Of a DNA stretch of 64,000 nt, positions 1-64,000 are shown piece after piece. Below the pieces are notes generated by a model. It had not been told where the DNA came from. It saw only the letters and a program-made list of their open reading frames with translations, and did not search any database. The stretch spans positions 42,307 to 106,306 of the forward strand of contig CAKSER010000003.1 in assembly GCA_934447715.1 (NCBI GenBank). Direction: 5' to 3'. The position numbers and the translations under genes are program-made. The DNA is from an uncultured Eubacteriales bacterium. GTDB lineage: Bacteria > Bacillota > Clostridia > Oscillospirales > CAG-272. How positions within the stretch are numbered: position 1 is the first letter of the stretch; each line of letters starts with the position of its first letter.

Positions 1-1467
1 CTGTATTCTCAGCTCCGGAACATGGAACTTGCTCTTTATACCGAGAAGCGACCTGATCTGGTTCTCGGCGTATTTTACCGTGTCGGTTGCCGCAAAGCGC
101 AGCTCGGTCGATCTTGAAACCGTGAGATATTCGATCTCGATCTCCCTTTTAATGTCATATGCGCAGACCGCCGAGTCGTATGCAATTCTTTTTGTTTTTC
201 TGTTTATAAGAATCTCGTCCTCAAAGATGCTCGGCACCTTTCCGTTTAGTGCTCCGCTTTCCTCAAGCTTCGAAAAGGCATAGCAGAAGGCTCTTTTAAT
301 GTGCTTGTCAAACAGATGGCGGTTCTTGTCGTTTATAAACTTGCTCTGACGGTAATTATATGTGGAGCAGTTCAAAAAGATCGCATTGACAAGCGGAGAG
401 CCCTCGGATTTGTCAAGGCCGAGATAGAATTCGGTAAACGAGCAGTATCTTAGAATATCCGAAAGGAAGTCGGAAAAGCATCCCGGCTCCGGCATGACCG
501 AGTTTACAAGACAGTAGTCGCAAAGCCATTCGCAAAGCTCCTTGTCAAGCCTGGGGAATTCCTCCCTGTACGCCGTCCAGACGTCGATTATTAAATTCTG
601 CCCTTCCTTAGGAGGAATGAGATCCGGAAGATTGATAATCTCAAAGACATAGAGGAGAATGTAGCTGTATGAGGTGCGGATGTGCTTCCCTCTTCTTATG
701 TTGTTTCTCCACCAGATGTAGTATGAAAACTGCTCGCCCGAAAGATGGATGTACTGCGGAAGATAGGAAAAGAACGGCTGAAAGTCGCACTCTCTTCCGT
801 CAAGGTCGAAGTATTCGACAGCAGATGCCCTAAACCTTTCGTAGAACATGTATTTCTGATCCCAGGATTTGACTCTGACATCGTAAATTAACGGACTTTT
901 GGGGCGGTATTCGGTAATAAGCTCGGAATAGCCGGCATTCCTCTTGGTTTTTTCGTAGTTCAGCCCGAAGCCAAAGTCAAAATCGAGGTCAAGCTCGGAA
1001 TTTTTGTCCTCTGCCTCCTCCGCTTCCTTTTTCTTTGCCTGAATTCCGACCTTGATCGAGTCGAAATCAGAAGGGGTGAACCAGTTGTCGTACCTTACGC
1101 TGCTGTCCGAGCCTACGATCTTGATGCTCTCCATGTCGTAGTTTATCGTGTTGCCGTCTACATCAAGGCCGACCTTGCCCTGGGCACATTTAAGCGCCTC
1201 CTTTGCGGCTTTAAGACGCAGGTCAAAGTCGGACGGCTTGTTGTTTTCGCTTTTTGGAGATTTCGCCTTGCTGCTGCCTTTTTCTGCTGCCTCTCTTTTA
1301 GGAATCTTTTCTTGCGGCAGCTCGCTCTTTTTGTCGTTTTTAAGACGCACCTCGACGGGATCGGTGTCGGGAAACAGCCGTTTGCCGTAGGGATGCTTCG
1401 GGATCATCATGTCAAGATTCCAAAAATCGTCCTGATCGAAAAAGTCGGAATTGCCTTTCTTCGACAC
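1..1467 (-). CDS. TerB N-terminal domain-containing protein, first ~489 codons only (ORF runs off the left window edge)
   Basis: Continuous minus-strand frame from GTG 1465-1467 down to base 1. A purine tract AAGGATGGTGA lies just upstream; an alternative ATG is at 1408-1410. It is absent from the supplied track because no stop lies in the window. My translation contains DFQPFFSYLPQYIHLSGEQFSYYIWWRNNIRRGKHIRTSYSYILLYVFEIINL, the pattern I associate with TerB_N. Confidence 0.6.
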   Translation of the reverse strand, partial: MSKKGNSDFFDQDDFWNLDMMIPKHPYGKRLFPDTDPVEVRLKNDKKSELPQEKIPKREAAEKGSSKAKSPKSENNKPSDFDLRLKAAKEALKCAQGKVGLDVDGNTINYDMESIKIVGSDSSVRYDNWFTPSDFDSIKVGIQAKKKEAEEAEDKNSELDLDFDFGFGLNYEKTKRNAGYSELITEYRPKSPLIYDVRVKSWDQKYMFYERFRASAVEYFDLDGRECDFQPFFSYLPQYIHLSGEQFSYYIWWRNNIRRGKHIRTSYSYILLYVFEIINLPDLIPPKEGQNLIIDVWTAYREEFPRLDKELCEWLCDYCLVNSVMPEPGCFSDFLSDILRYCSFTEFYLGLDKSEGSPLVNAIFLNCSTYNYRQSKFINDKNRHLFDKHIKRAFCYAFSKLEESGALNGKVPSIFEDEILINRKTKRIAYDSAVCAYDIKREIEIEYLTVSRSTELRFAATDTVKYAENQIRSLLGIKSKFHVPELRIQ

Positions 1468-1673
1468 GGTATCACCATCCTTTTCTTAAGACTTTTGAGC
1501 TTTTTGAGCGTTTATGCCGTTTGCACCGATATCCTTTTTGCCTTTTTTTCCTGTTTTTTTAATTCTGTCTTGCCTTTTTGCTGCGCTTTTCTGCTCTGAT
1601 GCTGTATATTCTGCCGGGACAACCGACGAATGACGGTCGATCAGGCGTGCCGACTGATCAGGTGATTACCTGT

Positions 1674-3395
1674 TCAGATTCCCATCATACGGACGATGTC
1701 CTTTTCGCAGGAGGATTCCTTTTCGCGGGCATCCTCTTCGGTTTTGCCCTTCATCATTACATAGATTTTTACCTTCGGCTCGGTTCCGGACGGGCGGACG
1801 ACAACCGCGCTTCCTCCGAGCTCAAAGTAGAGCACATCCGACTGCGGAAGCCCGGTCGGCATGACCTTGCCGCTTTCGGTCTCGGTTCTCGTGCCTGCAA
1901 GATAGTCGCGGACTGCGGTGACCTTTTCGCTTCCGATCGTCTTCGGAATGTCGTTTCTAAGCCTTACCATCAGCTTTTCGAGCTTTTCTGCCGCATCGAT
2001 TCCGGTCACCTCAAAGCTGATCGTCTTTTCGGTGTAGTAGCCGTATTTTTTGTAGATTTCAAGGATTGCATCGTACAGCGTCATACCCTTTGAGCGGTAG
2101 TACGCCGCCATCTCGCAGACAAGCAGAGAGGCTACAACCGCGTCCTTGTCTCTTGCATAGGTTCCCTTTAAATAGCCGTAGCTTTCCTCAAAGCCGAGAA
2201 GATATGTTCCCTTGCCCTCCTCCTCGTGCTTCTTTATAACCTCGCCGATATACTTAAAGCCGGTAAGAACCTCGTACATCTTTACGCCGTTTACCCGGCA
2301 GATTTCGCTTGCAAGCTCTGTCGAGACAATGCTCTTTACGGCATATGCATCCTTGTCAAGACCGCCGCAGAGCTTGTATGCCGTGATGATGTATTCAAGC
2401 AGCAGCGCGCCCATCTGGTTTCCGGAAAGCGGAACAAAGCTTCCGTCCCCCCTCTTTACCATTACTCCCATACGGTCGGCATCCGGATCTGTCGCGATAA
2501 TAAGATCGCTGCCGTGCTTTTCTGCAAGCTCGATTCCGAGGCTGAACGACTCGGCAAATTCCGGGTTCGGGTGGGAAACAGTCGGGAAATTTCCGTCCGG
2601 AATCATCTGCTCCGGAACAGTAATGAGATTTTTCAGTCCGGCGCGTTTTAAAACCTCCGGAACAAGAATTCTTCCGGTTCCGTGAAGCGGAGTGTAGACA
2701 ACCGCCATGTCCGGCTGGTCGGCAATTGCGTTCTTGTTTACCGTCTGCTTAAGAACGCAGTCAAGATATTCGTCGTCAAGCGAACGGGGGATGTAGCTTA
2801 TCATGCCGTCACTTAAGAGCTTGTCAAAGCTGTCGGTTTTTACTCCTTCGAAAATGTCGGTTCTATCGATGATTTCGGAGATTTCCTCTGCCTGCTCCGG
2901 ACCGATCTGCGCACCGTCGCTGTAATAAACCTTGTAGCCGTTGTACTGCTTCTGGTTGTGGGATGCGGTAATGTTGATGCCGGCAATGCATTTAAGCCTT
3001 CTTACTGCAAACGAAAGCTCCGGCGTCGGGCAGGAAAGAGAGAAGATATGCACCTTGATCCCGTTTGCGGCAAGGACAGCCGCAGAGCGCTTTGCAAACA
3101 GCTCGGAATTGTTTCTTGTGTCATATGCGATCGCAATCTCGCCGCCGCCCTGACGCAGAATGAAGTCTGCAAGCGCCTGAGTTGCTCTTTGAATCGTGTA
3201 GATGTTGATTTTCGAGGTTCCTGCCGACATGATCCCCCGGATTCCGGCGGTGCCGAAGCTCATTTCGTCCTTAAAGCGGAAAGCGATTTCGTCGTCATTT
3301 CCCTTTATCGACTCAAGCTCCTTTTTCATGTCGTCGCAGAGCCCGGGATAGCCGAGCCATTTTTCGTATTTTTCTCTGGTCTCTTTGGTAAGCAT
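1674..3395 (-). CDS. phosphoglucomutase/phosphomannomutase family protein (alpha-D-phosphohexomutase)
   Basis: 573 aa. Phosphoserine loop TASHNQKQYNGYKVY, metal loop ATDPDADRMG, C-terminal RPSGTEPKVKIY. GGAGA lies 5 nt before the ATG. Confidence 0.9.
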   Translation of the reverse strand: MLTKETREKYEKWLGYPGLCDDMKKELESIKGNDDEIAFRFKDEMSFGTAGIRGIMSAGTSKINIYTIQRATQALADFILRQGGGEIAIAYDTRNNSELFAKRSAAVLAANGIKVHIFSLSCPTPELSFAVRRLKCIAGINITASHNQKQYNGYKVYYSDGAQIGPEQAEEISEIIDRTDIFEGVKTDSFDKLLSDGMISYIPRSLDDEYLDCVLKQTVNKNAIADQPDMAVVYTPLHGTGRILVPEVLKRAGLKNLITVPEQMIPDGNFPTVSHPNPEFAESFSLGIELAEKHGSDLIIATDPDADRMGVMVKRGDGSFVPLSGNQMGALLLEYIITAYKLCGGLDKDAYAVKSIVSTELASEICRVNGVKMYEVLTGFKYIGEVIKKHEEEGKGTYLLGFEESYGYLKGTYARDKDAVVASLLVCEMAAYYRSKGMTLYDAILEIYKKYGYYTEKTISFEVTGIDAAEKLEKLMVRLRNDIPKTIGSEKVTAVRDYLAGTRTETESGKVMPTGLPQSDVLYFELGGSAVVVRPSGTEPKVKIYVMMKGKTEEDAREKESSCEKDIVRMMGI

Positions 3396-3602
3396 ACTTG
3401 TCTCCTGATAGTGCTGCGCGATACCGGCAGCGGTGAAAATTAGATAAAATTAAATTGATTAAATTGACTAAATTGAATTGTAATATATTAAGCAGTATAG
3501 CTGCTTTTTTCTGATTTGTTAAAGTGTTAAAGCCGTCGGCATTCTGTGAGCCTTTTTGCATTCGGCCCGGCTGAAACCCGACAAAGGCTCTGATGCCTTA
3601 GA

Positions 3603-4634
3603 CTACCCGACGGTAAAATCGATAATCGGAAAAAAGCCCTTTAGAACAAACTGAGGACACTCCAGAAACAGGTAAAGAAAAAAGCCTCCGGGATCCGCAC
3701 CCTTGCTTAGCGTAAAGAAAAACTCGGAAATAAAAACTCCGTCGGAGTATTCCGCAGGGACGGTGTCGATTCGTTTTACGAATGCGTCAAAGCAGCCTGC
3801 CGCGGTGATCAGCTCGGCAATCCGGCTTCCGTCAATAGAAGAAATTCCGACCTTGATGCCTGTTTCTATTTTGCCTATAGACGGCTTGATATATTCGATG
3901 TTTTTCTTCAGCAGCGCAAATTCGGTTCTGCTCGAGTCGGAAAGGACGATCTCGGTTGTCATGACGGTCTTTAAATCGTACCTGTCGATAAGCGAGCAAA
4001 AGCCGGACAGCCTTCCCTCCGAGCCGTTTGTCACCGGCACCGTGCAGTAGGCGCTTCTTGAAAAGAACACGTCGTCGCACGCCTCGCGGAAGCTGGATGC
4101 CTCCTTTAAGGGCACTCTGCCGAGCACATCCGAAAAGCGCCTTGCTGCCTGCTCGGATGCCCTGCCGTATACAAAGGATATCGTGTTTTCGTCGGATTCC
4201 TCCTCTGCCGTATCAAAAAACAGACGCGTAAGCCTGTCATACGGCAGGCTGCCCTTTTTTAGGGTGTGCCAGAGCTGTCTGCAAAGAAATGCTTTTTCCT
4301 CTGCCGAAAGCCCGGTTTTTACGGTAAGCTCCTTGTAGCTTGTAACAAACCGCTCCCGGTCAACCCTTTCGGGGGATGGATTTTTTAATCCGGCGCCCCG
4401 GTATAACGGATCCGGAAAGGATGCACTTTCCTGCCTTCTATTTATAAAATTCCTGTCCGAATAGATGTCATCGATGTCATCAGCGTAGGAAAGCTCGGAG
4501 GCATCCTTTTCGGAGGAGGAAATTATCAGCTCTGCAAGCTCGCTTAGGTGGGCAAGGCGGCGCTCCTTTACAGATTTTCTCTTTTTTTCAAGCCGTAAAA
4601 GGTTTTCCTTTACAATCTGCTCCGGTGTCATCAT
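3603..4634 (-). CDS. hypothetical protein with a degenerate prephenate-dehydratase-like half-domain plus an ACT-like C-terminus
   Basis: 343 aa. The segment ISFVYGRASEQAARRF...YCTVPVTNGSEGRLSGFCSLIDRYDLKTVMTTEIVL resembles the PDT N-subdomain (VPxENSxxG pattern). ISSIDGSRIAELITAAGCFDAFVKRIDTVP...FISEFFFTL resembles an ACT fold. The ATGATG start directly abuts the htpG TAA, and no SD is visible. Confidence 0.4.
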   Translation of the reverse strand: MMTPEQIVKENLLRLEKKRKSVKERRLAHLSELAELIISSSEKDASELSYADDIDDIYSDRNFINRRQESASFPDPLYRGAGLKNPSPERVDRERFVTSYKELTVKTGLSAEEKAFLCRQLWHTLKKGSLPYDRLTRLFFDTAEEESDENTISFVYGRASEQAARRFSDVLGRVPLKEASSFREACDDVFFSRSAYCTVPVTNGSEGRLSGFCSLIDRYDLKTVMTTEIVLSDSSRTEFALLKKNIEYIKPSIGKIETGIKVGISSIDGSRIAELITAAGCFDAFVKRIDTVPAEYSDGVFISEFFFTLSKGADPGGFFLYLFLECPQFVLKGFFPIIDFTVG

Positions 4635-6587
4635 TTATTTGCAGAAGCTGTTTTCAAGCAGAGAGAAGCTTCCGTCAAGGAATGCCTTAAGCTCGTCTGC
4701 ACTGAGCGTCCTCTGACCCAAAAGCGCAAGCGAATAGACCTGCTTTGCAACAGGAAGTACCTCGTCCCTGCTTTCCTTGAGCTTTTCGCTCATCGAGCGG
4801 ACAAGCCTGCTGTTGGAGTTTAAGATCAGCGAAGCCTCGCTTTCCTTTCCTGCGTCCGGCATGCCGTACATCTTCATCATCTCGGCAAATCTTCTCGACT
4901 GCTCGCTGATGTTTAAAACCGCAGGGATCTTTTCGTCCTTTAACGGCTCAAATTTGACTGTCAGTTTGTCATTTTTTGAAACCTCCTTGAACAGAGAGAC
5001 AAGCGCCTCGTCCTCGAGCTTTTCCCCGTCTCCCTTAAGAGCGTCTGCAACATCGGCATCGATGCGGACGAATTTTACATCCTTGTTTTCGCTTTCGATA
5101 AAGGTGATGAACTGGTTGTCAAGCAGGTGAGGCAGCTCGAGAATCTCGATTCCCTGACTCTGGTACATTGAAATATACTGCGACTGCGCCACCTTGTCGG
5201 AGGCGTAGTATACGGTGTTTTCGTGCTTTTCCTTTGCATTTTCAAGATACTTTTCAAGGGTTGTATAGCTGCCGTCGGTTTTTTTGTAGATTACCGAGCC
5301 CTTGATTTTTTCATAGAACTTCCTGTCTTTAAGCGAGCCGTACTCGACAAAGACCTTGAGGTCGTCCCAGAGCTTTTCGTAGTTTTCACGGTCGGTGTTG
5401 TAAAGAGAATTGAGCTTGTCGGCGACCTTCTTTACGATGTGCGCGGAGATCTTGTTTACATAGCCGCTCGTCTGCAGATAGCTTCTTGAAACATTGAGCG
5501 GAAGCTCCGGACAGTCGATCACTCCCTTGAGCATAAGAAGATATTCCGGAATGACCTCCTTGATGTTGTCCGCGACAAATACCTGATTGTAGTAGAGCTT
5601 TACCTGACCCTCAAGGCTTTCGAATTCGTGATTCAGCTTCGGGAAGAAAAGTATTCCCTTGAAGTTAAGCGGATATTCCGCGTTTATGTGAATGTGGAAA
5701 AGCGGCTCCTTGTAGTCGTTAAAGACCTTGCGGTAGAAGTCGTTGTACTCCTCTTCGGTGCACTCGGAGGGGGACTTCATCCAGAGTGGAGTCGTGTCGT
5801 TTATCGGCTTCTCCTCTGCGGCCTTCTCGGCATTCTCTGCCTTTTTATCGTCTTCGCTGTTTTCACCGCCTTCACTGCTCTTTTCACCTTCGCCGCCTTC
5901 GCCGTTTCCTTTTTCGTCCGGCTCGGAGGTCTTCTTTTCGCCGTCGTCAAAATAGATCTCAACCGGCATGAACGAGCAGTACTTTTCAAGCGCTGCCCTT
6001 AGTGTGTAGGAATTCAGATATTCCTCTCCCTCCTCGGAAATCTGCATGATGATCTCGGTTCCGACAGTGTCCTTTGAGGATTCCGACATTTCATAGTCTC
6101 CGCTGTCATTGCAGATCCATTTTGCCGCCTTGCCGCCGAGGCATGAAAGGCTGTTTACCTCGACAGATTCGCTTACCATGAATAAGGAGTAAAAGCCGAG
6201 TCCGAAATGGCCGATGATTCCGTCTGCGTCATTTGAGTTTTCACCCTCGTATTTCTGAATAAAATCGAGCGCGCCGGAAAGAGCGATCTGGCAGAGATAT
6301 TTTTCCATCTCCTCCGCCGTCATGCCGATTCCGTTGTCGGTAACGGTAATTGTCTTTTCCTCCTTGTCGAGCTTGACGTCGATTCTGTACTTTCCGTCAA
6401 ATTCCGGTGCCTTGCCGAGCGATATCAGTCTCTTTCTCTTTGTGATCGCGTCGCAGGCGTTTGATACGATTTCTCTTATAAAAATATCCTTTTCGGAATA
6501 CAGCCACTTTTTGATAACCGGGAAAATATGCTCTGTTTCAACAGAAATTCCGCCTTTTCTTGTGCTGCTTTGTTCGTTTTGTTCCAT
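4635..6587 (-). CDS. htpG: molecular chaperone HtpG (Hsp90 family)
   Basis: 650 aa. N-terminal GHKL motif IFIREIVSNACDAI, then DNGIGMT and GHFGLGFYS. An acidic/Gly-rich linker (EKKTSEPDEKGNGEGGEGEKSSEGGENSEDDKKAENAEKAAEE) lies between the N and M domains. GGAGA SD present. Confidence 0.95.
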   Translation of the reverse strand: MEQNEQSSTRKGGISVETEHIFPVIKKWLYSEKDIFIREIVSNACDAITKRKRLISLGKAPEFDGKYRIDVKLDKEEKTITVTDNGIGMTAEEMEKYLCQIALSGALDFIQKYEGENSNDADGIIGHFGLGFYSLFMVSESVEVNSLSCLGGKAAKWICNDSGDYEMSESSKDTVGTEIIMQISEEGEEYLNSYTLRAALEKYCSFMPVEIYFDDGEKKTSEPDEKGNGEGGEGEKSSEGGENSEDDKKAENAEKAAEEKPINDTTPLWMKSPSECTEEEYNDFYRKVFNDYKEPLFHIHINAEYPLNFKGILFFPKLNHEFESLEGQVKLYYNQVFVADNIKEVIPEYLLMLKGVIDCPELPLNVSRSYLQTSGYVNKISAHIVKKVADKLNSLYNTDRENYEKLWDDLKVFVEYGSLKDRKFYEKIKGSVIYKKTDGSYTTLEKYLENAKEKHENTVYYASDKVAQSQYISMYQSQGIEILELPHLLDNQFITFIESENKDVKFVRIDADVADALKGDGEKLEDEALVSLFKEVSKNDKLTVKFEPLKDEKIPAVLNISEQSRRFAEMMKMYGMPDAGKESEASLILNSNSRLVRSMSEKLKESRDEVLPVAKQVYSLALLGQRTLSADELKAFLDGSFSLLENSFCK

Positions 6588-6659
6588 AATTAACCGTCTC
6601 CTTTTTTAAGGGATGAGTATTCCAAAATTACAGAATACTGTCCGAATTGTTAATATAGT

Positions 6660-6688
6660 ATTTTAACATGCCGATTGTTTTATTTCAA
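6660..6688 (-). promoter_or_regulatory. sigma-A type promoter for htpG
   Basis: TTGAAA-17 nt-TAAAAT read on the minus strand. Confidence 0.55.
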
Positions 6689-6863
6689 TCTGATATTTGT
6701 AAAATTTTTACGCTGTTTTTGAAGCCTTTTTTTCATATTATATTATAAAGCAGGTCGGAAAAAGCCGAAAAATGTCGTATTGTGAAAAAATGACGCATCG
6801 GCGGCATTTTAAAAAGGCAGCAGCTTTTTGCCCGATGTACGCTGCTTTTAAACAGCCTCGGCA

Positions 6864-6900
6864 TAAAAAACGAGACACATCCCGAAAAAGGTGTGCCTCA
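6864..6900 (-). terminator. intrinsic terminator after alr
   Basis: Minus strand: GAGGCACAC...GTGTCTC stem followed by TTTTTT. Confidence 0.55.
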
Positions 6901-6905
6901 AAAAG

Positions 6906-8042
6906 CTATTCAATATAAATTTTCGGGATGCGGTCCCTGTCAAGCGAGCAGACGATTTCATACGGAATCGTAAGAGCCTTTTTTGCAACCTCGTCGGCTG
7001 TAATGACCTCGTTCCCGTCGCTTCCTATAACCGTCGCAATGTCTCCCGGAAGAACCGAATCGATATCGGTCACGTCAACCATGACCTGATCCATGCAGAC
7101 CCTTCCTAAAATCCTTGCTCTTTTTCCGTGTATAAGAATGTCGCCGCAGTCGGAAAGAAGCCGCGGAAGACCGTCTGCATAGCCGCAGCAGAGGGTCGCG
7201 ATCCGCGTTTCTCTGCTTGTTTTGTATGTATGCCCGTAGCTTACTCCGACGCCGCTCGGAACGGTTTTGACAGTTTCGACCCTTGTTTTAAGAGAAAGTG
7301 CCGGAATAAGATCAAGAGCGCCGTCTTTCATTTCGGAATCCGGCTTGATTCCGTAGAGAATGATCCCGGCTCTGACCATTTCGCGCTCGACTGGAAGCTC
7401 CATGATTGCGGCGCTGTTGTCGATGCTGCAGATCGGGATTTTGATGCCGCATTTTTTAAGCTCGGATATAAACGAGTCGAATTTCTGCTTCTGAAGATAT
7501 GATACGGTCTTGTCGGGATCGTCCGAGCAGGCGTAATGGCTGAATATTCCTTCGACTAGGACAGAATCCTGTCTAAAGCAGCTCTTTGCCTCCTCAAGAC
7601 CGCTTTCGGTACAGGAAAAGCCGATTCTTGTCATTCCGGTGTCGAGTGCAAGGAAGCAGCGCGCGGTTTTGCCCTGCTTTTTTGCGGTGTCTGAAAGCAC
7701 TTTCATGTCGGAGCCCGAAAATATCGCCGGCATGATGTCCGCTTCGATAAGCTCGGAAAAAAGCTCTGGCGATGTCCAGCCGAGAATCAGAATGTCGTTT
7801 TTCACGCCGGAGCGGCGCAGCTCGAGCGCCTCGTAAAGCGATGCGACACCAAAAGCGTATACATCGTCCTTAATCAGCTCGGAAAGCATTTTTGCCCCGT
7901 GGCCGTATGCGTTTGCCTTGACGACCGCCATTATTTTCGTTCCCTTGGGAACGGCTTTTTTTATTTCGTCAAGATTGTGCCTTAAAGCCCCTTTTTTAAT
8001 CTCGACCCATGTTCTTGATGTCAAGTAGCTGTCGGTAATCAA
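6906..8042 (-). CDS. alr: alanine racemase
   Basis: 378 aa. PLP-lysine motif AVVKANAYGHG. TTG start at 8042, preceded by GGAGGG at 5 nt. Confidence 0.9.
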   Translation of the reverse strand: MITDSYLTSRTWVEIKKGALRHNLDEIKKAVPKGTKIMAVVKANAYGHGAKMLSELIKDDVYAFGVASLYEALELRRSGVKNDILILGWTSPELFSELIEADIMPAIFSGSDMKVLSDTAKKQGKTARCFLALDTGMTRIGFSCTESGLEEAKSCFRQDSVLVEGIFSHYACSDDPDKTVSYLQKQKFDSFISELKKCGIKIPICSIDNSAAIMELPVEREMVRAGIILYGIKPDSEMKDGALDLIPALSLKTRVETVKTVPSGVGVSYGHTYKTSRETRIATLCCGYADGLPRLLSDCGDILIHGKRARILGRVCMDQVMVDVTDIDSVLPGDIATVIGSDGNEVITADEVAKKALTIPYEIVCSLDRDRIPKIYIE

Positions 8043-8204
8043 AACTACCCTCCGTAAATTCCCGTTGTCATTTTTTGCACCGAAAATGTGCCATAAATAT
8101 TGCGCAGCAAGTTGTACCCTTTGCAGTCAACCGCCGCAGGTCTGCTGCATCGGTTCTGCCCTGACGCCCTCCGGTTTGCCGCCCCCCGGTTTGCTGCACC
8201 AAGG

Positions 8205-9425
8205 TCAGCTCGCCGTACCGCTTGAAAGAAGAAGATCGGTAACCTTGTTCCAGAGCGCGGTCTGAACCAAAGTGCTTCTGCCGTAATACTGCTCAAGATC
8301 CTCTTCCGTTTTCACGTCCGGATTCTTTTCGGATGAAAGAATCTCGTCGATATATCTGTCGTACTCATCCCCGGTTACGCCGATGCCCTCGGCGCGCGCA
8401 ATCGAGTAGAGCACAAGCAGCTGCTTTACGGTTTGCTCTGCATACTTTTTCGCATCCGCCTCGAAGCTTTCGATCGATTTGTTGTATGTGACCTGAAGAA
8501 AATATTCAAGCGAGTAGTAGTTGTTCTGCTCGGCGTAGTATTCCCATGTCGTTTTCATCTCTGTGGCATACTTTTCAACCTCGGCTTCGGGAAGCGATAA
8601 AACCTCTGCCGAATTCACCGCCTTCTGCCAGAGCTCGTTCTTCTCATCAAGAAGCGCCTGCTCCGCCTTTTCTTTTTTAAGCTCGCTTTCAAGCTTTTCC
8701 TTCATGTCGGCAAGGCTGTTATAGCCGAGCGACCTTGCAAAATCGTCGTTTGCTGCCGGAGTTCTTTCTTCTGCAATGCCGGTAAAGGTTACATAAAATA
8801 CTGCGGTTTTCGCCATGAGCGCCTGCGGATTCGAAAGCGAGGGCATGATAAAGTCGGGAGTGAATTTAAACTCGTATTCAAAGCTGTTTCCCGGCTGCAT
8901 TCCGATAAGCCTTGCTGCGATTTCGTTTTCCCATTCATATTCCGCCGGCTTTCCTAAAACAAGCTTTTTTTCGGCAGAGGAAAGCTCGGAAAACTCCTCT
9001 CCGTCAATCCGGCAGATAACAGAGATAAGTGCCGTGTCCCCCTTTTCTGCCTTGCGGTCGGTTATAACCGCCTCATATGAATGCTCTTTTGTAAGTTCAT
9101 CTATCTTCTTTGCGATTTCCTCTTCGGAAACATCGGCTGAAACGCTTTTGTAGGTAAGCCCCCGGTACTCTCCGAGCGAAATGTATTTTGAAAGGTCTTC
9201 CTTTTCGTACCCCTTCCAGTCGCTTTTTGAGCATCCGAAAAGATTAAGACAGAGAAAGGAAAGCAGGATTAGAAAGGTGGGAATAAGAGCGCCTTGCCTG
9301 ACTGCCGCACCGCCGGTTTTTCCGGCTTTCAGACCGCTTTTTGATATTCGGCTGCGAATCCGGCTGCAGGCTCCGATTTTAGCCTCGCATTGAGCCCCGT
9401 TTTGCACCCTGCTCTGATCTGCCAT
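8205..9425 (-). CDS. lipoprotein with trigger-factor-like FKBP and C-terminal chaperone-like regions (putative extracytoplasmic foldase)
   Basis: Signal peptide with lipobox LNLFGC. The body resembles trigger factor PPIase and C-domain segments (GDTALISVICRIDGEEF..., EVEKYATEM...). Start moved to ATG 9425 (MADQ...), which has GAGGA 7 nt upstream; the track start at 9455 lacks an SD. Confidence 0.5.
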   Translation of the reverse strand: MADQSRVQNGAQCEAKIGACSRIRSRISKSGLKAGKTGGAAVRQGALIPTFLILLSFLCLNLFGCSKSDWKGYEKEDLSKYISLGEYRGLTYKSVSADVSEEEIAKKIDELTKEHSYEAVITDRKAEKGDTALISVICRIDGEEFSELSSAEKKLVLGKPAEYEWENEIAARLIGMQPGNSFEYEFKFTPDFIMPSLSNPQALMAKTAVFYVTFTGIAEERTPAANDDFARSLGYNSLADMKEKLESELKKEKAEQALLDEKNELWQKAVNSAEVLSLPEAEVEKYATEMKTTWEYYAEQNNYYSLEYFLQVTYNKSIESFEADAKKYAEQTVKQLLVLYSIARAEGIGVTGDEYDRYIDEILSSEKNPDVKTEEDLEQYYGRSTLVQTALWNKVTDLLLSSGTAS

Positions 9426-9556
9426 ATATACATCCTCGGTTTTTTGCATACTCATCTATACTATATATATCACAAAATCGAAAAAAAATAAAGTTAACCC
9501 GGCTGAATTTACAAAATATATACATTTGCCGGAGCAGGCGCACCGCTTTATCCGTC

Positions 9557-9584
9557 TTGACTTTTGGCAATTGTATGGTATAAT
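9557..9584 (+). promoter_or_regulatory. sigma-A type promoter for aroQ
   Basis: TTGACT-16 nt-TATAAT. Confidence 0.55.
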
Positions 9585-9717
9585 TAAGATAGATAAATAT
9601 ATTCTGCACTCCTCTGGCTTCCGGATAAAATCCGGGCAAAAGCCGGTAAAAGTCCGGATAGCTTCGGTAGGAAGGGCGGATAATAAAGCGGTAAATTACT
9701 GACAGAGGTAATAAGAA

Positions 9718-10245
9718 ATGGACAGACAGTATAAAATATTAGTGCTGAACGGACCGAATCTCGGCGTGACCGGGATCAGAGAGCCGTCGGTGTACGGATC
9801 AAACTCGCTTGAGACGATTAATCAGTCGATCGAGGAGGCGTCGAGAACGCTTAACGTAACCCTCGAATTCTACCAGTCAAACCACGAGGGTGCGCTGATC
9901 GACAGGCTGAACAGACTGCTTTACGACAACGTGCTTTCGGAGGAAACAGAGGAAAATCCGGATGAGCTCGAAAACGAGGGCGAAAGACCCGACAGAATCG
10001 ACGGAGTTGTAATCAACGCAGGAGCGCTGACGCATTATTCCTATGCCCTGCGCGATGCACTATCCGCCTGCGGAGTTCCGTGCGTCGAGGTTCACATGTC
10101 GAATGTCGCGGCAAGGGATGAGTTCAGGCACAAATCGGTTATCGGCCCTGTCTGCCTCGGCTCGATTGCCGGCTTCGGAGGCTTCAGCTATCACTTGGCT
10201 CTTGCCGGCCTTGTCGAATATTTAAGAAATCAGTACGACAATTAA
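9718..10245 (+). CDS. aroQ: type II 3-dehydroquinate dehydratase
   Basis: 175 aa. ILVLNGPNLG...REP..YG, QSNHEG and INAGALTHYS motifs. Carries an acidic insertion of roughly 25 aa (about residues 68-93). Confidence 0.9.
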   Translation: MDRQYKILVLNGPNLGVTGIREPSVYGSNSLETINQSIEEASRTLNVTLEFYQSNHEGALIDRLNRLLYDNVLSEETEENPDELENEGERPDRIDGVVINAGALTHYSYALRDALSACGVPCVEVHMSNVAARDEFRHKSVIGPVCLGSIAGFGGFSYHLALAGLVEYLRNQYDN

Positions 10246-10370
10246 GACCGTGCAGCTGTGCACAAAATAAGCAAAGAATCGCACATCTGCGGCGTGCAAA
10301 CGAGACGCGCCGGATGAATCTTATAGAATCTGATAAACGTATAAACCGAAAAAAATGACGGGAGGGCATT

Positions 10371-10916
10371 ATGACATACATACTTCTTGCAGACGGATTT
10401 GAGGAAATCGAGGCGCTTTGTCCGCTCGATCTGCTTATAAGAGCCGGAATCGAGGCGAAAACCGTTTCGATAGGAAAGAACCGGCTTGTGACCGGCACTC
10501 ACGGGATCCGGATAGAAGCGGATATGCTGATGTCGGAAATCCCCTCGGATGTCCTTCCCGAAATGGTCGTCCTGCCCGGAGGAATGCCGGGGGCATCGAA
10601 TCTTGATAATTCGGATGCGGTAAAGAACATGGTAAAGGAAGCATATCTTCGCGGAGCCTATGTTGCGGCAATCTGCGCAGCTCCCTTCATACTCGGTAAG
10701 ATGGGGATTTTAAAAGGGAAAAAGGCAATCTGCTATCCCGGCTTTGAGGATGCGCTTGAGGGAGCGGAAATATCTAAAGACAAGGTGGTTCGCGACAAAA
10801 ACGTCATTACCGCCGCAGGCATGGGTGTTGCTATCGAGTTCGGATATGAGCTGATCCTTGCGCTTAAGGGCAAGGAGACAGCCGACACCGTGATGAAAAG
10901 AATTCTTTGGGGGTAA
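10371..10916 (+). CDS. DJ-1/PfpI family protein
   Basis: 181 aa. Nucleophile-elbow context AAICAAPFILGKMGILKGKKAICYPGF. GGGAGGG SD present. Confidence 0.85.
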   Translation: MTYILLADGFEEIEALCPLDLLIRAGIEAKTVSIGKNRLVTGTHGIRIEADMLMSEIPSDVLPEMVVLPGGMPGASNLDNSDAVKNMVKEAYLRGAYVAAICAAPFILGKMGILKGKKAICYPGFEDALEGAEISKDKVVRDKNVITAAGMGVAIEFGYELILALKGKETADTVMKRILWG

Positions 10917-10918
10917 AA

Positions 10919-11503
10919 ATGACTTCTATCAAGCTGCAAAAGAACGAGATACGAAGCGAGCTGCTTCGCGTCCGCTGTGAAATTCCGCCAAAGGAAAAGG
11001 AAACTGCGCAGGAAAGGATCGTAAAATCCTTCTTTTCGCTTGCCTCGGTCAGATATGCAAAAAACATCCTGCTGTATTCCCCGATAAACGGCGAGCTTGA
11101 TGTTCTTTCGCTTGCCCGGACGGCGGTCGGGATGGGAAAAAGAATCGCGTTTCCGGTGTCGGATCCGAAGGAACCGAAAATGGAATTTTTCTTTGTAGAA
11201 AACCCGGATCAGCTTAAAAAGGGCGCGTTCGGAATAAACGAGCCGGCAGACGGATGCGAAAAATACACTCTTGACGGCTGCTGCGATGTTTGTGTCGTTC
11301 CGGCGGTTTCGTTTGACTGCAGCGGACACAGGCTCGGCTACGGCAAGGGCTATTATGACAGATTTCTCTCCGGCTTTAGGGGAGTAAAAATCGGGCTTTG
11401 CATGGAAAAACTGCTAAGGCAAAAGCTTCCGTCCGGCAGGTTCGATATCCCGATGGATGTTATCATTACCGAGAGGAGGGTGATGATACCGAATGAAAAA
11501 TGA
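10919..11503 (+). CDS. 5-formyltetrahydrofolate cyclo-ligase
   Basis: Motifs GAFGINEP and VVPAVSFDCSGHRLGYGKGYYDRFL. Start set to ATG 10919 (MTSIK...); the track start at 10907 is an upstream TTG. Confidence 0.85.
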   Translation: MTSIKLQKNEIRSELLRVRCEIPPKEKETAQERIVKSFFSLASVRYAKNILLYSPINGELDVLSLARTAVGMGKRIAFPVSDPKEPKMEFFFVENPDQLKKGAFGINEPADGCEKYTLDGCCDVCVVPAVSFDCSGHRLGYGKGYYDRFLSGFRGVKIGLCMEKLLRQKLPSGRFDIPMDVIITERRVMIPNEK

Positions 11504-12866
11504 TCTTTTTGATATAAACTCAAAGGAGTTCTGGGACGACGAGGCGGACGAAGCGGATGAAAAAGGCGAATCCGACAGGGAAGAGACCGACGAGGATTCC
11601 GAGATTTTCGATTCCGATGTCTTTGACCTCGATAAGCTCGGTTTAAAAACGGCAAACGCCGATTCGGATGACGAAGAGGACGAAGAAGAAGCAAAAGAAG
11701 CCAAAAAGACAAAAAAGGCAAAAAAAGAAAAAAAGTCAGAAGATAAATCGAAAGCAGGAACCGATGAAAAGGTCAAAAACGAAAAAAGCCGGAAAACGGA
11801 TTTTGCAGCCTTTGCCGCCTCTAAGGGCATAGGAAAGGATTTAAGCTCAAATGAAAGCAAAAAGCCGATTAAGCCGACGGCGGCACTGACCGCTCCGCTT
11901 TTCGTGCTTGTGCTGTTTGCTCTGCTTATCGGAGCAAGATATCTTGATATAAATAAGATTGTCGGAGAGGACAGCATTTATATTACGATGGTTGTCCTTC
12001 AGTTCCTTGTTCTTGTGATCCCTGCGATATTCTTTTGCAGGATCAAGGGGGCGGATTATGTAAGAAAGCTTAATATAAAGCTGTTTTCGCCGGGAAAGCT
12101 CGGCTTTGTGATCGCCGCGGCGATCGTAATGATCTCCGGAACAACGCTTATCCGGCTTGCGCAGCTTTACATCTTCAAGCGCACCGATTTCACCTTTTCG
12201 CTGTATTCATATACGCCGCAGACGGGGGTTGGGGGATTTAACTCGCTTTATCTTGCAATCGCTTTTGCAATCGTCCCGGCTGTGACCGAGGAGCTGATCT
12301 TCCGCGGAATAATTCTTACCGAATACAACTACGGCGGATATGGGAGCGTCTGCGCGGCGGTGATTTCCTCCGCACTGTTTTCGATGCTTCATTTCTCTGT
12401 TGCAAACCTCGCGGTCTACTTCTTCGGAGGTCTGATCCTTGCACTTGTGGTTTACAACACCCAGTCGCTTCTGCCGGCAGTGATAACACATATGATCTAT
12501 AATCTGTACATTCTCTTTGCGGAGAGCAGTATAATAAGAACGCTGATGCGGCCGTCGAGCATGGTTTTCCTTGTCTTTGCGCTTGCGCTTGTGTTCATCG
12601 TGTCGCTTATTGTGCTTTTAAGCGAGGCGGAGAGAATCAACTACGGATATGCAGTGACCGGACATCCTACGCCGGACTATAAGCTTAAAAGAGCAGAGGA
12701 CGGCACAACTCCGGATGTTGCGGCATCCGATACCGGTGACCCGGATGCGGTTTTAAAAAAGGAATCCTTCGGAGAGAATTTCCGGCTGGTTCTGACCGCA
12801 GCATTTTCGCCGACATTTCTTTTGTGCATCGTTGTGTTTGTTGTGGCGGCGCTCGGATTGATTTGA
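11493..12866 (+). CDS. CPBP family intramembrane glutamic endopeptidase (CAAX protease-like) with a charged N-terminal extension
   Basis: 457 aa. Motifs EELIFRG, FSMLHFS and ITHMIYN. The N-terminal ~120 aa is Asp/Glu/Lys-rich low complexity. Overlaps the upstream stop by 11 nt. Confidence 0.8.
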   Translation: MKNDLFDINSKEFWDDEADEADEKGESDREETDEDSEIFDSDVFDLDKLGLKTANADSDDEEDEEEAKEAKKTKKAKKEKKSEDKSKAGTDEKVKNEKSRKTDFAAFAASKGIGKDLSSNESKKPIKPTAALTAPLFVLVLFALLIGARYLDINKIVGEDSIYITMVVLQFLVLVIPAIFFCRIKGADYVRKLNIKLFSPGKLGFVIAAAIVMISGTTLIRLAQLYIFKRTDFTFSLYSYTPQTGVGGFNSLYLAIAFAIVPAVTEELIFRGIILTEYNYGGYGSVCAAVISSALFSMLHFSVANLAVYFFGGLILALVVYNTQSLLPAVITHMIYNLYILFAESSIIRTLMRPSSMVFLVFALALVFIVSLIVLLSEAERINYGYAVTGHPTPDYKLKRAEDGTTPDVAASDTGDPDAVLKKESFGENFRLVLTAAFSPTFLLCIVVFVVAALGLI

Positions 12867-12923
12867 TAAAATACACTAACCTCTGGCAATTTTTATTGCA
12901 GCTATAGGAGTCAATAATATATT

Positions 12924-14855
12924 ATGACAGAAAATCAGAATAATTCGGAAAAAGGAAGAGAGACCGGGGAGATCATCTCGATTGCTGCCCATCGCAGAAG
13001 CGATCAGGGCGCAGGCGGTACTGCAGGTACGCAGGGTGTATCAGGCACGCAGAGCAGAAACTACCCCGAAAGAGGCTCTGCGCCGGTTCACCGCCGCGCA
13101 CAGAGAACCGTGTCCCGTACACCGGGACAGGCTGCTCCCGGACAGGCGGTGGGTCAAAGCTCCGCGCAGAACGGAGCAGGGCATCAGGCAGACCGGCACG
13201 CAGGGCAGACAGTACAGGGTCAGCCGTCAGGGCATAAGATGGGGCAGCCGGCACAGCATACGGCACAGCCGGCAGGACATCAGGCAGGGCAGGCGCGGCA
13301 GGAGTACGTACAGGCAAGGAGAAGCGGTGCGGATCCCGTAAGAATTGCAAGGGTCGGCGCACAGGCTGCAGGCGGCATGGGATCAAACATGGCATCCGGC
13401 CAGAACGGCATAAACGGCGCGAAAAATCCGAATGCGCAGAGTGCAAATGCACAGAACGCCTTAAATGTACAAAGAAACAGTCAAAGAGCAGACGGAAGGG
13501 AAATTACAGAGCGCAGAAGCGCGGACTCTGTGCCGGCAGATGCGACGGTTGTCCGCCCGGCAATAAGACCGCAGGCAGACAGAAGCTCCGCTCTGCATTC
13601 CGGAAGCGCAGGCAGACCGGGCGGCGGCAGAGGCAGTACCGACAGAGGTGTGTCGAAAGCCGGATCCGGCTCGAGAAACGGACTTAAGGCCAAAAACGTC
13701 GGCAAAAAAGGCACCGGTAAGGGCGCAAACGGCAAAAAGAAAAAGGGAGAGGACAACACCGCGCTTTCCAGCCTTGTAAAGGCGATTATCTATATCACCT
13801 GCGTGCTTGTGGTGTCCGGACTTCTCGGATATTTCGGAATCAGCATCGGAAACGATGTCTTTGCGTTTGTAAAGGACGACTTTGAGGTGTCGATTACGAT
13901 GTCGGAGGCGACCACGCTCGATGAGGCGGCGGATATCCTGCACGAAAAGGGAGTAATCAACTACCCCGGCATCTTCAAGTTCTATTCCAAGCTCAGAAAG
14001 AAGACCTGGCAGCCGATCTCCGGCGAATGCAAGGTTTCCCCCTCAATGAGCTATGACGCGCTCTTTGCGGCGTTCCAGTATCAGAAGCCGGAGGCGACGA
14101 CCGTTTCGATAACGATCCCGGAGGGCTATACGGTCGACGAGATCATCGATCTTTTTGTAAATAAATATAATATCGGAACAAAGGAGGGCTTTGTCGACGC
14201 GATACAGAACGGCGAATACGACTATTGGTTCGTAAAGGAACTCGATAATAACGCAAAGCCGGGAAGAAAGTACCGTCTCGAGGGCTATCTTTACCCCGAT
14301 ACCTATTATTTCTACTCGACCGCGTCCCCGACCTCGGTAATTTCAAAGATTCTTGACAACTTCAATGTAAAGATGAGGCAGGTTCTCGGCAAGGATTGGG
14401 AGACGACCTGTGCGGAGCTCTGCGCAAAGCGGAATATGACCTTTGACGAGATCGTTATTCTCGCATCGCTTATCCAGATGGAGGCAAAGTACGAATACGA
14501 GTACGAGGACGTATCCGCAGTATTTACAAACCGTCTGAATAACCGCTCGATTTCAAACGGTCTGCTCCAGTCGGATGCGACAATTCAGTATTTCCTTGAT
14601 GAGCGCAACGAGGATCTGACCCAGGATCAGCTCGATACCGATAATCCCTATAACACATATCTGTATCCGGGACTTCCGCCCGGACCGATAACCAACATTA
14701 CGATAAACGCGATTAACTACGCCTTCTACCCGTCGGATGCAAAATACTGCTACTTCATAGCTCATCCGGACGGATATACAATGTTCTCGGTCACCTATTC
14801 CGAGTTCCTTGCAAACAAGGCGATGATAAACGAGATAAAGGCAGGAAGAAAATAA
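12924..14855 (+). CDS. mltG: endolytic transglycosylase MltG (YceG-like) with a ~285-aa disordered N-terminal region
   Basis: 643 aa. A single TM segment (AIIYITCVLVVSGLLGYFGI) is followed by YceG motifs EGYLYPDTYYF, LQSDATIQY and NPYNTYLYPGLPPGPI. Confidence 0.85.
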   Translation: MTENQNNSEKGRETGEIISIAAHRRSDQGAGGTAGTQGVSGTQSRNYPERGSAPVHRRAQRTVSRTPGQAAPGQAVGQSSAQNGAGHQADRHAGQTVQGQPSGHKMGQPAQHTAQPAGHQAGQARQEYVQARRSGADPVRIARVGAQAAGGMGSNMASGQNGINGAKNPNAQSANAQNALNVQRNSQRADGREITERRSADSVPADATVVRPAIRPQADRSSALHSGSAGRPGGGRGSTDRGVSKAGSGSRNGLKAKNVGKKGTGKGANGKKKKGEDNTALSSLVKAIIYITCVLVVSGLLGYFGISIGNDVFAFVKDDFEVSITMSEATTLDEAADILHEKGVINYPGIFKFYSKLRKKTWQPISGECKVSPSMSYDALFAAFQYQKPEATTVSITIPEGYTVDEIIDLFVNKYNIGTKEGFVDAIQNGEYDYWFVKELDNNAKPGRKYRLEGYLYPDTYYFYSTASPTSVISKILDNFNVKMRQVLGKDWETTCAELCAKRNMTFDEIVILASLIQMEAKYEYEYEDVSAVFTNRLNNRSISNGLLQSDATIQYFLDERNEDLTQDQLDTDNPYNTYLYPGLPPGPITNITINAINYAFYPSDAKYCYFIAHPDGYTMFSVTYSEFLANKAMINEIKAGRK

Positions 14856-14863
14856 AAATCAAA

Positions 14864-14893
14864 GGGGAGCAGTGTCTCTGCTCCCCGATTTTT
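14864..14893 (+). terminator. intrinsic terminator after mltG
   Basis: GGGGAGCAG-tgtct-CTGCTCCCC followed by GATTTTT. Confidence 0.75.
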
Positions 14894-15075
14894 AGGTGCT
14901 GCCGGAGAACAGATCGCGCATTGCAGGCGCCGCTTTTGTACTTGAATTTCCGGGCTTCCGCCCCTTTGCGGCATGAACGGCTGCGGATATTGCAACAAAA
15001 TCAACAAGAAGCACGGCATAAATCATTTCCAAGTTGTTACGGGAGTGAAAAATTTTAAATTTTTTATAAAAAACC

Positions 15076-15104
15076 TTGTAAAAGCAGGAAAAACAGAGTA
15101 AAAT
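15076..15104 (+). promoter_or_regulatory. sigma-A type promoter for gap
   Basis: TTGTAA-17 nt-TAAAAT, preceded by an A/T-rich UP-like tract. Confidence 0.55.
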
Positions 15105-15154
15105 ATCAATTTGGAAAGCAAAATATTTTCTATATATTATAAGGAGATAAAAAC

Positions 15155-16186
15155 ATGTCAGTTAAAGTAGCAATTAACGGATTCGGAAGAATCGGACGTC
15201 TCGCATTCCGTCAGATGTTTGACGCAGAGGGCTATGAAGTTGTTGCAATCAACGACCTTACCAGCCCGAAGATGCTCGCTCACCTTCTTAAGTACGATAC
15301 CGCACAGGGAAGCTTCTGCGGAAAGATCGGCGAAGGCAAGCACACAGTAGAGGCAACAGAGGATTCCATCATTGTTGACGGAAAGGAAATCAAGATCTAC
15401 GCAGAGAAGGACGCAAACACCTGCCCGTGGGGCAAGCTCGGTGTTGATGTTGTTCTCGAGTGCACAGGATTTTACACCTCCAAGGAGAAGTCGATGGCTC
15501 ATATCAACGCAGGCGCAAAGAAGGTTGTAATCTCCGCTCCTGCAGGAAATGACCTCAAGACAATCGTCTTCAACGTAAACCATGACACCCTTACAAAGGA
15601 TGACCAGATCATTTCTGCTGCATCCTGCACAACAAACTGCCTCGCACCGATGGCAAAGGCACTCAACGATGCATATCCGATCGTTTCCGGTATCATGACA
15701 ACAGTTCATGCATACACAGGCGACCAGATGATCCTCGACGGACCCCAGAGAAAGGGCGACCTCCGCAGATCCAGAGCAGGCGCACAGAACATCGTTCCGA
15801 ACTCCACAGGCGCTGCAAAGGCAATCGGTCTTGTAATTCCGGAGCTTAACGGCAAGCTCATCGGCTCTGCACAGAGAGTTCCGACCCCGACAGGCTCTAC
15901 AACAATTCTTGTTGCAGTAGTTAAGGGCAAGGACGTTACAAAGGATTCCATCAATGCTGCAATGAAGAACGCTGCAACCGAGTCCTTCGGCTACAACACA
16001 GACGAGATCGTTTCCTCCGATGTTATCGGTATGAGATTCGGCTCTCTCTTCGATGCAACACAGACAATGGTATCGAAGATCGACGACGACACCTATCAGG
16101 TTCAGGTAGTTTCTTGGTACGACAACGAGAACTCCTACACATCCCAGATGGTTCGTACAATCAAGTACTTCGCAGAGCTTGGTTGA
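15155..16186 (+). CDS. gap: type I glyceraldehyde-3-phosphate dehydrogenase
   Basis: 343 aa. INGFGRIGR and the active site SCTTNCLAP. Strong SD AAGGAGA. Confidence 0.97.
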
Positions 16187-16209
16187 TTTTAAAGCCTTAT
16201 AAAAACACA

Positions 16210-16251
16210 GACGGCGGAGGCTGCATGAGCGCAGCTTCCGCCGTGTTTTTT
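16210..16251. terminator. bidirectional intrinsic terminator between gap (+) and the MORN gene (-)
   Basis: GACGGCGGAGGCTGC-atgagc-GCAGCTTCCGCCGT, flanked by an A-run and a T-run. Confidence 0.75.
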
Positions 16252-16355
16252 ATTTTCCGATTCGGCATTTCCGATCCTTCGGGCATTTAATTGTGCTTTC
16301 ACTTTCGGGATTCTGACCGTTTTCGATGCCCTGATGCTCTGATGCCCCGATGCTC

Positions 16356-19300
16356 TTACATCCGTATATCCGACCGGCTGCCCTGCCAATCGGTAACCGC
16401 TACGTCGCCTCTCGGGTCGAGGTCAAAGCTGTCGCACCGAAGGATGCTGCCGCTGTAGAGCATATAGGGCCGGAACATATAGCCCTCCTTGCTTCCGATA
16501 AGATAGAGCGTTCCTCTTCCTTTTCTTCTTGAGCCGTGGAATTCGCCTATATAGTATTCCGCCCATTCGACCCCGTTTTCAAACCACAGGGATATCATTC
16601 GGCAATCGCCCTCGGGAAGGCAATTCGAAGTGAAATTGTCGCTTGCTATGATGTACGGATTGTCGCTGTTTGCCGTGATGCAGACACCTGTTCCGCACGG
16701 AGCGTCGTTTACAAACTGTCCTACATAGCAGTCGGTAAGCTCGCTTGAATTTATATTAGCAAACCGGATCTCGCCGAATCCGCTTTTTGATATATAGGTG
16801 GTATTCCCGACGCGCCTTTCGCTTACGGATCCGACATAGCGCGCGCCGTTTTCACAGTCTATCACCCTCGGTCCGTTAGGGGAGGGAAGAATGCTGTCGT
16901 TGCTCCAGCGCTGACCGCACCAGCTGCCGTTTTTTTTCGTAAGGAAGATTCCGTGGCTGATACCGTCAACAAACTCGCCGATATTTACCACGCCGTTTGC
17001 ATATTCGTATCTGCCGAAGCCGTTATAGCGGTTGTCCTTCCACCATCCGCGGTAGACATCGCCGTTTTTGTAGGTCTGCTCGCCGTAGCCGCATCTTTTG
17101 TCGTCCTTCCAGAGCCCTTTGTAGATTACTCCGTTTCCGGCATCAAGAACACCGTAGCCCTCGTAGCCGTTTTGGTGAAAGCCGCCGGTGTACTGCTCTC
17201 CGGTGGCAAAATGATACACTCCGTGCCCCTCCCGCAAGCCGTCGACCACCGATCCTCTGTAGTAATCGCCGTTTTCGTACTCGATCAGCGTTTCGCTTTC
17301 GTCCGTATCCTCGTCGTCATCATGGGTGTTATCATCATCGTAACCGCCGTCATCGTCTGCTTGATACATTTTTGCATTCGAGCCGGGCAGATAGCCTTTA
17401 TCAAGCAGATCTTCAAGCTGACCGTCATAGTAGCCGAAGCAGCTGTCGTAGTTGCCGTCGCAGTCCGGGATAAGCGGATCGTTGAGATTGCCGCTTTCCT
17501 GCAGGCGGAGCATTGCGCATAGGAATACGCAGTCGTCATCGCCGTATTCGCAGGATACCGTGAACAGGTCGAACAGCGGATCAAAATAGTCCGGGTCGCC
17601 TGTATCCTTGAAAAGGAAGTATGCAAAATTTGCAAGATAAGGAGCAAGCTTCACATTTTCGGTATAGGCAGCGGCGCGCATCGCCTTAAGGATGTATTCC
17701 TTGTCGGTAAAGCCGTGAAGAAAGTCGAGCTGGTCGATCCATTCGGCAAGCTCGTCTTGATCGATGCCGAGAATGCCGGAAATCAGCTCTCTGGATTCCT
17801 CATAGTCGGATTCCGCAAGCGCCTCGCGCAGCTCGTCTGCAAACGGACGTAAATATAGGCTCGAATTGCCGATATAGCGGTCGCGCGGATCTAAAAACAG
17901 CTCCGGGCTGACAAGCTTTTTCTGAAGCTCGCTTATAGAGGAAAACTCCTCCCATTCGTCTGATGCCCGGTCGGAATTCGAATCTCTCGTATCGGAAAGA
18001 CCAACGCTCTGTGACCCGGATCGACCGCTCGCATAACCTCCTGACATATTGCTCGGCATGCTGCCGTAATAGCTGTCCTTTGCGCGCCGCCCGTCCTCGA
18101 CAGTCTTTATGCTCTCGTCATACGGAATGCAGGTTTCAATCGCTCTGCCGTCCTCGTAAAAATCGATGTAGCTCTTGCCGATCTCTCCGTCGCGGTGAAG
18201 GAAATGCCACACAAAGAGCCCGCATTTTCTGCCGTTTACCCACTCGCCCTCATATACCTTATCCATGCCGGCGACACTTCCGTTACCCTCGCGGCAAATG
18301 CCGTGTCCGTGCTCCCTGTTGTCAAGCCACTCGCCGTCATAGCTGTATTTTATAAATATCTCGCCGGCATTAAGAGCATCCGGACCGGCTTTGCCGTACA
18401 TGACCATCCTGCCCACACCGCATCTTTTGTCGTCCTTCCACTCGCCGTCGTAGACATCTCCGTCCGCCCAAATGTAAACTCCGTTGCCGTACCTGCTTCC
18501 GCTCTGCCACTGCCCTTCGTATCTGTCGCCGTCCTTATAGATCCGCTTGCCGTAGCCGTCGTATTTGCCGTTCTTAAAGCCGCCCTCATATACCGAGCCG
18601 TCGGCAAAGCAGTACTTTCCTTCGACCATCATGCCGTCAAGCCACTCGCCGTCAAAGGACGCTCCGTTTGACCAGCTGATTCTTCCCCTGCCGCATCTCT
18701 TGCCGTCCTTCCACATTCCGTCATAGACGTCGCCGTTTGCCCAGGTGTATTTTCCGCGGCCGTTCTTTTTTCCGTTAATGAACCAGCCCTCGAACAGGTC
18801 GCCGTCAATTTCAATCCGCTTGAATTCTCCCTGCGGCTCGGATTTGTCGGACGTCGATTTGTCGGACGCAGAAGAAAAACCGGTACCGGAAGCCGCGCCT
18901 GCTCCCAACGTGCCGGATAAAGCAATCGAGGCGGCGGTGCTGCTTATCGCGCCGCTCTGCCTGCTGTCTGCCCCCGATGAGCCTGCCGCTTTGTCTTTGG
19001 AAGCACCGATGCCGTCCGAAGCCCCATTTACCGAAGTCTCACTTGACGAGGCGCCGCTTGCCGTATTGCCGCCGTCCGAAGTGCCGCCTGCCGAAAGAAT
19101 GTCCTTCAGAGCCTTTCTTACAAGCGCACCGGATTCATCCGATGAGCGCAGGGGCTGTACCGCTTCAAGCGCCTTTGCGTGATCCTTTTTGCAGCCGAAA
19201 AAGCCGTACTCATACGCAAGCGCAAGATATGCAATGCAGTCGGGATCGGTCGGATCGCTTTCGTGAGCTGCGCTGAAGGTGCGGAAGGCAAGCGATGTGA

Positions 19301-19544
19301 AAAGAGCCGCCATGATTTTTCCGCAGATGTCATCCTTTGACGCGCGGTCGATCAGGTATACCGCCGTTCCGACACCCTGCACGCCCTTGTGCAGACTTAT
19401 CAGTATGTCACACGCTCTCTTTTCCTCATCCGAAAAATGAGCCTCCGCCTTTATAACCTTCTTTTTCTGATGCTCCGACAGAATTTCGCAGTCTAAAGCC
19501 TCAATTGCCTCAAAAAAAGTCATTTTGCTGCCGAACAGTGCCAT
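16356..19544 (-). CDS. large MORN-repeat protein (two MORN blocks; no signal peptide seen)
   Basis: 1062 aa. Runs of YxGxWxxGkxxGxG units, for example GDVYDGMWKDGKRCGRGRISWSNGASFDGEW and GDVYRGWWKDNRYNGFGRYEYANG. They are separated by Ser/Gly/Ala-rich and poly-Asp linkers and a helical middle region. GGAGG SD present. Confidence 0.8.
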   Translation of the reverse strand: MALFGSKMTFFEAIEALDCEILSEHQKKKVIKAEAHFSDEEKRACDILISLHKGVQGVGTAVYLIDRASKDDICGKIMAALFTSLAFRTFSAAHESDPTDPDCIAYLALAYEYGFFGCKKDHAKALEAVQPLRSSDESGALVRKALKDILSAGGTSDGGNTASGASSSETSVNGASDGIGASKDKAAGSSGADSRQSGAISSTAASIALSGTLGAGAASGTGFSSASDKSTSDKSEPQGEFKRIEIDGDLFEGWFINGKKNGRGKYTWANGDVYDGMWKDGKRCGRGRISWSNGASFDGEWLDGMMVEGKYCFADGSVYEGGFKNGKYDGYGKRIYKDGDRYEGQWQSGSRYGNGVYIWADGDVYDGEWKDDKRCGVGRMVMYGKAGPDALNAGEIFIKYSYDGEWLDNREHGHGICREGNGSVAGMDKVYEGEWVNGRKCGLFVWHFLHRDGEIGKSYIDFYEDGRAIETCIPYDESIKTVEDGRRAKDSYYGSMPSNMSGGYASGRSGSQSVGLSDTRDSNSDRASDEWEEFSSISELQKKLVSPELFLDPRDRYIGNSSLYLRPFADELREALAESDYEESRELISGILGIDQDELAEWIDQLDFLHGFTDKEYILKAMRAAAYTENVKLAPYLANFAYFLFKDTGDPDYFDPLFDLFTVSCEYGDDDCVFLCAMLRLQESGNLNDPLIPDCDGNYDSCFGYYDGQLEDLLDKGYLPGSNAKMYQADDDGGYDDDNTHDDDEDTDESETLIEYENGDYYRGSVVDGLREGHGVYHFATGEQYTGGFHQNGYEGYGVLDAGNGVIYKGLWKDDKRCGYGEQTYKNGDVYRGWWKDNRYNGFGRYEYANGVVNIGEFVDGISHGIFLTKKNGSWCGQRWSNDSILPSPNGPRVIDCENGARYVGSVSERRVGNTTYISKSGFGEIRFANINSSELTDCYVGQFVNDAPCGTGVCITANSDNPYIIASDNFTSNCLPEGDCRMISLWFENGVEWAEYYIGEFHGSRRKGRGTLYLIGSKEGYMFRPYMLYSGSILRCDSFDLDPRGDVAVTDWQGSRSDIRM

Positions 19545-19599
19545 GGTTAACCTCCGTTAATTCTGAATTTTAAGAAAAAGTATCAATCCGAAAGAGGGA

Positions 19600-20802
19600 T
19601 TACCGCCTTCCCCTCTTTTCCTGTTTTGCCTGCTTTTGGTGCATATCCGCTTCCTGCTTTTCGCTGTGACAAGCGATCACGGTTTTGTATCTGTCAAGAA
19701 CCATGTCGGTAAGCTCGTTCCACGGAATCGGGATCGTCTCCTTTGCCTTTAGGCCTGCTTTTTTAAGAAGCTCGGGATTGTCAAGCACAGCTTCTATTGC
19801 CCTTGCAAGGCTGTTTGGAGAATTTTCGCAGCAGAAGCCGTTTATGCCGTCCTCAATGCACTCGGCGGCACTGCTTCCGTTTATCACGACCGACGGCGTA
19901 CCCATTGCCGCAGCCTCTCTTACGACAAGCCCGGATGTGTCGTACAGCGACGGGAAAACAAACAGAGATGCCCTTTTGTACAGGGCGTTCAGCGTGTCGG
20001 GATCCGAAATGTGCCCGGTAAAGACCACCCTCTCGCCAAGCCCGAGCTCTGCTGCTCTTTTGCGGATTTCCTCCTCGTGCGGTCCCTGTCCCGCCATTAC
20101 CAGCGTAAAGGGCATTTTTACATCCGCCGCAGCCTCTAAAATACAGTGTATGTTCTTCTTTCTGTTCATCTGCCCGACATATAAAAGAATCGGATCGCTT
20201 TTGTTTAGATTAAATCCGCTTAAAAGCTCCTCTTCACGATCGGGGTCAAGATGCGGAATGTCGGTTCCGTTCGGCATGACGAAAATATCCTTTTTGTAGC
20301 CGTAGCTCTTCAGCGTGTCAGCCGACGACCTGCTTACCGCCCATACCTCGTCGCATTTTTCGTAAAAATCCACGACGAATTTTACCCCGACATCCGCAAG
20401 AAGCTCGACCCCGGTGATCTGAAGAAAATCGTCATAATATTTCGAGTGGAACATTCCGACAGTCGGCACCTTGTGCTTTTTCGCATAGGCAAGCCCTGCC
20501 TGCCCGGCAATAAACGGGGTGTGAAGATGAGCAATATCCGCTTCGATCATCCCGAGCCGCCTTTGGCAGTGAATATCAAGGCCCGGCATCCCGACACTGT
20601 AGCTTTTCATTTTAAAAAGCGGAATTCCGGTATAATCTACAATTTCAAACGGGTAATTGCCCCTGTAGCCGGTGTCGGTCTGGGGAGAAACGACATAGCT
20701 TTCGTGTCCCTTTTCGCCGAAGTTCAAAGCATATCGGTAGCAAACATTGCCGACCCCGTCCATTATAGGCAGAAATGAATCTGAAAACTGAAGTATTTTC
20801 AT
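19600..20802 (-). CDS. glycosyltransferase family 4 (GT-B, group 1)
   Basis: 400 aa. N-terminus MKILQFSDSFLPIMDGV. C-terminal FPSLYDTSGLVVREAAAMGTPSV matches the E-x7-E region. Ends 55 nt upstream of the MORN gene start on the same strand. Confidence 0.85.
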   Translation of the reverse strand: MKILQFSDSFLPIMDGVGNVCYRYALNFGEKGHESYVVSPQTDTGYRGNYPFEIVDYTGIPLFKMKSYSVGMPGLDIHCQRRLGMIEADIAHLHTPFIAGQAGLAYAKKHKVPTVGMFHSKYYDDFLQITGVELLADVGVKFVVDFYEKCDEVWAVSRSSADTLKSYGYKKDIFVMPNGTDIPHLDPDREEELLSGFNLNKSDPILLYVGQMNRKKNIHCILEAAADVKMPFTLVMAGQGPHEEEIRKRAAELGLGERVVFTGHISDPDTLNALYKRASLFVFPSLYDTSGLVVREAAAMGTPSVVINGSSAAECIEDGINGFCCENSPNSLARAIEAVLDNPELLKKAGLKAKETIPIPWNELTDMVLDRYKTVIACHSEKQEADMHQKQAKQEKRGRR

Positions 20803-21025
20803 ATTTCATTTTTCCTCCGTGATGGTTTTTGATGGGCTTTTCCGGTCCTGTCTGCCGCTTGCTGTATGCAGACGATTTTTGTCGCTTTCCGCCGACCTTT
20901 TGTTGCATTCTTAAAAACCCATAAGGATATTATACACTTTTTTTGTTGATATTTCCAGTGTTTTCTTTATTTTATACATTATGGTGAAATTATTTGTAAA
21001 AATGAACTTTATTTGTCGAAAAATC

Positions 21026-21054
21026 CTTGACAAGATGAACAAAAAAACATAAAA
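21026..21054 (+). promoter_or_regulatory. sigma-A type promoter for the 21137 gene
   Basis: TTGACA-17 nt-TAAAAT. Confidence 0.55.
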
Positions 21055-21136
21055 TAATATAAGAATTAACAGATCGAAGCAGGAAAAGCCTGCATGAAGG
21101 GGATCTGGAAAATAAAAAAGAGAGGTTGATACTTCT

Positions 21137-21748
21137 ATGGGAAATTTAACATTAGGCTTCGGAAGCTCGATCGGAAACCTTGTCGGCGCCGGAATTACAG
21201 CGATTGTTCTGGCGGTTGTTGCAGTTATTCTTGCGATTGCCGCAACGGTTCTTGCAATGATCTTCATCGTTCCGGAAAAGCGCCGCGAAAAGCTTAACGC
21301 ATTCGGCAAATTCCTGCATGACACCTGCAACTTCAAGTACCTGCTTGTAGAAAAGATTCTTCAGGTGTTCTACATCTTCACAACTTCGTTTGTGATCATT
21401 AACGGATTCTTCACACTGTTCCAGAACTTCCTTGTCGGACTTCTGACAATGATCTTCGGACCGATCATTATCCGTCTGATCTATGAGCTTATCATGGTAT
21501 TTGTTCTTCTTCTTAAGAACGTAATCATGATCAATAAGAAGATGAAGGATCAGACCGGAAACACAGACGGACATGATATGTTCGCAGCACCGGATTTAAA
21601 GGGCGTTCAGGAGGAAATCCGCCAGCGCCGTGAGGCATCGGCACAGAACCGTCAGGCAGCAGCTCCCGAGGCAGGCGCACAGCGCTTCTGCATGTACTGC
21701 GGAACTCCGCTCGACGAGAACGGTCAGTGCCCGAACTGCAAGAAATAA
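21137..21748 (+). CDS. membrane protein (DUF4282-like) with a C-terminal zinc ribbon
   Basis: 203 aa. Several TM segments. The region FKYLLVEKILQVFYIFT...IIRLIYELIMVFVLLLKN resembles DUF4282 as I remember it. C-terminus FCMYCGTPLDENGQCPNCKK. Confidence 0.5.
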   Translation: MGNLTLGFGSSIGNLVGAGITAIVLAVVAVILAIAATVLAMIFIVPEKRREKLNAFGKFLHDTCNFKYLLVEKILQVFYIFTTSFVIINGFFTLFQNFLVGLLTMIFGPIIIRLIYELIMVFVLLLKNVIMINKKMKDQTGNTDGHDMFAAPDLKGVQEEIRQRREASAQNRQAAAPEAGAQRFCMYCGTPLDENGQCPNCKK

Positions 21749-21783
21749 GCAGTAAACAAATAAGCAAAAAGCAATTAAAAACA

Positions 21784-21831
21784 GCCCGGACGAATCGGAA
21801 TACCGAATCCGTCCGGGCAATTTGTTTTTTT
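21784..21831 (+). terminator. intrinsic terminator after the 21137 gene
   Basis: GCCCGGACG...CGTCCGGGC stem followed by AATTTGTTTTTTT. Confidence 0.7.
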
Positions 21832-21918
21832 GAACAGCACACAAGCCGACATTGTGCCATGCGTTTTTTGACACTCGGAAGACATTTTTAAAATGCCGAT
21901 ATTTGCTGATTATAAAAC

Positions 21919-21966
21919 AAAAAAACAGAGGATGATCGGAAATTTCCGATTGTCCTCTGTTTTTTA
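21919..21966. terminator. bidirectional intrinsic terminator (serves the 22055 gene on the minus strand)
   Basis: ACAGAGGATGATCGG-aaatt-TCCGATTGTCCTCTGT, flanked by A7 and T6. Confidence 0.7.
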
Positions 21967-22054
21967 ATTTACATGAAATATATAAATATATAAAGTGCCG
22001 CAAAAGCCTTTGTCCTGTCCGAAAGCGCCAGATTGCTTTGGTTGCTTCGGCAGG

Positions 22055-22921
22055 TCACATCGTCTTGACGAAATCGAAAAGCTGACGGCTGAAGCCTGTT
22101 GTGTCAAAGCCCTGCCATGCAATGACAAGCTTTCTCGCCTTGTCTACAAGCAGCTGCTGACCGAACATTCCTGCCTTGCCGTAAAGACCGTTTCCGCAGG
22201 GGCTGAGCTCATAGCCTCTTTCAAAAACCGTATTGCACCACTCGGCGGAGATGATCTGTTTGCCCTCGAAAACGCCGTTTTCAAGATAGAGCCTGCCGAG
22301 CTTTACAAGATCCTGTGTTCTCGAATACAGTCCGGTCGCACCCATCGAATAGCCCATCGGGCATTTCGACCATGCAAGCTCCTCAAAATGAAGGGCGTTG
22401 AACAGGCGCTCTCTTAAAAATTCATAAATATCGGCGCCGGCAATCTTTGCAACCACTCTTGAAAGCAGATAGTATGCCGCATCAGAATAGCGGTCCTCAA
22501 CGCCGGGGGTAAGCTCAAGGCGGTGAGAAAGCACGTTTGCAAGGTAGTCGGTCGATGAGCCGTATTTCTTGTCGAATTCGGTCATGTTTTCTCCGTCGAT
22601 ATCAAGAAATCCGGAGGAAATTCCCCATCTGTGGCGCATAACCATGTCGACCGTAACAAGCTCCCATTTCGGATCATAGCCCTCCGGCATCTCGTCTTTG
22701 AAGATGTCGACAATCCGATCCGAAACGCTCATTTTTTTGTCGTCAACCAAAAAGCCGATTGCGGTGACCGTGAAAACCTTCGCCACCGAGTATGCATCAT
22801 TGTTGTTGGACGAGGGAGCGTATCTTTCGTTTGTAATCACTCCGTCCTCGTAAATCGAGAGGCGGAAAAGCCCCGGAGAAACGGTTCTTGCATATTCGAT
22901 CAATTTTTCTGTGTATTTCAT
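22055..22921 (-). CDS. serine hydrolase, beta-lactamase/transpeptidase-like family
   Basis: Start moved to ATG 22921 (MKYTEK...) with AAAGGA 8 nt upstream. SxxK candidate YSVAKVF. Confidence 0.6.
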   Translation of the reverse strand: MKYTEKLIEYARTVSPGLFRLSIYEDGVITNERYAPSSNNNDAYSVAKVFTVTAIGFLVDDKKMSVSDRIVDIFKDEMPEGYDPKWELVTVDMVMRHRWGISSGFLDIDGENMTEFDKKYGSSTDYLANVLSHRLELTPGVEDRYSDAAYYLLSRVVAKIAGADIYEFLRERLFNALHFEELAWSKCPMGYSMGATGLYSRTQDLVKLGRLYLENGVFEGKQIISAEWCNTVFERGYELSPCGNGLYGKAGMFGQQLLVDKARKLVIAWQGFDTTGFSRQLFDFVKTM

Positions 22922-23066
22922 TTTACAGATCCTTTCTGTTGTATAGAGTGACGTGGGGTTGCGCAGCAGTCTCATCCCGGGTACCTGCTGTGTGCTTTTG
23001 ATGCAGCCTTCTGCCCGAATTCGTATTTTCCGCCGCGTGTGGAAAAGTCCGATAAACCCCGTCTGC

Positions 23067-24038
23067 TTATTTTGCCTTTGACGGGTTCTTCTTTTTCTTT
23101 AATCCGAGAACTCTTGAGGCAATGTATCCGGCAAGCGCGAGCTTCATTACGACCAAAATCGTACTTGAGGAAGCAGGCCAGCTGCCTATAAAGGTCAGAA
23201 TGACCTCCGGAATTGCCGTAAACAGCAGGAAAAACTCCGCGATGTTCGAAATTACAAAGAAGGTTCTCGGCATCGGTTTGTCGATTCTGACTCTCTGCTC
23301 TGCAAGGAAGTAGCACACGACAGAGACAAAGGTGACCTGGGTCATGATCTTGACCGGATCGCCGATCGGGGTGGTCTGGTCGAAATAGATGCAGATCAGC
23401 TTTAAAACGCACCAGATTATCGGGAAAAAGCCGAGCACGGTCTGTACCTTTTTCGCATTTTTTCCTTTGGCGATCAGACTGAAGAAGAATGCCGCAAAAG
23501 GAATTCCGCTGATCCTGAACAGCACCGGAATCAGTGTTCCGTTTCCGACCTTGCTGACGGACGGGATGATGAATTCAAATGCCGTTACGGCGAGAACCGC
23601 AAATCCGCAGAACGCATATAAAAACAGGTTTTTCTGCTTGGAAAAGGATTTGTTTGTCAGCTTTGAAACGCCTGTGAGCGGATAAATCAGGCAGGATGCC
23701 AGTACAATTGCCGCTACTATAACATAAAACGCCTTTGCAATACTGGTCGAGCCGTAGCTTGTCAGATGCTTTTCAATATCATAGCCGTTTTTCAGGATGA
23801 CAGTGTGGATAGCCGAGAAAATGACGCCGATTACCATGTAAAGAACAAAAATGTCGGCGCAAAAGCTTTTTCCCCTGCCCTTTACGTTCGGATTTACAAG
23901 CTCGGCTTTCTTCTCGTTTCCTGCCGCCGAATTTTTGTCCTGGTCCTTCGGTGCTGTCGGGCTTTTGTCTTCTGCCGGCGCTGTATCCGGGCTGTTAAAA
24001 ACTTTGTTGTTTTCGTTTCTGTCGTTTTTATCGTTCAT
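23067..24038 (-). CDS. hypothetical polytopic membrane protein
   Basis: 323 aa. A ~60-aa polar N-terminus is followed by about 8 hydrophobic segments. I recognise no family. Confidence 0.5.
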   Translation of the reverse strand: MNDKNDRNENNKVFNSPDTAPAEDKSPTAPKDQDKNSAAGNEKKAELVNPNVKGRGKSFCADIFVLYMVIGVIFSAIHTVILKNGYDIEKHLTSYGSTSIAKAFYVIVAAIVLASCLIYPLTGVSKLTNKSFSKQKNLFLYAFCGFAVLAVTAFEFIIPSVSKVGNGTLIPVLFRISGIPFAAFFFSLIAKGKNAKKVQTVLGFFPIIWCVLKLICIYFDQTTPIGDPVKIMTQVTFVSVVCYFLAEQRVRIDKPMPRTFFVISNIAEFFLLFTAIPEVILTFIGSWPASSSTILVVMKLALAGYIASRVLGLKKKKNPSKAK

Positions 24039-24159
24039 TAAATCAATCCGCCTTCCGCAATATCTATAGTGTCCGCAATGCCGCAGCTGCCGGTAATCAG
24101 ATCAGCTGTCGGATGCGGTATTAACAATATCGCAATAGTAAAATGGTTTTAAAGAAAGC

Positions 24160-24732
24160 TCACTCTCCGAGAATAACCGCATTGTCGGTCATTTCGAGAA
24201 CCTTTGCGATGCTTTCAACTCTGATTCCGAGCTTTAGGATTTCATCCTTACCGTGCTGAAAGACCTTTTCGATCACGGCACCGCAGCCGACGATCTCCGC
24301 TCCCGACTGCGAAGCAAGCTTTACAAGCCCGAGCAGCGCATTTCCTTTTGCAAGAAAATCGTCAATAATCAGTATTCTGTCGTTTTCGGACAAAAATTCC
24401 TTCGATACGGTAATAAGATAATTTTTGTTGTGGGTGTATGAGAAAACCTCCTGCGCATAGAAGTCGTCGGATGCGTTTGAGCCTCTGTTTTTCTTTGCGA
24501 AAACCAGCGGCACGCCGAACTCGTTTGCGACAAAGCACGCAGGAGCTATTCCGGAGACCTCGCAGGTAAGGATTTTTGTTACACCGAGACCGTCAAAAAG
24601 CCTGAAAAACTCCTTTGCGACCTCACAAAGAAGTCCGGCATCGACCTGATGATTCAAAAAGCTGTCAACCTTCAGTATTCCGCCCGGGAACACCTTTCCG
24701 TCTTTTATTATTCTGTCATTAAGCAGCTTCAT
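24160..24732 (-). CDS. xpt: xanthine phosphoribosyltransferase
   Basis: Start at ATG 24732 (MKLLNDRIIKDGKVFPGGILKVDSFLNHQVD, a typical Xpt N-terminus) with a GGAGGG SD. PRPP loop ILIIDDFLAKGNA. Confidence 0.9.
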   Translation of the reverse strand: MKLLNDRIIKDGKVFPGGILKVDSFLNHQVDAGLLCEVAKEFFRLFDGLGVTKILTCEVSGIAPACFVANEFGVPLVFAKKNRGSNASDDFYAQEVFSYTHNKNYLITVSKEFLSENDRILIIDDFLAKGNALLGLVKLASQSGAEIVGCGAVIEKVFQHGKDEILKLGIRVESIAKVLEMTDNAVILGE

Positions 24733-24763
24733 ATTATACCCTCCCTGCCGGAAATATACAGCT

Positions 24764-24792
24764 ATTATACACTTTTCCTTCCGACTTTTCAA
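24764..24792 (-). promoter_or_regulatory. sigma-A type promoter for xpt
   Basis: TTGAAA-17 nt-TATAAT on the minus strand, about 30 nt upstream of the xpt ATG. Confidence 0.6.
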
Positions 24793-24874
24793 TAGAAAGC
24801 TGTATTTATAAAAGATAATTTATGCTTTTTTCGAAAAAATCCGAAAAAAATCTCAAAAAAATTTAAAAAAGCTA

Positions 24875-24903
24875 TTGACAAAACAAGCTTATTGATATAT
24901 AAT
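24875..24903 (+). promoter_or_regulatory. sigma-A type promoter for the Fur/PerR-like gene and rbr
   Basis: Perfect TTGACA-17 nt-TATAAT. Confidence 0.65.
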
Positions 24904-24974
24904 CTCATTAAGGAAACCGAAAGGGAACAAAAAAACCCGATAAAAACCGATGAGGAGGCGAAAGCGAGGACCGG

Positions 24975-25439
24975 ATGGAAGACAGGGCGGAGGACAGGAC
25001 AGAGAATAGCATAAATGTTGAAAAACCGGAGAAGGCGGAGAGAAATACCAAGCAGAAGGAGCTTGTAAAAAGGGTGTTCGGCGGAATGCTGACGCATCCG
25101 ACGGCAGAGAGCGTCTTCGAGGAGGTTTCAAGGGTCAGCCCCGGAATCGGACGGGCAACCGTCTATCGGATTCTCGGCGCGATGGTCAAAAGCGGAGAGG
25201 CGCTCAGGGTTCCGGTCTATGACGGAGCGGACAGGTTCGATATAACAACCGTGCCGCACAGCCACGCAAAATGCAGAATTTGCGGAAGGGTGTCGGATGT
25301 GCACGACGAAAACGGAGGGCTGATGTCCTGCAGCAGAGAACAGGAGGGAACCGAGACTCCCGACGGATTTAAAATAGAAAATGTTACAATGCTTTATTAC
25401 GGTGTCTGCCGAGACTGCCGCGAAAAGGCAGAGGAATAA
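24975..25439 (+). CDS. Fur family transcriptional regulator (PerR-like by context)
   Basis: 154 aa. Winged-helix segment GRATVYRIL and two CxxC pairs (CRICG, CRDC). Lies immediately upstream of rubrerythrin. Confidence 0.8.
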   Translation: MEDRAEDRTENSINVEKPEKAERNTKQKELVKRVFGGMLTHPTAESVFEEVSRVSPGIGRATVYRILGAMVKSGEALRVPVYDGADRFDITTVPHSHAKCRICGRVSDVHDENGGLMSCSREQEGTETPDGFKIENVTMLYYGVCRDCREKAEE

Positions 25440-25535
25440 AGCAAGCAATAAAAAAGAAAAATACCGGGCGACCGGATTTAATAAAAAACAAAATTGAATT
25501 ATGAAGGAAAATTAAAAAAACGGAGGATAACTGTT

Positions 25536-26078
25536 ATGAAATTTGTATGTCAGATCTGCGGATATGTTCACGAGGGAGATGAAGCACCGGAAAAATGCCC
25601 GGTTTGCAATGCGCCTGCAAGCAAGTTTACAAAGATGGAAGAGGGAAAGACCTGGGCAGCGGAGCATGTTGTCGGAGTGGCAAAGGATGTTCCGGAGGAG
25701 ATCAAGGAGGATCTTCGCGCTAACTTCAACGGAGAGTGCTCGGAGGTTGGCATGTACCTTGCGATGGCTCGTGTAGCATTCAGAGAGGGCTATCCCGAAA
25801 TCGGCCTTTACTGGGAGAAGGCAGCCTATGAGGAGGCAGAGCACGCAGCAAAGTTTGCAGAGCTTCTCGGAGAGGTTATAACCGACTCGACAAAGAAGAA
25901 CCTCGAGATGAGAGTTGAGGCAGAGAACGGAGCAACAGCCGGAAAGACCGAACTTGCAGTCAAGGCAAAGCAGCTCGGTCTTGATGCAATCCACGATACA
26001 GTGCATGAAATGGCACGCGACGAAGCCCGTCACGGCAAGGCCTTTGAGGGACTGCTTAACAGATATTTCGGCAAATAA
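25536..26078 (+). CDS. rbr: rubrerythrin with an N-terminal rubredoxin-like domain (reverse rubrerythrin arrangement)
   Basis: Start at ATG 25536 with a GGAGG SD. N-terminal CQICGY...CPVC is followed by diiron four-helix motifs ([25 protein letters not shown]). Confidence 0.9.
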
Positions 26079-26200
26079 GGCCGGATTCGGCACACCCGAT
26101 CCAGCATACCCGATCCGGCACAGTAGAACCGGTTCAGAACCGGTAAGAAAGCCGGATTAAGCAGGAGCTTGATACCAAAGTAAACCCATATAAAACCGAA

Positions 26201-26232
26201 GGAGCGAACCTTATAGGTTCGCTCCTCTTTTG
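26201..26232 (+). terminator. intrinsic terminator after rbr
   Basis: GGAGCGAACC-ttat-AGGTTCGCTCC followed by TCTTTTG. Confidence 0.65.
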
Positions 26233-26297
26233 TGTCCGATATGCCGCACGGGATGTATCCCCGGATATGTGTTTGCGGATAGCAATCCGATGCGATT

Positions 26298-27512
26298 TTA
26301 TTTTGTAAGCTCCATATTTACGGCGCACAGCATGCTGTTCGGCAGCGGATCGCCGTAAACTGCGCCGATATAGTCCTTTCCGAGAATATCGTAGAAATTG
26401 CCGCCGATATTGAATTCGGGAAGACGGCCGACGAGCTTTCCGTTTTCCATCAGATATGCCATCTGTACCGGGGCGGAAAAATGCCCGTCCGGAGTAGTGT
26501 CGCCGCCGGAGGTGATTATAACATAAACCGCCCTGCCGGGGACAAGCTCGCAAAGATCCTTTGCGGTCGGCTCCGCATAGAAGCTGCCGAATGACGAGCT
26601 CGGTACGCCGTCATATGCGGCATCCGCCGTGCCGATATTCTGCAGCTTGAATCTTTCGGCTGTCTTTTTGGTGGTAAGAAGACCGGCAAGCTCGCCCTTG
26701 TCTATCAGCGTGGGGCGCAGATCCGGCGCAACGCAGCCCTCTGTGTCGAAGAAGCAGACGCCGGCGTTTGTTTTGGGATTCATGTCGTCCTTTAGCGTCA
26801 GCTTTTCGGAGAATACCTTTTGTCCCAGCTTTCCGCTTAAAAGCGATGCTCCGGAGTCGTATACTTCCGCTGAAAAATGATTTAAAAAGGTCGAAAACAG
26901 GTAGTTTGCGTTCATTACTACCGGAATGCTGCCGGGAGCGATATCGACCTGTGTGTAAAAGGCGTCATACTCGTTTTTCCATTCTGCAAGCAGCAGATCG
27001 GGATCAAATTCGCTTCCGGTATAGCAGAACTCGGTATCAAACAGATTGCCCGAGCCGCGGTTCTGCGCGATAAGCGAAATGTCGATATTTCTTCCGACAC
27101 TTACAAGACGGCGCCCGAGGGAGTTTTCATATTCGCTCTTTGCGTAATTCAGGCTGATTTTGTTTGAAAAAGCAAAGCGCGGGCATTCCTTTTCAAGACG
27201 AGAAAGAAAATCCTGCATAGTAGGAATAAATTCCGAAACCGGAATAATCTCATTTTCGTTTGTAATTTCCATTCCCGGCTCATCGCTAAGGCTGCAGGGG
27301 TACGGGATGCCGAGCGACAGCGCCTCGGAGGCCCTTTTTGCAAGCTCGTTTTCATCCGGATTTCCGAGGCAGCCGGCAACGCCGATAAGCCCGTTTTCGT
27401 ATACGCGGACGGTGCCGGTCGTCTGCTCCTTTTCGCGGAAGCTGTCTATTTTTCCTCCGGTTACGTTAAGCGTGACCGAGCGGCTTGTTTCTTTAAGAAA
27501 TTCCTTTTCCAT
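26298..27512 (-). CDS. TldD/PmbA family protein, TldE (PmbA)-like subunit
   Basis: 404 aa. TldD/PmbA fold signatures, but no HExxxH motif. Lies directly downstream of the TldD-like gene. Confidence 0.8.
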   Translation of the reverse strand: MEKEFLKETSRSVTLNVTGGKIDSFREKEQTTGTVRVYENGLIGVAGCLGNPDENELAKRASEALSLGIPYPCSLSDEPGMEITNENEIIPVSEFIPTMQDFLSRLEKECPRFAFSNKISLNYAKSEYENSLGRRLVSVGRNIDISLIAQNRGSGNLFDTEFCYTGSEFDPDLLLAEWKNEYDAFYTQVDIAPGSIPVVMNANYLFSTFLNHFSAEVYDSGASLLSGKLGQKVFSEKLTLKDDMNPKTNAGVCFFDTEGCVAPDLRPTLIDKGELAGLLTTKKTAERFKLQNIGTADAAYDGVPSSSFGSFYAEPTAKDLCELVPGRAVYVIITSGGDTTPDGHFSAPVQMAYLMENGKLVGRLPEFNIGGNFYDILGKDYIGAVYGDPLPNSMLCAVNMELTK

Positions 27513-27523
27513 AATCGCTTACC

Positions 27524-28867
27524 TCACTGTACATTCATAGATGAAACGCGTACATACGGACCGCCGAAGCCTACAGGCAGCCCCGCCTGCTCCATCTTTC
27601 CGCAGCCGCCCGTAACAAACGAAAGCAGCGTAACATCGCGCGTAAGTCCGTCAATCAGACCGAGCGTTTCAAAGACCGAGCCGGTGAGCACGCTGATCTG
27701 AACCGGACGCCCGAGCTTGCCGTCGACGATTTCATATGCAATGCTCGGCGCGATCGTGAAGGTGCTCATGCCGCTTCCGTGATTGATGCTCTTTATAAAA
27801 TAGCCCTTTTTGATCGGCGCGATCAGCTGATCGAAATCAAGCTCGCCGCCCTCAATATATGTAGTGGTCATGCGCACGATCGGCTCAAAGGTGCAGTCGA
27901 TCGCACGGGCATTTCCGGTTATGTCCTCGTCAAGCGCCGCAGCGGTCTGCGCATTGTGCAGCCTGCCTGCAAGCTTTCCGTTCTTTATAAGATAATTCTT
28001 GCGCGCGCGTGTTCCCTCGTCGTCGTAGGGGACATATCCGCTTCCTAAAACAGAGCCGCATTCGGCGATCGATAAAATAGGCGAGCCGACGGTTTTGCCG
28101 ATCTGCCACTCGTCGCGCATTGTCTCGTCGGAGAGCATGAAGTCGGATTCGGATTTGTGTCCGAAGGATTCGTGCGCAAAGACCCCGGCAGCCTCCGGCG
28201 AAAGCACGACGGGATATTTTCCGGGGGTAACCGGCACCGAGTTTCTCATAAAGGCGGTCTGCTCCGCTGCCGCCTTTCGCAGCTCGTCCTCAACTCCCGT
28301 AAGCTCGTCAAAGCGCGTTGCTCCCTTCTGCCAGTGTCCGGTAAATTTCTTTTCGCCCTCCGCCATGCTGCATAAAAATGCGATTCCGCAGGTCTGGTAG
28401 TCGTATGTAATATCCGCGCCGAGGCTCGATTTGAAACAGAAAATGCTGTTTCGGTCAAGATACATGCCGATAGTCAGGGTGATTGAGGGATCGTCCGAAA
28501 CAATCGGCAGATATGAAAGCAGCAGAGCCTGCTTGTCCTTTTGCGGAATGTCGCGTACCGAGCAGTCGGCAAACGACATTACCGTATCGCGGTTGCATTC
28601 AAAACGGCGCACCACGGGATCGTCAAGAATTGCCGGATTCGGGGTGGCAGCTTCGTAAAGACCGTCAAGCGTCTTCTGCAGATTTGCAAGATCGGTTACC
28701 GATGCATAGTACCACATTTTTCCGTCGTATACACGCAGAAATGCGCGGCGCTCGACACGGGTTTTCATTTCCTCAAGAACCCCTGACTGATAGGTAATTA
28801 CGGTCCGGCTGCGGTCCTCGGTCCGTACATCCGCATAAAAATCCTTTCTGAACTGTATCGAAATCAT
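27524..28867 (-). CDS. tldD: TldD family metalloprotease
   Basis: 447 aa. Contains HESFGH (an HExxxH motif) and a Gly-rich C-terminus. GGAGG SD present. Confidence 0.85.
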   Translation of the reverse strand: MISIQFRKDFYADVRTEDRSRTVITYQSGVLEEMKTRVERRAFLRVYDGKMWYYASVTDLANLQKTLDGLYEAATPNPAILDDPVVRRFECNRDTVMSFADCSVRDIPQKDKQALLLSYLPIVSDDPSITLTIGMYLDRNSIFCFKSSLGADITYDYQTCGIAFLCSMAEGEKKFTGHWQKGATRFDELTGVEDELRKAAAEQTAFMRNSVPVTPGKYPVVLSPEAAGVFAHESFGHKSESDFMLSDETMRDEWQIGKTVGSPILSIAECGSVLGSGYVPYDDEGTRARKNYLIKNGKLAGRLHNAQTAAALDEDITGNARAIDCTFEPIVRMTTTYIEGGELDFDQLIAPIKKGYFIKSINHGSGMSTFTIAPSIAYEIVDGKLGRPVQISVLTGSVFETLGLIDGLTRDVTLLSFVTGGCGKMEQAGLPVGFGGPYVRVSSMNVQ

Positions 28868-28918
28868 AAAGGATGTCCTCCTGTCTTTGTCTATTTGATT
28901 TGTTGTTTCCTTTTGCTT

Positions 28919-29794
28919 TCAGTTTGTGAAGATGTTTACGGCAACATATTCATCGTTGTATTTGACAACAGCGATTGCGGTGTGCCCGAAGATGCTGTTG
29001 ATCATATTCCTGTGATGACCGGGAGAACCTATCCATCCGTTAACAGCTGTTTCCGCAAAATTACCATATATAATTAAATTTCTGCCAATATTTTCTGCCA
29101 TCGCAGTATAAAAAGTGTCAAATGCTGTATCCGGAGTGGAACCGTCCGGACGAGTATGAGAGTAATTTGTTGTTGCTTCCTGTGCCCTGATTTTCGTGCC
29201 GTAATACAGCTCCTCGTCCCAAACAAGCGGAGCAACCCCGTTTCTTGCTCTTTCTTCGTTGATCAGCTTGAAGATTTCCATCTCGATATCATAATAGTCG
29301 TGAGTAGCAGTGTGGACCTGCCTGACCTTCGGAATAACCGAGCCGTATGAGAGCAGTATGCCGCAGCCTTTGCAGTAGGTGTCGCCGGTGTACCCCTCGG
29401 AAGAAGTTGTTGCGTCCTTTTTGTTCCGGATTTCGGTGTCCGAGTGGTCGCATACCTTTTCCGGAGGCGCTGTCTCCTGCTTTTTTGAGGTAGCAGGCGG
29501 CGCAGTTACCGGGGGATTGGTCGCCGGTGGATTTGTAGTCGGAGGATTGGTCACCGGAGGATTGGTCGCCGTAGCGCTTGTAACAGGCGCATCGGTTATA
29601 GCGGCGGTCGACTGTTCGCTTTCTGTCTTATTGATTTCCTCAGAGCCTTTTTCCGTCTCGGCTGATTCTGTGCCGAGAGCCGTGCTTGATTCGGTGTCTT
29701 CTGCCGTGTCCTCGGCAGTATCATCCTTTTTGCTGCATGAGGCAAGAGGCAGCAGTAAAAGCAGGGCGAGAATGCATGCTGTAAGTTTTTTCAT
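28919..29794 (-). CDS. lipoprotein with a Thr/Pro linker, a Cys-rich EGYTGD motif and a C-terminal CAP/SCP (YkwD-like) domain (paralog 1)
   Basis: 291 aa. Lipobox LPLASC, TNPP repeats, CDHSDTEIRNKKDATTSSEGYTGDTYCKGCG. CAP-like end: NGWIGSPGHHRNMINSIFGHTAIAV. Confidence 0.75.
   Translation of the reverse strand: MKKLTACILALLLLLPLASCSKKDDTAEDTAEDTESSTALGTESAETEKGSEEINKTESEQSTAAITDAPVTSATATNPPVTNPPTTNPPATNPPVTAPPATSKKQETAPPEKVCDHSDTEIRNKKDATTSSEGYTGDTYCKGCGILLSYGSVIPKVRQVHTATHDYYDIEMEIFKLINEERARNGVAPLVWDEELYYGTKIRAQEATTNYSHTRPDGSTPDTAFDTFYTAMAENIGRNLIIYGNFAETAVNGWIGSPGHHRNMINSIFGHTAIAVVKYNDEYVAVNIFTN
29360..29794 (-). repeat. 435-nt near-identical 5' segment shared with paralog 2
   Basis: Read side by side with 30332-30766, roughly nine of ten positions match. 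The CAP-domain 3' parts of the two genes are far more diverged. Confidence 0.85.
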
Positions 29795-29863
29795 ATTTGT
29801 CCTTCTCCTGGCCTGTTGGTGATTTGTAAGTGCTGAATTTAAAAATTAAAAACCGAAAACCGC

Positions 29864-30766
29864 TTATCCGACAAAAATGCATGCGGCGTGGTAGGTTTTT
29901 TCTGCAAAAAAGATCGCAACCGCCATCTGGGAGTATTCGCTGTCAAGCATGTTTGCTTTATGGGCAGGCGAGTCCAGCCATCCGTCAACAAAGCCGTCTA
30001 TATTGGAGTTTCCCCCACAATTTTCTCCCCATACGTCGAAGCTTCCGAAATCGTAATCGGAGGTTTCTGTTACAGCCGTATAAAAATCGTCGCCGTTTTT
30101 CCTTTTGTGCGGCCCTGCACCGATTCCGAGGTCGATAAACTCGTAATGCTCCTTTGCTCTGATTTTACAGCCGGCATAAAGCGCTTCATTCCATCTGAGC
30201 GGCGCGACACCGGCTTTTGCTCTTTCTGCGTTGATTTCGTTAAAAATCTTCATTTCGGCATCCTTATAATCGTGGCTTACCGAAACGGTTTGCTTAATCT
30301 TAGGAATGCTCGAACCACTCGAAATCAGCTTGCCGCAGCCTTTGCAATAGGTATCGCCGGTGTACCCCTCGGCAGAAGCCGTTGCGTCCTTCTTGTTTCG
30401 GATTTCGGTGTCCGAGTGGTCGCATATCTTTTCCGGAGGTGCTGTCTCCTGCTTTTTTGAGGTGGCAGGCGGCACAGTTGCCGGGGGCTCGGTCGCTGGT
30501 GGATTTGTTGTCGGAGGGTTGGTCACCGGAGGATTTGTCGTAGAAGCGCTTGTTGCGGGCGCATCGGTCAAAGCGGCGGTCGACTGCTCATCTTCCGTTT
30601 CGCTGATTTCCTCAGAGCCTTTTGCCGTCTCGGCTGATTCTGTGCCGAGAGCCGTGCTTGATTCGGTGTCTTTTGCCGTATCCACGGCAGAATCATCCTT
30701 TTTGCTGCATGAGGCAAGAGGCAGCAGTAAAAGCAGGGCGAGAATGCATGCGGTAAGTTTTTTCAT
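29864..30766 (-). CDS. lipoprotein with a CAP/SCP (YkwD-like) domain (paralog 2)
   Basis: Start moved to ATG 30766 (MKKLTACILALLLLLPLASC). The first ~145 codons are nearly identical to paralog 1. CAP-like end: DGWLDSPAHKANMLDSEYSQMAVAI. Confidence 0.75.
   Translation of the reverse strand: MKKLTACILALLLLLPLASCSKKDDSAVDTAKDTESSTALGTESAETAKGSEEISETEDEQSTAALTDAPATSASTTNPPVTNPPTTNPPATEPPATVPPATSKKQETAPPEKICDHSDTEIRNKKDATASAEGYTGDTYCKGCGKLISSGSSIPKIKQTVSVSHDYKDAEMKIFNEINAERAKAGVAPLRWNEALYAGCKIRAKEHYEFIDLGIGAGPHKRKNGDDFYTAVTETSDYDFGSFDVWGENCGGNSNIDGFVDGWLDSPAHKANMLDSEYSQMAVAIFFAEKTYHAACIFVG
30332..30766 (-). repeat. 435-nt near-identical 5' segment shared with paralog 1
   Basis: Partner of 29360-29794. 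Confidence 0.85.
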
Positions 30767-30779
30767 AACCGTTTTCCTT

Positions 30780-31889
30780 TCACCTGCCGTACTTGCCGAT
30801 AAAGACATTATCGGCAATATAGTCTACAGGGCCGGTTTTCTTGACCGCTATTGCAGTATGTGTGTACTTCGGCCACAGGATGTTTTCCCTGTGCCCCGGA
30901 GATTCCATCCAGTTTTTAACCAATCTTTCTGCAACCTCGGTTGCGTCGTCATATCCTGCGGACGCTGCAAGATTTTCACCCCAGGTAGTAAAATCCGCCG
31001 TGGTATAATTGGAATTTTCAATGATCGCGGAAATAAATGTGTCTCCGTTCGGCCTTGTGTGTCCCCATTTTTCGTCTGCTTCGTTTACTCTCACCTTGGT
31101 GCCGGGATACAGCTCCTCGTCCCAGATGAGGGCGGCAAGCCCCTCCTTTGCCCTTTCTTCGTTTATAAGGCGGAGTACCTCTGTCTCGATCTCCTTGTAA
31201 TCGTGTGTTGCGGTATATATCTTCCTTTTCGGAATGACCTCTCCCTTGTCGAACACCTGCTTGCATCTTTGGCAGATCCAGTCGCCGGTGTAGCCCTCGC
31301 TTTCTGTTGTCGCAGCCTTTTCCCCGACCTTCTGAATGTCGTGACCGAGGTTCTTGCCGTATGTTCCGTTGCTGATTGTGACATGGCAGATAGCGCAGCA
31401 CACATCGCCGGAGTAGCTTTCGTGCTCGCAGTCTGCTTCTCTTTTATTAATTATGTATGTTTTTTCATGCTTGCAGCTGCCGTATTCCGGCGGCTGTGCG
31501 TCGTTTGATGTTGTTTTTTCCGGAGCCTTTGTCTCGGGCGCTTTTGTCTGCGGAGCATTGGTTTGCGTTGCCTTGGTTGTCTTTACGTCCTCATTCTGCG
31601 TTGTCTGCTCTGTTTTCGGTTGAGTATCGGTGCTTTCGGGAGCATCCGTATAATCGGATTCGGACTCCTTGTCGGATTCCGCATCCGTTACAGGCGCGGT
31701 GTCCTCCGGCATTGCCGAGCTGTCCGAGGCAGAATCAAGGCGGTCCCCCGGCAGCTCCTCCTGCTTTTTGCAGGAGAAAAGAAGAAGCGAAAAGAGCATT
31801 AAGATCGACAAAGCCCCTGCTGCGGCATTCATGTAAAACGGGCGGCTTGCCCTTGTCGGTTCTCTTAATGACGGCTTGATATGTTTCAT
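30780..31889 (-). CDS. lipoprotein with a duplicated Cys-rich motif and a CAP/SCP (YkwD-like) domain (paralog 3)
   Basis: 369 aa. Lipobox LLFSC. CKHEKTYIINKREADCEHESYSGDVCCAICH plus ATTESEGYTGDWICQRCK. CAP-like end: KNWMESPGHRENILWPKYTHTAIAV. Confidence 0.7.
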   Translation of the reverse strand: MKHIKPSLREPTRASRPFYMNAAAGALSILMLFSLLLFSCKKQEELPGDRLDSASDSSAMPEDTAPVTDAESDKESESDYTDAPESTDTQPKTEQTTQNEDVKTTKATQTNAPQTKAPETKAPEKTTSNDAQPPEYGSCKHEKTYIINKREADCEHESYSGDVCCAICHVTISNGTYGKNLGHDIQKVGEKAATTESEGYTGDWICQRCKQVFDKGEVIPKRKIYTATHDYKEIETEVLRLINEERAKEGLAALIWDEELYPGTKVRVNEADEKWGHTRPNGDTFISAIIENSNYTTADFTTWGENLAASAGYDDATEVAERLVKNWMESPGHRENILWPKYTHTAIAVKKTGPVDYIADNVFIGKYGR

Positions 31890-31944
31890 AGCAGCTGTTC
31901 CTTTGATTATTTATAAAATAAAATTGAAGGGATGATCTAAGGCA

Positions 31945-31973
31945 ATTATATAGCTATAAAAGAAAAAAGTCAA
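31945..31973 (-). promoter_or_regulatory. sigma-A type promoter for the CAP-lipoprotein genes (possibly continuing into tldD-tldE)
   Basis: TTGACT-17 nt-TATAAT on the minus strand. Confidence 0.6.
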
Positions 31974-32012
31974 CCGAGGAAGGGGCAAATCGGAAAAAAA
32001 GCAAAAAAACAC

Positions 32013-32041
32013 TTGACAAACCAAAAGCAATCTGATATAAT
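32013..32041 (+). promoter_or_regulatory. sigma-A type promoter for rplJ-rplL
   Basis: Perfect TTGACA-17 nt-TATAAT. Confidence 0.65.
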
Positions 32042-32047
32042 CGCAAG

Positions 32048-32239
32048 GTAAACCAAAGACAGCAGGTTTAATTTAAAGTAAAAGCAAGCGAAAGCAAGCT
32101 ATCCTGCCGAGGCAAGCATCAATGATCCGGAAGGTCGGGAAACGGCTTTTGGATTTATAATATTGAAGTTTTGTGCCTGCGGCTGTCTATATGACCTGCA
32201 GGTTTTTTGATTGATTTTGTTATGGAGGTGAAAATCAAA
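32048..32239 (+). promoter_or_regulatory. probable ribosomal protein L10 leader (autoregulatory 5' UTR of rplJ-rplL) with an attenuator-like hairpin
   Basis: A ~190-nt structured leader lies between a consensus promoter and rplJ. It ends with CCTGCGG...CTGCAGG followed by TTTTTT just before the SD. This position matches the known Firmicute L10 leader, but I did not verify the covariance model. Confidence 0.5.
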
Positions 32240-32797
32240 ATGGCAAGCGCAAAGATTCTTGAACAGAAGAAGGCTCAGACAGCAGCTCTTACAGAACAGA
32301 TCAAGAAGGCTCAGGCAGGTGTCATCGTTAACTACGCCGGCATCACGGTTGAGCAGGATACAGCAATGAGAGCAGCGCTCCGCAAGGCAGGTGTTGACTA
32401 CAAGGTCTACAAGAACACAATGTCCGAGCGCGCATTTGCAGAGGCCGGATATGAAGAGCTTAAGCAGCATCTTGTCGGAATGACCGCAATCGCAACAAGC
32501 GAGACAGATCCGGTAGCTCCGGCTAAGATTCTTAAAGAGTATGCAGAGAAGATCGAGACATTCGAGCTTAAGGGCGGATTCGTTGACGGAGAGGTTCTGG
32601 ACAAGGCAGGTGTTGTAGCACTTTCCGAGATTCCGAGCAAGGAAACACTTATCTGCAAGATCATGCTCGGCATGCAATCTCCGCTTTACAAGCTGGCATA
32701 TGCTCTTCAGGCTATCATCGACAAGGGCGAGCAGTCTGCAGAAGCTCCCGCAGCAGAAGCAGAGGCGCCGGCAGCAGAAGCACCGGCGGCAGAATAA
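32240..32797 (+). CDS. rplJ: 50S ribosomal protein L10
   Basis: Start at ATG 32240 (MASAKILEQKKAQ...) with a GGAGGTG SD. Lies upstream of rplL. Has an Ala/Glu/Pro-rich C-terminal tail. Confidence 0.95.
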   Translation: MASAKILEQKKAQTAALTEQIKKAQAGVIVNYAGITVEQDTAMRAALRKAGVDYKVYKNTMSERAFAEAGYEELKQHLVGMTAIATSETDPVAPAKILKEYAEKIETFELKGGFVDGEVLDKAGVVALSEIPSKETLICKIMLGMQSPLYKLAYALQAIIDKGEQSAEAPAAEAEAPAAEAPAAE

Positions 32798-32990
32798 TTC
32801 GGTCGGCAGGCGGCGAGAGGCAAGCAGCCGGTAACATGCGGCAGGCGGTACACAACAGGCGGTACACAACAGGCGGTGGGCACATGCAGCGGTCGGCAAA
32901 TCGGTCGGCAGCAGAAAACCCCAGCCAAACAGCACCCCGGCTTGGGTGCACAAACAAAAACTTTGAATAATTTGAAAGGAAATAAGAAAA

Positions 32991-33368
32991 ATGGCTAGCG
33001 AAAAGACTACACAGATTCTTGAAGAAATCAAAGGTCTGACCATTCTTGAGATGGCTGATCTCGTAAAGGCACTTGAAGAGGAATTCGGCGTAACAGCTGC
33101 ACCGGTTGCAGTTGCAGGCGCAGCAGGAGCAGCTCCGGCTGCAGCAGCAGAGGAGAAGACAGAGTTCGACGTAATTCTCGCTTCCTTCGGCGCAAACAAG
33201 CTCGCAGTTATCAAGGCTGTCCGTGAGGCTACAGGTCTCGGACTTAAGGAAGCTAAGGAGCTCGTTGAGGGCGCACCGAAGCCTGTTAAGACCGCTGTAT
33301 CCAAGGAAGAGGCTGAGGCTCTTAAGAAGGCTCTTGAGGAGTCCGGCGCTTCTGTTGAGATTAAGTAA
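32991..33368 (+). CDS. rplL: 50S ribosomal protein L7/L12
   Basis: 125 aa. An Ala-rich hinge and C-terminal [22 protein letters not shown]. Confidence 0.97.
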
Positions 33369-33393
33369 TTTAATCCCGAAAAAAGCAATAGAG

Positions 33394-33436
33394 ACGGCAG
33401 AGAATGCAGCAAAATGCGTTTTCTGCCGTTTTTCCT
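33394..33436 (+). terminator. intrinsic terminator after rplL
   Basis: ACGGCAGAGAA...TTTTCTGCCGT followed by a T-run. Confidence 0.7.
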
Positions 33437-33547
33437 TTTTTACTTCCGTTTTTTTCTATTTATTGACAGCTTTTTTGCGCCCTTCAACCGATTTCTGCCT
33501 CTTTTCGGGGCGAATCGTGCCGGATTCGGAAATTTTTTAATAAATTG

Positions 33548-33576
33548 TTGACTTACTTTTATAATTTGTCTATAAT
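33548..33576 (+). promoter_or_regulatory. sigma-A type promoter for the 33638 gene
   Basis: TTGACT-17 nt-TATAAT. Confidence 0.55.
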
Positions 33577-33637
33577 GATTATAAGAAGAGCATAAATTAC
33601 ATGAATCAAATAACATAAAAACAGAAAGGGATCAGCT

Positions 33638-34528
33638 ATGGATAACCCGACAAAAAGAATCTGCCCGAATTGCGGCGCCGAGGTCGAGGGAAGCGCATTA
33701 TTCTGCACCACCTGCGGAAGAAAACTGCCTGACGGAGAAGCTCCGAAAAATATAAGCTACGGCATAAAAGCGGAAAACGAGCCGGCAAGCTCGGCAAATG
33801 ATGCAGAAAACAAATCGGAGTCTGCAGGAAAGTCCGAAAATGAATCCGCAAACGAGCAAAGAAACGAACAGCCACCGGTAAATGAAGCTCATGACGGTGA
33901 ACAGGAAAGAGCCGAGTATACGGCTTATGTGGGCAAAACGAGTGGGGCAAACGAAACAGGCAGAAACGGGGAATATTACGGCGCATACGGCTTTGAAGCA
34001 GATCGGGATGCCGGTGCAAAATATGAAGCAGGCACAAGCATGCCGGCAGAACCGAAAGCAGATCCTAAAAAGGACGAAAACAGCGCCCCGATCAGCACCT
34101 TCGGCTTCTTCGGAATCCTTCTTCTCTGCGCAATACCGGTTGTCGGACCGATTCTGGTAATTATCTGGGCATGCGGAGGCTGCCGCAAGAAGCAGAAGAC
34201 GACCTTTGCGCGCGGTGCACTTCTCAAATTCGCCGTCGATATCATTATCTTTTTGATCACAGCCGGAATTCTTTTTGCCGCATTTGCCGGTCATATTAAA
34301 AAAATCGTGTCAAACGGCGGCTTTGATGAATACATCGATGACTACTTCGAGGAGTTTTTTGACCGGTTCGAGGAATTTAAAAATCAGTACGAGGAATCAA
34401 AAAAGGACGACCGGAAAAATGATATCCGAAAGGATAATGACCGAAAGGACGAAAACGGTTCTAAAGAAACCGCCGGTTCAGCCATCACCGAAAGCGCCGA
34501 GGCCCCCGAAACCGGGCGTCCGCAATAA
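33638..34528 (+). CDS. zinc-ribbon domain membrane protein, function unknown
   Basis: 296 aa. N-terminal CPNCGAEVEGSALFCTTCG, a polar linker, two TM segments and a charged tail. Confidence 0.6.
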   Translation: MDNPTKRICPNCGAEVEGSALFCTTCGRKLPDGEAPKNISYGIKAENEPASSANDAENKSESAGKSENESANEQRNEQPPVNEAHDGEQERAEYTAYVGKTSGANETGRNGEYYGAYGFEADRDAGAKYEAGTSMPAEPKADPKKDENSAPISTFGFFGILLLCAIPVVGPILVIIWACGGCRKKQKTTFARGALLKFAVDIIIFLITAGILFAAFAGHIKKIVSNGGFDEYIDDYFEEFFDRFEEFKNQYEESKKDDRKNDIRKDNDRKDENGSKETAGSAITESAEAPETGRPQ

Positions 34529-34603
34529 GCTTTGCCCGATTTTTAACAATTATCAGCAATTCGGCTTATCTTAAAAAGCTAAGCCCATCCTTATAAAATT
34601 ATC

Positions 34604-34637
34604 AAAACGCCGCAAAAAAGCGGCGTTTTGAATTTTT
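34604..34637 (+). terminator. intrinsic terminator after the 33638 gene
   Basis: AAAACGCCGC-aaaaaa-GCGGCGTTTT followed by GAATTTTT. Confidence 0.75.
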
Positions 34638-34723
34638 GACGGCGTAAATCATTCAAAAATTCCTCTTCTGCCTGTATTTATGTGATTTTATATGCCGATT
34701 GCAAAAATTAATTGTGAAAAAAG

Positions 34724-34752
34724 TTGCAATGAGGATGTTTTTTTGATATAAT
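34724..34752 (+). promoter_or_regulatory. sigma-A type promoter firing into the tandem-repeat array
   Basis: TTGCAA-17 nt-TATAAT. The first repeat unit begins 17 nt after the -10 element. Confidence 0.6.
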
Positions 34753-34768
34753 TCACATAAGTATAAAA

Positions 34769-35215
34769 ACGCGGTATTAAAATTTTCTAAAACCAAAAGT
34801 CAGTTTTCCGCGTTCTATAAGTTTAATGCTTCGCATTAAACTCAGAGTATGTTCTGTGCTGATTTATAGTACAGCAAGCGCGGTATTTAATTTATCCATA
34901 ATTTAAAGTACAGTCTTCCGCATTCTATAAGTTTAACGCAAAGCGTTAAACTTAAATGAAATTATGTACTAATTTACAGCGCGGCAGACGCGGTATTAAA
35001 TTTTTCTAGAACCAAAAGTCAGTCTTCCGCGTTCTATAAGTTTAATGCTTCGCATTAAACTCGGGTGATGTTCTGTGCTGATTTATAGTACAGCAAATGC
35101 AGATATAAATTGCACCTGATTGTCTTATATAAGTCAAGCTGCAATCCTCTGTATTAAACTCGGATAAAGTTTTGTGCCGAGCCGAAATTCGGCAGACGCG
35201 GCATACATTCTGCCG
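34769..35215 (+). repeat. array of tandem ~110-nt structured repeats (units A, B and C intact, D decayed, plus a stub)
   Basis: Unit starts at 34769, 34878, 34988, 35097 and 35206. Each intact unit has a perfect 9-bp hairpin at 34821-34841, 34931-34951 and 35040-35060. See findings. Confidence 0.9.
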
Positions 35216-35295
35216 CACCATACTTTAAATATGCTTTTACCTGATTTTAAATCAAATATATAAAAAGACCATGCAGGAATGCTACGGAGAGGGAT

Positions 35296-36234
35296 ATGGA
35301 ACTTAAAAGAAAACGCAGGCTCGGGGACAGGGCGGACGGCTACAGACTTCGCGGAGTTGATCCGTACGACGCGATAATCCCGTATATAATGTCCAAAAGA
35401 AACGACTCGCAGAATCTGTTCTGCGACCGTTTTGAGGTTACCAATGTCGAAAAATATGTAAAGGAAAAGCGCGAGCAGGGATATTCCAATTTCGGAATCA
35501 TGCATGTAATCCTTGCGGCATACGTCCGCACGGTTTCGCAAAGACCGAAGCTGAACAGATTCATCGCCGGGCAGAAGATGTATGCAAGAAACGGAATCGA
35601 GGTCTGCATGGCGGTAAAGAGAGAGCTCAGATCCGACGAGACAAACACGGTTATAAAGGTGCATTTCGAGCCGACCGACACCGCAGTTCAGGTTTATGAA
35701 AAGTTCGGCAAAACCTTTGACGAGGCAACCGCTCCGAAGGAAAACACCTTTGACGGAACCGCAAGAATTTTAAACTATATCCCCGGTCTTCTTAAAAAGT
35801 TTGCCGTCGGCTTCCTTGCATTTCTCGATTACTTCGGGCTTCTTCCGAGATTCCTTTCAAGGGTGAGCTGCTTCCACGGCTCAATGTTTATCACATCGAT
35901 GGGCTCGCTCGGAATTCCGCCGATCTATCATCACCTTTACAACTTCGGCAACATTCCGCTTTTCATCGCGTTCGGAAGAAAGAGGCGCGCAGTTGAGCTT
36001 GACGAAGAGGGAAAGCCGGTAAAGCGTGCATATGTCGATTATAATATCGTAACAGACGAAAGAATCTGCGACGGCTTTGCATATGCCTCAGCACTGAAGC
36101 TTTTCAGAAGATACTTAAACAATCCCTGGGTGCTTGACAATCCGCCGGAACAGGTAATCGAGGATCCGAATATCGACAGAAAAAAAGAGAAAAAGGCAAA
36201 GAAGAAAGAAAATACCGAAAATACAGATAAGTAA
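35296..36234 (+). CDS. 2-oxoacid dehydrogenase E2 / CAT-fold acyltransferase-like protein, no lipoyl domain, non-canonical active site
   Basis: 312 aa. C-terminal YVDYNIVTDERICDGFAYASALKLFRRYLNNP aligns to the E2 catalytic DHRxxDG segment, but His is replaced by Glu. GGAGAGGG SD present. Confidence 0.6.
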   Translation: MELKRKRRLGDRADGYRLRGVDPYDAIIPYIMSKRNDSQNLFCDRFEVTNVEKYVKEKREQGYSNFGIMHVILAAYVRTVSQRPKLNRFIAGQKMYARNGIEVCMAVKRELRSDETNTVIKVHFEPTDTAVQVYEKFGKTFDEATAPKENTFDGTARILNYIPGLLKKFAVGFLAFLDYFGLLPRFLSRVSCFHGSMFITSMGSLGIPPIYHHLYNFGNIPLFIAFGRKRRAVELDEEGKPVKRAYVDYNIVTDERICDGFAYASALKLFRRYLNNPWVLDNPPEQVIEDPNIDRKKEKKAKKKENTENTDK

Positions 36235-36288
36235 AAAACGCAAGCCGAAAACGAATAAGAACGTGTAAAACAAAGGAAGCAAAGAGCT

Positions 36289-37263
36289 ATGTCTGATAAA
36301 ACAAAGGGAATAATAGCGGCGACGGCGGCAGGGGCTGCTGTTGCAACCGCGGCGCTGACCGTGCCTCCGGTGATCATGCAGAGGGTTGCCTGCGCACGCG
36401 GCAGGGAATTCAAGCTGTCCGACGCCTTTAAAAGCAAGGATAGAAAATCAAAGCGCAGCATGCTCGAGGTAAAGCGTAAGGTAAGAGAGATAAAGCAGAG
36501 AGAGTATGAATCGGTCGAAATCGAATCGTATGACGGACTGAAGCTTAAAGGAAAATACTTTGCAAATCCTCAAAAGGCAAAAAGGCTGATTATCTGCTTT
36601 CACGGCTACCGTTCGAGCGATTATCACGATTTTTCCTATTCGTTTGATTACTGGTTTGAAAGAGGCTTTGATATTCTGCTCGTCACCCAGCGCGCGCACG
36701 GCGAAAGCGAGGGAAAATACATAACCTTCGGCATAAAGGAGCGATTTGACTGCAAGAGCTGGGTGGAATATGCCGTAAAGCGCTTCAAAAAGAATGTCGA
36801 GATCCTGCTTGAAGGAGTCTCGATGGGCGCGACAACCGTCCTTATGGCAAGCTCGCTTAAGCTTCCCAAAAACGTAAAGGCGATTGTTGCCGATTGCGGA
36901 TTTATATCTCCCTTTGAGATACTTAAGCATGTAATGAAGAAGTCATATAAGCTGTCGGCATTTCCGTATCTGTATCTTACAAGTGCGGCAAGCGGTCTTC
37001 TTGCCGGCTTCGGCTTTAAGGATGCATCAACCGTCGATGCGGTAAAGAGAACCGATATACCGATATTCTTTGCGCACGGCTCCTCCGACGGCTTTGTGCC
37101 GTGCAGGATGTCGATTGATGCATTCGACGCCTGTGCATCCGACAAGAAGCTGTTTATTGCAGGCGGAGCGGATCATGCATTAAGCTATGTTGTTCAAAAG
37201 AGCGACTATGAACGTACTCTCGGAGAGTTTTTGTCAAAATACATTAAGAATTTCAAAATATGA
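36289..37263 (+). CDS. alpha/beta hydrolase with an N-terminal membrane anchor
   Basis: 324 aa. Nucleophile elbow GVSMGA, a HGSSDGFVP segment and C-terminal GGADHAL. Confidence 0.8.
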   Translation: MSDKTKGIIAATAAGAAVATAALTVPPVIMQRVACARGREFKLSDAFKSKDRKSKRSMLEVKRKVREIKQREYESVEIESYDGLKLKGKYFANPQKAKRLIICFHGYRSSDYHDFSYSFDYWFERGFDILLVTQRAHGESEGKYITFGIKERFDCKSWVEYAVKRFKKNVEILLEGVSMGATTVLMASSLKLPKNVKAIVADCGFISPFEILKHVMKKSYKLSAFPYLYLTSAASGLLAGFGFKDASTVDAVKRTDIPIFFAHGSSDGFVPCRMSIDAFDACASDKKLFIAGGADHALSYVVQKSDYERTLGEFLSKYIKNFKI

Positions 37264-37853
37264 AATGTTTAACAGAGCCGGAGCTGCTTTTTGAAATTTC
37301 GCAGCTTGTAAAGCAAAACCCGACTGCAATCATCTCGGTCGACGGAAGATGCGGCTCCGGAAAGACGACGCTTTCAAAAAAAATGAAGGAAGTAATCGGC
37401 GCGCAGCTCGTTCACGCAGACGACTTCTTTCTTACTCCGTTTATGCGTACGAAGGAAAGGCTTGATACGCCGGGAGAAAATATCGATCACGAGCGCCTCG
37501 AAAAAGAGGTGCTTTTGCCGTTCTCGGATGCTGTGGGATCAAATGAGCATAAAGAAATCAGCTTCCTTCCGTATGTCTGCTCGCTTAAGGACTTCGGGAA
37601 GGCAAAGCAGCTGAGAACCGACGCGCCTCTTATCGTAGAGGGCAGCTACAGCCAGCATCTGTCGCTTTTAAAATATTATGATCTTAAGATATTTGTCGAC
37701 TGCAGCAGCGAAATTCAGCTCGAACGGCTGAAAAAAAGAGAGGGAGAAGAAAAGCTCCATAATTTCGTCGAACGGTGGATACCGCTCGAGGAAAAATATT
37801 TTAAGTACTGCAAAATAAAGGAAAACGCGGATATACTGATCGTCACAGGCTGA
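37260..37853 (+). CDS. P-loop NTPase, uridine kinase-like family
   Basis: 197 aa. Walker A GRCGSGKTTLSKKM. ATGA start/stop overlap with the hydrolase gene. Confidence 0.6.
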   Translation: MKCLTEPELLFEISQLVKQNPTAIISVDGRCGSGKTTLSKKMKEVIGAQLVHADDFFLTPFMRTKERLDTPGENIDHERLEKEVLLPFSDAVGSNEHKEISFLPYVCSLKDFGKAKQLRTDAPLIVEGSYSQHLSLLKYYDLKIFVDCSSEIQLERLKKREGEEKLHNFVERWIPLEEKYFKYCKIKENADILIVTG

Positions 37854-37967
37854 GCCTAAGTAAAGACCGGAATTAAGACCGAGGCTTAGCACCGATTGAT
37901 GCCTGAAGGGCATTATCGGGAATTTGAAATTTGTTATATAAAACTAAACCGGGTGGGAGAAAAGAAC

Positions 37968-40292
37968 GTGAAAACAGTCAAAAGGCGCCGGGTGCTTGCG
38001 GCAGCTTCAGCTTTTTATATAACCGGAATTCTCTCATACAGCCTTCCGGCTGTCGCGAAGCTTGTCTTGGCGGCGGTTTTGTGCATTCTGCTTTGCGGAC
38101 TTGCCGTTGCCTTCAGAAAAGAGCGCAGTGAAACGGTAGGAGCCGCATTTTTTGCTGCTCTTGCCGCAGTCCTGGCTCTTTTGCTGTTTTATTTCTTCTT
38201 CGATGTTCGTATCGGCAGCTTTAAAAAATACGAGGGCGAGCCGAGGACTGTTGAGTTGCAGGTCAACGAAATCCTTTCCGCAAACGAATTTTCGACTGTG
38301 GCATCGGTAGATGTTTTCTCGATAGACAACAATAAGGTTTCGGCAAAAGCGGAGCTGTATCTTGAATATGAATACGATCTTTCTGAAAACGACATTGTCA
38401 CTCTGACGGCACAGCCCGAGCAGTTTAAGGAATATGAAAACGGCTTTCCGTTAAGGAAATATGAGCTTTCGAAGGGAAGAATATTCCGGCTTGTGTCCTC
38501 AAAGAACGACCTGAAAATAAGGAAGCCGGAGAAGCTGACCTTCTTTCAAAGAATTGCCGATATGAGAAGAAATGCCGCATCCGAGCTTTCGGTTCTGCTC
38601 GGAAAGGAAAACGGCGGCTTTGCATCCGCAATCCTGTTCGGCGAAAGAAGCAATCTTGAACAGACCCTAAAAAGAGATTTCCGCCGACTCGGGATATCGC
38701 ATCTGCTTGCAATCAGCGGAATGCATCTTGCGATTCTGACAGGCGGAGTCGACATGCTTTTAAAGGGCTTTCGGATAAGAAAAAGAGTAAGATGCATATT
38801 TATTACGGTATTCATTGTCTTTTTTGCGGCGTTCAGTGGATTTACCTCATCTGTTTTAAGGGCATCCGCAATGCTGCTTATGAACTACCTTGCATATTTT
38901 CTTACAACAGAGCGTGATAAGCTGACCTCGCTTGCGTCGGCTGCCGCGTTGATCTGCCTTTTTAATCCTCCGGCAGTGCTTGACTGCGGACTTCAGCTTT
39001 CGGTTGCGGCGACCCTCGGGCTCATTCTTGCGGACGAGACAAAGAACAGAATGGAGCTTGAAAGAACCGTCGAAGGTGAGGACGGAAGCGTAGCGGTATG
39101 CGACGGCAGAAAGGAGCACAGAACCAAGATAAAGAACAAAATCAAGGCAAATGTCGTCGGTGCGTTTGCACCGGTAATGACAAGCCTGCCGCTCATGTGG
39201 ATCTACTTTGGGGAGATGTCGGTCGTAAGCCCGATTGCAACCGTGATCTTCTCTCTTCCGCTCACGCCGATTCTTTATCTTCTCCCGTTTCTTCTGCTTT
39301 TCCCGAATTCCGAGGCGCTTGTGACGGCGCTGACATATCTTATCGACCTTGTCCGAAACGGAGCCGGATATGCAAAGAAGCTTTCGGGAGCTGTCATCTC
39401 GCTTCGAAGCGATTTTGCCGTGATTGCAATTATCTGCGCTATTCTTACGGCTGTACTTGTTCTGTTTGTAAAGAAAAAGAGCTTTTCAAAGCTTATTCTT
39501 CCGCTGATTGCGTTTTTTATTGTTTTCCTTCCGCCCTATTTTATAAACAGGGCGCTGAATTCCGATAAAACCGATCTTGTATGCACAAACTATTCGAAAA
39601 ACGACATGCTGGTTCTGTCCTCCTGCGAAAAGCTGCTTATCTGCGATATAAGCGACGGAAGCAATAATGCAGCAAGCCTTGCGGCGAGCTATTCAAAGGA
39701 GGAGTTTGAAACCGACGAAATCAATGTCTACATGCTGACCCACTATCACCGCAGGCATCTTTCCTCGGTTTATAAAATTGCATCCGGATATTATCTTGAT
39801 ACACTGCTGCTTCCGGAGCCGCAGACCGAGAAAGAAAAATCAATTTCGGATGCGATTGTTTCGTCGGTTAAGGAGCTCGATGTAAAGACGGTTTTCTATC
39901 CTGCAGACAGGGACTGCCGTGTCGCGCTTGCGGATGCGGAGCTTACGGTTGTAAAAAGAGAGTATCTGAAGCGCTCGACCCATCCGCTTGTGGCACTGTC
40001 GGTAAAAGCAAACGACAAGGCTGTTTCTTACCTCGGCTCGTCGTTTAACGAAACTGCATTGTCTAAAGATTTCCTTTCTGCAGCCCTTTCGGATTCCGAC
40101 ATGCTGATTTTCGGCGTCCACGGCCCGATAATGAAGAAGGAAATCGATTTTAAGAGCATAAATAAGCCGATGATATTTACCGGGCCTGATAAAAATCTGC
40201 CCCAAAGCATCGATTTTAACAGTATAGGCGGCAGTGTGTACCGTGTTGACGGCAAAAACGGAGAATATTGTATAAAAATCCGCTTTAACTGA
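37968..40292 (+). CDS. comEC: ComEC/Rec2 family DNA internalization protein
   Basis: Core motif LGISHLLAISGMHLAIL, many TM segments and a C-terminal metallo-beta-lactamase-like region (MLTHYHRRH). Start provisionally set to GTG 37968, after GGGAGA; the track start at 37896 lacks an SD. Confidence 0.8.
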   Translation: MKTVKRRRVLAAASAFYITGILSYSLPAVAKLVLAAVLCILLCGLAVAFRKERSETVGAAFFAALAAVLALLLFYFFFDVRIGSFKKYEGEPRTVELQVNEILSANEFSTVASVDVFSIDNNKVSAKAELYLEYEYDLSENDIVTLTAQPEQFKEYENGFPLRKYELSKGRIFRLVSSKNDLKIRKPEKLTFFQRIADMRRNAASELSVLLGKENGGFASAILFGERSNLEQTLKRDFRRLGISHLLAISGMHLAILTGGVDMLLKGFRIRKRVRCIFITVFIVFFAAFSGFTSSVLRASAMLLMNYLAYFLTTERDKLTSLASAAALICLFNPPAVLDCGLQLSVAATLGLILADETKNRMELERTVEGEDGSVAVCDGRKEHRTKIKNKIKANVVGAFAPVMTSLPLMWIYFGEMSVVSPIATVIFSLPLTPILYLLPFLLLFPNSEALVTALTYLIDLVRNGAGYAKKLSGAVISLRSDFAVIAIICAILTAVLVLFVKKKSFSKLILPLIAFFIVFLPPYFINRALNSDKTDLVCTNYSKNDMLVLSSCEKLLICDISDGSNNAASLAASYSKEEFETDEINVYMLTHYHRRHLSSVYKIASGYYLDTLLLPEPQTEKEKSISDAIVSSVKELDVKTVFYPADRDCRVALADAELTVVKREYLKRSTHPLVALSVKANDKAVSYLGSSFNETALSKDFLSAALSDSDMLIFGVHGPIMKKEIDFKSINKPMIFTGPDKNLPQSIDFNSIGGSVYRVDGKNGEYCIKIRFN

Positions 40293-40343
40293 ATTGTTTC
40301 TGTCGGTGAATAGTACAAAAGTGCCCGGATTTTATCTATTTGC

Positions 40344-40372
40344 TTGCAAATACGGGGAAAAGATGCTACAAT
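40344..40372 (+). promoter_or_regulatory. sigma-A type promoter for the ECF S-component gene
   Basis: TTGCAA-17 nt-TACAAT. Confidence 0.55.
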
Positions 40373-40456
40373 ATCAAGCAATATACATCCTAAAAACCGG
40401 AGGGGAGTTTATTTTTCCCCAAAGTTAAAGAGGTAGTAAGAAAGAGAGGGTTACAC

Positions 40457-41059
40457 ATGAACACATCAGAAAAAACACTAAAGCTCGCCCAAACCGCGAT
40501 TCTTGCCGCTCTGCTTATCGTAATGGCATTCACGCCGCTTGGATATTTAAGAGTCGGAGTGCTTGAAATTACCTTCCTTACGATTCCGGTTGTAATCGGC
40601 GCAATGATCTGCGGACCTGTTTCGGGAGCAATTCTCGGAGGAGTTTTCGGCGTGACGAGCTTTATACAGTGCTTCGGCATCTCGACGTTCGGAACGACGC
40701 TTTGCGGAATCAGTCCGGTATATACCTTTATCGTCTGCGTAATAACAAGAATCCTTACCGGCTGGTTTTCCGGTCTGCTTTTTCAGGCTATTTCAAAAAA
40801 GGACAGCAAGAAGATCATTTCCTGCATTGTCACAGCAGGATTTGGCGCAATATGCAACACCGTGCTGTTTGTCGGCTCGCTGATTCTGTTCTTCGGCAGA
40901 ACCGATTATATTAAGAGCATCGGCGATACCGCGTGGAAGGTAATCGTTGCGATTGTCGGAACAAACGGCCTTATCGAGGCGGCTGTCTGCCTCGTCGTCG
41001 GCGCCGCAGTTTCAAAGGCAATTCTCGTGCTGATAAACGACAGAAGAATCCGCAAATAA
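40457..41059 (+). CDS. ECF transporter S (substrate-capture) component, substrate unknown
   Basis: 200 aa with about 6 TM segments. The pattern LAQTAILAALLIVMAFTPLGYL...TFLTIPVVIGAMICGP is typical of ECF S components. Confidence 0.7.
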   Translation: MNTSEKTLKLAQTAILAALLIVMAFTPLGYLRVGVLEITFLTIPVVIGAMICGPVSGAILGGVFGVTSFIQCFGISTFGTTLCGISPVYTFIVCVITRILTGWFSGLLFQAISKKDSKKIISCIVTAGFGAICNTVLFVGSLILFFGRTDYIKSIGDTAWKVIVAIVGTNGLIEAAVCLVVGAAVSKAILVLINDRRIRK

Positions 41060-41098
41060 GCCATTCGGCTATCAGAACAGACAATTCGGATAATAATC

Positions 41099-41143
41099 AA
41101 AAAAGCTCGCCTGTGCAAATCACGCCTAGACGAGCTTTTTTTG
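41099..41143. terminator. bidirectional intrinsic terminator between the ECF S gene (+) and the mnmM-like gene (-)
   Basis: AAAAAAGCTCG...CGAGCTTTTTTT. Confidence 0.65.
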
Positions 41144-41193
41144 ATTTGATTTATAATTTTGCAATTTTGCGTCTGCTGCCTTTCGGCGTTTTC

Positions 41194-41745
41194 TCACTTC
41201 TTTTCGACAAGGAAGAAGAACGGAGAGGTCGGGGAATTGATTATCTGAAACTTCGAGCAGCAGATCTGAAACCGGCTGAGCGACGAAAGATATTCGGTGA
41301 GCATTTCCCCCTCGAGCGTGCCCTCGGCATGCCCGGGGTAGACCGCGATGAGCAGACCGCCGTCGCGATCGAGCAGCTCGATTGCCGCCTTTACCGCCTC
41401 GAGTGTCGACGGACGAAGCGTCGTTACCGACTTGTCCCCACCCGGCAGATATCCGAGGTTGAACATCCCGGCGCAGATCGGACCGGTTACATATTTCTTT
41501 ACGTTAGCATGCGAATCTAAAATCAGCTCATAGTTTTCGGCACATCCGGATTCTTTAAGAAGCTTTCTTGTGCTTTCAAGCGCCTGCTCCTGAATGTCAA
41601 AGGCATAAACCTTTCCGTCAGGGCCTACGGCATCCGAGATCCATTTTGTATCGTGCCCGTTTCCCATTGTAAAATCGACCGCCGTTCCGCCCTTTTTTAT
41701 GTGCGGCGCAATAAACTGCTTTTCGATTGTTAAAAGATCTATCAT
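41194..41745 (-). CDS. mnmM: class I SAM-dependent methyltransferase, YtqB/MnmM-like
   Basis: 183 aa. DFTMGNGHDT, VYAFDIQEQA and FNLGYLPGGDKSVTT closely follow B. subtilis YtqB as I remember it. Confidence 0.75.
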   Translation of the reverse strand: MIDLLTIEKQFIAPHIKKGGTAVDFTMGNGHDTKWISDAVGPDGKVYAFDIQEQALESTRKLLKESGCAENYELILDSHANVKKYVTGPICAGMFNLGYLPGGDKSVTTLRPSTLEAVKAAIELLDRDGGLLIAVYPGHAEGTLEGEMLTEYLSSLSRFQICCSKFQIINSPTSPFFFLVEKK

Positions 41746-41824
41746 GAAAAATCTCCGTTTCGGTTTTTTGAGTCTGCCGATATCGGCAGTTTCGTACCTT
41801 CCGGCTTAAAAAGCCGCATGCCCT

Positions 41825-42400
41825 TTATTTTGTCGGCTTGATGTACGGAAAATAGGTTTTAAAATAGATAAATCCGGAGACAAGGGTGAGTATTGCCGAG
41901 ATTATTGCAAGAACCAGACCGATAATATATGCATCGGCACCAAAGAAGATCGGTTCGACAAGAGTTGCGATTACGCAGACCATCTGTGAAACGGTTTTGC
42001 ATTTTCCCCAGATGTTGGCAGGCACAACCACCTTGTCCGAGACAATCATGCGAAGCGAGGTGACTCCGATCTCGCGAAGGAAGATCACAAACAGGCACCA
42101 GAACATCACGTTTACATAAACAGTGTTGGCTCTGTATTTTACAAGCAGCGCAAGATACGAGCCGACAATAAGCAGCTTGTCTGCGACCGGATCGAGGAAC
42201 TTTCCGAAATCGGTTATGAGATTTCTCTTTCTGGCTATTTTCCCGTCAAGCATATCGGTAATCGATGTAAGCGAAAATAAAACGACAGCAATTATTCTGC
42301 ATACCGTATCGTTCATTCCCTCAAATGCGATAAAGAACATGCAGATCGGAACAAGGGCGACCCTTAAAAGCGTCAGTCGGTTAGGAAGATTAAGCTTCAT
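41825..42400 (-). CDS. pgsA: CDP-diacylglycerol--glycerol-3-phosphate 3-phosphatidyltransferase
   Basis: 191 aa. CDP-alcohol phosphatidyltransferase motif DMLDGKIARKRNLITDFGKFLDPVADK. Confidence 0.92.
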   Translation of the reverse strand: MKLNLPNRLTLLRVALVPICMFFIAFEGMNDTVCRIIAVVLFSLTSITDMLDGKIARKRNLITDFGKFLDPVADKLLIVGSYLALLVKYRANTVYVNVMFWCLFVIFLREIGVTSLRMIVSDKVVVPANIWGKCKTVSQMVCVIATLVEPIFFGADAYIIGLVLAIISAILTLVSGFIYFKTYFPYIKPTK

Positions 42401-42406
42401 AATTTC

Positions 42407-43747
42407 TTATTCCTCCGAGTTTACCGCTTTTCCGTAAAGGTCGTAGTCGATTGCGTCGGTAATTTCGACGTCAACAAACTGTCCCTCCGAAAGCTTTTGG
42501 TCCGATGAGAAGAACACTCTTCCGTCAACATCCGGAGCATCCGCCTCGGATCTGCCGTACCAGGTTTCGGCCGCTGTGTCGTAGCCCTCGCAAAGAACCT
42601 TGACGGTTCTGCCGATCTTTTTGCGGTTTAAGCGGTTGTGAATCTCGAGCTGCAATTGCATAAGTTCGTCATAGCGATCCTGCTTTACCTGCTCGTCGAT
42701 CTGGTTGTCAAAATCAAACGCCGGAGTACCTTCCTCCCTTGAATAGGTAAACGCGCCGAAGCGGTCAAATTCGGTGTCGCGTACAAACTCGCAAAGCTCG
42801 TTGAAGTCCTCCTCGGTCTCGCCCGGGAAGCCGACAATCGCGGTGGTGCGGATGACAATGTCCGGTATCTCGCGTCTGAATTTGCCTATAACATCTCTTA
42901 TAAGCGCGCTGTTGCCGTGGCGGTTCATTGCGGCAAGCACTCTGTCGCTGATGTGCTGAACCGGCAGATCGAGATATTTGAGCACTCTCGGGTTGTTTTT
43001 CACCTCGTCGATAAGCTCGTCGGTGATCTTGTCGGGATAGCAGTACATTATGCGTATCCAGGGAATCGAGGTCGCGTCGCACACCCTTCTTATAAGCTCG
43101 GCAAGGCTGTATTTGCCGTAAAGATCGATTCCGTAGCGGCTTGTATCCTGCGCGATGAGGACAAGCTCTTTAACGCCGATTTTTTCAAGCTGCTTTGCTT
43201 CCTTTACGATATCCTCCATCGGTCTTGAGCGGAACGAGCCGCGGATCAGCGGAATTGCGCAGTAGGTGCAGCGGTTGTCGCAGCCCTCGGCGACCTTGAG
43301 ATATGCAAAGTATTCCGGGGTTGTAACGACCCGGTCTCCGCCGAGAGTAAGAGTCTCGTTCGGCTCGACAGAGATGAATTTCTTTCCGTCAAGCACCGTC
43401 TTTACCGCCTCGACAATGTGATGCAGGCTTCCGGTTCCGACAATTGCGTCCACCTCGGGAAGCTCCTTTTGAATTTCGTCGCTGTATCTCTGCGCCATGC
43501 ATCCGCAGCAGATAATGGCTTTCAGCGAGCGGTTTTCCTTTAGCCATGCAACGTCGAGAATGTTGTCGATCGATTCCTTTTTTGCGCTTTCGATGAATGC
43601 GCAGGTGTTGACGATGATGACATCCGCCTCATAGTCGACCGGAGTGATTTCATAGCCTGCCTCCATCAGCTCGTGGAGCATGACCTCTGTATCTATCTGA
43701 TTTTTCGGGCATCCGAGAGAGACGAACCCGATTTTTGCCTTTTTCAA
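42407..43747 (-). CDS. rimO: ribosomal protein S12 methylthiotransferase RimO
   Basis: Start set to TTG 43747 (KKAKIGFVSLGCPKNQ...). Radical-SAM CDNRCTYC and a C-terminal TRAM domain. The 47-codon extension in the track overlaps rqcH and is rejected. Confidence 0.85.
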   Translation of the reverse strand: MKKAKIGFVSLGCPKNQIDTEVMLHELMEAGYEITPVDYEADVIIVNTCAFIESAKKESIDNILDVAWLKENRSLKAIICCGCMAQRYSDEIQKELPEVDAIVGTGSLHHIVEAVKTVLDGKKFISVEPNETLTLGGDRVVTTPEYFAYLKVAEGCDNRCTYCAIPLIRGSFRSRPMEDIVKEAKQLEKIGVKELVLIAQDTSRYGIDLYGKYSLAELIRRVCDATSIPWIRIMYCYPDKITDELIDEVKNNPRVLKYLDLPVQHISDRVLAAMNRHGNSALIRDVIGKFRREIPDIVIRTTAIVGFPGETEEDFNELCEFVRDTEFDRFGAFTYSREEGTPAFDFDNQIDEQVKQDRYDELMQLQLEIHNRLNRKKIGRTVKVLCEGYDTAAETWYGRSEADAPDVDGRVFFSSDQKLSEGQFVDVEITDAIDYDLYGKAVNSEE

Positions 43748-43811
43748 CTTACATCCGAACCTTTCAAATGAAAATAATATACTTCTATTATAAATAAAAA
43801 TTATTGCCGTG

Positions 43812-45569
43812 TCAACATCTGCGCAGCAAAGCAGCAAGCTTTTCGTCGGCGTCGACATAGGCTGAATAGTTTGTCTGATAGGTGACAAAGCCGGGCTTGG
43901 AGGCAGGGGGCTTTTTGATATTTTTTATCCTCGTATAGTCCACCTCGACCTTTTGACCCCTTTTTGCCTTTGAATATACGGCAGCGACAGTTGCCGCCTC
44001 GGTAAAGTCCTTTGCATCCGGCTCCTCTCCGTTGCAGAACAGTACAACATGTGAGCCGGGAATGCCCTTTACATGGAACCACAGATCGCCCTTTGAGGCG
44101 AGCTTGAAGGTCAGCTCATCGTTTTGGCTGTTGTTCTTTCCGCAAAGGAGACGGTATCCTCCGGAGGTGACGAATTCCATCGGCTTGGATTTCGGCATTT
44201 TTTTCTGCTCGGAATATGACTTCATTTTCGATGCATATCCGGAGGTGTAAAGCTCTTTTCTTATCTCCGCAAGGTCCGCCTCGGTTTCCGCCTTTGAAAG
44301 CGAATCGAAAACCGTGTCGATATAGTTAAGCTCTGCTTTTGCAAGCTCCAGCTGGCAGGAAAGCGCCGCCTCCGCCGATTTGCTCTTGTTGTATTTTTTA
44401 AAATACTGCTGTGCATTCTGCGCCGGGGTCAGCCTTGCGTCAAGCTCGATTTTTACCGTCTCCATGTCCTCGGAATAGTAATTTACAAGCTCTGCTGTCC
44501 TGTCGCCCTGCTTCAGGCGATAGAGATTTGCGGTGATAAGCTCGCCGATCTGCTTGAAGCGATCCTTTTTTTTGCAGCTTTCAAGATCCGCCGTCTGAAT
44601 GGCGATCTTCTTTTTGATTCTCGTTTCGGCATTTGTAAGCAGCTTAAGAATATCGGAAGAACGCTGATGAATCCGCTCTGCGGCACTCTTTTTTGAAAAA
44701 TAGCTGTCGATAAGCTCGGAAAAGCTCGAGAGGACAGAAGTGTCCGCTTCGTTTTCGTACTGACCGATCGGAATAAAGCTGTATTCGATCGGTTTTCCGC
44801 TTTTGTCGGTTACAAGAACCGGGGTAAAGCGCTTTTCCTTTATAACCGCGCAAAGCTTAGAAAATTCTCCCCAAAGATCCGAGTCTCCCGACCTCTCCGA
44901 TCTTTCCGATCTGTAGGCAAGCTCCCTTGCAACAAGAGGAGAGATTCCGCAGTAGTTTGACATAATGAATCTATCGTCCGGAAGCTCGGATGCGGCTCTT
45001 TTGCTTTTAAAGCCCTGTTCGTTTTCTTCAAACGGAGAAATTTTCCCCTCCTGCACAGGGGGGAGCTCGTATTTCATGCCGGGAAGCAGCTGCCTTTTCT
45101 GGCTCAACGAAAAATCGACAGGCTTAAGCACAGCCGTGATCCTGTGATCCGCGTCGCAGAATATCAGGTTGCTGCATTTTGCCATTATTTCGATAATGAT
45201 ATATTTTTTTGTCTCAAAGCCCATCTCGTCGTGGGTGTCAAATTCGAATTCCGCGGCTCTTTCAAAGCCGAGCTGCCTTACGCCCGAAAGCCTTGCCGAT
45301 CCGAGATGCTTCCTTAAAAGCATGCAGAACATCGGGGCAGTCACCGGATTTTCCGGATTTGCCGATGTAAGACATATTCTCGGATTCGACGCGCCGGCAT
45401 CAAGCAGAAGCCGAACGCTTTCCCTTTGCCCACCGTCATTTTGCCGGCACTTCAGGGTAAATATTATCATATCTCTTGACGGCTGATATATCTTCTCGAT
45501 TCTTGCTCCCGCAAGTCTGCTTTCAAGCTCGTTTGTGACCGCCGCCATAAGACCAGCATCAAATGCCAT
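43812..45569 (-). CDS. rqcH: ribosome quality-control protein RqcH (NFACT family, FbpA-like)
   Basis: 585 aa. NFACT-N start MAFDAGLMAAVTNEL...RIEKIYQP. C-terminal NFACT-R segment DLWFHVKGIPGSHVVL. Confidence 0.85.
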   Translation of the reverse strand: MAFDAGLMAAVTNELESRLAGARIEKIYQPSRDMIIFTLKCRQNDGGQRESVRLLLDAGASNPRICLTSANPENPVTAPMFCMLLRKHLGSARLSGVRQLGFERAAEFEFDTHDEMGFETKKYIIIEIMAKCSNLIFCDADHRITAVLKPVDFSLSQKRQLLPGMKYELPPVQEGKISPFEENEQGFKSKRAASELPDDRFIMSNYCGISPLVARELAYRSERSERSGDSDLWGEFSKLCAVIKEKRFTPVLVTDKSGKPIEYSFIPIGQYENEADTSVLSSFSELIDSYFSKKSAAERIHQRSSDILKLLTNAETRIKKKIAIQTADLESCKKKDRFKQIGELITANLYRLKQGDRTAELVNYYSEDMETVKIELDARLTPAQNAQQYFKKYNKSKSAEAALSCQLELAKAELNYIDTVFDSLSKAETEADLAEIRKELYTSGYASKMKSYSEQKKMPKSKPMEFVTSGGYRLLCGKNNSQNDELTFKLASKGDLWFHVKGIPGSHVVLFCNGEEPDAKDFTEAATVAAVYSKAKRGQKVEVDYTRIKNIKKPPASKPGFVTYQTNYSAYVDADEKLAALLRRC

Positions 45570-45629
45570 TTTCTTTCCTCATAAATTAAGATAAATTAAG
45601 TTAAACTGTGTCAAAAATATGTAAAGGTA

Positions 45630-45669
45630 TCAAAAGGATATCAAAAACCCTTTTGGTATCCGCTTTTTT
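45630..45669 (-). terminator. intrinsic terminator after the GNAT gene
   Basis: Minus strand: GGATACCAAAA-gggt-TTTTGATATCC followed by TTTTGA. Confidence 0.5.
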
Positions 45670-45686
45670 ATCCTTGCCGGGCTTTA

Positions 45687-46391
45687 TTATAAAGTGTCCG
45701 GCTGCTGTTTGTACATTGCAAGCTGAAATTCATAACCGTATCTTGAAAATCCGACCGCCTCCGCGATTTTTAAAGACGGAATGTTTGATGACTGTGCAAT
45801 ATAAATAACGCTCTTTTTTAAGCCGAGCAGGGCTTTGCAAAGAGCTGCGGTATTCGATTTTCCGTATCCTTTTCCAGTAAAGCTATCGGCGGTTTCAACC
45901 CCGACGTCGGCTGTGCCGCCGTCGTCCTCTCCGAAGCGCGGATTTTCAAATGCGACCGAAACGATCCTTCCGTTTTCGACCGTGCCGAAGATCAAAGCCC
46001 CGTCGTCGAGCATGTCCGGCTCGGTGTCGGTTAGGTTTTCATAGACGCTTTCCTTGGTTATCTGCACTGTCTGATCTGTAATCAGACCTTCGCAAAGGTC
46101 ATTTGCGCTGTCAAGACGGTAGATGTATGAAAAGTCGCAGAAATGCTCGCTGTCCGGAAGATATCCATTAAGGGTAGGGCATTCTGACGCTCTTTTTGTT
46201 ATAAGCGAAAGGGTTTCCCTTTCGAAAAGCCGGTCATGCGGCAGCCTGTCGAGCATGAGAGCAAGATCCTTTAATTCCGGATAACAGGTGATTTCCGGCT
46301 CCCTGCCCGAAAGCCTTGTTATACCGATCGGAATGATCAGGTCAAGCCGGTTTAAAAGAGGGAAATTGTCGTCGATTGTTATCATATGCAT
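45687..46391 (-). CDS. GNAT family N-acetyltransferase
   Basis: C-terminal GKGYGKSNTAALCKAL...AQSSNIPSLKIAEAVGF. Start uncertain (ATG 46391 or 46385). The track start at 46412 runs into the upstream terminator U-tract. Confidence 0.65.
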   Translation of the reverse strand: MHMITIDDNFPLLNRLDLIIPIGITRLSGREPEITCYPELKDLALMLDRLPHDRLFERETLSLITKRASECPTLNGYLPDSEHFCDFSYIYRLDSANDLCEGLITDQTVQITKESVYENLTDTEPDMLDDGALIFGTVENGRIVSVAFENPRFGEDDGGTADVGVETADSFTGKGYGKSNTAALCKALLGLKKSVIYIAQSSNIPSLKIAEAVGFSRYGYEFQLAMYKQQPDTL

Positions 46392-46413
46392 CACCAAATA
46401 AGAAAGTAACAAA

Positions 46414-46460
46414 TAAAAAAAGAAGATTAAAGGGGATGCGCAAGAAACGACATCCCCTTG
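46414..46460 (-). terminator. intrinsic terminator after the acidic Cys-rich protein gene
   Basis: Minus strand: AAGGGGATG...CATCCCCTT followed by TAATCTTCTTTTTTT. Confidence 0.65.
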
Positions 46461-46544
46461 TAGCCATTATTAAGGTCTTTGCGATTATTTCTCGCCGAGT
46501 TCATTCACGCTCGGCTCACTCACGCTCGGTTCGTTCGCGCCGGG

Positions 46545-46880
46545 TTATTCCTCGTCGGGATCCTCGGTTTCGTCGCACTCGCAAAGAGGGCATTCATCGC
46601 AGCTGTCCTCGTCGCAGTAGTCGCAGGCGTCGAAATCATCGTCGTCCTCGCACTCGTCATATCCGAAAACCTCGTCCTCAAGCTCCTGAAGGCTTTCGTC
46701 GATTTCATAGAGGCAGTCGTCAACATAAGCGGATTCCTCGTGGAGATCCTCAACATCCGAGGCGAGATCCGAAAGCAGATCGGCCATAGCCTTAAGTATC
46801 TTTGTTTCCGGCTTGTTTTCGTCAAGGCTGAGACCTTCCATCAGACCGAGAAGATAAGAAGCTTTTTCGTTGATAGTCAT
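46545..46880 (-). CDS. small acidic protein with a Cys/Asp/Glu-rich C-terminus (possibly the family PGAP names after C. difficile CD1247)
   Basis: 111 aa. Helical N-terminus MTINEKASYLLGLMEGL. C-terminus FDACDYCDEDSCDECPLCECDE. Lies directly downstream of efp. The family name is from memory only. Confidence 0.45.
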   Translation of the reverse strand: MTINEKASYLLGLMEGLSLDENKPETKILKAMADLLSDLASDVEDLHEESAYVDDCLYEIDESLQELEDEVFGYDECEDDDDFDACDYCDEDSCDECPLCECDETEDPDEE

Positions 46881-46936
46881 AATAAGACCCTACCTTTCTT
46901 TTGTTTGTATGAATTCCTTTGGCTTTACTTTCTGAC

Positions 46937-47494
46937 TTATGCTCTTTCGAGGTACTCTCCGGTGCGTGTGTCGATGCGGATTACGGTACCGATATCGATA
47001 AACAGCGGAACCTTGATTACAGCGCCTGTCTCGAGAGTTGCGGGCTTTGTAGCGCCTGTTGCGGTATCACCCTTGAATCCCGGCTCTGTATCTGTAACCT
47101 CGAGCTCGACGAACATCGGCGGCTCAACTGCAAATACCTTTCCCTTGTAGGAGTTGATCTTGCAGGTCATGTTTTCCTTTACAAACTGGAAGTTGTCTCC
47201 GACAAGATTCTTGTTGAGGGGCATCTGCTCATAGGTCTCTGTGTCCATGAAGTAGAGAAGATCTCCGTCATCATAAAGATATTCCATCTCCTTGCGCTCG
47301 ATCTGAGCATCCTCGAACTTGTCTGTCGGGCTGAAGGTTTTCTCTATAACTGCTCCGGTAATGACGTTCTTGAGCTTTGTACGAACAAATGCAGCGCCTT
47401 TTCCGGGTTTAACATGCTGGAATTCGATAATCTGCATTACGTCTCCGTCCATGTCAAAGGTTTTGCCGTTTTTAAAATCACCGGCTGTAATCAT
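46937..47494 (-). CDS. efp: elongation factor P
   Basis: 185 aa. [19 protein letters not shown] loop. GGAGG SD present. Confidence 0.97.
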
Positions 47495-47581
47495 CTTTGT
47501 GTTCCTCCGAATTTATGTTGAATAGTTTTTTGAAATCATCCTATGTACAGCTATAACTGTTCTGTACACATTACCTATAGC

Positions 47582-47611
47582 AGTATATCATGCAAAGAGG
47601 TGTCTTGTCAA
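47582..47611 (-). promoter_or_regulatory. sigma-A type promoter for efp
   Basis: TTGACA-18 nt-TATACT on the minus strand. Confidence 0.55.
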
Positions 47612-47735
47612 CAAGTGTTTGCAAAAAATGCCCGAAAAAAGTGTCGGAACCGACCTGTTTGCACGGTATGCCGGAAAAATAGCGGAAAAACGGACCGGAA
47701 GCTGCTTTGAAATGCTTTGAAAGATAAGGGAATTC

Positions 47736-48845
47736 TCAGCCTGCCGATACAGGAAGCGCAGCAGCAAGATAATCACATACAATACGCGCGATCCTTTCGG
47801 ACGTTCTGCCGTCTTTTAATGTTCCGCTGTCATTTTCTTCGAAAACAGCAGACCCTCCGTTTAAAAGAAGCGGAAGAACGGCTTCCTTTATCTTCCCCTT
47901 TTCAAGTCCGGAAAGAACGGCAAAAAGGAGCGGACGCTCGGTTCTCTTACGGAGGATGACTGCCGGAACCTTCAGCAGTGCCGCCTCCTCCTGAACGCCT
48001 CCGGAGTCGGTAAGAACCAGCTTTGATGAGCAAAGGAGGCTGTGAAAGCTGTCAACCGAGAGAGGAGGGATCAGCCTGACCTGATTACAGCCGTCAAAAA
48101 CCGATTCTGCCGCCTGCTTAAGTAACGGATTCGGGTGAACCGGAAAGACGGCAAAGCAGCCCTTGACCGATTCGACAGTTTCTCTTATTTCATAAAGAAT
48201 GTCGTAAAGCCGACCGGAATTAATCGTTTCTCTGCGGTGCAGGGTCAGCGTGACAGGAATTTCGGTTCCGTCAGGGAAAAATCCTTCGCTTTTTCCTCCC
48301 GGGAAGCGCAGAAGCGCATCCGCTACCGTGTTTCCGACAACAAAGATCTTGTTTTTGTCTGTTCCCTCGAATATCAGATTGCTTTTTTCCTTTTCGGACG
48401 GAGCAAAGCAGAGAGAGGAGATCATGTCGATTCCGCATCTGAAAAATTCCTCCGGAAACGGGTAAAGAGGGTCGCCGGTGCGCAGCCCCGCCTCGACATG
48501 CCCTATCGGAATGCCGTGAAAAAAGCAGGTGTGCGCTGCGGCAAATGCCGATGCGGTGTCCCCGTGAACTAAGACAAGCTCCGGCTTTTCAGCCGTTAAA
48601 ACTGGCAGGAGCCTTTCGGATATCCTGCAAAGAAGCTCCGGAAGGGTCTGCCCCTTTTCCATTACGTCAAGGTCGAAGTTATAGTCTGTTTCAAAGCTGT
48701 CGAGCACCCTTGGGCAAAGATCCTTATGCTGCCCCGTAAGACAGATTTTCAGGTCGATTTCCTTATATTTCTTAAGGGCAAGAGCAAGAGGGCACATTTT
48801 AATCGCCTCCGGTCTTGTCCCAAAGACAAGCATGACCTTTTTCAC
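47736..48845 (-). CDS. wecB: UDP-N-acetylglucosamine 2-epimerase (non-hydrolysing)
   Basis: Start set to GTG 48845 (VKKVMLVFGTRPEAIKM), after AAGGAG at 6 nt. HVEAGLRT and DSGGVQEEA motifs. Confidence 0.9.
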   Translation of the reverse strand: MKKVMLVFGTRPEAIKMCPLALALKKYKEIDLKICLTGQHKDLCPRVLDSFETDYNFDLDVMEKGQTLPELLCRISERLLPVLTAEKPELVLVHGDTASAFAAAHTCFFHGIPIGHVEAGLRTGDPLYPFPEEFFRCGIDMISSLCFAPSEKEKSNLIFEGTDKNKIFVVGNTVADALLRFPGGKSEGFFPDGTEIPVTLTLHRRETINSGRLYDILYEIRETVESVKGCFAVFPVHPNPLLKQAAESVFDGCNQVRLIPPLSVDSFHSLLCSSKLVLTDSGGVQEEAALLKVPAVILRKRTERPLLFAVLSGLEKGKIKEAVLPLLLNGGSAVFEENDSGTLKDGRTSERIARIVCDYLAAALPVSAG

Positions 48846-48875
48846 GTTAATCTCCTTTTTTGTGCTGCTTATCAA

Positions 48876-48901
48876 TCTTACATTATTATCTTACATTATT
48901 A
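48876..48901. repeat. perfect 13-nt tandem duplication TCTTACATTATTA x2
   Basis: 48876-48888 equals 48889-48901. Lies in the divergent wecB/recQ control region. Confidence 0.9.
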
Positions 48902-48914
48902 AATATAAGAAAGC

Positions 48915-48943
48915 TTGATTTTCTTTTCGAAATCCGATATACT
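48915..48943 (+). promoter_or_regulatory. sigma-A type promoter for recQ
   Basis: TTGATT-17 nt-TATACT. Confidence 0.5.
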
Positions 48944-49051
48944 TTATAGGGTATATTATAAGATACAAATTATATCCTTTATTATCGTACAATAAATCCG
49001 GAGATTTGTAAAGAAAAAACTGCCGCTTTTTGCGGTCGGAGCATAAATATA

Positions 49052-50938
49052 ATGGTTGATGAAAGAAAAGAAGAAAAAAACGGCAGGGTGTATGACGCCG
49101 ATAGGGTAAAGCATGTGTTGCTGAAAAAATATTGGGGTCACGACAGCTTTCGGGAGGGGCAGAAGGAGGTCATCGACGCAATTCTTGAGGGGAGAGATGT
49201 CCTTTGCATCATGCCGACAGGCGGAGGGAAATCCGTCTGCTACCAAATCCCGGCGATGATGGAAAAAGGGGTCACGCTGGTGGTTTCTCCGCTCATCTCG
49301 CTCATGAAGGACCAGGTCGGGGCGCTTGTCAGGATGGGTGTGCCGGCGGCGTTTTTAAACAGCTCGCTTACTCAAAAGCAGTATTATACCGCGCTCGAGC
49401 GTGCGGCGCTCGGGTGGTACAAGATTATCTATGTCGCCCCCGAAAGGCTTGCGACAGAGGAATTTGCCGCGGTTTGCTCATCTCTTCGGATATCTCTTAT
49501 CGCGGTTGACGAGGCACACTGCGTCTCACAGTGGGGACAGGATTTTCGGCCGGGGTATCTTAAAATTGCGGATTTTGTCGATTCGCTTTCGACACGTCCG
49601 ATAGTTGCCGCCTTTACCGCAACCGCAACAGAGGAGGTAAAGGAGGATATTTCCGAGCTTCTGCGCCTTGAAAGTCCGCACTGCATTACAACCGGCTTTG
49701 ACCGGGAAAATCTCTTCTTCTCGGTTCTTCGGACAAAGAATAAGTTTGACGAGCTGCTTTCCTTTATTCTTCAAAGAAAGGACAAAAGCGGAATTGTGTA
49801 CTGCGCCACAAGAAAGAACGTGGAGGAGGTATGCATCAAGCTGAACAACTGCAAAATAAACGCAATAAAATATCACGCTGGGCTTTCCGACGAGGAAAGA
49901 AGAAAAAATCAGGACGATTTTCTATATGACAGAAAGACCGTCATGGTTGCGACAAACGCATTCGGAATGGGAATAGACAAATCGAACGTGTCGTATGTTG
50001 TTCACTATAACATGCCGAAAAGCATGGAGGCGTACTATCAGGAAGCAGGAAGAGCCGGGAGAGACGGCAACACGGCGGAGTGTCTTTTGCTCTTTTCGGC
50101 GCAGGATGTGATAATCAACAGGTTTTTAATAGAGCATTCCGATCCGAATCCGCTGCTTGAGCCGGAAATGCAGGAGAGCCTGCGCGAAAAGGATTTCGAG
50201 CGGCTGAACCGGATGGAGGCATACTGCTTTACCGACGGCTGCTTAAGGGCCAATCTTCTTTCCTACTTCGGGGAGAGCGCAAAGGAGCACTGCGGCTTCT
50301 GCTCAAATTGCAGAGCGGAAAACGAGCTTGCCGATGTTACCGCTCTTTCAAGACATGTCCTTTCCTGTATTGCCGAGACCGGCGAGACCTTCGGGAAAAG
50401 GCAGATTGCTTCGATACTCTACGGCAGCCGCGACGAAAGGTCAAAAAGATATGAGGACTGTCAGTCTTACGGCTCGATGAGCAGCCTGAGCCAGAAAAGA
50501 ATTCTTGAGCTTATCGACAGGCTTATAGGCGGCGGATATATTTCGGTCTCAAGCGGAGAATATCCGATTCTGACGCTTTCCGCAGCCTCCGGCGACATTC
50601 TTTTTGACGGTAAAAGGGTGCTTATGCGCTTTTCGGCATCCGAAAAAGCACAGTCAAAGGAAAAAAAGGAAAAAGGAAGGCAGGAAGCCGACATTCAGGA
50701 AAATCCCGAGCTGTTTGCCGCTCTTAAGGAGCTGCGCCGCAGGCTCGGCGATGTCGAGGGAGTTCCTGCATACATAATCTTTACCGATGCGACATTAAAG
50801 GATATGGTAAAAAAGCAGCCGGAAAATGAAAAGGAGCTGCTCTCTGTTGTCGGCGTCGGGGAGGTCAAGCTTAAAAAGTACGGAAAGGCTTTTCTTTCGG
50901 AAATCAAGAAATTCCTGGATAGGGAAATGCCGGAATAG
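49052..50938 (+). CDS. recQ: ATP-dependent DNA helicase RecQ
   Basis: 628 aa. FREGQKEVI, PTGGGKS, DEAHCVSQWGQDFRP, a zinc-binding Cys cluster and a C-terminal HRDC-like region. Confidence 0.95.
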   Translation: MVDERKEEKNGRVYDADRVKHVLLKKYWGHDSFREGQKEVIDAILEGRDVLCIMPTGGGKSVCYQIPAMMEKGVTLVVSPLISLMKDQVGALVRMGVPAAFLNSSLTQKQYYTALERAALGWYKIIYVAPERLATEEFAAVCSSLRISLIAVDEAHCVSQWGQDFRPGYLKIADFVDSLSTRPIVAAFTATATEEVKEDISELLRLESPHCITTGFDRENLFFSVLRTKNKFDELLSFILQRKDKSGIVYCATRKNVEEVCIKLNNCKINAIKYHAGLSDEERRKNQDDFLYDRKTVMVATNAFGMGIDKSNVSYVVHYNMPKSMEAYYQEAGRAGRDGNTAECLLLFSAQDVIINRFLIEHSDPNPLLEPEMQESLREKDFERLNRMEAYCFTDGCLRANLLSYFGESAKEHCGFCSNCRAENELADVTALSRHVLSCIAETGETFGKRQIASILYGSRDERSKRYEDCQSYGSMSSLSQKRILELIDRLIGGGYISVSSGEYPILTLSAASGDILFDGKRVLMRFSASEKAQSKEKKEKGRQEADIQENPELFAALKELRRRLGDVEGVPAYIIFTDATLKDMVKKQPENEKELLSVVGVGEVKLKKYGKAFLSEIKKFLDREMPE

Positions 50939-51026
50939 TCAAAAAAATATAAAAAAATCGACATGTCGGGTTTTGCCGGCGCAAGGGAATTTTTATACTC
51001 CCCTGCGTCGGTTTTTCTTTTTTGAA

Positions 51027-51067
51027 AAAGCCCCGGCTCAGTCCGTGACGGGGTTTTTGCTTTTTGC
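51027..51067 (+). terminator. intrinsic terminator after recQ
   Basis: CCCCG-13 nt loop-CGGGG followed by TTTTTGCTTTTT. Confidence 0.55.
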
Positions 51068-51143
51068 ATATACTGTACAAACCGCAGATTTATCGGGAAA
51101 GAGCAAGCCGGATAAAAGAAGCCGGAAAAAAGCATCGGCAAAT

Positions 51144-51617
51144 GTGCCGAACGATAAACCCGAAAAGCAGCAAAACAGCAAACCGACAAATCAATATGAA
51201 AGGAATGAAGCAGAATTGGCAAACGACGATTTCGGATATTTGAGGATAAACGTCACAACTGCCGGAGGAGCGCTTCCGGTAGCGGGGGCGATGATTACGG
51301 TTAAAAGCACAGATGAAGGAGGCGGCGGAGTGATTGCCGTGATGTATACCGACAGGGCGGGCGTAAGCGAAAGAATCAGGCTTCCTGCTCCGAAAAAGAG
51401 CAACGCCTTCGAGCCCGGAGGTGAGGCGCCCTACACATTTTATAATATCGATACCGACAAGGAGGGCTACTACAGTACCTATAATATTTTTGTGCCGATC
51501 TATGCCGAGGTCACGGCGATCCAGCCGATCAATCTTATTCCTCTTGCAAGAGGTGTTGAATATGAGGGCAATGCAGAAGGGGGCGCAACAGAGCAAAATT
51601 CCGTGCCGAACCTTTAA
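51144..51617 (+). CDS. carboxypeptidase-regulatory-like beta-sandwich protein resembling the N-terminal pre/pro region of clostridial SleC
   Basis: GYLRINVTTAGGALPVAGAMITVKS...RIRLPAP...YNIDTDKEGYY. Start uncertain: GTG 51144 or TTG 51216. It must lie after the recQ terminator at 51027-51067, so the track start at 50826 is rejected. Confidence 0.5.
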   Translation: MPNDKPEKQQNSKPTNQYERNEAELANDDFGYLRINVTTAGGALPVAGAMITVKSTDEGGGGVIAVMYTDRAGVSERIRLPAPKKSNAFEPGGEAPYTFYNIDTDKEGYYSTYNIFVPIYAEVTAIQPINLIPLARGVEYEGNAEGGATEQNSVPNL

Positions 51618-51690
51618 GCTATATACAGCCGGCAGGAGTATTGCAATTAACCGATAATTTAAAATAAAAGCAGGAAGGGAGCAGAAATAT

Positions 51691-53124
51691 ATGGACGGAC
51701 AGCAGGCGGTCTATTTGCCTGTAATTCCGGAAACGGTGACCGTTCACCTGGGCGCACCGGACGCACAAGCGGAGAATGTCACGGTGAGCTTTCCGGATTA
51801 CATAAAAAACGTCGCATCAAGCGAGATATATCCGACCTGGCCGGAGGCGGCGCTTGTTGCGAATATCTATGCGCAGATATCATTTGCGCTCAACCGGATA
51901 TATACCGAATATTACAGATCAAGAGGCTATGATTTCGACATTACAAACTCAACTGCATACGACCAGGCATTTGTAAACGGAAGAAACTTTTTCGATACGA
52001 TCATATCGATCGTCGACAATATTTTCAACAGCTATATAAGAAGACGCGGCTACGTCGAGCCGCTTTTTGCACAGTACTGCAACGGAACGACGGTCACCTG
52101 CGACGGCCTTTCGCAGTGGGGAAGCGTCGACCTTGCAGAGCAGAATTATTTTGCATATGAAATTCTCACAAACTATTACGGAAACGATATCGAAATTGTC
52201 CGCAACGTTCCGATAGAGGGCGTTGCGCCGAGCTATCCGCAAAGGAGCCTTCAGTTCGGCTCGGGCGGAAACGCGGTTGCTATTGTCCAGACAAGGCTGA
52301 ACCGGATATCGACAAACTATCCGTCAATACCGAAAATTCCGACAGTTGATGGATATTTCGGGATCGAAACAAGAGACGCGGTGCTCGAATTCCAGAGAAT
52401 ATTCAATCTCGATGCCGACGGGGTTGTCGGAAGGGCGACCTGGTACAGGATAATCTTTATTTATAACGCTGTAAAACGGCTTAACGATCTTTCCTCCGAA
52501 GGACTTCGTATCGAGGAGATCACGGGTCAGTTCCCCGAGGTACTTGAGGAGGGTCAGAGAGGACCTTATATTTCACTTTTGCAGTATCAGCTTAACTATA
52601 TTGCAGAATACGAAAACCTGATCGAGCCTATCGCAGTCGACGGAATCTTCGGGCCGAAAACGGCGGCTGCGGTCGAGGCGTTTCAGAGAGCATACGGCAT
52701 CGAGCCTACCGGAGTGGTCGACGAGGCAACCTATGTCCGGCTTTTCGACGTGTATTATTCGATCATCAATTCGATTCCGGACACTCTGTTTGAAAACACG
52801 GCAAGGCCGTATCCCGGATTTATACTCAGCCTCGGAATATCAAACGAATATGTCGGCTATCTTCAGGAGTATCTTGACACGATATCGAACTCCTTTACGG
52901 ATGTGCCGAGGGTCGAGATAAACGGTGTGTTCGGGGTCGAAACAAGAGAGGCGGTGCTGGCGTTCCAGGAAATCTTCGGAATTACTCCGACCGGAACTGT
53001 TTCGCTCGGCACATGGACTGTGATTGCAAGTGTATATGACGACATCCGCTCGGGGGAATATACAGGCACGAATCAGTCCTCGGGAACAGAGCTTTATGAG
53101 GAAGGAGAAACGGCAAATGGATAA
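51691..53124 (+). CDS. SleC-like spore cortex-lytic enzyme catalytic region plus three PG_binding_1 repeats
   Basis: 477 aa. IPETVTVHLG...YIKNVASSEIYPTWPEAALVANIYAQISFALNRIYTEYYRSRGYDFDIT...AQYCNG follows the SleC core as I recall it. Three repeats of the LQxxLN...DGxFGxxTxxAVxxFQ type. GGAAGGGAG SD present. Confidence 0.65.
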   Translation: MDGQQAVYLPVIPETVTVHLGAPDAQAENVTVSFPDYIKNVASSEIYPTWPEAALVANIYAQISFALNRIYTEYYRSRGYDFDITNSTAYDQAFVNGRNFFDTIISIVDNIFNSYIRRRGYVEPLFAQYCNGTTVTCDGLSQWGSVDLAEQNYFAYEILTNYYGNDIEIVRNVPIEGVAPSYPQRSLQFGSGGNAVAIVQTRLNRISTNYPSIPKIPTVDGYFGIETRDAVLEFQRIFNLDADGVVGRATWYRIIFIYNAVKRLNDLSSEGLRIEEITGQFPEVLEEGQRGPYISLLQYQLNYIAEYENLIEPIAVDGIFGPKTAAAVEAFQRAYGIEPTGVVDEATYVRLFDVYYSIINSIPDTLFENTARPYPGFILSLGISNEYVGYLQEYLDTISNSFTDVPRVEINGVFGVETREAVLAFQEIFGITPTGTVSLGTWTVIASVYDDIRSGEYTGTNQSSGTELYEEGETANG

Positions 53125-53764
53125 AACGAGCGAAGCGAATAAGACGAACAAAGCGGACAGAACGGATAAGACGAACCGGCTTGAGGGCGATAAGACCGGC
53201 AGTACAGGCAATGCTTCCGACCGCAGCACCGACCGCCGTAATGAAAGGAGCGGATATTTTAAAGCGGTGACCGATGTGCAGAGGATGCTTTATACCGTGT
53301 CGCAGGTAAAGGACAGTATCCCGAAGGTTTTGCCGGACGGAATATACGGACCGGAAACGGCAGAGGCGGTGTCGGCGTTTCAGCACCTACGCGGTCTTCC
53401 GGAAACAAAAAGGGTAGACAACGAAACCTACAGGGCGCTGTATGACGAATTTGTTCTTGCCGAAGAAAGGTTAAGCGAACCGAAGCGGATTGCTCCGTTT
53501 TCCTTGCGCCTATGCGGCGGAATGCTGTGTGCGGGAGATAATTGCGACACGGTTCTTATTCTTCAGGTGATGCTTAATACCATCCGGATTGAATACGACT
53601 GTATTCCGGAGCAGAGAACCGACGGGGTTTTTGACACCGACACCGAGGAGGCAATAAGAAGCTTTCAGAGGATTAATTTCCTTGAGCCGACCGGAAGGGT
53701 GGACAAAAAAACCTGGGACAGACTGGCGGATTCCTATAATAAATACGTTAAATATGAAATGTGA
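53117..53764 (+). CDS. peptidoglycan-binding protein (two PG_binding_1 repeats)
   Basis: Start at ATG 53117 (MDKTSE...), overlapping the upstream stop (ATGGATAA). Repeats PDGIYGPETAEAVSAFQ and TDGVFDTDTEEAIRSFQ. Confidence 0.7.
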   Translation: MDKTSEANKTNKADRTDKTNRLEGDKTGSTGNASDRSTDRRNERSGYFKAVTDVQRMLYTVSQVKDSIPKVLPDGIYGPETAEAVSAFQHLRGLPETKRVDNETYRALYDEFVLAEERLSEPKRIAPFSLRLCGGMLCAGDNCDTVLILQVMLNTIRIEYDCIPEQRTDGVFDTDTEEAIRSFQRINFLEPTGRVDKKTWDRLADSYNKYVKYEM

Positions 53765-53835
53765 CGGCGATAATATCGGATAAGAGCAAAACCCGATAAT
53801 CAGGTAAAAAATAAAGAAGTAAAAAAGGAGCTGTC

Positions 53836-56283
53836 ATGACAAGCAGATTTACATCATCGGCGCAGAACGCACTTAACAAGTCGCTTTATATTGCAAGAGA
53901 GCTCGGTCATACCTATGTCGGCACCGAGCATCTTTTGCTCGGTCTGATCTATGAAAGGGATTCGGTTGCGGCGACCGTTCTCGAAGGGCAGGGGATGACA
54001 GTATTTTCTCTACGGGAGGCGCTTGAGATAACCTCCGGCACCGGCTCAAAATCCTCTGTTTCCTCGCTCGATATGACCCCTAGGCTGAAAAGGGTAATCG
54101 AGCAGTCAGCCTCTGCCTCCGAAAAATACGGGCAGCAGTATATCGGAACCGAGCATCTGCTGCTTTCGCTCATGGAGGAAAAGGACAGCTCGGCTGTAAG
54201 GCTTGTAAGACTGCAGGGGGCGTTTCCGTCGTCGGTGTGCGCCGAAATTGTCTCGGTTTTAAGCGAAGGCTCTTCGCTTCTTTCTGCTCTTGAGGATAAT
54301 TCGGGCGCCTTTGAGGGGAAAAGAAGCTACCTTTCGCCGATTGCATCCTTTCCTAATCTTTCAAGGTTCGGAAAGGATATCACTCTGTCCGCGTCAAAGG
54401 GAAAGCTCGACCCGATTGTGGGAAGAAAAAAGGAGATCGACAGGACAATCGGAATCCTCTGCAGAAGGACAAAGAACAATCCCTGCCTTATAGGCGAGCC
54501 GGGCGTCGGAAAAACCGCAATCGTCGAGGGACTTTCTCTTCTCATTGCAAACGGAGAGGTTCCTTCCTGTCTTCAAAAAAAGAGCATCGTCAGCCTTGAC
54601 ATGGCGGCGATGATTGCCGGGGCAAAGTACCGCGGCGAGTTTGAGGAAAGGATGAAGGGAATTATAAACGAGCTTTCAAGGCTGCCGGATGTGATCCTTT
54701 TTATTGACGAAATGCACACCCTGATCGGTGCAGGCTCGGCAGAGGGCGCGCTTGATGCGGCAAATATAATCAAGCCGGCGCTTGCAAGGGGAGAAATTCA
54801 GGTGATCGGCGCAACGACCGTCTCGGAATACAGAAAAAGGATAGAAAAGGATCCTGCGCTCGAAAGAAGATTCCAGCCGGTAAATGTCGAGGAGCCGACC
54901 CCTGAGGAGACGGCGGAAATTTTAAAGGGAATACGGGACAGATATGAGGCATTTCACCGAGTAAGGATAACCGACGGTGCAATACGTGCTGCAGTCGACC
55001 TTTCGGTAAGATATCTTTGCGACAGATTTCTTCCGGACAAGGCGATCGATCTTATCGACGAGGCGGCGTCGAAAGCAAAGATTAAAAAAACCGGAATGTC
55101 AAAGGAGCTTTCAAGGCTGAAGGACAGCTACTATCTGGCTCTTAGCGAAAAGGAGGAGGCGATTATAAGGCAGGATTTTGAAAAAGCCGCCGAGATGAAG
55201 GAAAAGGAGGAAAGAGCAAAAAGCCTTTACGAATCCGAAAAGCAGAGCAGTAAAGAGAAAAACGCCATTCTTTCTGTCAAAGAGGAGGATATTGCGGATG
55301 TCGTGACGGCAATGACCGGAATCGAGGCAAATGTTATAACAAAGAGCGAGGCGGACAGGCTTTTTAACCTTTCGGATGAGCTGAAAAAGAGAGTTATAGG
55401 CCAAAATGAGGCGGCAGAGCTTGTTGCAAGGGCGATAAGGAGGGGGAGAACCGGGATCGGGGACAGGAATCGCCCGATCGGAAGCTTTGTTTTTTCGGGA
55501 TCGACCGGAGTCGGGAAAACCGAGCTCTGCCTTTCTCTTGCAGAGGTGCTTTTCGGCGACAGGAGAGCGGTAATAAAGCTTGATATGTCGGAATATTCAG
55601 AAAAGAACAGCGTTTCGAAGCTGATAGGCTCCCCTCCCGGATATGTAGGCTATGAGGACGGAGGTGGGCTTGTGACGCTGATACGCCGCAGACCGTATTC
55701 GGTTGTGGTTTTTGATGAGATCGAAAAGGCGCATCCGGATGTGTGGAATCTGCTTTTACAGGTGCTCGAGGACGGAAGGCTTACCGATTCTCAGGGCAGA
55801 AGAGCGGATTTTCGGAATGCGGTTATAATAATGACGACAAACGCAGGCTCAAGGGCGCTCCTTTCAAAGGCAGGACAGCTCGGCTTTTCCGGGTCTTTGC
55901 CGGATTCCGACTCTGACGAAAGGAAAAAAAGGGTCCTTTTTGAGCTGAAAGACATCTTTCCTCCGGAATTTCTCGGCAGAATCGATGAAATCGTGGTTTT
56001 TCGCACTCTCGGAGAAGAAGAGGCAAAAAAAATAACCTGCCTTCTTCTCGACAAAACCAAAAAAAGAGTAAAGGAGGCAGGATATGATATTGAATTTTCG
56101 GATGAGGCAATAAGCTATATTGCAAAGGCTGCAAGCGATCCGTCAAGCGGAGCAAGACCGATACGAAGGAAAATCCAAAATGAGATTGAGGACAGAATAT
56201 CCGACAGGATTATCGACCGAAGCCTTCGCAAGGGGGATAAAATAGCAGTAGGCTGTGAAAACGGCGAAATAGTGCTTAGATAA
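53836..56283 (+). CDS. clpC: ATP-dependent Clp protease ATP-binding subunit ClpC
   Basis: 815 aa. Two Clp_N repeats, two AAA+ modules (GEPGVGKT, GSTGVGKT) and a short middle domain FEKAAEMKEKEE. AAGGAG SD present. Confidence 0.93.
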   Translation: MTSRFTSSAQNALNKSLYIARELGHTYVGTEHLLLGLIYERDSVAATVLEGQGMTVFSLREALEITSGTGSKSSVSSLDMTPRLKRVIEQSASASEKYGQQYIGTEHLLLSLMEEKDSSAVRLVRLQGAFPSSVCAEIVSVLSEGSSLLSALEDNSGAFEGKRSYLSPIASFPNLSRFGKDITLSASKGKLDPIVGRKKEIDRTIGILCRRTKNNPCLIGEPGVGKTAIVEGLSLLIANGEVPSCLQKKSIVSLDMAAMIAGAKYRGEFEERMKGIINELSRLPDVILFIDEMHTLIGAGSAEGALDAANIIKPALARGEIQVIGATTVSEYRKRIEKDPALERRFQPVNVEEPTPEETAEILKGIRDRYEAFHRVRITDGAIRAAVDLSVRYLCDRFLPDKAIDLIDEAASKAKIKKTGMSKELSRLKDSYYLALSEKEEAIIRQDFEKAAEMKEKEERAKSLYESEKQSSKEKNAILSVKEEDIADVVTAMTGIEANVITKSEADRLFNLSDELKKRVIGQNEAAELVARAIRRGRTGIGDRNRPIGSFVFSGSTGVGKTELCLSLAEVLFGDRRAVIKLDMSEYSEKNSVSKLIGSPPGYVGYEDGGGLVTLIRRRPYSVVVFDEIEKAHPDVWNLLLQVLEDGRLTDSQGRRADFRNAVIIMTTNAGSRALLSKAGQLGFSGSLPDSDSDERKKRVLFELKDIFPPEFLGRIDEIVVFRTLGEEEAKKITCLLLDKTKKRVKEAGYDIEFSDEAISYIAKAASDPSSGARPIRRKIQNEIEDRISDRIIDRSLRKGDKIAVGCENGEIVLR

Positions 56284-57301
56284 GCCCACCGAAAACATCG
56301 AGAAACAGCATCAGCGCAAGAGACAGCTCTGCGTCGCAGCTTCTGAATATTCCGGGACGTCCGATACCGGCACCGATCCGATCCCTTTCGGATACCGGAA
56401 CCGTTTTGCAGGGGACATAGAAGATAAACGAGCCGTTGTCCTCCTGATATTTGTTCTGCATTTTGAGCAGCTCGATAAGATTTCTCTGCTCCGGGGTCTG
56501 CTCGGTCTCGGTTCTTTTGATCGAAAGAGCAAGGACGACAACACTGCCGTATATCCTGAGCGTAAGAATACCGGGCTGCCCCTCGGTCAGCTTCGATGTG
56601 AGAAGAATCAGCGAACAACAGGAGGAAATGAATTTTTCAAATCCGTCAAAGCGGCCGAGCATGTTGAGATCGGCATTCGATATCCTGTCGACTACCGAGA
56701 TAAGGCGTATATCCGCTCTCATATATGCGTCAATAACACTGCGCAGAACCGCGATTCCGTCAAAGCAGTCAAAATAGTCAAAGTCCGGCGATGAAAGCCG
56801 CCTTTGCTCGATCGTAAAGCGCACGAGCCGGTCGAGCCTGTCCGGAACCGAAAGGAGAAAGCTGTTGCTTTCCGGCAGATTCCTTCCGCTTTCGGCATAT
56901 TCAAAAAGGGTTTTTGCAACATAGTCAAAGCAGTTTGTAATACTGAACGACATTCCGCACCGAAACGAGTCCTCGAAGATGAACTGCAGAAGGCGGAAGA
57001 AGAAAACATAAACGCCCTCCGGCCTTTTGTGAATGAATGCGGAGTGGCAGAGCTCTCTTTTTCTTACCCTTGCCTGAATAATTCTTTCGGATATGACGCA
57101 GGGGCGCACCTCGCCGTCAAGAAGCTGAATCTTGCTCGCGTCCGAGTCTGAAATCCGCTCCTTTATATTCCTGCATCTTCGAAAGTCGTCAACCGACCGC
57201 AGCGCCTTGTTTTTAAAGAGTATCTGTCCGTCGTTTTCGCACAGCAGTATCGGAAAATCGCAGAGATCAAGCCCGGTTTTTAAAACAGTTTCATCCTTCA
57301 T
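56276..57301 (-). CDS. hypothetical protein
   Basis: 341 aa, no TM segments. I recognise no family. The 3' end overlaps the clpC 3' end by 8 nt (convergent). Confidence 0.45.
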   Translation of the reverse strand: MKDETVLKTGLDLCDFPILLCENDGQILFKNKALRSVDDFRRCRNIKERISDSDASKIQLLDGEVRPCVISERIIQARVRKRELCHSAFIHKRPEGVYVFFFRLLQFIFEDSFRCGMSFSITNCFDYVAKTLFEYAESGRNLPESNSFLLSVPDRLDRLVRFTIEQRRLSSPDFDYFDCFDGIAVLRSVIDAYMRADIRLISVVDRISNADLNMLGRFDGFEKFISSCCSLILLTSKLTEGQPGILTLRIYGSVVVLALSIKRTETEQTPEQRNLIELLKMQNKYQEDNGSFIFYVPCKTVPVSERDRIGAGIGRPGIFRSCDAELSLALMLFLDVFGGLI

Positions 57302-57322
57302 TTCTATACACCGCCTATACTC

Positions 57323-58135
57323 TTATATTTTTTCATATACCGATATAATAAAATCGAGATTTGTATCGACAAAGTCGAGCGAGAGGTATTTTTCTGCGTC
57401 CGCCTTCGATGTTTTCCAGTAGTACGGGGTCATTGCAAGCAGATTTGAAAGATCCTCTTTTTCTATGTGGGAGGAATACCTGCACCGGGTGTCTGAAATA
57501 TGCTTAAATAAGGAAAGCTCCTTTGCCGTTTCGTCGTTTTTGTAGGTGCTTTCGTATATTGCGCTCTTCATGCCGTCAAGATGATCGGCTCCGGGATGGC
57601 AGACAATCAGCTTTCCTTTTTCTTTAAGAACCCTTGCCGCCTCCTTTTCGGGGATAGGCGCAAATACCGACAGGACGCAGTCAAACGAGCAGTCGAAAAC
57701 CGGCATGTCGAATATTCCGCATACGGCATAAAAAATGTCGTGCGTTTCTGTTTTCAGCAGCTTTGAGGCAAATCTTACCGAATCCTTTGCAAGGTCGATC
57801 CCAAGACCTGAGAATTTGTCGCCGCCGTACATGCCTGCCGCCGCACGAAGATAATATCCCTCGCCGCACCCGGCATCAAGAACGGATACTTTATCCGGAA
57901 ACAGGGAGCGGACGGTCCTTGCAAGCTCTGATGCAAACGGGCGGTAGTAGTCCTTTCGAAGAAAGTCCCTTCTTGCCCGGCACATCATCCTGTCGTCTCC
58001 GCTTCCTCCCTTATTGCAGCCGAGATTTACATATCCGTCGGAGGAAATATCAAACGAGTGCAGGTTTTTGCATCGGAGGCTTTTATCTGCTTTTTCAAGT
58101 CTTTCCCTGCATATCGGGCATCGAAGTTCTACCAT
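57323..58135 (-). CDS. 23S rRNA (guanine-N1)-methyltransferase RlmA family
   Basis: Start at ATG 58135 (MVELRCPICRERL...LRCKNLHSFDISSDGYVNL is the RlmA zinc-finger N-terminus). SAM motif VLDAGCGEGYY. Confidence 0.8.
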   Translation of the reverse strand: MVELRCPICRERLEKADKSLRCKNLHSFDISSDGYVNLGCNKGGSGDDRMMCRARRDFLRKDYYRPFASELARTVRSLFPDKVSVLDAGCGEGYYLRAAAGMYGGDKFSGLGIDLAKDSVRFASKLLKTETHDIFYAVCGIFDMPVFDCSFDCVLSVFAPIPEKEAARVLKEKGKLIVCHPGADHLDGMKSAIYESTYKNDETAKELSLFKHISDTRCRYSSHIEKEDLSNLLAMTPYYWKTSKADAEKYLSLDFVDTNLDFIISVYEKI

Positions 58136-58395
58136 TTTATTCTTTCCGTTTCGCACAACTGTTTTCCATATTTTGTAATATTATACCATTATTTGTGTTT
58201 TCTGTCAAGAACATGTCGAAAAATGAATGCTTTAGTCCTCCCAAAATATCGACAAAAAACGGCATAAAACGTGCTCAAAAAATTCTTATTTTGATATAAT
58301 TAGACAAAATATACAAACAAAGAACAAAAAGGAACTAATTTGAAGAAACAAAACTGAAATAAATTGTATAAACCTCCGATTTTGCCCCTTTTCGG

Positions 58396-58424
58396 TTGAC
58401 AAAATCACATGGCAGTGATAGAAT
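58396..58424 (+). promoter_or_regulatory. sigma-A type promoter for the small acidic lipoprotein gene
   Basis: TTGACA-17 nt-TAGAAT. Confidence 0.55.
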
Positions 58425-58482
58425 ACGCTCACGCTTAAATCCAAGGAAAGAAAAATTTAGTATAAAAAAGAGGTAATTAAAA

Positions 58483-58749
58483 ATGAAAACAATCGTTTCA
58501 AGAATTCTTGTTGTTCTTATGATCGCAGCAGTTGCAATCTTCACAGTTTCCTGCAAGACAGATAAAAAGGATCCCGAGACATCGGCAGAGGTAACTACAG
58601 ACAAGGTTACAACAGATGATACCACTACAGCAGATGTAACAGACGGTGTTACAGATGAGGCTTCCGATGAAGTATCCGATGAGGCTACAGAGGAAGTTAC
58701 AGACGAAGCAACAGACGGCGCTTCTGAGGAAGCAACAGACGCTGAATAA
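58483..58749 (+). CDS. small acidic lipoprotein
   Basis: 88 aa. Lipobox FTVSC, then a Thr/Asp/Glu-rich repetitive tail. Has its own promoter and terminator. Confidence 0.6.
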   Translation: MKTIVSRILVVLMIAAVAIFTVSCKTDKKDPETSAEVTTDKVTTDDTTTADVTDGVTDEASDEVSDEATEEVTDEATDGASEEATDAE

Positions 58750-58791
58750 GTCTTTTACTTAAATAAGTAAACCTGAAAAACAAAACAAAGA

Positions 58792-58830
58792 AAGCAGCCG
58801 CCGATTTTATTTCGGCGGCTGCTTTTCTCT
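58792..58830 (+). terminator. intrinsic terminator after the small lipoprotein gene
   Basis: AGCAGCCGCCGA-ttttattt-CGGCGGCTGCT followed by TTTCTCTTT. Confidence 0.75.
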
Positions 58831-58863
58831 TTGTGATTTTTTTCTTTACGGAAAATAAAAGCG

Positions 58864-58892
58864 TTGCAAAATAACATGTGACGTGCTACAAT
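58864..58892 (+). promoter_or_regulatory. sigma-A type promoter for the 58952 gene
   Basis: TTGCAA-17 nt-TACAAT. Confidence 0.55.
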
Positions 58893-58951
58893 GGTGCAGG
58901 GAAAACCGCAACATGCAAAACACAACACGAAAACAAAAAGGAGAGGATCAT

Positions 58952-59620
58952 ATGATCTACCGTTTAATCTACACAGGACAGCTAAAGGAGGGCGTTACAA
59001 AGGAGAGCTTCAAGGAGGCTCTTAACTGCTGTAAGCGCCCGGAATGCATAGTTACGCTCAGCGTCATTCTCTGGAAGGAAAGATTCTTCCTCTACTACGA
59101 ATCAAAGGACGACGAGAGCATAACGCCGGAGTACCTTTTCGAGGGAATCGAAAAGTATCTTGAGGCGTGGCCGGGAGAACCGGAGAAGAGATACTTTATC
59201 AGAATGTATGATATATTCCATTACAACAGACCGGTAGTGGACGAGGAATGGATGAGGCACCAGCCGTCATTCCCGTATGCATGGCTCATGAAGATCAAGC
59301 CGGACATGCTCGGCTCGTATATCTTCTATCATCAGCAGATGCAGGAGGAGACTCCGGGCTGCGGTAACAAGTACGGAATTATCTGCGTGCACGAGAATCT
59401 GCTTCTGTTCTATATCGAGAACCCGGATTATCCGAACAGCCTTTGCTTCAAGGGAAAGCTGAACACGCACAATTCCCCGAAGAACTGGCCGGAGCTCATG
59501 AACGAGCATTTCGCGCCCTGGCCGGACACCGATCCGCCTATCCAGTGGAGAAAGGACACCGAGCTTATCTTCCACTTTGAAAAGATAGTTCCGATGCCGA
59601 AGCTGGACAATCTTGGCTGA
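58952..59620 (+). CDS. hypothetical protein with two L-rhamnose-mutarotase-like (dimeric alpha/beta barrel) halves
   Basis: Start at ATG 58952, after AAGGAGAGGA. Both halves show the RhaM-like pattern (FFLYYES...WPG...F and LLLFYIENPD...W). The assignment is weak. Confidence 0.4.
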   Translation: MIYRLIYTGQLKEGVTKESFKEALNCCKRPECIVTLSVILWKERFFLYYESKDDESITPEYLFEGIEKYLEAWPGEPEKRYFIRMYDIFHYNRPVVDEEWMRHQPSFPYAWLMKIKPDMLGSYIFYHQQMQEETPGCGNKYGIICVHENLLLFYIENPDYPNSLCFKGKLNTHNSPKNWPELMNEHFAPWPDTDPPIQWRKDTELIFHFEKIVPMPKLDNLG

Positions 59621-59666
59621 TGCCTGAATGCCCGAAAAAGCAAAAACAAAAAAAGAAAAACGAAAA

Positions 59667-59712
59667 CCGGAGAGCCGTCCTTTCGGATGGCACTCCGGTG
59701 ATTTTTCTTTTT
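59667..59712 (+). terminator. intrinsic terminator after the 58952 gene
   Basis: CCGGAGAGCCGTCC-tttc-GGATGGCACTCCGG followed by TGATTTTTCTTTTT. Confidence 0.75.
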
Positions 59713-59823
59713 CAGGCTGACCGCTGCCGGACCTTTGCCCGGTCTATGCCGACCGCTGTCAGGCTGCTGCTAAACCTCTGCCCGGCTGCTGCCCGGCATT
59801 TGCCCACTGCTGCCCGGACGATA

Positions 59824-60045
59824 TCAGTCCTTGCAGAATTTTTTGATCCTTGCGTAGATGTCGTTTTCCGAAACGCAGTAAAGAGAATTCCACTCGACAG
59901 ATGCCATTGCACCGAGCAGGCTCTTTCCGTTTACGCAAAATCCCTCGTCGTCCATGAGCTTGACATAGCCCTCGACGCCGGTAACAGCGTTTACGAATTC
60001 GACAATATCGCTTGTTGTGACAAGCTCGATCTTATATTTTACCAT
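59824..60045 (-). CDS. HPr-like small protein lacking the catalytic His
   Basis: 73 aa. GFCVNGKSLLGAMASV matches the HPr region around Ser46. The His15 position is replaced (TTSDIVEF). Confidence 0.5.
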   Translation of the reverse strand: MVKYKIELVTTSDIVEFVNAVTGVEGYVKLMDDEGFCVNGKSLLGAMASVEWNSLYCVSENDIYARIKKFCKD

Positions 60046-60108
60046 AATAATAAACCGCCTTTCTAAAACGCTTAAGGCATGCCGAGTCTGTTCTCGGCTG
60101 CCGATTTC

Positions 60109-60137
60109 ATTGTATCAGAAATAAAGCAAAATTGCAA
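60109..60137 (-). promoter_or_regulatory. sigma-A type promoter for the HPr-like gene
   Basis: TTGCAA-17 nt-TACAAT on the minus strand. Confidence 0.55.
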
Positions 60138-60196
60138 CAGCAATTTTTCGCTGCCTGTAATTTTGTATGTTGTTTTATTATCCGGACGGAAAATGC

Positions 60197-61354
60197 TTAT
60201 TTTAAAGCATCGGCAAGCCTTTCGAGCGCCGGAATATCGCTTTCCTTAAGCGCCGATTTAATTGTGACAACAGGCTCAACAACCGTAATGTTTTTCATTG
60301 TGTCAAGTATGCCGCGCATCGTCTTTGCCGCCGAAGGAGCCCATGAGCCGTTTTCGATGATTCCTACGGTTCTGTTCTGGTAGGCCTTTGCCTGAAGATG
60401 ATAAAGGAAATCCTGCATGACAGGGAAAACGCCTGCGTCATAGCTTGCAGCGGCTAAAACCATTCTGTCGTATCTGAATGCATCCTCAACCGCTTCCGAA
60501 ATATCGCATCTTGAAAGATCCGAAACAACAACCTTTTCCTCTCCCCCGTCGCGGAGCATGTCCGCAAACCTGTTTGCTGCCGCAGCGGTATTTCCGTGAA
60601 TGGAGGCATATGCTATAAATACGCCCTTGCTTTCCGGCTTGTAGCTGCTCCAGGTGTTGTATAGATCAATATAATATCCGAGATTGTCGGAAAGCACCGG
60701 TCCGTGCAGGGGGCAGATCATTTTGATATCAAGAGCCGAAGCCTTCTTTAACAGGGTCTGTACAGGAGCGCCGTATTTGCCGACTATATTAAAGTAATAT
60801 CTTCTTGCTTCGCATGCCCAGTCTTCGTTTTCGGTAAGAGAAAGCGCTCCGAATTTTCCGAATCCGTCTGCCGAAAAAAGGATTTTTTCGCTGCTTTCAT
60901 ATGTTACCATGACCTCGGGCCAGTGAACCATCGGAGCCATAACAAATGTAAGCTTGTGAGAGCCGAGCTCAAGGCTGTCTCCCTCTTTGACCGTGAGAGA
61001 ATTCTTAATGTCAACCTTTTCGAAAAACTGATTGATCATGACAAATGTCTTTGCATTGCCGACAACCGTTATATCGGGGAAAAGCTCAAGAAGCCTTGCA
61101 AAGCTCCCGGCGTGATCCGGTTCCATATGCTGGACTATGACATAATCCGGCTTTCTTTTGCCAAGCGTCCTTAAGAGTTTTTCCTCCCACTCCTTCATTT
61201 TACGCTTGTCGACCGTGTCCATGACGGCGATTTTTTCATCAAGAATTACATATGAATTGTATGAAACCCCTTTCGGGACAGGATACTGACTTTCAAATAA
61301 ATCTATTGCTGTGTCGTCAACACCGATATATTTTACCGAATCCGATATATTCAT
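60197..61354 (-). CDS. FprA family A-type flavoprotein (flavodiiron protein)
   Basis: Start at ATG 61354 (MNISDSVKYIGVDD...), after AAGGAG. Metallo-beta-lactamase-like VQHMEPDHAGS plus a C-terminal flavodoxin domain. Confidence 0.9.
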   Translation of the reverse strand: MNISDSVKYIGVDDTAIDLFESQYPVPKGVSYNSYVILDEKIAVMDTVDKRKMKEWEEKLLRTLGKRKPDYVIVQHMEPDHAGSFARLLELFPDITVVGNAKTFVMINQFFEKVDIKNSLTVKEGDSLELGSHKLTFVMAPMVHWPEVMVTYESSEKILFSADGFGKFGALSLTENEDWACEARRYYFNIVGKYGAPVQTLLKKASALDIKMICPLHGPVLSDNLGYYIDLYNTWSSYKPESKGVFIAYASIHGNTAAAANRFADMLRDGGEEKVVVSDLSRCDISEAVEDAFRYDRMVLAAASYDAGVFPVMQDFLYHLQAKAYQNRTVGIIENGSWAPSAAKTMRGILDTMKNITVVEPVVTIKSALKESDIPALERLADALK

Positions 61355-61457
61355 GCTTATATCTCCTTTAATGTTAAATACTACATTCCTAAGTATAGCA
61401 CTTATTTTAAAGAAGATAAAGGGCAATTGTTTTAAGAAATCAATTTTTTATTATTTT

Positions 61458-62120
61458 TTACTTCTTTTTGAGAAACGCGGAGGAAAAAAGATATATATCA
61501 AGGAAAAGAAGAAGAGGTGAGCCGTTAAGGCAAAGGAAAATATAAACCGAAAAAAGCCAGAAGACAGCTAAAAATACAAACGAGATGACCGAAAGCAGCG
61601 TGTGCGCCCTTTGCGGATCAAGACCTGTCTGAAGCAGGCAGTAAAGAAGATCGCCGCCGTCAAGACCGATTATCGGAAGCATGTTAAGGGCTGCAAGCAG
61701 CAGATTGCATACAAAAAAATCCGAAGCGCCGAAAAAAGGAAAGGAGATTCCGGCAAAAAGAAGGTTAAAGGCAATTCCGCTTCCGCAGATAAAAGCCTCC
61801 TTAAGATATGTTTTTGCCGGCAGGGCATCAAGCTGCGCCCCGATCGGCAGAATCGTTATTTTAAGGATTTTTCCTTTGCAGAGAAGAATTGCAAGAACAT
61901 GCCCGAGCTCGTGAAGAAGTGCGGCAAGAAGAGACAGCGCCGAAAAGCGGAAAAGCAGCGCAAGAGCAAAAAAAGGAATTGCAAGAGGGCTTATCGATAT
62001 AAGCGGCCCTCTTTTTTCAGAAAAATACGGCAAGCTATTGCCCCCGGGATTGATTTGTGGTATATTTATTTCAAGTATATTATAATTGAAGCAAAAAAAT
62101 CCCGATCCGAGGGGAAACAT
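61458..62120 (-). CDS. M50 family (site-2 protease, SpoIVFB-like) metallopeptidase
   Basis: HELGH in a TM helix and LNMLPIIGLDGG. The N-terminal boundary is uncertain. Confidence 0.7.
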   Translation of the reverse strand: MFPLGSGFFCFNYNILEINIPQINPGGNSLPYFSEKRGPLISISPLAIPFFALALLFRFSALSLLAALLHELGHVLAILLCKGKILKITILPIGAQLDALPAKTYLKEAFICGSGIAFNLLFAGISFPFFGASDFFVCNLLLAALNMLPIIGLDGGDLLYCLLQTGLDPQRAHTLLSVISFVFLAVFWLFSVYIFLCLNGSPLLLFLDIYLFSSAFLKKK

Positions 62121-62145
62121 ATAACAAAAAAGAGGAAAAAATAAG

Positions 62146-63378
62146 ATGACCGATAATAAAATTGCAAACAGCCTCGGACTGTACCTTCATATTCCGTTTT
62201 GCAAAAGCAAATGCCCGTACTGCGATTTTTACTCGCTCGACCGCATAAAGGACGGCGAGCCGGAGCGCACCGAGCTTATGGAGAGATACGCCGATGCACT
62301 TATGCTCCATATGGAGGATTACAGCACAAGCGCGCAGAACAGGGATATCGACACGGTGTATTTCGGCGGAGGAACCCCGACGGTGCTTCCGGGAACGCTT
62401 ATGCTCGACATTTTAGGCAGCGTCATGACAAATTTCAACGTGACAGACGATGCCGAGATCACGGTTGAGATGAATCCGGCTACCGTTTCGCTCAAGGAGC
62501 TGAAAAAGCTTGTAAAGGCAGGGGTGAACCGTGTCAGCATCGGAATGCAGAGCGCAAACGACGACGAGCTTAAAAAGCTCGGAAGAATCCACACCTTTGA
62601 GGACTTTAGGCGCGCCTTTGAGGATGCAAGGGCTGCCGGAATCGAAAATATCAATGTCGACGTGATGTACGGAATTCCGGATCAGACCGAAGAAAGCCTG
62701 AAAAATACGCTCGAAAAGGTGTTCGAGCTTGACCCGGAGCACATCTCGCTTTACGGGCTGAAGATCGAGGAGGGAACCCCGTTTGACAAGCAGAAGGACG
62801 CCCTCTGCCTGCCGGACGAGGACACCGAATATAAAATGTATGTGGATTCTGTACAGCTTTTAAGCGACCACGGCTACGATCAGTACGAAATAAGCAACTT
62901 TTCAAAAAATGGCTATGAATGCAGACACAATATCCGCTATTGGAACTGCGAGGAATATATCGGTTTCGGCCCCGGAGCGCATTCCTACTATAACGGACAC
63001 AGATTCTCCTTTAAAAAGGATCTCATGCTTTATATAACCGAGCTTGAGAGTGCAGGCATAACAGGCGAAAAGGGAGGAATTGTCGACGAGGATTACGAAA
63101 TCGACATGTCAAACCGCATAGGCGAATATGTAATGCTTCGTATGCGGATGAACGAGGGAGTAAACACCGACGACTTTGCCGAAAAGTTCGGTCTTGACTT
63201 TGAAAAGACCTTCGGAAAGTATCTTAAGAGCTATGTGGAAGCCGGCTTTATGATCCATAAGGGAAAGAACTATGCCTTTACGGTTGCCGGGAAGTATGTT
63301 TCAAACTATATCCTTTCGGCAATGATAGATTTCGATTCGGATATCGTAAGCGGAGTAGCCGACGGCTCCGACAGTTGA
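62146..63378 (+). CDS. hemW: radical SAM family heme chaperone HemW
   Basis: 410 aa. LYLHIPFCKSKCPYCDFYS, plus the HemN C-terminal domain. Confidence 0.9.
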   Translation: MTDNKIANSLGLYLHIPFCKSKCPYCDFYSLDRIKDGEPERTELMERYADALMLHMEDYSTSAQNRDIDTVYFGGGTPTVLPGTLMLDILGSVMTNFNVTDDAEITVEMNPATVSLKELKKLVKAGVNRVSIGMQSANDDELKKLGRIHTFEDFRRAFEDARAAGIENINVDVMYGIPDQTEESLKNTLEKVFELDPEHISLYGLKIEEGTPFDKQKDALCLPDEDTEYKMYVDSVQLLSDHGYDQYEISNFSKNGYECRHNIRYWNCEEYIGFGPGAHSYYNGHRFSFKKDLMLYITELESAGITGEKGGIVDEDYEIDMSNRIGEYVMLRMRMNEGVNTDDFAEKFGLDFEKTFGKYLKSYVEAGFMIHKGKNYAFTVAGKYVSNYILSAMIDFDSDIVSGVADGSDS

Positions 63379-63418
63379 AGGAGGCAAGGGCTGAGCCGAG
63401 ACTGCCCGGAAGTGGCAG

Positions 63419-64000
63419 CTAAGAGTCAAAAACGCCGCATTCGAACAGATTTTTTAAAAGGACCGCAAGCAGAGGAAAGAGAATAATCCCCGACGGCCCG
63501 ATAAGCTCCGCGCCCAGATATATCGAAAAGAGCGACAGAAGAGGAGAAATCCCGGTTCTTTTGCTTACAAGCTTCGGCTCTGCAATCCTGTGCACCGTAA
63601 AGATCACGAAAAAAAGAATTAGCAGCCCGAGCCCGAGACAGGTGCTTTGGCGCAGGAAAAGAATCAGCGCCCACGGGACAAGAACCGTTCCGACCCCGAG
63701 CACCGGCAGAATGTCGATTACCGCAATCAAAAACGCAAGAGTGAGCGGATAGGGAAGCTTTAAAATCAGAAATCCGATAAAAAGCTGAAAAAAGGTGATC
63801 GAAAAAAGGACAAGCTGCGCCAAAATCAGCCCCCTGCAGCCGCTCAGCGTCCTTGCGACCGCCTTTTGTATTCCGGGGCGTAATTCCGACGGGAGCAGAC
63901 TGCAAAAAAAGCGGTTTACCTCCTTCAGCTCCGCACACATGTAAAAAAGAGCAACGGTAAATATCAAAAGGGAAATGACCGTGCCGGGAATAGAGAAGAT
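63419..64000 (-). CDS. AI-2E family transporter / sporulation integral membrane protein YtvI-like, C-terminal part only (start lies beyond the right edge)
   Basis: LPYPLTLAFLIAVIDILPVLGVGTVLVPWALILF is the conserved AI-2E (UPF0118) C-terminal core. The frame stays open to base 64000. Confidence 0.7.
   Translation of the reverse strand: MFSIPGTVISLLIFTVALFYMCAELKEVNRFFCSLLPSELRPGIQKAVARTLSGCRGLILAQLVLFSITFFQLFIGFLILKLPYPLTLAFLIAVIDILPVLGVGTVLVPWALILFLRQSTCLGLGLLILFFVIFTVHRIAEPKLVSKRTGISPLLSLFSIYLGAELIGPSGIILFPLLAVLLKNLFECGVFDS

Follow-up and report, generated by a model that had tools for sequence, protein, structure and literature searches.

A structured tandem-repeat array, variable in copy number between strains, in the probable leader of an acyltransferase-like gene of an uncultured gut Oscillospirales species

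Two genes of an uncultured gut Oscillospirales species, one for a zinc-ribbon membrane protein and the other for an acyltransferase-like protein, are separated by non-coding DNA in which a predicted promoter, a tandem array of ~110-nt repeats and a putative ribosome-binding site follow one another on the forward strand. We analysed this locus within a window, the whole stretch of 64 kb. The 767-nt gap that contains the array is among the longest ORF-free stretches of the window; the rank of longest, given to it in an earlier note on this DNA, is not proved. The upstream gene has its own terminator, which bounds the leader region at the left. The features of the locus are as follows:

33638-34528: upstream gene, zinc-ribbon membrane protein
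34602..34641, + strand: intrinsic terminator of the zinc-ribbon membrane protein gene (stem 34602-34631, then a T-run)
34724-34752, + strand: sigma-70-type promoter TTGCAA-17-TGaTATAAT with extended -10 TG, score 10/12
34769..34877, + strand: unit A, 131.5 bits against covariance model R1
34769-34774 with 34808-34813: P1 of unit A
34813-34821: linker TTCTATAAG of unit A
34820-34829 with 34833-34842: P2 of unit A
34854-34860 with 34868-34874: P3 of unit A
34878..34987, + strand: unit B, divergent copy, 72-74 % identical to A and C
34929-34953: P2 of unit B, AAGTTTAACGC-AAA-GCGTTAAACTT
34988..35096, + strand: unit C, 94 % identical to A, with its P2 core at 35040-35060
35097..35205, + strand: unit D, decayed copy, P1 and P2 lost
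35206..35295, + strand: leader tail, with the stub ACGCGGCAT, a hairpin GCGGCA-TACATTC-TGCCGC and the Shine-Dalgarno sequence GGAGAGGG at 35286-35293
35296..36234, + strand: first downstream gene, acyltransferase-like, 312 aa, with a weak C-terminal PF00198 match

The terminator of the upstream gene has a 12-bp stem with seven G-C pairs; in strain L084 its loop is altered and its stem retained. The near-consensus promoter described earlier is the top-scoring promoter-like site of the region (10/12), with transcription predicted to start at about 34759-34761. Across three strain lineages, the 91-nt block around it carries one substitution in L084 and none in L093. Scanning the + strand from 34641 to 35296 gave no terminator-like site within the array, in agreement with the earlier note, and none ahead of the ATG at 35296 either. 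With no terminator after a start near 34759, the array would be made as part of the leader. The promoter scan of the region found no other canonical promoter proximal to the gene at 35296, so a transcript of the array must reach that gene. From the last intact module, unit C, to the ribosome-binding site is 200 nt, and the final 51 nt of the leader tail are the same in all strains. A promoter-like string at 58286-58318 resembles the array promoter; it heads an unrelated gene for a small secreted protein and does not mark a second array.

The match of the 312-aa protein to PF00198 (2-oxoacid dehydrogenase acyltransferase catalytic domain) has E=1.6e-7 and covers residues 224-279 only. Downstream, in the same orientation, come genes for an alpha/beta hydrolase, a P-loop kinase and ComEC. 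The family of the 312-aa protein is kept across Oscillospirales without the array, and more than 80 species have it without repeats. PADLOC, run on the flanking proteins, returned nothing except a weak match of the kinase to VakA, with no match for the 312-aa protein, and no candidate binding protein or regulator gene is encoded near the array.

The tandem array, with units A to C and a decayed D, was recovered as first described by TRF, by a separate repeat search and by alignments. TRF placed it at 34767-35097 (period 109, 3.0 copies, score 420) and the repeat search found copies beginning at 34769, 34879 and 34988; the units abut, with no spacers. In global alignments, A and C agree at 102/109 positions (94 %), B and C at 81/110 (74 %) and A and B at 79/110 (72 %), all with z>12 against shuffles, so that the identity of ~70 % first judged for B measures 72-74 %. 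Unit D is weakly related to the others (z 2.4-3.7) and is not recognised by the covariance model R1; it retains only TATAAGT and ATTAAACTCGG.T.A.GTT.TGTGC, and its 3' end, GGCAGACGCGG, resembles the B-to-C junction. We leave open a model in which the array may have arisen by duplication of a dimer, (A,B)(C,D): D has a B-like 3' junction and a C-like centre, with weak similarity overall. The 26-codon ORF reported in unit A is real and, as reported, not conserved; none of the small ORFs of the array is conserved between strains. Because the array is present in five other assemblies of the same species, it is no assembly artefact. In short-read assemblies the repeats of the array break contigs, a trait shared with bacterial minisatellites and VNTRs.

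Each intact unit (A, B and C) folds into three helices, P1, P2 and P3, in the layout given by the earlier note. P1 (ACGCGG/CCGCGT) is a 6-bp stem that closes an A/U-rich loop of ~34 nt and is weakened in unit B of the window by a C.A mismatch. An invariant UUCUAUA linker, single-stranded in the model, separates it from P2, a perfect stem of 10 bp in A and C and of 12 bp in B, where the triloop differs and one pair is compensated. P3 (CTGTGCT/AGTACAG) is a 7-bp hairpin that includes a G.U pair. The hairpin loops of the units read UUC, AAA, GAUUUAU and CUAAUU. On their own, units fold better than shuffled sequences (z -2.8 to -3.8), and the reverse strand folds equally well (z -3.2 to -4.3); the G.U pairs of P3, and a U-A to U.G change in L084, are tolerated on the + strand only. 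Differences between B and C cluster in the loops and in the 3' third of the unit and spare the linker-P2 core. They take up 3/3 positions of the P2 loop and 14/35 of the 3' part, compared with 2/20 of the P2 stem (both compensating) and 1/12 of the P1 3' arm and linker. P2 is perfect in A, B and C, and the neighbouring copy D has lost both P1 and P2.

The compensated pair in P2 had been taken to mean that pairing, rather than sequence, is kept. This one event does occur in the window, but it is not significant alone. A second compensated pair lies in P1: units A and C have C-G there, and unit B of L084 and L093 has U-A. Over the six distinct unit sequences, a total of two compensated pairs was equalled in 215/500 shuffles, and the covariation called for by the earlier note is thus not significant. 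Compensated changes in a perfect palindrome may also come from template switching in the hairpin, without selection.

Rfam 15 offered no credible match, in agreement with the earlier failure to place the units in a known RNA family. A gathering-threshold scan of the whole window gave nothing in the array, the only match being an L10 leader at 32035-32217, and a permissive scan of 34500-35400 gave sub-threshold matches only, mostly on the upstream terminator; those within the array, at 15-25 bits, were to plant miRNA models whose thresholds are 80-144. Related loci numbered 89 in total (~0.9 Mb), of which 80 with orthologues of the downstream gene were searched by BLASTN, TRF and R1, and nine strain or relative loci by R1. 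Neither similar sequence nor a tandem array was present in these loci upstream of any orthologue outside this species. A strict pattern for the core had 0 matches in IMG/VR and 0 in JGI metagenomes; a relaxed pattern had three, all chance matches in A/T-rich coding DNA without hairpin or repeat. Distant-mode BLASTN of phage and plasmid collections gave no match to the unit. No homologous array thus turned up in the other species searched, and the array does not yet qualify as an RNA family.

Orthologues of the downstream gene indicate how the array may have come to lie where it does. In L001, L085 and L089 a TGnTATAAT promoter stands 30-60 nt ahead of the ATG, with no array, and the intergenic regions upstream of orthologues are mostly 100-300 nt long. 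Identity of the downstream protein in the protein database drops from 98 % to 77 %, and the relatives at 77 % and 74 % lack synteny, their intergenic regions being short. Given orthologue promoters near the ATG and short intergenic regions, the promoter at 34724-34752 is most simply read as the gene's own, the array having been inserted into its leader. The same promoter type near the ATG of orthologues thus upholds the earlier placing of the array in the leader of the downstream operon, behind that operon's own promoter. We conclude that the array is most likely a lineage-specific expansion within a 5' leader, and most likely transcribed.

Among six independent assemblies of this species, the locus has two alleles. 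The window, L081/L094, L082 and L083 have A-B-C-D (3.5 units), whereas L084 and L093 have B-C-D (2.5 units), with unit A missing and an identical novel junction in two samples. Unit A is dispensable. Between strain lineages, unit B shows 0/108 substitutions; unit C is invariant over its 5' 75 nt and has 4-5 substitutions in its 3' 34 nt; unit D differs from that of L084 at 11/109 sites (~10 %). Unit B and the 5' 75 nt of C thus have 0/183 substitutions, compared with 21/233 in the remaining leader (Fisher p=4e-6). At 4-fold sites of the flanking genes the count is 26/451 (5.8 %), and the chance of 0/183 at such a rate is 2e-5. With 26 % of sites different between B and C, their duplication is several-fold older than the split between strains. 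The contrast between an invariant promoter, unit B and 5' two-thirds of C on the one hand and the ~10 % divergent D on the other suggests constraint on the intact modules. In these strains the coding DNA on either side also holds identical runs of 180-230 nt, and L093 combines window-like with L084-like segments in a mosaic; recent recombination could therefore account for part of the invariance.

The reading that we tentatively favour is that the array is a structured leader element of variable copy number that works in cis as RNA. A ~110-nt module would have been amplified in tandem, in one lineage, between the sigma-A promoter at 34724-34752 and the ribosome-binding site at 35286-35293. Transcription starting near 34759 would meet no terminator, and the array would be transcribed within a leader of ~540 nt. 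Modules A, B and C may each fold independently during transcription into P1, the UUCUAUA linker, P2 and P3. In cis, these modules could offer repeated docking sites to a trans-acting factor specific for the invariant UUCUAUAAG-P2 core, serve as a structured 5' stabiliser, or both. In either case the modules would determine how stable the operon mRNA is or how well it is translated, and the effect would be tuned by their number, two or three intact copies. On this reading the constraint would act at the level of RNA. Weighing against it are the equal folding of the reverse strand, the non-significant covariation, the recombination that may explain part of the invariance, the dispensability of unit A, the mismatched P1 of unit B in the window, the restriction to one species among those searched, hence no long-term conservation, and the lack of a candidate binding protein encoded nearby. 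The evidence for a new regulatory RNA is thin.

The main rival to a cis-acting leader element has an appreciable, though lesser, chance of being right. It holds that the array is a neutral minisatellite (VNTR) that grew from a hairpin-rich stretch of leader through slippage or unequal recombination, and whose modules have no function. Similarity among units would then reflect concerted evolution, recombination and youth, and the array would be carried in the transcript or merely as DNA. Bacterial minisatellites and VNTRs likewise consist of head-to-tail units of tens to ~100 nt, non-coding, beside or within operons. The array resembles them in being made of non-coding head-to-tail repeats whose copy number, 3.5 in A-B-C-D and 2.5 in B-C-D, varies between strains. 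The 94 % identity of A and C, close to neutral strain divergence, fits recent gain, loss or gene conversion. Also in keeping with neutrality are the limitation of the array to one species, the lack of significant covariation, the ongoing decay of D, and recombination as seen in the L093 mosaic and in identical runs of ~200 nt elsewhere between strains. Arguing for function, B and C are 26 % diverged, yet have 0 substitutions between lineages over 183 nt where adjacent non-coding DNA differs by ~9-10 %. P2 is perfect in the three intact units, the sole stem changes are compensated, and differences between units spare the linker-P2 core. The array also departs from VNTRs in that its units are strongly structured, with one of them 26 % diverged and the intact ones strain-invariant. 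Mycobacterial MIRUs are VNTRs of a family scattered over dozens of loci, whereas the array was found at one locus in the DNA searched (~78 kb of genome and the related loci).

We consider it unlikely that the units represent a new kind of cis-acting three-hairpin leader RNA, used in two or three tandem copies, whose invariant UUCUAUAAG-P2 core is bound by a protein or ligand, or else a precursor cut into ~110-nt sRNAs. Taken by itself, a multi-copy precursor that would yield trans-acting RNAs of ~110 nt by processing or termination, and express the operon by read-through, is improbable. There is no terminator after any unit or after the array, and the gene has no other canonical promoter, hence the same transcript must reach the gene. 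Neither target complementarity nor a processing signal was identified, and Rfam gave no match. Such a precursor would accord with a strong promoter that runs straight into independently folding repeated modules, and with a copy number that varies without loss of the locus.

At the level of DNA, the units contain perfect 21-25-bp palindromes (GTTTAAYGC-N3-GCRTTAAAC) 109-110 bp apart. This spacing is ~10.5 helical turns and would set them on the same face of the DNA. A dimeric repressor could use the palindromes as operators, looping the DNA or obstructing RNA polymerase beyond the promoter. We give this reading little credence, even though three perfect palindromes lie at regular spacing just 3' of the promoter, the entire core sequence is strain-invariant beyond its pairing, and both strands fold equally, as expected of palindromes. 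In B, C-G replaces T-A symmetrically; both half-sites are altered and the palindrome is kept, a pattern that suits a hairpin better than a sequence-specific operator. Neither P1 nor P3 is a palindromic operator, and G.U pairs are required in P3. The vicinity holds no regulator gene, and the palindrome core has no copy in the 64 kb window beyond the array, even with up to three mismatches allowed.

It is very unlikely that the array is a structured intergenic repeat of a dispersed kind (BOX-, REP- or MITE-like), clustered locally after insertion into the leader and duplication there. Dispersed copies were the sign of such an element named by the earlier note; no further copy, dispersed or inverted, occurs in ~78 kb of the genome (the 64 kb window and ~14 kb of flanks), and none was found in the 89 related loci, JGI metagenomes, IMG/VR, phages or plasmids. 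On direct reading, the array ends (AAGTATAAAA|ACGCGG... and ...GACGCGGCAT|ACATTC) lack terminal inverted repeats and a target-site duplication. The BOX elements of pneumococci have a modular boxA-boxB(n)-boxC structure and more than 100 dispersed copies per genome; they are transcribed together with adjacent genes, whose expression they may affect. The array resembles those of Streptococcus pneumoniae as a modular, hairpin-forming intergenic repeat with a variable number of tandem subunits, but showed neither dispersed copies nor sequence similarity in the DNA searched. Its structured units of ~110 nt, probably co-transcribed with the neighbouring gene, and its status as an insertion relative to orthologous loci are what such an origin would predict.

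Comparison with other systems built from repeated RNA modules led to further rejections. Tandem riboswitches and leader motifs in Rfam also place repeated structured modules in a 5' leader. The units differ in being three plain consecutive hairpins with no multi-helix junction, terminator or obvious SD-sequestering expression platform; they match no aptamer family, their covariation is not significant, and a riboswitch reading has nothing in its favour. A CRISPR array was excluded because no spacers separate the units, A and C share their variable parts, and no cas gene is found among the neighbours scanned (one gene upstream, four downstream). Csr/Rsm RNAs carry GGA in hairpin loops and are widely conserved, free sRNAs with terminators. 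As in CsrB/RsmZ, repeated similar hairpin modules could offer several binding sites on one RNA; the array, in contrast, would be leader RNA in a single species, with loops UUC, AAA and GAUUUAU, and a sponge of this type was rejected because units A-C contain no GGA.

Last, the repeats might be the RNA antitoxin for a downstream protein toxin, in a system like type III toxin-antitoxin loci. ToxI, CptI and TenpI arrays superficially share the layout, with promoter, tandem RNA repeats and protein gene on one strand. Their repeats are pseudoknot-forming units of 34-50 nt, with a Rho-independent terminator and then an endoribonuclease toxin downstream (PMC12283969, PMC12373285), and tenpI repeats are non-identical, with up to 35 % variation (PMC12283969). 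This reading is effectively refuted, since no terminator lies between repeats and gene, the units are 109-110 nt against the known 34-50 nt (PMC12373285), and the conserved downstream protein, PF00198-like and of acyltransferase fold, occurs in more than 80 species without repeats, matches no defence model and is no ToxN/AbiQ-, CptN- or TenpN-type endoribonuclease.

Whether the array is a cis-acting leader element or a neutral minisatellite, it opens no long-standing question. If neutral, it would offer a VNTR by which strains of an uncultured gut Oscillospirales species could be typed, and a caution to motif hunters that perfect hairpins and a compensated pair can occur in a plain minisatellite. 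If the units are instead a new regulatory module, this species would be the first place in which the module has been seen, and a conserved operon ending in comEC would be under its regulation. Should the modules prove functional, a conserved gene whose leader is short in all relatives would have gained ~500 nt of repeated structured leader in one species. They would then represent a very young regulatory RNA near its origin, and the natural alleles with two or three modules would provide a ready dosage series.

The gap ahead of the acyltransferase-like gene contains a single tandem array (34767-35097; period 109, 3.0 copies, score 420 in Tandem Repeats Finder). A repeat search of the window starts its copies at 34769, 34879 and 34988, in agreement with the tandem repeats described in an earlier note. 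The array lies between a promoter and the ribosome-binding site (RBS) of a conserved gene:

34602-34631, terminator of the upstream gene
34724-34752, promoter TTGCAA-17-TATAAT with an extended -10 TG, the top promoter-like site within 34300-35600
34769-34877, intact unit A
34878-34987, intact unit B
34988-35096, intact unit C
35097-35205, unit D
35296-36234, + strand, acyltransferase-like gene

The promoter reading into the repeats and the terminator bounding the gap on the left were both recovered as the earlier note had them. This promoter, 543 nt upstream of the downstream gene, is the only canonical one here, and no terminator-like site was found on the + strand between the upstream terminator and the ATG at 35296. 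Set against its counterpart in the same-species locus L084 (1558-1587), that terminator, which belongs to a zinc-ribbon gene, has AAAAAA rather than TTTTCT as its loop, and a single C-to-T difference in the stem gives G.U; the hairpin is kept, a small case of structure-preserving change adjoining the array.

In global alignments, A and C are identical at 102/109 positions, B and C at 81/110, and A and B at 79/110, close to what had been judged by eye (A and C near-identical, B about 70 %). Shuffled sequences score far lower than any of these pairs (z 12-25). D, earlier described as a decayed unit, is only weakly related to the intact units (z 2.4-3.7). It retains TATAAGT and ATTAAACTCGG.T.A.GTT.TGTGC, but helices P1 and P2 are gone and a covariance model made from the intact units does not recognise it. 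G+C is 35 % in the array against 48 % in the window, and the rest of the intergenic region is similar to the array. Comparison of the strains shows no conserved open reading frame within the array.

Each intact unit has the three hairpins earlier proposed. P1 (ACGCGG/CCGCGT) encloses roughly 34 nt of A/U-rich loop. In A and C, P2 pairs without mismatch over 10 bp around a UUC loop; in B it has 12 bp and an AAA loop. P3 is CUGUGCU/AGUACAG, one G.U pair included. Individual units are more stable than their dinucleotide-shuffled versions (z -2.8 to -3.8), and their reverse complements are just as stable, which near-palindromes should be. For the 552-nt leader, the folding z is -4.4. P3 has G.U pairs and L084 changes one U-A to U.G; these are tolerated in + strand RNA alone.

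The 29 of 110 positions that differ between B and C tend to spare the linker, both P2 stems and the 3' arm of P1. They cluster inside P1, in the loop of P2 (3/3) and in the unit's 3' third (14/35). The earlier suggestion that pairing rather than sequence is kept stands only partly. One P2 pair changes from U-A to C-G in B, and one P1 pair from C-G to U-A in B of L084 and L093 (another same-species locus), where the window's B has a C.A mismatch. However, each is one event, and 215 of 500 column shuffles of the six distinct sequences also reach two compensated pairs. Template switching inside a palindrome can yield such paired changes without selection. Covariation support for the structure is weak.

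Five further assemblies from independent samples contain the array, which is therefore no assembly artefact. Short-read contigs often break within it, and contig ends of same-species loci L081, L082 and L094 fall in unit A or C. Because the locus is likely fragmented or collapsed in many MAGs, short-read copy-number calls need care. Two alleles occur among the six assemblies: A-B-C-D (the window; ERR7745429, L081/L094; a Hadza sample, L082; ERZ27287139, L083) and B-C-D (SRR29134269, L084; SRR29133847, L093), the latter two with an identical novel junction of TATAAA with TGCGGTATTT. Thus, copy number is polymorphic and unit A dispensable. Neutral divergence between lineages is 5.8 % (26 differences at 451 four-fold sites); the 94 % identity of A and C is of this order, so A was recently gained, lost, or a conversion partner of C.

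B and the first 75 nt of C carry 0/183 substitutions in both other lineages (probability 2e-5 at 5.8 %). When the window is compared with L084, one substitution falls in the 91-nt promoter block, 22/146 in the spacer upstream of the promoter, and 21/233 in the 3' end of C with D and the tail (0/183 versus 21/233, Fisher's test, p=4e-6). Two points temper this contrast. Identical runs of 180-230 nt are found in flanking genes too, and some segments of L093 resemble the window while others resemble L084, a mosaic to which recombination contributes.

Outside this species, the array was not found in any collection searched. Rfam 15 gave no credible match, in line with the earlier view that the units fit no known RNA family, and the array sequence fits no described one. 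No further unit copy, P2 palindrome (<=3 mismatches) or covariance-model match occurs elsewhere in the window, nor any copy in the ~14 kb past its ends. At 80 genome loci from MAGs of Oscillospirales and other Clostridia, each with an orthologue of the downstream gene (best 72 % protein identity), no BLASTN similarity, model match or tandem array lies upstream of the gene. Protein database identities drop straight from 98 % to 77 %, leaving no intermediate relative, and neither the 77 % nor the 74 % relative is syntenic. IMG/VR and JGI metagenomes lack the core pattern; three relaxed-pattern matches, within A/T-rich coding DNA, were rejected as chance. Phage and plasmid collections gave no match to the array.

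At three orthologue loci in other species (L001, L085, L089), a TGnTATAAT promoter lies 30-60 nt ahead of the ATG, and at the 80 loci the upstream intergenic regions are mostly 100-300 nt (a rough estimate). On the simplest reading of these sequences, the distal promoter would be the downstream gene's own, with ~480 nt (A-D and tail) inserted or amplified between it and the RBS in this lineage. Transcription of the array's + strand is likely on that account.

Upstream lie an L10 leader, rplJ, rplL and the gene for the zinc-ribbon membrane protein, which ends in the terminator described above. The L10 leader (RF00557, 32035-32217, 47.6 bits, above the gathering threshold) is the window's sole Rfam match and immediately precedes rplJ (32207-32797) and rplL (32991-33368). 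Downstream are four close-packed same-strand genes, for acyltransferase-like, alpha/beta hydrolase, P-loop kinase and ComEC proteins. The first product (312 aa) weakly matches the 2-oxoacid dehydrogenase acyltransferase domain at its C terminus (PF00198, last ~55 residues). Its family, widespread in Oscillospirales and without a named function, has an invariant HHLYxFGN motif upstream of DERICDG, itself invariant in 7/7 aligned members (the window's, P0002, P0009, P0030, P0065, P0103, P0115). DERICDG takes the place of DHRxxDG of E2 enzymes, putting glutamate in place of the usual catalytic histidine. Anti-phage defence models found nothing in the zinc-ribbon, acyltransferase-like and hydrolase proteins; the uridine kinase/PRK-like kinase (37260-37853) weakly matches PADLOC VakA (E=1.5e-7), probably through generic kinase similarity.

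Elsewhere, a 300-nt direct repeat (29319-29618 and 30291-30590; 85 % identical, 972 nt apart) lies in minus-strand genes 28919-29794 and 30780-31889, which both encode CAP/SCP-domain proteins and are thus tandem paralogues. At 16961-18736, imperfect direct repeats of 26-46 nt fall into several families and probably reflect a repeat-domain protein gene. Just past the window's left end, a gene cluster of the same species (L095, 2798-11421) encodes a TerB_N/TerB_C protein, a BrxC/BrxD-like ATPase, PGA_cap, a metallophosphatase and an AAA_15/AAA_23 ATPase, and looks like a defence-island-type neighbourhood.

Structured, tandem, copy-number-variable repeats in bacterial intergenic DNA are a known kind of object. 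Unusual here is the combination of a single locus, a three-hairpin 110-nt module, a position between the promoter and RBS of a conserved gene, and signs that the intact copies are constrained. The main rival to a functional leader, a neutral minisatellite, is a serious if rather unlikely possibility: polymorphic copy number, a single-species range and weak covariation are consistent with it. Counter to this, B and C are invariant beside a decaying D, and P2 is perfect though units are 26 % diverged. Processed sRNAs acting in trans seem improbable, a DNA-level operator array slightly more so, and a dispersed BOX/MITE-like element a shade less probable again. A type III toxin-antitoxin-like system can hardly be entertained, as the array lacks the terminator, and the downstream gene the toxin character, by which such systems are recognised (PMC12283969; PMC12373285).

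The case for a new cis-regulatory RNA is unproven, and that the module is a genuinely new functional RNA we consider doubtful. We tentatively favour, at less than even confidence, a lineage-specific, copy-number-variable structured leader, transcribed from the operon promoter, with intact modules constrained as cis-acting RNA. Two or three intact modules would then act in cis under constraint, the likeliest roles being to offer several docking sites to a factor recognising the invariant UUCUAUAAG-P2 core or to serve as a structured 5' stabiliser.
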